In this document: piece by piece, positions 1 to 21,753 of the stretch | How positions within the stretch are numbered: the stretch's first letter is position 1 | Layout of the letters: each line of letters begins with the position of its first letter | From: Pseudobdellovibrionaceae bacterium | GTDB lineage: Bacteria > Bdellovibrionota > Bdellovibrionia > Bdellovibrionales > Bdellovibrionaceae | Assembly (NCBI GenBank): GCA_039810425.1 | Contig: JBDHWW010000046.1 | Location: forward strand, 1-21,753 | Length of the DNA: 21,753 nucleotides | Reading direction: 5' to 3' | Program-made: the position numbers and the translations under genes | The notes under the pieces: generated by a model | Seen by the model: the letters and a program-made list of their open reading frames with translations, nothing else | Told to the model about the DNA's origin: nothing | The model's database searches: none

Positions 1-196
1 GGGTTTTTCGCATAAATTTTAAAGAGCAGCTCTAACGCAAATCACATCGCCCGTAAGAGCGCCAAGCCCCTTCGCCCCGAAGCGATCTCTAGCGAAAAAC
101 AAAAAAACAAGGACTCGCCCAAGAACTCGCGCCCAAAGCAAAGCTCCGCACACAAAAATCACGTCAACACGAAATCACACAATTATTAACTGTGAT

Positions 197-376
197 TCTG
201 CCCTCCTGGCAGATGGGGGCCGTCCGCCCCCATTCCCCGGGAAAAGACGGACCATCCGGGTCCGTCTTTATTATCCCAATTAAGCCTAGAACTCCTGATG
301 CGGGAGGCATCAGGAGTAGCGGGAGTTTGAGGGGAGAGCCCTCAACAGACAGGATGTCTGTTTGCAGTGACTCTGC
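197..376. repeat. Array of perfect inverted repeats with 5-nt loops, organised as two head-to-head three-hairpin units (197-269 read on -, 291-361 read on +) plus a small trailing hairpin; candidate structured RNA or ssDNA element
   Basis: TCTGCC-ctcct-GGCAGA (197-213); ATGGGGGC-cgtcc-GCCCCCAT (213-233); AAAGACGGACC-atccg-GGTCCGTCTTT (243-269); ACTCCTGATGC-gggag-GCATCAGGAGT (291-317); TTGAGGG-gagag-CCCTCAA (327-345); AACAGAC-aggat-GTCTGTT (344-362); GCAG-tgact-CTGC (364-376). Confidence 0.85.
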
Positions 377-769
377 GGTAATAAAAAACTCTGCATTCTC
401 CACCAAAGCCTTGATTTCACTTCGCCACATTATCACCAAGCACTCACAGCAACGAGGCCCAATCCTCGCCGCCCACAAAAAAAAGAAAGGGCCGGGGCAA
501 GGAACACAAATGAAAGCGACAAGTGCCGGAGAGATCGACTGAAGCCCCCCCCCCTCCGCCCCTTAGCACAAAACAGCCCCTTCTAAAAAACGCAGAGCTC
601 TTTTCCTTACAATAATACAAGTTGGTATGGGCTTAACTGAACGGTATTAAGCGGCGGCAATGTCGAGTTTTTTGACGATCGGGGAGTGTTTACCGCGCCT
701 TTACGATTTTATTTAATTGTGGAAAAGTGTCCTTTATATTCAGGCTTCATATTAAAAAAGTGAGGGGTT

Positions 770-1381
770 ATGCGTTTAGCGGTTTTGGGTTTGACGGCGG
801 GAGTTTTGGCCCTTTCAGCATGTGCAAAAATTGAAAAAGATGACGGGGCTTGTACACAATCAACCTTGGATTCTTACAATAATATCGTCACACTGGGTCT
901 TGGAACTTACGATAATGGCAATTCCTTGACGGCTTCATGCCAAAAAATTCAGAGCCTTTTAAATGGCCGTTCGTGCAAGGCGCAAAGAGTTTCCTCAGGT
1001 GAAGAATTCTCGATTTCTTATGCTGCAGTTCAAAAGACCTGTGATCCTTTGATCAACAAGAACTCGAATTCTTCGACCCCAGTTCCGGCCCCAAAAAAAT
1101 ATTCCAAATATATTGATGAAGATGGCCGTTGCACAGAGGCTTACAAGTCAGACATTAAAACTCTCCGTAATTACTTAAAGAAATCTATCCAACACAAGTC
1201 TAAAGACATCGCAGACAGCGCGTTTTACCATTGTGCTGCGATGAGAGCTGAGTTCTATGAATTGAGTTGTAAAACATACGATGCTAAGGGCACTAAGTTT
1301 GTTGTGATTTCAGGAAAGGCGGGCGAATTGCCGGGGCTTTGCAGCGACGCTAAACGTCTTTCCGAGCGTTTCAGTAAATAG
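770..1381 (+). CDS. Hypothetical lipoprotein with two tandem 4-Cys domains
   Basis: SD-like GAGGGG before ATG; signal peptide with lipobox LSA-C18; eight further Cys in two similar blocks. Confidence 0.8.
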   Translation: MRLAVLGLTAGVLALSACAKIEKDDGACTQSTLDSYNNIVTLGLGTYDNGNSLTASCQKIQSLLNGRSCKAQRVSSGEEFSISYAAVQKTCDPLINKNSNSSTPVPAPKKYSKYIDEDGRCTEAYKSDIKTLRNYLKKSIQHKSKDIADSAFYHCAAMRAEFYELSCKTYDAKGTKFVVISGKAGELPGLCSDAKRLSERFSK

Positions 1382-1413
1382 CTTTCGTTTTCCCTGAGAA
1401 TTGATTTTCTGTG

Positions 1414-1435
1414 GCGGGGCTTAAATCAGCCCCGC
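1414..1435. terminator. GC-rich hairpin at the junction of convergent genes, overlapping the ppx stop
   Basis: GCGGGGCT-taaatc-AGCCCCGC, an 8-bp stem. No U-tract follows on either strand, so a terminator role is uncertain. Confidence 0.3.
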
Positions 1436-2335
1436 AGTAGACCAAAGCAATCCATCGCGAAGGCCTACCTTGGGAATAACTATCTTTTCTACGTGCGCCT
1501 GACGGAGCGCCGTTAACACGATCAGTGTTGCGGGCAGGATGACATCGGCTCGGTCTGGACGCAATTCTAATTTTTCCATACGATCTTTATAACTCAAAGA
1601 CTTTAGTTTCTCGGCGATGTCGTTGAGTTCGCGCAGAGTTATGTAAGTCGCCGGAGTTTTTTTCAGAATCCGCGCTTTGAGTTGAGCCATGCACTCTAAG
1701 TTGCCGCCGGTCCCCACGGCAAAATGCAATGGTCCCGCGGCAATATGGGAATCCATATAGCTGGTCAGCGGTGCCACGAATTCTCCCATAATCACGTTGA
1801 TTTGATTTTCATTCAGTTTGCGGCGGTTCATTTGATCTAAAACGCGCACCGTTCCCATTGGAAAGCTTTCGGTGGCGCTCATCATTCCATTTTCGGAAAA
1901 GGTGATTTCAACGCTGCCGCCGCCGACATCGACAGACAAAATGCGTTTGTTTGCAAGATCAATCTCTTTGCGGATTGCATTGTGAATAAGGCGAGCTTCT
2001 TCGACGCCGTCGATGACTTCGATTTGAATCTTGGACGCGGCAAAAATGTTTTTAACAAAGAGCGCTTTGTTTTTCGCTTCGCGAACGGCGCTGGTCGCAA
2101 CCGCGCGGCAGCGGGTGACTTTGAATTGGCGGTTGGTTTTTGCAAATGTTTTAAAGGCTTCTTCGGCTTCGGCCAGATTTTTGGCGGAGATCTCGCCGTT
2201 CTGGAAAACATCTTTGCCAAGGCGAACGGGCGCTCGCAGCTTTTTGATGATTTTCATCTCTGAATTTTCCAATTCACCGACGATCATGCGAATGGCATTG
2301 GAGCCGATATCAATAGCAGAAAATTTTGCGCCCAT
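1421..2335 (-). CDS. ppx: Ppx/GppA family exopolyphosphatase, short form without C-terminal HD domain
   Basis: ASKHA motifs AIDIGSNAIR, VRLG, ATSAVREAKN, IDGVEEARL, DVGGGSVE, GTGG, RADVI, GLRDG; 304 aa; next to phoUBR. Confidence 0.93.
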   Translation of the reverse strand: MGAKFSAIDIGSNAIRMIVGELENSEMKIIKKLRAPVRLGKDVFQNGEISAKNLAEAEEAFKTFAKTNRQFKVTRCRAVATSAVREAKNKALFVKNIFAASKIQIEVIDGVEEARLIHNAIRKEIDLANKRILSVDVGGGSVEITFSENGMMSATESFPMGTVRVLDQMNRRKLNENQINVIMGEFVAPLTSYMDSHIAAGPLHFAVGTGGNLECMAQLKARILKKTPATYITLRELNDIAEKLKSLSYKDRMEKLELRPDRADVILPATLIVLTALRQAHVEKIVIPKVGLRDGLLWSTAGLI

Positions 2336-2379
2336 GGGAATAGCTTGCGACAGAGTTTAAACAGTGTCAGCATGAGTTT

Positions 2380-3435
2380 ATGAAAAAATTCAAAATTTAC
2401 ATCTTTTTGACTCTTTTTTGGGGCTTGAGTGCGAAGTCTTTTGCCGTCGCTGACGTGGGTTTTTCCGGAGAGCTGGATGTCGCCTTCACCTACAAACAAT
2501 TGCCGACCCGCGATCAAGGGGTGACGGCGTTTTCCATTCCACGATTGAACCTCGATATTGAGGCGCCCCTTCGGGACAACAACGAGATTTTTTTGCAGCT
2601 TGAGACATCTGAGTATCGTGACGGCGTTTCCAGCCGTTTTGATACGCAACTCAAAGAAGGCTATCTGAGTCTGACCAGTATTTTGCCGCCAAGGTCTGAG
2701 TTGCGCTACGGTTTGATTCCGGATTTCTACATCGAACTTCAGCGCGAACAATGGGACTACGATTTCTGGGGTGCCGTTAGCCAGGTGCCGATGATTAAGT
2801 ACAAGTACGCGGCATGGTCCGACTTAGGGGCGATGTATCAAGGGGAATTGCCTGATGATCTAGGACAATGGGCCTTGAGTTTCACTAACGGCGAAGGTTA
2901 CCAGAGGGATGAAACCGGTCCTCGTAAACAGGTCCAGCTGCTTTTCGGCTTTACAAAGGCGGCGCCATTTTATGCGATGCTTGCATACACCTACGGCGCC
3001 TATGACGCCTATGACAGCAGTTTTAACAAGAAAACCCGTCTGGCCGTGAACTTGAGTTATGAGTTCACCGCTGGGTTGCTCGCCCTTGAGTACTACGCGA
3101 CTCAAGATCCTGCGGATGCGGTCTCGGGGAACATGGCGGCGGCGGTCGACGTGACGGCTCTGCATGGCACGGTGGTGGATGGCGAAGGCGCGAGCTTGTT
3201 CGGGCGTTGGGACATGACTGAAAAAGCAGATCTCTTTATCCGTTTAGACTATCTTACGCCGGTGAAGCCAGAGAAGAATAAAAATCTGAAGGCTGTTTCG
3301 GGTGGGGTGTCCTATGACTCGAGCGAAGACATCCGTTGGGGGTTGGCTTACGAGTATTCGGATTACAGCGAGGACTTCTCGCCATCTATTCGCGACGAAA
3401 GCCAGCTAGTTTTAGCGACAAGAGTCAGTTTTTAG
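2380..3435 (+). CDS. Outer-membrane beta-barrel porin, probably phosphate-selective OprO/OprP-like
   Basis: Signal peptide (..SFA); amphipathic beta strands; C-terminal Phe (RVSF); segments FSIPRLNL, LKEGYL, SDLGAMY, SFTNGEG resemble the Porin O/P pattern; located between ppx and phoU. Confidence 0.7.
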   Translation: MKKFKIYIFLTLFWGLSAKSFAVADVGFSGELDVAFTYKQLPTRDQGVTAFSIPRLNLDIEAPLRDNNEIFLQLETSEYRDGVSSRFDTQLKEGYLSLTSILPPRSELRYGLIPDFYIELQREQWDYDFWGAVSQVPMIKYKYAAWSDLGAMYQGELPDDLGQWALSFTNGEGYQRDETGPRKQVQLLFGFTKAAPFYAMLAYTYGAYDAYDSSFNKKTRLAVNLSYEFTAGLLALEYYATQDPADAVSGNMAAAVDVTALHGTVVDGEGASLFGRWDMTEKADLFIRLDYLTPVKPEKNKNLKAVSGGVSYDSSEDIRWGLAYEYSDYSEDFSPSIRDESQLVLATRVSF

Positions 3436-3442
3436 AGGAAAA

Positions 3443-3482
3443 CTGTCAGGTTTTTGTTAGAATCCTGTAGGGATTTTCTCAG
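3443..3482 (+). promoter_or_regulatory. Pho-box-like direct repeats upstream of phoU
   Basis: CTGTCAG (3443), TTGTTAG (3454), CTGTAGG (3465), TTCTCAG (3476) at exact 11-bp period; the E. coli half-site is CTGTCAT with 11-bp period. Confidence 0.6.
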
Positions 3483-3584
3483 GGTCTGTTGACGCGCTCC
3501 ATTTGAAGAAAATGAAATGCCAGGGACTTCTGAGTGTATTTGCTTTTTAAAATCAATTTCAGTAAGTAGAGGTCAGGAGTTAGC

Positions 3585-4247
3585 GTGGAAAGAACAATGG
3601 ATTCGCAATTAGACGAACTCAAGCGACTTATTCTTGTAATGGGTGGCCATGTTGAACGAGCTCTGAACGAAGCCACGAACGCTTTGATGTCTCGCAATAT
3701 AGACAGTTTCGCCCAAGTTCACGACATTGAGAAAAAAATTAACGAAGGGCATATTGCCGTCGACAATGCCTGCCTGGCGGTTCTTGCAAAACAAGGTCCT
3801 GTAGCGAAAGATCTTCGTTTGATTCTTTCCATCGTTAAAATCAACACCGATCTTGAGCGCATGGGCGATCAATGCGTGAACATCGCATACACCGGAAAAG
3901 ACTATTGTGGCCGTAAGCCTCTACAAAACCTCGATGATATCAGCCGTATGTCGAATGTGGTGCGCGCGATGGTGAAGGAATCTTTGGATTGCTTTGTACG
4001 TGGAGATGTGGAGCTGGCAAAGAAAATTTTAATGATGGACGACGAAGTCGATGGTTTGAAAAACAAAGTTTTCAAAGATCAACTCAGTCACATGAAAACG
4101 GCTTCTCAAGATGTGGAAGCTTCCTTGGATCTCATTCTTGTGGCCCGAAACTTAGAACGTCTCGGCGACCACGCGACCAATATTGCTGAAGATGTTATTT
4201 TTGCGTTCACAGGTAAGGATGTCAGACATGGTGGGAAATACACTTGA
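3585..4247 (+). CDS. phoU: Phosphate signalling complex protein PhoU
   Basis: AGGAG then GTG; two PhoU repeats (PVAKDLR..DLERMGDQ; DDEVDG..RNLERLGDHATNIAE). Confidence 0.96.
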   Translation: MERTMDSQLDELKRLILVMGGHVERALNEATNALMSRNIDSFAQVHDIEKKINEGHIAVDNACLAVLAKQGPVAKDLRLILSIVKINTDLERMGDQCVNIAYTGKDYCGRKPLQNLDDISRMSNVVRAMVKESLDCFVRGDVELAKKILMMDDEVDGLKNKVFKDQLSHMKTASQDVEASLDLILVARNLERLGDHATNIAEDVIFAFTGKDVRHGGKYT

Positions 4248-4944
4248 TTCCAGCGCCGCAATCTTAGTGGTGGAGGATGAACAGGAAATTCGCGAACTGA
4301 TGGCTTTGCACTTGCTCCGTCAAGGCTTTAAAGTCAGAGAGTGTGCTTCGGCTGAAGAGGCTCAGAGCGAAATCCAAAAGCAAAAGTTTCATCTTGTCAT
4401 CCTGGATTGGATGCTTCCTGGAATCAGTGGACATGATTTTCTACAACAGGTTAAAAAAACCTCGAACGCGCCGAATGTTTTGATGGTGACGGCGAAGACG
4501 GAGCCCCAAGACATCGTGACCGGCCTTGAGAGCGGCGCCGATGACTATCTCACAAAACCCTTTGATCCGGGTGTCTTTATGGCGCGCGTGCGCGCACTGC
4601 TTCGCCGATCAAGCCTGCAAAATGCCCCATTCACGAAGGAGTCTGAGTGTATCCAGTTCGCGGGCCTCAGCGTGAATTTCAAAACTTATGAGGTGAAGCT
4701 AAATGACGAAACTTTGCACCTGACGCCGTCGGAGTTCAAACTTCTGGGCCAGCTGCTTGAAAGCCGGGGCCGCGTGTTGACCCGCGATCAATTGATTGAA
4801 AATATTCAGGGTGAAGGAATTAACGTCACCGGCCGCACCATCGACACTCATGTCTTTGGTCTTCGTAAGAAGCTCGGGGCGTGGAGTGATAACATCGAGA
4901 CCATCCGTGGTGTCGGTTATCGCGTGAAGATGGACTCCCAATAA
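4228..4944 (+). CDS. phoB: OmpR/PhoB-family response regulator PhoB (ORF track start 4183; ATG 4228 preferred)
   Basis: Receiver motifs VVEDE, LDWMLPG, VTAK, GADDYLTKPF; winged helix LTPSEFKLL, RTIDTHVFGLRKKL, IETIRGVGY; AAGGA at 4215-4219; between phoU and a histidine kinase. Confidence 0.9.
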   Translation: MVGNTLDSSAAILVVEDEQEIRELMALHLLRQGFKVRECASAEEAQSEIQKQKFHLVILDWMLPGISGHDFLQQVKKTSNAPNVLMVTAKTEPQDIVTGLESGADDYLTKPFDPGVFMARVRALLRRSSLQNAPFTKESECIQFAGLSVNFKTYEVKLNDETLHLTPSEFKLLGQLLESRGRVLTRDQLIENIQGEGINVTGRTIDTHVFGLRKKLGAWSDNIETIRGVGYRVKMDSQ

Positions 4945-6383
4945 TGAATTTAGCGCGATTCCCTTGGAGACTTTTCTGGCAATTTTATTTTATCCAAGTT
5001 GTTCTTTACAACTTGGTCTTTATTGTCACCCTGGGAATCGTCGGCACTTACCGGCCGTTCGGCTCGGGATACTTCTGGTCTATTATTTTGCAATATGGCT
5101 TTGTGACCTTGCTGCTGGCGGCGGGCATCGCGTGGCGGTTTACGCGCCCACTGCATAAGATCATCCTCAAGGCCTTCCGGGTGGCCAGTAAGAAGTTTGA
5201 AAATCAGAGCGAAGACGACGAGGATCTTCTTGATGAAGAACTCGGCGAGTACGCGCAAATCGAGAACGCTTTGAATCGCATTCACCGTAAAATCAAAAAG
5301 CGCCGTGATCAATTGCAGCAAGAGCGTGAAGAGACCCAGGCCTTCATGAGCGCGGTGGAAGAGGGCATCATCAGCGTCAGCACGGATTTGCGTATTTTGT
5401 ATTTTAATTCGCAGTTCGCGACACAGTTTATGGACTCAAAGCAAATTCAAAGTGCGATGACTTTGGCGGATATTTTTCGTTACCCTGAAATTCACGACGC
5501 GTTCCTACGAGCCTTGAATGAAGGCCGCGGTTTTCGCGTGCAGGTAAAGCTTGAAACGAAGCTTGAGAAAAATATTCGTTACTTCTGGGTGTCGGTGAAT
5601 CCGCTCCGCAAAAGTAAAAGCAATGAGGTCTATGGTGCCATGGGGATCTTCCATGACATCACCGAGCTGAAAAAAGCCGAGTTGGTGCGGATTGAGTTTG
5701 TCGGCAATGCCTCGCACGAGCTCAGAACCCCGCTGACGTCGATCAAGGGATATGTTGATACCTTGAAAACTGACGTGAATAGAGGAAACTTTGATCATAC
5801 GGTGAAGTTTGTGGATATTATCTCTCGCAATGTGGAACGTCTGGCTGATTTGGTCAATGACCTTTTAAGCATTTCCGCTTTGGAGTCCAACCCTGAAATC
5901 AAATTCGAGCCTGTAAATCCCCTTGAGGTTTCTGAGCACATTGTTTCGGAATTCGCGCCGATGATGCGGGACAAGAATCAGGCGGTGATGGTGGTCGGTG
6001 CTCAAGAGGTGACAAGTTTCAATGCCGATGTCCGCAAGGTTGAGCAAGTTTTGCGCAACCTGGTTTCTAATGCCGTCAAGTACATCGGCGCCGATAGAAC
6101 CGTGCAAATCCGTTGGGAAAAAGGCGGAGAGGGAGCTGTTGTCCTCCGCGTTCTTGATAATGGCCCTGGAATTCCACCGGAGTATCACGATCGTTTGTTT
6201 GAGAGGTTCTACCGCATCGACAAAGGCCGTTCGCGCGAGGCCGGCGGGACCGGCCTGGGCTTAGCGATTGTAAAGCATATTATGCAGAGCCACGGCGGCT
6301 CTGTGCAAGTCCAAAGCGAAATGGGCAAAGGTTCTGAATTTATTTGCACTTTCCCTCTGAAAAATGTTTCATCTAAGTCTTAG
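4944..6383 (+). CDS. phoR: Sensor histidine kinase PhoR (2 TM, PAS-like, HisKA, HATPase)
   Basis: TAATG coupling to phoB; H-box NASHELRTPLTSIKGY; N-box NLVSNAVKY; DNGPGI; FERFYR; GGTGLGLAIVKH. Confidence 0.92.
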   Translation: MNLARFPWRLFWQFYFIQVVLYNLVFIVTLGIVGTYRPFGSGYFWSIILQYGFVTLLLAAGIAWRFTRPLHKIILKAFRVASKKFENQSEDDEDLLDEELGEYAQIENALNRIHRKIKKRRDQLQQEREETQAFMSAVEEGIISVSTDLRILYFNSQFATQFMDSKQIQSAMTLADIFRYPEIHDAFLRALNEGRGFRVQVKLETKLEKNIRYFWVSVNPLRKSKSNEVYGAMGIFHDITELKKAELVRIEFVGNASHELRTPLTSIKGYVDTLKTDVNRGNFDHTVKFVDIISRNVERLADLVNDLLSISALESNPEIKFEPVNPLEVSEHIVSEFAPMMRDKNQAVMVVGAQEVTSFNADVRKVEQVLRNLVSNAVKYIGADRTVQIRWEKGGEGAVVLRVLDNGPGIPPEYHDRLFERFYRIDKGRSREAGGTGLGLAIVKHIMQSHGGSVQVQSEMGKGSEFICTFPLKNVSSKS

Positions 6384-6391
6384 GACTTGGA

Positions 6392-7270
6392 ATGAAAGAA
6401 AATTTTTATCAGCATTTTGAAAAGATCTATGGGACACGTTGGGGCGATCTGTATGATGCTCTGAAGGCACCAGAACGCCAAGTTGCGCGCATAAATCTTT
6501 TAAGCTCTGCACAGTCCGTGGTGTTGGAAAATGCGGCTCCGGCTCATCCTGCGCTCCATCACTCTTACTGGGTGCCTTTACAGGCTTTTTATCAGCCCGA
6601 GCGCACTCCGGAAGATCTTTTGAATGTCTACATTATGGATCCTGCCAGCGTGATTGTCGCGCGTGCGCTTGAAGTTGAAGACGGCGATCGTGTTTTGGAT
6701 ATGTGCGCGGCGCCCGGTGGCAAGACATTGATTCTGATTGAAGGTTTAAAAAACTCTGGAGAAATTTTCGCCAATGATTTGTCGCCGGAACGTCGCGAGC
6801 GTCTAAAAAAAGTAATACAGCAATATGTGCCGCGAAGTATTCGGGACCGTGTCTGGGTGACGGGTAGGGACGGCGTGCAGTTTGGCCTTAAAGAACCCAA
6901 TAGTTTCGATCGCATCTTGCTGGATGCTCCCTGCTCAGGTGAGCGCCATGTGCTTGAAAACAAGAAGGCTGCGGACGAGTGGAGTCCTCGTCGTGGTGAA
7001 AATCTGGCCACGCGCCAGTATGCGCTCTTAGCCGGCGCCCTGCTTGCGGCAAAGCCGGGGGGGCGCATCGTCTACTCCACGTGTAGTATCAACCCCGATG
7101 AAAACGACGGAGTGATACACAAACTTTTAAAGAAGAAAAAAGACTACGTGACGTTGATTCCGCAAGAGACGACTGAAATCGGTGAAAAGACCCAATATGG
7201 CGTGGCATTTATGCCGGATCGCTGTGGTTTTGGGCCGCTTTATTATTCCGTGATCGAAAAGAATCCCTAA
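6392..7270 (+). CDS. RsmB/NOP/NSUN-family RNA cytosine-C5 methyltransferase
   Basis: Motif I [12 protein letters not shown]; motif IV DAPCSG; motif VI YSTCS; both catalytic Cys present; no NusB or PUA domain. Confidence 0.92.
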   Translation: [292 protein letters not shown]

Positions 7271-7289
7271 TCATTTTTCCGCATTGATT

Positions 7290-7760
7290 TCAGTAAATTT
7301 GTTGGCATGTGCTTGAAACCCGGAAGAGGATGTTGGTTGTCGAATAGTCCAAGGGAGTTGAAGGGGTATACGCATTTTGTACGAGGGAATCGGCGCAGCT
7401 CAGCGATTCTAGCGCTTGGTGACAGTATTGGTAGTTCGTGAGATTGGTCGGCAATGTGCCATTGGCGACGTTCTCGCCTATTTCGCTCATGGTATCGTAA
7501 GTAGCGGCCGTAGCACCTAGCTCGCTTGTGTACCCATTCAAAGACATAATTTGAAAGTAGCAACGAGTGACAGAGGATCGCGCATAGCACGTGCTGATCT
7601 TTCCACAGATTTGCACGGCCAGAAAGTAAATTGAAGGAGGCTGTTCTGTCCCAGCATTAGGGTTGCCAATGAGTCCAGGGTTGCCGGTGTTTGTTCCTGG
7701 AGAAAGCAAACACGCGGAGAGGCAAAGCGGTAATACAATGATGGCTAAAAACGTTTTCAT
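7290..7760 (-). CDS. Hypothetical Cys-rich lipoprotein
   Basis: Lipobox LSA-C, then a GTNTGNP low-complexity tether and six Cys; ATGA overlap with the upstream TIGR02147 gene. Confidence 0.8.
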   Translation of the reverse strand: MKTFLAIIVLPLCLSACLLSPGTNTGNPGLIGNPNAGTEQPPSIYFLAVQICGKISTCYARSSVTRCYFQIMSLNGYTSELGATAATYDTMSEIGENVANGTLPTNLTNYQYCHQALESLSCADSLVQNAYTPSTPLDYSTTNILFRVSSTCQQIY

Positions 7761-8596
7761 TTTTCTTTCCTTGTGGATTTCGACAACGGGAAGAGTTGAA
7801 AGTTAATTTGGTAAATTTGTTCTTTATTTTTATCTTCCTCTGCAATGGTCATGAGCTGGGATCTGAATTCTTCGATGAGCTTTTTAATTCTAAGGGCAGA
7901 GCCTTCAGAAAGCCCCACGGTCACTGATGAAATTTCTCTTTCTTGCGCTGGAAAACGGTCCAAGGATTCCGCGGCAAGTCCGAGCATCTTTTTGTGAAAC
8001 TGAACCACGCCGAAATTTGAAAATCGATGGCCCGTGGTGATGCTTTCTTCTTTTGCGGACCAAAGGTCTGACTTTTTTTCAATCATCTCAAGACAAAGGA
8101 GTCGGTTCAAAGATTCTTCGACATCGCCGGGTGAAATTCCTGGCAGAAGAGCCTCAGCAATCTCTGTGCTTGTTTGTGGCGGATTCTTTAGCATTAAAAG
8201 TTCACGAATCGGAATGTGATACCACTGGGAGTAGTATTCGAATTGTTCTTTCGACAGAGGGTATTCATTCTGGAACTTTTTCATCTGCACCAACTGATGT
8301 GCGAAGTGCTCTTTCTCGGAAAGGGTTTTCGCTTTATTAAAATGCACGAGGTGGCGAAAGAAATTTCCTTCTTCTTTGGTGAGCTGAAAGATCTCAACCA
8401 CTTTTTCTAGACTGCTCGTTGAAAGGTGTCGTTTGCCTTTGACTACGAGATTTAAAAAATTGGGGGAAGTCAGTCCGGCTCGTTGTGAAAACCAACGATA
8501 AGAGAATACTTTCTTCTCTTTTTTCCTTTGTTCAATCAAAGCCACCAATAGTTGGCGATAATCTTGAAATTGAAAGACGTTGAGTTTTTTATTCAT
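7757..8596 (-). CDS. TIGR02147 family protein (N-terminal HTH-like region, C-terminal DUF4423)
   Basis: VFQFQDYRQLL, FSYRWFSQRAGLTSPNFL..KGKRHLS, YYSQWYHIPIRELL, FHKKM, EREISSVT, IYQINFQLFPLS. Confidence 0.9.
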   Translation of the reverse strand: MNKKLNVFQFQDYRQLLVALIEQRKKEKKVFSYRWFSQRAGLTSPNFLNLVVKGKRHLSTSSLEKVVEIFQLTKEEGNFFRHLVHFNKAKTLSEKEHFAHQLVQMKKFQNEYPLSKEQFEYYSQWYHIPIRELLMLKNPPQTSTEIAEALLPGISPGDVEESLNRLLCLEMIEKKSDLWSAKEESITTGHRFSNFGVVQFHKKMLGLAAESLDRFPAQEREISSVTVGLSEGSALRIKKLIEEFRSQLMTIAEEDKNKEQIYQINFQLFPLSKSTRKEK

Positions 8597-8796
8597 ACAC
8601 TCATCCTATCGACACTTTCATTTGTATACTATAAAAATTATAAGAATCATAAATGGTATATAATACTGTGTAATATCAATATTTTAAGAGTGTATGCGTA
8701 GACTAAATGAATACGAAAATCATGTGTCTAGATCTGTTTTTAAGAGCTTTTTTAGGCGAATTGTCTTGAAATAAAACCAACCAGCAAGGAGCTACG

Positions 8797-10479
8797 ATGA
8801 AAAAAGTTTTGTTTTCAGTTTTGAGCCTATTTGTCTGTGGGGCATGCTCAGGAGGTTTATTTAAAAATGGCGAAGAGCCAATCGTTAAAGAAGCAACTTG
8901 GAATCCGGCCATTGAAAAGTTCACAAGTTGTCAAGGAATCGACTCTTATCTCCAGGAATATAGACAATCGTATCCGATTCCTGCCTCCACCGCAAGGACG
9001 CCAGAAAATGCCGCGGGTCAAGCATATGAAAATCAAGTGGGTGATGTGCTAGAGGGAGATATTCTTCAAATCACTCCTTCATTCTTTTTCTATGTGCGCG
9101 CAAAGTCAGTTGAGATCATAAGAAGAAAAAACCTGGCTCATTACAAGTCTATCCAAACACCGGGCGTTTTTGATCAGCGCCTGCTTGTCCATGACGGACA
9201 ATTGATTTCCGTCGGCACGAACTATAGAGGAACTAAAGTGCAAATCTTTGATATTGAGTCTGATTTTATAAAAACCTATGAAAAGGATTTTGCGGGATTT
9301 GTGCAGGATTTTCGTGTTGTTGGAAGTCAATTGCGTTTGGTTACGCGGGACTACTATTTGACCCGTCAAGGTGCTATCAATTGTGCGCAGGTCTATCGGC
9401 CCAACTTAGAAGACGGTGATTCACTAATTACTTTCATATCTCAGATAGATCTAGGAAGTGGGTCGTACAAAGATACGACCACGGGTTTTATGGGGGACAG
9501 CGATTTTTTTCATATGACTTCGGATGAGCTATTGCTCTTTAAAAATAGCCGTGGCTTGCCATCTCATTTTAGAGTCGTAAAGTTTGATAGAGGTCAACCT
9601 CGTCTTGAGCAAGTGCAAGCCTATGAAGGAAGCGTCAAAGACCGTTGGTCTGTTTTAACAAAAAGTAACATAATCATTTTTGTGTCTACCATCAATGGTG
9701 GCAGTGGACTTGAAAATAGGATACTCGCCTACGAAAAGATGCGAGGCTTAAAGTACGAACTGGCCGCTGAGACTCCAGCGTTTGGTGAGGGTGAAAGTGT
9801 TCGGAGTGTACGTTATTTTATGGATAAAGCCTACGTGGTAACTTATAGATGGACGGATCCGCTCTTTATATTTGATATTCAAGACCCTAAGAAAATGATT
9901 CCTCTGGGAAATTTAATATCACCGGGGTTTTCGACGCAGCTTCGAGAGCTCACGAATGGCATGATATTGGGGCTGGGGGTTGCGGACAGCGGGGATCGCG
10001 TGAAGGTCTCTCTCTTTAATGTTCTTGATCCGGCACGGCCCACGGAGGTGCAAACTTTTGCTTGGGGGCCAAGGTCCTCTTCAGATGCCATCTTTGAGCC
10101 CAAAGCGCTCTTTGTTTCCGGAGAGAAAGACCGCATTATTTTCCCTGGGGCTATTTTAAATATCAACGATGATCCGTACAATATCGATAATTCTGTAGAG
10201 TTTATGGGGGCTATTGTTTTGGATTTTAATGGGGCTCAATTGCGCGAGGCCGGGCGGCTAAGTCATCGACTTTTGTACGACAAACTGTGCGGTGAACCAC
10301 CATCATTTGCATACTTGTGGAATGGGAAAGTAAACAGGGCCGTGCAAATACGAGGTGATATTTTTAGCTTCTCAAGTTTTGGGGTTATGAGATCCTCGGC
10401 GAGGGATTTCACGACTCAAGAAGAGGTGAGCTTTGATCGCGGTGGCAGGGATTGTCGCGCAACTAATTTTTATCGTTAA
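8797..10479 (+). CDS. Lipoprotein with beta-propeller domain (Beta_propel / PF09826-like)
   Basis: AAGGAG SD; lipobox-like CGA-C; NQV..VLEGDI, GESVRSVRY..KAYVVTYR.TDPLFIFDIQDP, PGFS, VKVSLFNVLDP. Confidence 0.85.
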   Translation: MKKVLFSVLSLFVCGACSGGLFKNGEEPIVKEATWNPAIEKFTSCQGIDSYLQEYRQSYPIPASTARTPENAAGQAYENQVGDVLEGDILQITPSFFFYVRAKSVEIIRRKNLAHYKSIQTPGVFDQRLLVHDGQLISVGTNYRGTKVQIFDIESDFIKTYEKDFAGFVQDFRVVGSQLRLVTRDYYLTRQGAINCAQVYRPNLEDGDSLITFISQIDLGSGSYKDTTTGFMGDSDFFHMTSDELLLFKNSRGLPSHFRVVKFDRGQPRLEQVQAYEGSVKDRWSVLTKSNIIIFVSTINGGSGLENRILAYEKMRGLKYELAAETPAFGEGESVRSVRYFMDKAYVVTYRWTDPLFIFDIQDPKKMIPLGNLISPGFSTQLRELTNGMILGLGVADSGDRVKVSLFNVLDPARPTEVQTFAWGPRSSSDAIFEPKALFVSGEKDRIIFPGAILNINDDPYNIDNSVEFMGAIVLDFNGAQLREAGRLSHRLLYDKLCGEPPSFAYLWNGKVNRAVQIRGDIFSFSSFGVMRSSARDFTTQEEVSFDRGGRDCRATNFYR

Positions 10480-10502
10480 CGACGCGCGAGGAATGGGTGG
10501 GC

Positions 10503-10775
10503 TTAAGCTTGCTCATCCAGTTTTTTTTTAACATTGTCGCGATATTCTTTGAGTGAGTAGTGCCCGTAAGTCTTTTTGCGGTACATTTCCAGCACTTCCG
10601 CTTCGAGGTCCTCGATGACATCTTGCAGGTGTCCATCCGGGATATTTCCAGAGCGCGAAATGAAAACGAGGTAGGTGCCGACGATTTTTTGGATCAATTC
10701 CTTTGGTGACTCGATTTGGCAGGTGGGATCGTGTAAATGCTGATGAAAGATTTGAAAGAGAAGATCTGTTGTCAT
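10503..10775 (-). CDS. Small hypothetical helical protein
   Basis: 90-aa ORF filling the gap between two + strand genes; plausible composition; preceded by a sigma28-like promoter. Confidence 0.7.
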   Translation of the reverse strand: MTTDLLFQIFHQHLHDPTCQIESPKELIQKIVGTYLVFISRSGNIPDGHLQDVIEDLEAEVLEMYRKKTYGHYSLKEYRDNVKKKLDEQA

Positions 10776-10783
10776 ATGCTCAT

Positions 10784-10811
10784 TTATCGGTAAAGCGATG
10801 GGGAAACTGAA
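10784..10811 (-). promoter_or_regulatory. Sigma28 (FliA)-like promoter
   Basis: Minus strand TTCAGTTT-N12-ACCGATAA, 8 nt before the ATG at 10775 (consensus TAAAGTTT-N11-GCCGATAA). Confidence 0.55.
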
Positions 10812-12091
10812 TGAAAGCGATGAGTTTATTAGAGCTTAGGACCTTGGTCGCCGAGTTGGCAAGCCTCCTAAAAGAGGCCCAACTGCAGGATGTGATTTCC
10901 AATGACCGTGGCTTAGCTTTGGGTTTTCGTGGGACCAGACACTTTTGGCTGACCCTGGATATGAATCCATCGAATCCCTTTTGTCTGGTTTTTGCCGACT
11001 ACTGTCCCTTCAAAAAAGGATCTAAGCCTAAACCGATTGCATTGTTCCTGAATTCCCATGGAAAAAACCTGTACTTTCGCAAGATAGGGCTCGATGAGGA
11101 CTATGGACGAGTTCTACGGATAGAACTCGCCAACAGTCAAAAAAGTTGTGAACTCAAACTGATTCTCATCCCTCGGCAAGCCAATATGCTGGTTGAGTCC
11201 GAAGGCAAAAGTATCGCCTGGGAAAAACCGCGCGGGTTACAGGTACAAACTGAAACCGGAGAATTGCCCGCGCCTCGTGATCTCGGCGATATGCACGAAG
11301 AGTGGCTTAGTGAATTTCAAGGGGGGGCCCGCCCGTCGATAGATCCGCGCGCTCAATGGGAAAAGAAGAAAGCCAAGGATCTCGAGAAAAAACGCAAAGC
11401 GCTCGAAGAAATTGAAAAGATTTTGACGGAGAATTTTTCAGAAAAGTACTACGAGCTTGGCGCATATTTAAAAACGATTTCTCCGGAAGAATTCGCGTCA
11501 AAAAAAGTTCCAGCGGAATGGCATGGCCTTTTGGATTTCAAGCAGAAGCTCTTTGCCAATATCGAAATAGTTTTTGAAAAAGGCAAGCAAGCCGCAAATA
11601 AAGTTCAAGGGACCGAGGAGCGCCGGCGGATTCTGGCTGGGGAAATCGCGAAACTTGAGAAAAGCACTTTTGAGTCCAGCCCGAAGGATCAAAGCTCGCG
11701 CCAAAGGGTCGATGATCTTATGAAAAACACCGAGGCCAGGGGCAGAAAACTGAGCCTGGAATCTGGTGCCATCGTCTATTGCGGAAAATCAGCGTCTGAT
11801 AATCTAGCGTTGCTTCGCCGGGCAAAAGCTTGGGACTATTGGCTGCACCTGAAGGACTATCCGGGAGCCCACGCCATCGTCCACCGATCCCGCGATCAAG
11901 ATATGCCGTTTGAGGAGCTGCAAAAAGCCGCTCTTTGGGTGCTTAAAGAGTCGCTATCGTCAAAGACTTTCATGCCGGGTGAAAAGTATGCGGTTGTCAT
12001 TGTGGAATGTCGTTTTGTTCGCCCCATTAAGGGGGATAAGCTGGGGCGCGTGACCTATCATTCCGAGAAGCAGTTCATGGTGACGGCCTAA
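10811..12091 (+). CDS. NFACT family protein (RqcH/FbpA-like) with C-terminal NFACT-R (DUF814) domain
   Basis: C-terminal YCGKSASDNLALL..WLHLKDYPGAHAIV..GRVTY; central coiled coil; divergent NFACT-N-like start. Confidence 0.85.
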   Translation: MKAMSLLELRTLVAELASLLKEAQLQDVISNDRGLALGFRGTRHFWLTLDMNPSNPFCLVFADYCPFKKGSKPKPIALFLNSHGKNLYFRKIGLDEDYGRVLRIELANSQKSCELKLILIPRQANMLVESEGKSIAWEKPRGLQVQTETGELPAPRDLGDMHEEWLSEFQGGARPSIDPRAQWEKKKAKDLEKKRKALEEIEKILTENFSEKYYELGAYLKTISPEEFASKKVPAEWHGLLDFKQKLFANIEIVFEKGKQAANKVQGTEERRRILAGEIAKLEKSTFESSPKDQSSRQRVDDLMKNTEARGRKLSLESGAIVYCGKSASDNLALLRRAKAWDYWLHLKDYPGAHAIVHRSRDQDMPFEELQKAALWVLKESLSSKTFMPGEKYAVVIVECRFVRPIKGDKLGRVTYHSEKQFMVTA

Positions 12092-12126
12092 TCATGTCTT
12101 GACCCTTTGCTTCCTTGCTCGATGCC

Positions 12127-12154
12127 TTGACTGTCCCTCTCAGCGGAATAGAAT
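12127..12154 (+). promoter_or_regulatory. Sigma70-like promoter of the ABC operon
   Basis: TTGACT-N16-TAGAAT; GAGGA SD at 12171-12175. Confidence 0.6.
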
Positions 12155-12181
12155 TTTCTTTTATTCTACAGAGGACGGATT

Positions 12182-13126
12182 ATGATTGAAGTGCGAGATC
12201 TCACCAAGGACTATGGTCCACGTAGAGCTATCAACCAGCTCAACTTCACGATCAACAAAGGAGAAGTCGTTGGCTTCCTGGGCCCGAACGGGGCGGGGAA
12301 GTCCACGACAATGAAAATCATCACAGGCTTTATGGCGCCTAGCTCAGGCACGGCGAAAGTGGCGGGATTTGATGTTTTTGAAAATCCTCTGGAGGTGAAG
12401 AAGCGGATTGGCTATCTACCCGAAACGCCTCCCGTCTACACGGACATGTATGTGCGTGACTATCTGACATACGTTGCGGAACTCAAGCAAGTGCCGCGCG
12501 AAAATATTCAAAAGCAAGTCGATGATGCGTTGGAGAAAACGAATCTTGGCAGCGTGCAAAAGCGTTTAATCCAGAACTTGTCAAAAGGTTATCGCCAGCG
12601 TGTGGGCATCGCTCAGGCTTTAGTTTCAAATCCGGAAGTTCTGATCCTTGATGAACCCACCGTCGGTCTTGACCCAAAGCAAGTTGCTGAGATCCGCGAA
12701 CTCATCAAGGAACTCCGCGGCCATCACACGGTCATCTTGTCGACACACATTTTGAGCGAAGTGCAAGCAACCTGTGAGCGAGTGATCATCATCCATCACG
12801 GTCAAATCGTTGCCCAAGACCGTATCGAAAATTTGGCGGGTCCGGAGCGGGGTCAAAGCCGTCTGACGATCCGCCTGCGGAAAGAAGTTGAAGATCTTAA
12901 AAAAGTTTTGGGTGGAATCGAAGGCGTTCTGGCCGTCTCCGCCGGCAGCAGCCGCCATGACTGGGAAGTGAACCTGCGTGGCGACGATGCGGTGGTCGAT
13001 GCGATTTCAACGCGAGTAGTGAACGAAGGCTTGGGGTTACTGGAACTCAGTCCGCACAAAGTCGATTTGGAGGATGTCTTCTTGAAACTTACCTATGGAG
13101 CTGAACAAACTGAGGTGCAATCATGA
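12182..13126 (+). CDS. gldA: ABC transporter ATP-binding protein, GldA-like
   Basis: Walker A GPNGAGKSTT; signature LSKGYRQR; Walker B LILDEPTVGLDP; H-loop STH. Confidence 0.9.
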   Translation: MIEVRDLTKDYGPRRAINQLNFTINKGEVVGFLGPNGAGKSTTMKIITGFMAPSSGTAKVAGFDVFENPLEVKKRIGYLPETPPVYTDMYVRDYLTYVAELKQVPRENIQKQVDDALEKTNLGSVQKRLIQNLSKGYRQRVGIAQALVSNPEVLILDEPTVGLDPKQVAEIRELIKELRGHHTVILSTHILSEVQATCERVIIIHHGQIVAQDRIENLAGPERGQSRLTIRLRKEVEDLKKVLGGIEGVLAVSAGSSRHDWEVNLRGDDAVVDAISTRVVNEGLGLLELSPHKVDLEDVFLKLTYGAEQTEVQS

Positions 13127-13899
13127 GTGGAACTATAACGATCTTTAAGAAAGAACTGAAAGGCTTTTTCTTCAGCCCCAGTTTCTATGTGATCGCCTTC
13201 TTGGTTTCTGCGGTCTTGAGTTGGTCGTATCCGATTCAGTTGAACTTGTTTTCGCTGCTTTTGCAGAACTACGTGTTCCAGCAAAACTTGCCAAATATGA
13301 ATCAATTGAACATCCACTACGGATTGTTCCTCAGGCATCTGTCCTATCTGAATCTGCTGCTGATCTTCGTGGTGCCCGCGCTCACAATGCGCTTACTGGC
13401 TGAAGAAAAGAAACTGCGCACTTTTGATTTGCTTTTAACTTCACCGGTGACCTCAACGGACATTGTTCTTGGCAAGTATCTTGCGGCGCTCGCGGCCGTC
13501 GGAGGTATTGTTCTGCTGGCGCTGTCTTATCCGGTTGCGACGGCGACCATGGCGAAACTCAATTGGGGCCCATTGTTGATCGCTTTTCTGGGAATCTTTC
13601 TGGTGGGCGCCGCGTATGCGGCGATGAACTTGTTTTGCTCAAGCCTCACTGAAAATGCTTTGGTTGCGTACGTGACTTCGGTGGTGTTCAACGTCTCGAT
13701 CTGGTTTGTTGGTATCGGTGTTGAGATGACGGACAGCCAAACGATCCGGCAGGTCATCGAGCATGTTTCCATCAATACGCACTTAAGCAGCCTTGTTGAA
13801 GGAACCATTCGCTCCAGTGCGTTGGTTTTTCTTATCAGCCTTGTGGCTTTATTCTGTTTTTTGGCCGAGAGGGTTGTTGAATCCTCTCGTTGGAGGTAG
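13123..13899 (+). CDS. gldF: ABC-2 type permease, GldF-like
   Basis: ATGA overlap; IFKKELKGFF; PALTMRLLAEEKKLRTFDLLLTSP..IVLGKY; about 6 TM segments. Confidence 0.88.
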   Translation: MSGTITIFKKELKGFFFSPSFYVIAFLVSAVLSWSYPIQLNLFSLLLQNYVFQQNLPNMNQLNIHYGLFLRHLSYLNLLLIFVVPALTMRLLAEEKKLRTFDLLLTSPVTSTDIVLGKYLAALAAVGGIVLLALSYPVATATMAKLNWGPLLIAFLGIFLVGAAYAAMNLFCSSLTENALVAYVTSVVFNVSIWFVGIGVEMTDSQTIRQVIEHVSINTHLSSLVEGTIRSSALVFLISLVALFCFLAERVVESSRWR

Positions 13900-13904
13900 G
13901 GTCT

Positions 13905-15437
13905 ATGAGCAAAATCAGTAAAATCCTCTTTGGCATTTCCGGTGTAAGCCTTTTGTGTTTTATCGTGACTCGATTGCTGGTTGGGGCGTGGATTCCCTTC
14001 CTATGGATCCCACTCTCATTTTTCGTTTGCTGCTTTATCGGCGCGATCATCCAGGAAAGAAAAACTATTGCCGAGTTCATGACAATGAAGACTACGAAGC
14101 ACGGCATGAATATGGGCGCTTTGATTGCGCTCGTCTTTGCCGTATTGGTGGTTGTCAATTTCTTGTCGGTTCGCCACTACAGAGTTTGGGACTTTTCCGG
14201 TGCGCAAAGCAATACGCTCTCTGATCAGTCCTTGAAACTCGTGAAGAGTTTGAATTCTGAACTTCTAATCCGTTTTTTTTACAAGAAGGGCGTTGAAGGA
14301 AACGAAGACAATCGTAAAAACTTCCGTGAGTTGATTAAAAAATACCAAGACCAGACTTCGAATATTCGCTTGGAGTTCGTTGAAGTGAATGAGCGTCCAG
14401 ATTTGGCCGAAGAATACGGCGTTACCAAAGGCAGTGGCGTGATTTTCTTGGACTACAAAGGCCGCCGTAACCGCGTTGAAAAAATCGACGAGCAAGAAGT
14501 GACGACGGCATTGGTGAAACTCACCCGCGAAAAAGAAAAGAACATCTACTTTGTTGTCGGTCATGGCGAACGTGATTTGGAAGAAGCTAAAGAGGCCACC
14601 GGTCTCAACGCTTTGAGGGTGATGCTCGAAAACAATCGCTACATGGTGAAAACTCAAGCGACAAACCTGAATGCGAAAATCCCTGACGATGCCGATGTCG
14701 TTATGATCGTGGGACCAACTCAGAAGTTCTTGGACTACGAAGTTAAAGGGCTTGAAGACTATCTTCAGCGAGGCGGTAACCTCCTGATAGCTTTGAAATC
14801 AAAACAAACGCAGGGGCTGGAAACGGTGTTGGCCCAGGCGGGTCTTGAGCCAATGAACAATTACGTGATGAACATCGTAGATACGCCCATGGGCAAAGGT
14901 GTGCAGCAGGGGCAGACTCTGGGCACGGTTTTCTCGGGCACGAACGAAATCACCAAAGTCTTCGGTAAAAGCGAAGCGACGATATTCAGAAATCCCATGT
15001 CACTGAAGCGTGGCAAAGTTCCTGAAGGTGTGACGATTGATGATCTTGTGAAGACTCAGGAGAGCTCGATGTCTTTCGCGAATCTGGATTTGAAGGATCA
15101 AGGTCCTCAAGGTGCATTCACGATCGTCGCGGAGGCGAAAGGAAAATTCCCAGGCAACAAAGGCTCGGATTTCCAAATGATCGTGGCGGGGGATGCGGAC
15201 TTTCTCGGGAACCAGCTTTTAATGCAGAGCTTGAATCGCGACTTGGTTTTGAACTCGGTGGCGGCGCTCGCGAAGGAAAGTAACTTGATAAGTATTGCTC
15301 CACGCGAAGCGCAAGTGACCAAGCTGCAAATGACGGATTCGAACTTCTATCTGTTCTTGTTCTTGTTTGCGATTCCATTGCCACTGCTAATGCTGGGCAC
15401 TGGTTTCACTCTGTGGATGAGAAGGAGGTATGCTTAA
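13905..15437 (+). CDS. gldG: GldG-family ABC auxiliary component (ORF track start 13890; ATG 13905 preferred)
   Basis: GGAGGT SD; N-terminal TMs; WDFS..NTLS, IYFVVGHGE, YLQRGGNLLI, VAGDADF, NRDLVLN; C-terminal TM ending WMRRR. Confidence 0.88.
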   Translation: MSKISKILFGISGVSLLCFIVTRLLVGAWIPFLWIPLSFFVCCFIGAIIQERKTIAEFMTMKTTKHGMNMGALIALVFAVLVVVNFLSVRHYRVWDFSGAQSNTLSDQSLKLVKSLNSELLIRFFYKKGVEGNEDNRKNFRELIKKYQDQTSNIRLEFVEVNERPDLAEEYGVTKGSGVIFLDYKGRRNRVEKIDEQEVTTALVKLTREKEKNIYFVVGHGERDLEEAKEATGLNALRVMLENNRYMVKTQATNLNAKIPDDADVVMIVGPTQKFLDYEVKGLEDYLQRGGNLLIALKSKQTQGLETVLAQAGLEPMNNYVMNIVDTPMGKGVQQGQTLGTVFSGTNEITKVFGKSEATIFRNPMSLKRGKVPEGVTIDDLVKTQESSMSFANLDLKDQGPQGAFTIVAEAKGKFPGNKGSDFQMIVAGDADFLGNQLLMQSLNRDLVLNSVAALAKESNLISIAPREAQVTKLQMTDSNFYLFLFLFAIPLPLLMLGTGFTLWMRRRYA

Positions 15438-16792
15438 TGAAGAAGACGGCCTGGTTTGGGATTTTCGTTGCGGTGCTGGTGGGGGCTACTTACTATTTTG
15501 AGTTCTATCAAGCCAACCGCGAAGAAAATAAAAAGACGGAAGCCGCCAGAATCGTGGCATTTCCGGTCGCGCAAATCAACCAAATTGAAGTGCAAAATAA
15601 AACCGGAAAGATTCTTCTTAAGCGTGATACCGACGGCTGGCGTTTGGAAGAGCCCGACAAAGACTGGGCTGACAATCAGTTCACTGAAGATTTCGTCAGC
15701 GGACTCGTTGGCGAGAAAAGCATCGATACCATTGCCACGGAAGGCGAAATCAACTGGTCCCGGTATGGGCTCGATAAAGAATATTCAAAAGTGATCTTTA
15801 CCAATCAAGCGGGACAGTCGGTGCTGGTGGAGGTCTCCAGCAAAAAGAATTTCGAAGGCAATAGCTTCTTAAGGCGTGACAGCGAAAATCAAGTGCTTGT
15901 GGCGACTTCGCAATGGGCATTGCGTGTGAATAAAACGCCGATGGATTTTCGCGACAAGCGTTTCTTCCGCGGAAAAGTCGGCAGCGTCGAAGAAATCAAA
16001 ATCAAATCTCAGAAAGATGATTTCACTCTCGTCAACAAAGATAACAAGTGGCTTAACGAGAAAAATCCAAAACTGAAATTGGATCAAAACAAAGTGCGCG
16101 AGATTCTGACTTCGCTGAATGAAATCCATGCGACGGATTTTTTGGCTAAGGCACCGGCGGCACCAGTTTTGGATAAGATCGGTCTGAAACTCAAAGATAA
16201 ATCTTGGGCTGGCGAAGTTAGGCAAGGCCGGGACAAGGTTTTCTATGGTGTGACCTCTGAACCGGCATTTAATTTAAAGCTCGAAGCAGGGGCAGTGGAA
16301 AAATTCACCAATATGACTTTGATGGGCCTTCGTGATCGCAAAGAGCCATTTGACTTCCAAAATCTGATGGTTCGTAGAATTGAAATCGATACGGCTTTGA
16401 AAAAAATGGTGCTGGTTAAGGCCGATGACAAATGGATGATGCAAGGAGATGAAAAAGCGAACATCGATCCAAACGTGGTTCGCGCATTTATCACTCGTTT
16501 CAGTGGCACGGGAGTGACCGAATACCTCGATAAGAAAGAGCAAACGGCGTTTAAGGATCCTCAGAACAAGATCGTCTTAAAAGATGAAAGTCAGAAGGTC
16601 CTTTTTGACGTTGAATGGGGTCCCGAGATCCGCAAGAAAGGGTCGGTCGGTGAAAAGAAGCTGGTTTTAACAAAGACGAGCTTGTTTGAAGATGTTTTTG
16701 GTCTGGATCCAGCCGTCATCGAAGCTTGGGGCTTGATGGGACTGCTGCCGGTAGAGCAGACTAAAGACAAAATAAAAAAGGAAACTCCGTGA
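15437..16792 (+). CDS. DUF4340 domain-containing protein (ORF track start 15413; ATG 15437 preferred)
   Basis: AAGGAGG SD and TAATG coupling; N-terminal anchor; YGL and repeated DFRDKR/GLRDRK segments; usual position after gldG. Confidence 0.82.
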   Translation: MKKTAWFGIFVAVLVGATYYFEFYQANREENKKTEAARIVAFPVAQINQIEVQNKTGKILLKRDTDGWRLEEPDKDWADNQFTEDFVSGLVGEKSIDTIATEGEINWSRYGLDKEYSKVIFTNQAGQSVLVEVSSKKNFEGNSFLRRDSENQVLVATSQWALRVNKTPMDFRDKRFFRGKVGSVEEIKIKSQKDDFTLVNKDNKWLNEKNPKLKLDQNKVREILTSLNEIHATDFLAKAPAAPVLDKIGLKLKDKSWAGEVRQGRDKVFYGVTSEPAFNLKLEAGAVEKFTNMTLMGLRDRKEPFDFQNLMVRRIEIDTALKKMVLVKADDKWMMQGDEKANIDPNVVRAFITRFSGTGVTEYLDKKEQTAFKDPQNKIVLKDESQKVLFDVEWGPEIRKKGSVGEKKLVLTKTSLFEDVFGLDPAVIEAWGLMGLLPVEQTKDKIKKETP

Positions 16793-17781
16793 AAATTCAT
16801 ATTAAATCCCCAACGCGTGTCGATCTCGCGGGCGGGACCCTGGATCTCTGGCCTTTATATCTCTTTGTCGGCGGCGCGAGCACTGTGAATGTGGCCATTG
16901 ATATATGCACTCATGCGATCATTGAGTCGTTGGATAACGGCCGCGTGATGCTCGAGTCGAAAGATCTGAATTTACAAAAAGACTATAAGAATCTTGCGGA
17001 GGCACTCGGGGACACGGATCCCCGTATGATCTTGCTGCAAACACAGTTGCGTTACTGGCAGCCCAAGCAGGGGTTTAAGTTGACAACTCAATCCGATAGC
17101 CCGGTGGGCGGCGGACTTGGTGGCAGTTCAAGCTTAACGATTTCCATTATGAAGGCTTTTGCGCAGTTCACAGGCCGCCGTTTTAAAGACTGCCACGAGA
17201 TGGTACATACGGCTCACAATATCGAAGCCGAGATTCTGAATGCTCTGACGGGGACACAGGATTATTATCCGGCGGTGAGCGGTGGCTTGAATATTTTGAA
17301 ATACAACTACGACGGTATTACCCAAGAAGTGTTGCCAGTTGAAAACTCTCCGCTCGCTCAACATTTTTTGTTGGTTTACACCGGTAAAACTCACCACTCC
17401 GGAATAAATAATTTTGAAGTGATGAAGGGAGCCGTTGCCAAGGATGCCATCACCATACAAGCTCTCAAAGATATCCGCGCTATTGCAGAAAAAACGGAGA
17501 AAGTCGTTCGTGAGTCCCGCTGGAGCGACCTGCCGGAATTGTTCCGTCAGGAGTTCGCAGCCCGCGTGAGGCTGGCGCCGGCATTTACCAGCCCCGAAAT
17601 TGAAAAGTTGAATGAGCTTTCTTTGCAGAATGGAGCACATGCTGTTAAAATTTGTGGAGCTGGGGGCGGAGGCTGTGTGTTGGTTTGGACCCCCGAAAAC
17701 AAGAAAGAAGGAGTAGCGAGCGCATGCCAAAAAGCCGGGTTTCAAGTCCTCGCAACTCGTCCCGTGAACCCTCTCCAGTAG
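16789..17781 (+). CDS. GHMP-family sugar kinase (HddA / heptose-7-phosphate kinase-like)
   Basis: GTGA overlap; PTRVDLAGGTLD, PVGGGLGGSS, TGTQDYY, KICGAGGGG. Confidence 0.88.
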   Translation: MKIHIKSPTRVDLAGGTLDLWPLYLFVGGASTVNVAIDICTHAIIESLDNGRVMLESKDLNLQKDYKNLAEALGDTDPRMILLQTQLRYWQPKQGFKLTTQSDSPVGGGLGGSSSLTISIMKAFAQFTGRRFKDCHEMVHTAHNIEAEILNALTGTQDYYPAVSGGLNILKYNYDGITQEVLPVENSPLAQHFLLVYTGKTHHSGINNFEVMKGAVAKDAITIQALKDIRAIAEKTEKVVRESRWSDLPELFRQEFAARVRLAPAFTSPEIEKLNELSLQNGAHAVKICGAGGGGCVLVWTPENKKEGVASACQKAGFQVLATRPVNPLQ

Positions 17782-18602
17782 GAGATGTGATCCGCTTTGT
17801 TGGTCTGTCCCTGGGCGGCGGCAAAGCGGACAAAGCATGCATGGCGATTTTGGAGTACTATCCAAAACACCATAAGGTCTTCCTTGCCAAAATCTTTGAG
17901 CGCATCCGGACCGAAGCCGGTATTTCTGCTGATCTGAAAATTCACGAAATCCTTGAACAATATGATGGCATGATTCACTCCCTGGCTGTCGATGCGCCCT
18001 GGAAAGTGCCTTATTGCATGAGCTGCAAGTTGAAATGCCCGGGGTATGAAACTTGCGGGGAGGACCACATCAAGTGGATGTGGGATTACAATAAAGAGCA
18101 CACGGTAAAGAAACGTCCCAAAAAGCTTTTCACTCCATACACTCAGCGAGCGGTGGAGTTGCACTTGGCCACCGAGTTGGAAGAGCCTTTCCAGGTGCCA
18201 AACGCGATGGGCGCCAACGCCGCTCCGCTATTGGCACGGGCTTCTTTTATTTTACGCCGCTTAAATATTCCCGCGATTGAAGTTTATCCGAAGCTTTCGA
18301 TCTGGCGAATTGGCTTGTCGCTGCACGTTTTGAAATCACACTTGCGCTCACACAAGCATGCCGCAGTCGGCGAGGATAGTCGCCGCGGTATTCTAAAAGA
18401 GCTTGGCGAGCACAATGTCGCGTTCGTTTACGATCAGGATCGCCGTCTGATGATTGAAAACAACCATGCCTTTGAAGCGTTCATCTGCGCGATGACGGCG
18501 TTTTTGGAATACAAGGGTCAGACGGAATCGCGCCCTAAAGGCTTCCCGAAAACCGAAGACTGGATTGCATTCCCTAAAGAGCGTATCAACTGGAAGTTCT
18601 AA
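17724..18602 (+). CDS. DUF429-like (RNase H-fold) protein with Cys4 insertion; start uncertain (ATG 17724 or GTG 17787; ORF track 17652)
   Basis: FVGLSL, LAVDAP, IEVYP, FEAFICA follow the DUF429 pattern; AAGGAG at 17708-17713 supports ATG 17724. Confidence 0.7.
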   Translation: MPKSRVSSPRNSSREPSPVGDVIRFVGLSLGGGKADKACMAILEYYPKHHKVFLAKIFERIRTEAGISADLKIHEILEQYDGMIHSLAVDAPWKVPYCMSCKLKCPGYETCGEDHIKWMWDYNKEHTVKKRPKKLFTPYTQRAVELHLATELEEPFQVPNAMGANAAPLLARASFILRRLNIPAIEVYPKLSIWRIGLSLHVLKSHLRSHKHAAVGEDSRRGILKELGEHNVAFVYDQDRRLMIENNHAFEAFICAMTAFLEYKGQTESRPKGFPKTEDWIAFPKERINWKF

Positions 18603-18672
18603 CGTCTGATCAGGTCAAATCCGATTCACTTTAAAAGTTCTATCACCGCCGGCAGGTCCAGCGGCATTGGTT

Positions 18673-19212
18673 TCAATTCTGGCGGTAGAAAGTACCGTAC
18701 AAGTACACAGGAGTTTGTTCCCAGTGGCATATTTGTGCTGGCGGATTACCCGGAGTCCAACTGCATACTTCACGTTGCATGAGATCTCTTAAGATAGAGA
18801 CATTGATACGCAGGCCTTTGTCAGTCTGTTTGAAGCTCAAAAACGCATCACGGCCACGAACCATCAAAGAGCAATCGCCCGCATCGAAGGCGAAAGTCGC
18901 CGAGCTCACGGTTGGATTTTTGTTTTCGCTTTTAATAGTAACGTCCAGCATATTGCCGAATTCTGAGTGGCAGTTGTTGTTCAGGATGTCTTCACCGCGC
19001 TTGTTAACGTAGGTGATAGTGGGCTTGTTACCGTTGAAATCAACGATCAGATTTCCGGGAACACCTTCGAAGGCGCCTTTGTAAGTACCCGCGAGTTTTT
19101 TAGCTTGAGGAAGGTATTGGCTTGGGACTTCGCCGTCGGTGACTTTAAAAGTCTTGCAGCCAGCTAGAGAAAGAAGAGCAAAAGAAACCACGAGTAGTCG
19201 GGTGAGTTTCAT
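18673..19212 (-). CDS. Hypothetical lipoprotein (ORF track start 19245; ATG 19212 preferred)
   Basis: GGAGG SD; lipobox LAG-C; beta-rich with four further Cys. Confidence 0.8.
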   Translation of the reverse strand: MKLTRLLVVSFALLSLAGCKTFKVTDGEVPSQYLPQAKKLAGTYKGAFEGVPGNLIVDFNGNKPTITYVNKRGEDILNNNCHSEFGNMLDVTIKSENKNPTVSSATFAFDAGDCSLMVRGRDAFLSFKQTDKGLRINVSILRDLMQREVCSWTPGNPPAQICHWEQTPVYLYGTFYRQN

Positions 19213-19257
19213 AAAAAAGCCTCCATTTGCAGCAACTATAGTCACAAATAGAGGCTT
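19213..19257 (-). terminator. Intrinsic terminator of the protease gene, overlapping the next gene's RBS
   Basis: Minus strand AAGCCTCTATTTG-N15-CAAATGGAGGCTT running into a T6 tract. Confidence 0.7.
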
Positions 19258-19286
19258 AATTCAATTTCTAAATCGGAACTAAAAAA

Positions 19287-20267
19287 CTACTTGGTAGCTT
19301 TAACAGCAACCTCTTGAACCGCAGGAGCTTGAGAAACTTCAACTTTAGCTTGAGCTAGCCAAGCCATCAACTTTGGAGAAGTGATTTCAGAGTACAATAC
19401 GTACCCGTTGCAACCACGAGTTCCTCGGCTGGTAACACCAAAGAGTTGGTAGCCTTGGTTCGTCTTTACATAAGCAGGACCGCCAGAGTCACCTTCGCAA
19501 GCAGCTTTTCCGTTGCGTTGGTCGAAAGCGATTTCCGTTTCGTTGTAGTTACCAGCAACAACCAGGTCAGTTGTTCTCAAAACGCCAGAACCATCCAGTT
19601 GTTCTTCGTAGCATTTTTCAGCTTTACCATCTTCAGATTGTCCGCAGAAAACTTCGCCGTTAGCTAGTTTTTCTTTGAAGCCTGGGTAAGTCGCTTTGTC
19701 GATTTCGATCAACTTATCGCTGTTCACGCCGTAGCCCGCGACAGTGATTGTTGAACCTTCGGTCAAGACACTGCTGTCAGCCAACAAAGTTGCAGGTTCG
19801 AAGCCCGCCGGAACATCGCCTTGGAATTTTATCAAAGCCGTATCACCCCAAGCTTGAGCGCCAGCACCTTTTTGTTTTTTGCCCCAGTTAGGGTTTACAA
19901 CAGTTTTAACAGCGCGGCGAACTTTAGAGAGAACTAAATTGCGGTCTTGGCTATTAAAAACAGCCTCGAGGTCCGCAGCGAAGATCACGACGTGGTCTTG
20001 CGCATTGGCACCGATGCAGTGAGCCGCCGTCAAAACGATGTTGTTCTCAAGTAATGAACCGGTGCAAAGAGCGTGTTCCTTAGTGTTGTAAAGACCTACG
20101 ATGCTTTTATGAAGTGTAGAGCCTTCAGCAACATTAGTGCCGCCAATGATTGAAGGAGTGCCTGAGGCGTTGATTGCATTAGAAGATGTATTGTTAGCGC
20201 AACCTACAGCCAAAGCCGCGAAAGCTGAAACAACAAGGAGCGAGCTGGAACGTGCTAGTGATTTCAT
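19287..20267 (-). CDS. S1 (trypsin-fold) serine protease lipoprotein (ORF track start 20285; ATG 20267 preferred)
   Basis: Lipobox AVG-C; mature N-terminus IIGG; LTAAHC; GDTALI; CEGDSGGP. Confidence 0.93.
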   Translation of the reverse strand: MKSLARSSSLLVVSAFAALAVGCANNTSSNAINASGTPSIIGGTNVAEGSTLHKSIVGLYNTKEHALCTGSLLENNIVLTAAHCIGANAQDHVVIFAADLEAVFNSQDRNLVLSKVRRAVKTVVNPNWGKKQKGAGAQAWGDTALIKFQGDVPAGFEPATLLADSSVLTEGSTITVAGYGVNSDKLIEIDKATYPGFKEKLANGEVFCGQSEDGKAEKCYEEQLDGSGVLRTTDLVVAGNYNETEIAFDQRNGKAACEGDSGGPAYVKTNQGYQLFGVTSRGTRGCNGYVLYSEITSPKLMAWLAQAKVEVSQAPAVQEVAVKATK

Positions 20268-20496
20268 TTTTTTGATTCCCCCCAAAAAAAGATTAAAAAC
20301 CCCTCAAAGACCTTATAAAAAGTGGACAACAAGTACCCAAGTTGGAACCAGAGGGCAATCATTATTTTGCAGTATTTTTTAATGGGACTCATAAAATTTG
20401 CTTATGGCAACCGAGGGGGAGAACTGGGGCTTGGCAAAGCCTAAACCTCTGGTAATACTAAGGTCTACAGTGTCTATATATATCAGGAGGCCGGAG

Positions 20497-21573
20497 ATGG
20501 CAGATTGGGAACAACGGAGTGAGATCAATTCAGATGTGGTCTTCTTCCCCTATGTACCTGTCGGTCTGGAGAAAAACTCCGAAGAGGTCTTCATTTGGGA
20601 TCTGGATAAGACTTATTTAGACACCACAATTGACTCGCTGCGTGGTCTAATGCAGACAGTTCTGGAGCGCGCCTGGAATAAGCGCAACATCCCGGGCACG
20701 AGCACTCTGATCCGGGCGCTTTCCATGTACCGTGCGAAGCAGAGTGGACAGAAGTACTTCCCCATCTACTTTATCACGGCCTCTCCACCACAGATGGAGG
20801 AGAGGATCTCTGAGAAGTTTTCTATCGATGAGATTCATCCGTTTGGGTCCTTTTACAAAGACAACCTTAAAAATCTCCGCCCGGGACGCTTCTGGCGCCT
20901 GACAAAACAGGTGGGCTACAAGCTTCAAGCATTGATGCAGTTGCGGACGCGCCTTCATCCGAGCGTGCGCCAGATCTGTTGGGGCGATGACAGCGAATCG
21001 GATGCCATCATCTATAATCTCTACTCTGACATCTGTGCCCGCCGTATCGGTCCCCACGAGATACGCAGTATTCTTGAAAAACTTCACGTCACGGGTGAGC
21101 AAGTGGATCAGATTCTCACGTTGCAAGCGCAGGTTTCTGAGAACGACCCAGTGGAGAAGATCTATATAAATCTCGCGACGGATACGGACCCCGATTACTA
21201 TCTCAAATTCGGCCGCAGGACGCTGGCGACCTACAACACTTACCAAGTGGCCCTCGATTTAGTGCAGGATCAGCGCTTGTCGCTGGAAGGTTTCTACGCC
21301 GTGGCTCAGGATATGATTTACAACTACGGCTTTTCTCCTGAAGAGTTGATGAAGAGTTTCGACGAACTCATTCGCCGTGGTGTGATCGGCCAAGCATGCT
21401 ACGACCGCGTTCGCCCGTTTCTCGAAGAGAAGGGCCTGATCTTCCATGATTTTACCCCTTCCATGGCACCGCTTAAAGAAAAGCATGTCATTGACGGCAA
21501 AGTTTTCGAGATGGAAGGCGTCCACGAGCCGTGGGTCCTTGAGCGCGTCGACTACCTCCACGAAAGTCGTTAA
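20497..21573 (+). CDS. HAD-superfamily phosphatase, App1/LNS2 (DUF2183)-like (ORF track start 20398; ATG 20497 preferred)
   Basis: AGGAGG SD; motif I WDLDKT (DxDxT); motif II ITAS; motif III Lys (GYK); motif IV GDDSESD. Confidence 0.8.
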   Translation: MADWEQRSEINSDVVFFPYVPVGLEKNSEEVFIWDLDKTYLDTTIDSLRGLMQTVLERAWNKRNIPGTSTLIRALSMYRAKQSGQKYFPIYFITASPPQMEERISEKFSIDEIHPFGSFYKDNLKNLRPGRFWRLTKQVGYKLQALMQLRTRLHPSVRQICWGDDSESDAIIYNLYSDICARRIGPHEIRSILEKLHVTGEQVDQILTLQAQVSENDPVEKIYINLATDTDPDYYLKFGRRTLATYNTYQVALDLVQDQRLSLEGFYAVAQDMIYNYGFSPEELMKSFDELIRRGVIGQACYDRVRPFLEEKGLIFHDFTPSMAPLKEKHVIDGKVFEMEGVHEPWVLERVDYLHESR

Positions 21574-21577
21574 CCTC

Positions 21578-21630
21578 AAAAAAAAGACCTGGCCAAAGAT
21601 CTTGCTACCAAGGTGTTGCGGCCTGGACCT
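21578..21630 (-). terminator. Possible terminator of a convergent transcript
   Basis: Imperfect stem (GGCC..ACCTTG-gtag-CAAGAT..GGCC) followed by a T-run on the minus strand (A-run 21578-21585). Confidence 0.3.
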
Positions 21631-21702
21631 GCGTCCTGTTCAAGTTAAAATTCAAGAGCACTCTTCAAAAATTAACAAACCTCCATATCCACATGCCTGG
21701 CG

Positions 21703-21753
21703 TTATGACTTTCGCGATTTGACGACTTCGTAGGTGCTGGGAGCGGTTTTGAA
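21703..21753 (-). CDS. Possible 3' end of a gene entering from the right edge
   Basis: Open frame FKTAPSTYEVVKSRKS* ending with TAA at 21703; too short to confirm. Confidence 0.3.
   Translation of the reverse strand, partial: FKTAPSTYEVVKSRKS

Follow-up and report, generated by a model that had tools for sequence, protein, structure and literature searches.

Head-to-head three-hairpin repeats and a multicopy Y1 HUH transposase element in Bdellovibrionales

Main

The window, a stretch of 21,753 nucleotides at the start of a contig from a Pseudobdellovibrionaceae bacterium, carries near its left end two three-hairpin units arranged head-to-head, hereafter called the left and right units. The preliminary description, made from this stretch alone, had no means of showing that the pair belongs, as one module, to a multicopy element that carries a transposase gene. 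The units share a fold, form a family, pair head-to-head by rule and point outward around genes for a Y1 HUH transposase. By analogy with known systems, we give a probability of roughly 55% to the reading that the Y1 family recognises the units as the folded, single-stranded ends of a REP/PATE-like system, whose gene-less derivatives are the doublets.

Structure of the doublet

The left unit (197..269, minus strand) is formed by stem 1 at 243–269, stem 2 at 214–232 and stem 3 at 197–213, and points to the side of the Y1 gene. The right unit (291..361, plus strand), with its stems at 291–317, 328–344 and 345–361, points away from that gene, and a strandless, AT-rich spacer at 270..290 separates the two. 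All six stems first described in 197..361 are found there, and the DNA minimum-energy structures are the three hairpins of that description. Folded as RNA, the units reach z-scores of −4.7 to −6.6 on all four strands, and folded as DNA −5.8 to −7.2, with 0 of 200 shuffles as stable. The right unit has the geometry of 14 upstream units of relatives, and the left unit scores 80.8 bits with the R3 model.

A covariance model built on the right unit only recovers the left unit with 39.5 bits (E = 2.3e-9), its next-best matches in the window being a stem of the right unit itself, read on the reverse strand (16.5 bits), and then a match of 8.1 bits. When the two units are aligned by fitting them to the three-hairpin structure, 12 of 23 pairs differ between them and 12 of 12 are compensated on both sides, which bears out the earlier observation that the stems differ in sequence and still pair. 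The stem lengths first given are correct for the window but not for the family, where stem 2 counts 7 pairs and stem 3 just 4. Likewise, the TAATAA reported after each unit is, for the right unit, found in this copy alone among 22, the other 21 having CAATAA. Rfam returns nothing at the gathering threshold, in line with the earlier failure to assign a known family, and at E ≤ 10 it gives four weak matches only, all far under the cut-off.

Two variants of the right unit are seen elsewhere. The 5-nt loop of its first stem is inverted in the copy at G000:C37:90-116, with the stems intact, and a 20-bp piece overlapping the foot of stem 1 is tandemly repeated, with 1–4 extra copies, in the spacers of G000:C43, C34, C37, C57 and C59.

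Covariation and range of the family

The family unit is made of three hairpins in approximately 65–75 nt, and the letters it conserves are those of the loops (C-N-G/C-G-A-N-G) and of a G-rich linker. The covariation that had been suspected within one locus extends to homologues: among 97 distinct units, in an alignment fitted to the model and drawn from related genomes that are not independent, 22 of 22 pairs covary, 96% of cells are paired and 697 changes are two-sided, with slid controls at 26–52%. The pair cells comprise 1929 Watson–Crick, 38 G-T (1.9%), 22 A-C and 59 other combinations. Covariation alone is no proof of selection because template switching, in our view, can also maintain perfect palindromes. 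The fixed geometry of three stems and the loop letters, retained across families, are a stronger sign of selection than covariation.

Further copies, whose absence was said to count against a conserved unit, are widespread. A model of two sequences finds units in 18 of 149 family genomes, and the refined model finds more, in at least 38 of 149. Units are present in at least 21 of 149 genomes of an order sample, from 7 of 13 families, and in at least 4 of 149 genomes of a phylum sample, one of them doubtful (G236, two weak matches, 32 bits); all these genome counts are lower bounds, given strict filters and at most 32 candidates scored per genome. One genome, G005, holds 41 units. The covariance model alone found them, and a plain DNA search of 40 relatives gave nothing meaningful. 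A pattern scan of the species collection returned 69 matches, including 2 full units, both from Bdellovibrionales; it missed known units and therefore does not bound the range of the family. Viral contigs gave 1 pattern match, which is not a full unit.

Several genomes of genus g3 keep units at orthologous sites, with covarying stems (L097, L100 and L102; L091, L119 and L162; L167 and L173). Going by sequence likeness of the genes, these sites presumably lie between nusG and rplK, after recA and before thrS.

Two additions to the unit occur in other genomes. Units L158, L059, L152 and L159 of G005 contain, at varying positions, a 20-nt mini-insert that forms a hairpin with a GAA loop. In 8 of 129 units (from G006, G066, G085, G020, G342, G326 and G375), versus 1 of 129 controls, stem 3 is succeeded by a CCAC...TAGA tail, and some of the tails resemble a DnaA box.

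Arrangement of the units

Where a partner hairpin lies within 300 nt, the arrangement is nearly always the one seen here: head-to-head for 36 of the 89 units with full flanks, tandem for 3 and tail-to-tail for 0, against a background of 0.01 per 300 nt (9 further units, too close to contig ends, were dropped). Spacers between head-to-head partners span 19–282 nt, the short ones being AT-rich, and in many doublets, this one included, the two units are of different types. Units are also found singly. By crude ORF calls, the outer end of a unit is turned toward the 3′ end of the neighbouring gene in 68 of 94 cases. Replichore orientation, assigned by local GC skew, shows no bias for single units (22:21, of 45), Y1 copies (14:13) or arms (9:12); on G005:C3, the suspicion of a replichore switch did not hold up. 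No −10 peak emerges from 83 upstream flanks, and a T-run follows only 5 of 93 units.

The Y1 element around the doublet

Positions 1..597, to which no strand is assigned, form the non-coding 5′ arm of the multicopy Y1 HUH element, whose gene sits shortly beyond the window's left edge, on the minus strand. Positions 1–770 match 34 places in the genome, mostly contig ends, and up to 24 of these cover 376–391. With C56, contig C4 shares an overlap of 86 nt and contig C46 one of 56 nt, at 98% identity. In C56, which the left end of the window overlaps, a 163-aa ORF starts approximately 68 nt further out on the window's minus strand; this is the transposase start, and the ATG at 11–13, once proposed to open a gene, does not do so. 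Because the window begins at a contig end, the gene link of this copy has to be drawn from overlaps, and from the overlapping copies C4 and C56 we infer that this doublet copy probably belongs to the arm of the Y1 gene.

In run X1, perhaps from the source sample itself, contigs over both units are read at approximately 22 times the depth of unique sequence. The genome holds six near-full-length Y1 copies, 94–100% identical, with the 3′ end of the gene at 31 places and the distal arm at 24, and the copy number of the element is 20–30. Between doublet and gene lie motifs that are kept upstream of Y1 genes in relatives: TTGAC at 162..167 (minus strand), followed by a GGGGC motif in 21 of 32 Y1 loci (loci of at least 45% identity); GGGGCGAAG at 70..78 (minus strand), in 22 of 32 loci; and an extended −10-like box just left of the window, in 16 of 32. 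The set of TTGAC, GGGGC and extended −10, rather than the three-hairpin unit, is the most widely conserved feature upstream of Y1 genes.

On the doublet's other side, a distal arm module occupies 358..460 (plus strand); four copies with unique flanks begin at 357–359, within the 3′ arm of stem 3. A short terminal motif of the AAAACGSAGAG type follows at 585..597 (plus strand), where the match of this copy to others ends, and the same type of motif also terminates many copies at the 3′ side of the gene. Element ends in this fragmented assembly show two recurring motifs and ragged boundaries, and the doublet lies inside the arm. Four junctions at 357–359 and one at 200/201 hint at a conserved cleavage site at stem 3, but a sixth falls at 202/203 and the number is too small, and the idea was set aside.

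The genome contains several further arrangements. The end of a second collapsed repeat closes the window at 21679–21752 (about 12 contig ends; a related repeat has about 19), and this repeat joins the doublet spacer at window position 272 in copy G000:C105, also in the independent run X2. A two-hairpin variant of the unit lies between the Y1 promoter and start in three copies (set of G000:C103, C62, C67 and C11), and G000:C11 has a full unit 3′ of the Y1 gene. A diverged Y1 paralogue at G000:C8:68575-69210 (L022) has no catalytic Tyr, and the end of G000 C36 (L023) carries a separate, canonical RAYT-type gene (Y-x3-NP) with a short repeat family of its own.

The Y1 HUH protein

The 163-aa protein is a Y1 HUH transposase with H80-I-H82, Y141 and an invariant N145 (Y-x3-N), set in the motifs WSHIH and YHELN, with no Pro after the Asn. 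Its predicted fold matches IS608 TnpA (E = 2.6e-5) and, with the best geometry of the matches, Escherichia coli TnpA-REP 4ER8 (TM 0.58, rmsd 3.6 Å); the protein combines an HUH motif and a single catalytic Tyr with a predicted TnpA fold. It scores 18.9 bits with the NCBIfam IS200 model NF033573, for which the cut-off is 55, also lies under the cut-off of Pfam Y1_Tnp and has no match to the RAYT model NF047646 at E ≤ 1. Of 150 family genomes, 104 hold relatives of the gene, frequently as many copies, and by their source names these relatives fall in Bdellovibrionales; a plasmid search found none. The N terminus (residues 1–8 of P0001 and its relatives) has a conserved Gln, then hydrophobic residues and a Phe, which we take to recall the sliding-clamp binding motif.

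Units beside Y1 genes

Of the 21 units located no more than 1.2 kb from a Y1 gene, 20 point outward, 14 of them upstream and 6 downstream; six loci of this count were chosen through the gene or after adjacency had been noticed, none by orientation. The outward orientation spans four families, and Y1-flanking units are found in g1, g155, G361, G313, G045 and G056. The gene on G361:C11 is flanked by two outward units, G313:C224 has units at both sides, and copies in genus g155 have a unit at the upstream side only. In another family, all 10 units retrieved from G342 and G326 are 290–440 nt upstream of a Y1 gene. In G005, a unit hairpin lies within 700 nt of 5 of 7 close Y1 genes or fragments, at differing positions, versus 53 of 382 control genes, which came from pieces already centred on units.

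The converse search gives lower figures. A unit hairpin is near the Y1 gene at 7 of 54 loci of the first Y1 sample and at 0 of 5 loci of close metagenomic relatives; most Y1 loci have no nearby units, and therefore the gene can exist without them. Co-occurrence across order genomes is flat, with Y1 in 13 of 21 unit-bearing genomes versus 68 of 128 others. The gene is absent from about 72 unit-selected loci, L090 alone having one outside this genome, and from 10 of another 20 loci. Beside the unit-selected loci no gene family other than Y1 recurs; DUF222/HNH genes were considered as a partner and set aside, being found at two loci only.

In genome G366, 20 identical units are carried within an ISL3 element, where they sit upstream of the transposase and point outward; the genome gives no Y1 match at E ≤ 1e-10. 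This 1.5-kb ISL3 (L299:600-2120) is present in 20 copies with the unit near its end, and the L299 copy seems to split a nucleotidyltransferase-like ORF, a host label guessed from the translation.

Candidate mechanisms

By analogy with TnpA-REP and PATEs, binding, cutting, doublet mobility and an origin by deletion may be pictured as follows. When the region becomes single-stranded, the enzyme would bind the strand that bears the C-N-(G/C)-G-A-N-G loops, with the Y1 family recognising the units through shape and loop sequence together. Tyr141 would then cut near a unit, and the strand would be joined elsewhere. Because the units are inverted, one of them would be available in the active sense on each of the two DNA strands. 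Were the gene between two units lost, a doublet would remain, as described for PATEs, and such doublets could then sit alone between genes or ride within the arm of another copy, as may be the case in this window. For TnpA-REP, the accessible text of the sources gives loop bases as the points of recognition and places cleavage between C and T or between C and A (PMC8266576, PMC3333891). Among the options first offered for the pair, a REPIN-like element recognised by a Y1/RAYT HUH enzyme is thus the one that homologues and gene context support, with binding and cutting by the enzyme as its presumptive part.

The same associations could arise if the unit were a small repeat, mobile in its own right through a different enzyme, that prefers sites in or beside mobile elements (Y1, ISL3 and HNH genes) and is amplified as their passenger. 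Its place within ISL3 in 20 copies, the missing Y1 match in 8 of 21 unit-bearing order genomes and two units behind DUF222/HNH-type genes all fit, as does the targeting of IS605-type elements by small repeats of Haloquadratum, reported in the available part of PMC3119063. A passenger does not account for the fixed outward orientation that 20 of 21 units keep around the Y1 genes of four families, for a Y1 gene lying between two units or for the lack of any other recurrent gene family, and we find this account doubtful. Another proposal, that the unit's reverse strand blocks transcription or forms a structure that stabilises RNA, and so shields transposase genes and spacers from read-through, draws on the units that lie upstream of both Y1 and ISL3 genes, outward-pointing and facing gene 3′ ends, so that incoming transcripts meet three stable hairpins. 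It leaves the conserved loop letters of the opposite strand, the 6 downstream outward units and the doublet rule unexplained, a simple terminator scan did not call the units, and we regard it as highly improbable. Bidirectional single-strand initiation or priming of replication, also among the first options, is hardly credible: inverted structured arms do flank an AT-rich spacer, but single units have no replichore bias, the distribution is patchy and multicopy, and the one pattern match in viral contigs holds no full unit.

A role in RNA was the remaining option, as a structured ncRNA pair. The structure is indeed conserved; an RNA role is weakened by the lack of a promoter peak and of a U-tract and by the 1.9% of G-T cells. 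In its specific form, the units would be transcribed and act as CsrA-binding sponges like CsrB or RsmZ; mobile elements would spread them, and the host would at times retain them. In 79 of 97 units, loop 3 reads A(N)GGAN with a closing C-G pair, in 5-nt and 6-nt forms alike, which is the motif bound by RsmE in the accessible text of PMC4005645, and GGA occurs 2.9 times per unit on the loop strand versus 0.75 on the other. Moreover, csrA is present in this genome and in 10 of 10 unit-bearing genomes tested, CsrA of Bdellovibrio is functional (PMC13443453, available text), and units persist at the orthologous sites of genus g3. Against these points, loop 1 fits A(N)GGAN in 6 of 97 units only and its commonest form (29 units) has no GGA, the flanks show neither −10 peak nor frequent T-runs, G-U pairs are rare, no unit is detected in 111 of 149 family genomes, and csrA adjoins fliW, which encodes its protein antagonist. 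The outer ends of units also face the 3′ ends of neighbours, by the crude ORF calls above, and neighbouring mRNAs therefore carry the opposite unit strand. RNA runs X18 and X19 contain short repeat pieces at a depth of about 4 only, which says nothing on expression. Taken as a whole, the sponge account appears decidedly improbable.

A bolder version of the preferred reading, folded DNA ends recognised by the Y1 family, is unlikely: a still-mobile RAYT-like transposon in Bdellovibrionales with inverted ends set by the three-hairpin shape and not by sequence, a living intermediate between IS200 and the domesticated REP/RAYT, the loops of which double as CsrA sites when transcribed. If true, it would tie transposon ends to the translational regulator CsrA of the host. 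The origin and spread of REP-type repeats are open because the known RAYT genes are immobile and their repeats old. Here, a RAYT-like enzyme is present in 20–30 near-identical copies alongside a structured repeat that occurs singly, as a doublet and on both sides of the gene, and the path from transposon end to dispersed repeat therefore becomes directly testable. Stems free in sequence, with geometry and loop letters fixed, would be a new mode of recognition by an HUH enzyme.

Comparison with known systems

REP/BIME (REPIN) repeats and their TnpA-REP/RAYT enzymes, together the REPtron, are likewise intergenic palindromes in inverse pairs with a variable linker and often two unit types, according to the available text of PMC3333891, PMC8266576 and PMC5581495. 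As in a REPtron, some of the repeats lie around a Y1 HUH gene, here with a predicted fold that matches 4ER8, and inverted doublets are dispersed between genes (36 of 89 units head-to-head, with the 41 units of G005). As opposed to REP, a single hairpin of approximately 20–65 nt, the Bdellovibrio unit has three hairpins with conserved letters in the loops, and neither the unit alignment nor the flank profiles contain a conserved 5′ GT[AG]G foot. The RAYT signature is Y---NP, whereas the protein here has YHELN. RAYTs are reported as single-copy and REPtrons as non-transposing in the accessible part of PMC5581495, whereas the Y1 gene here is multicopy and near-identical.

With the ends of IS200/IS605 and with PATEs, the element shares a Y1 HUH transposase, hairpins near both ends, and high copy number and identity (PMC3119063, PMC6006769, parts available); PATEs are described there as gene-less derivatives formed by core deletion (PMC3119063), the origin proposed here for the doublets. 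IS200/IS605 enzymes have Y-x3-Q, whereas this one has Y-x3-N and scores under the IS200 cut-off. Furthermore, no tnpB lies beside the five full copies examined, and the ends are inverted in architecture with ragged termini. IS200/IS605 elements show an orientation bias with respect to replication and target the lagging strand (PMC6006769, in part), in contrast to the units, Y1 copies and arms here.

The TnpA-Y1 classes of Quentin et al. 2018 (subclass 2.1 TIRYT, 2.3 and 2.6, and class 3) and the TIRtrons also include Y1 genes with inverted or atypical flanking structures, some of them multicopy (PMC6006769, PMC3733652), and class 3 is proposed as an intermediate between IS and REPtron (PMC6006769), all as given in the available text. 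WSHIH and YHELN match none of the signatures listed in the portion of PMC6006769 at hand (class 2 with Y---NP; classes 1 and 3 with Q). Unlike those of TIRYT and TIRtron, the inverted ends here share structure, not sequence; a stretch fitting the TIRtron GGGGWSAS is present in one end motif of this genome's element, in some copies only. Bdellovibrio is not named in the available main texts of PMC6006769 and PMC3733652.

The CsrB, RsmY and RsmZ RNAs share with the units A(N)GGAX loops on stems closed by C-G, in loop 3 (PMC4005645, in part). The units differ in their long perfect stems, in a loop 1 that is mostly off-motif and in being multicopy and mobile, and searches for a promoter of their own, an intrinsic terminator and an Rfam match found none.

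Our literature search, mostly without subscription papers and without ISfinder, found neither such repeats nor this Y1 clade described for Bdellovibrionales. The units and their enzyme represent a real, conserved and apparently undescribed variant of Y1-associated structured repeats, one that by analogy would work like REP/BIME with RAYT or PATE with TnpA, yet belongs to neither.
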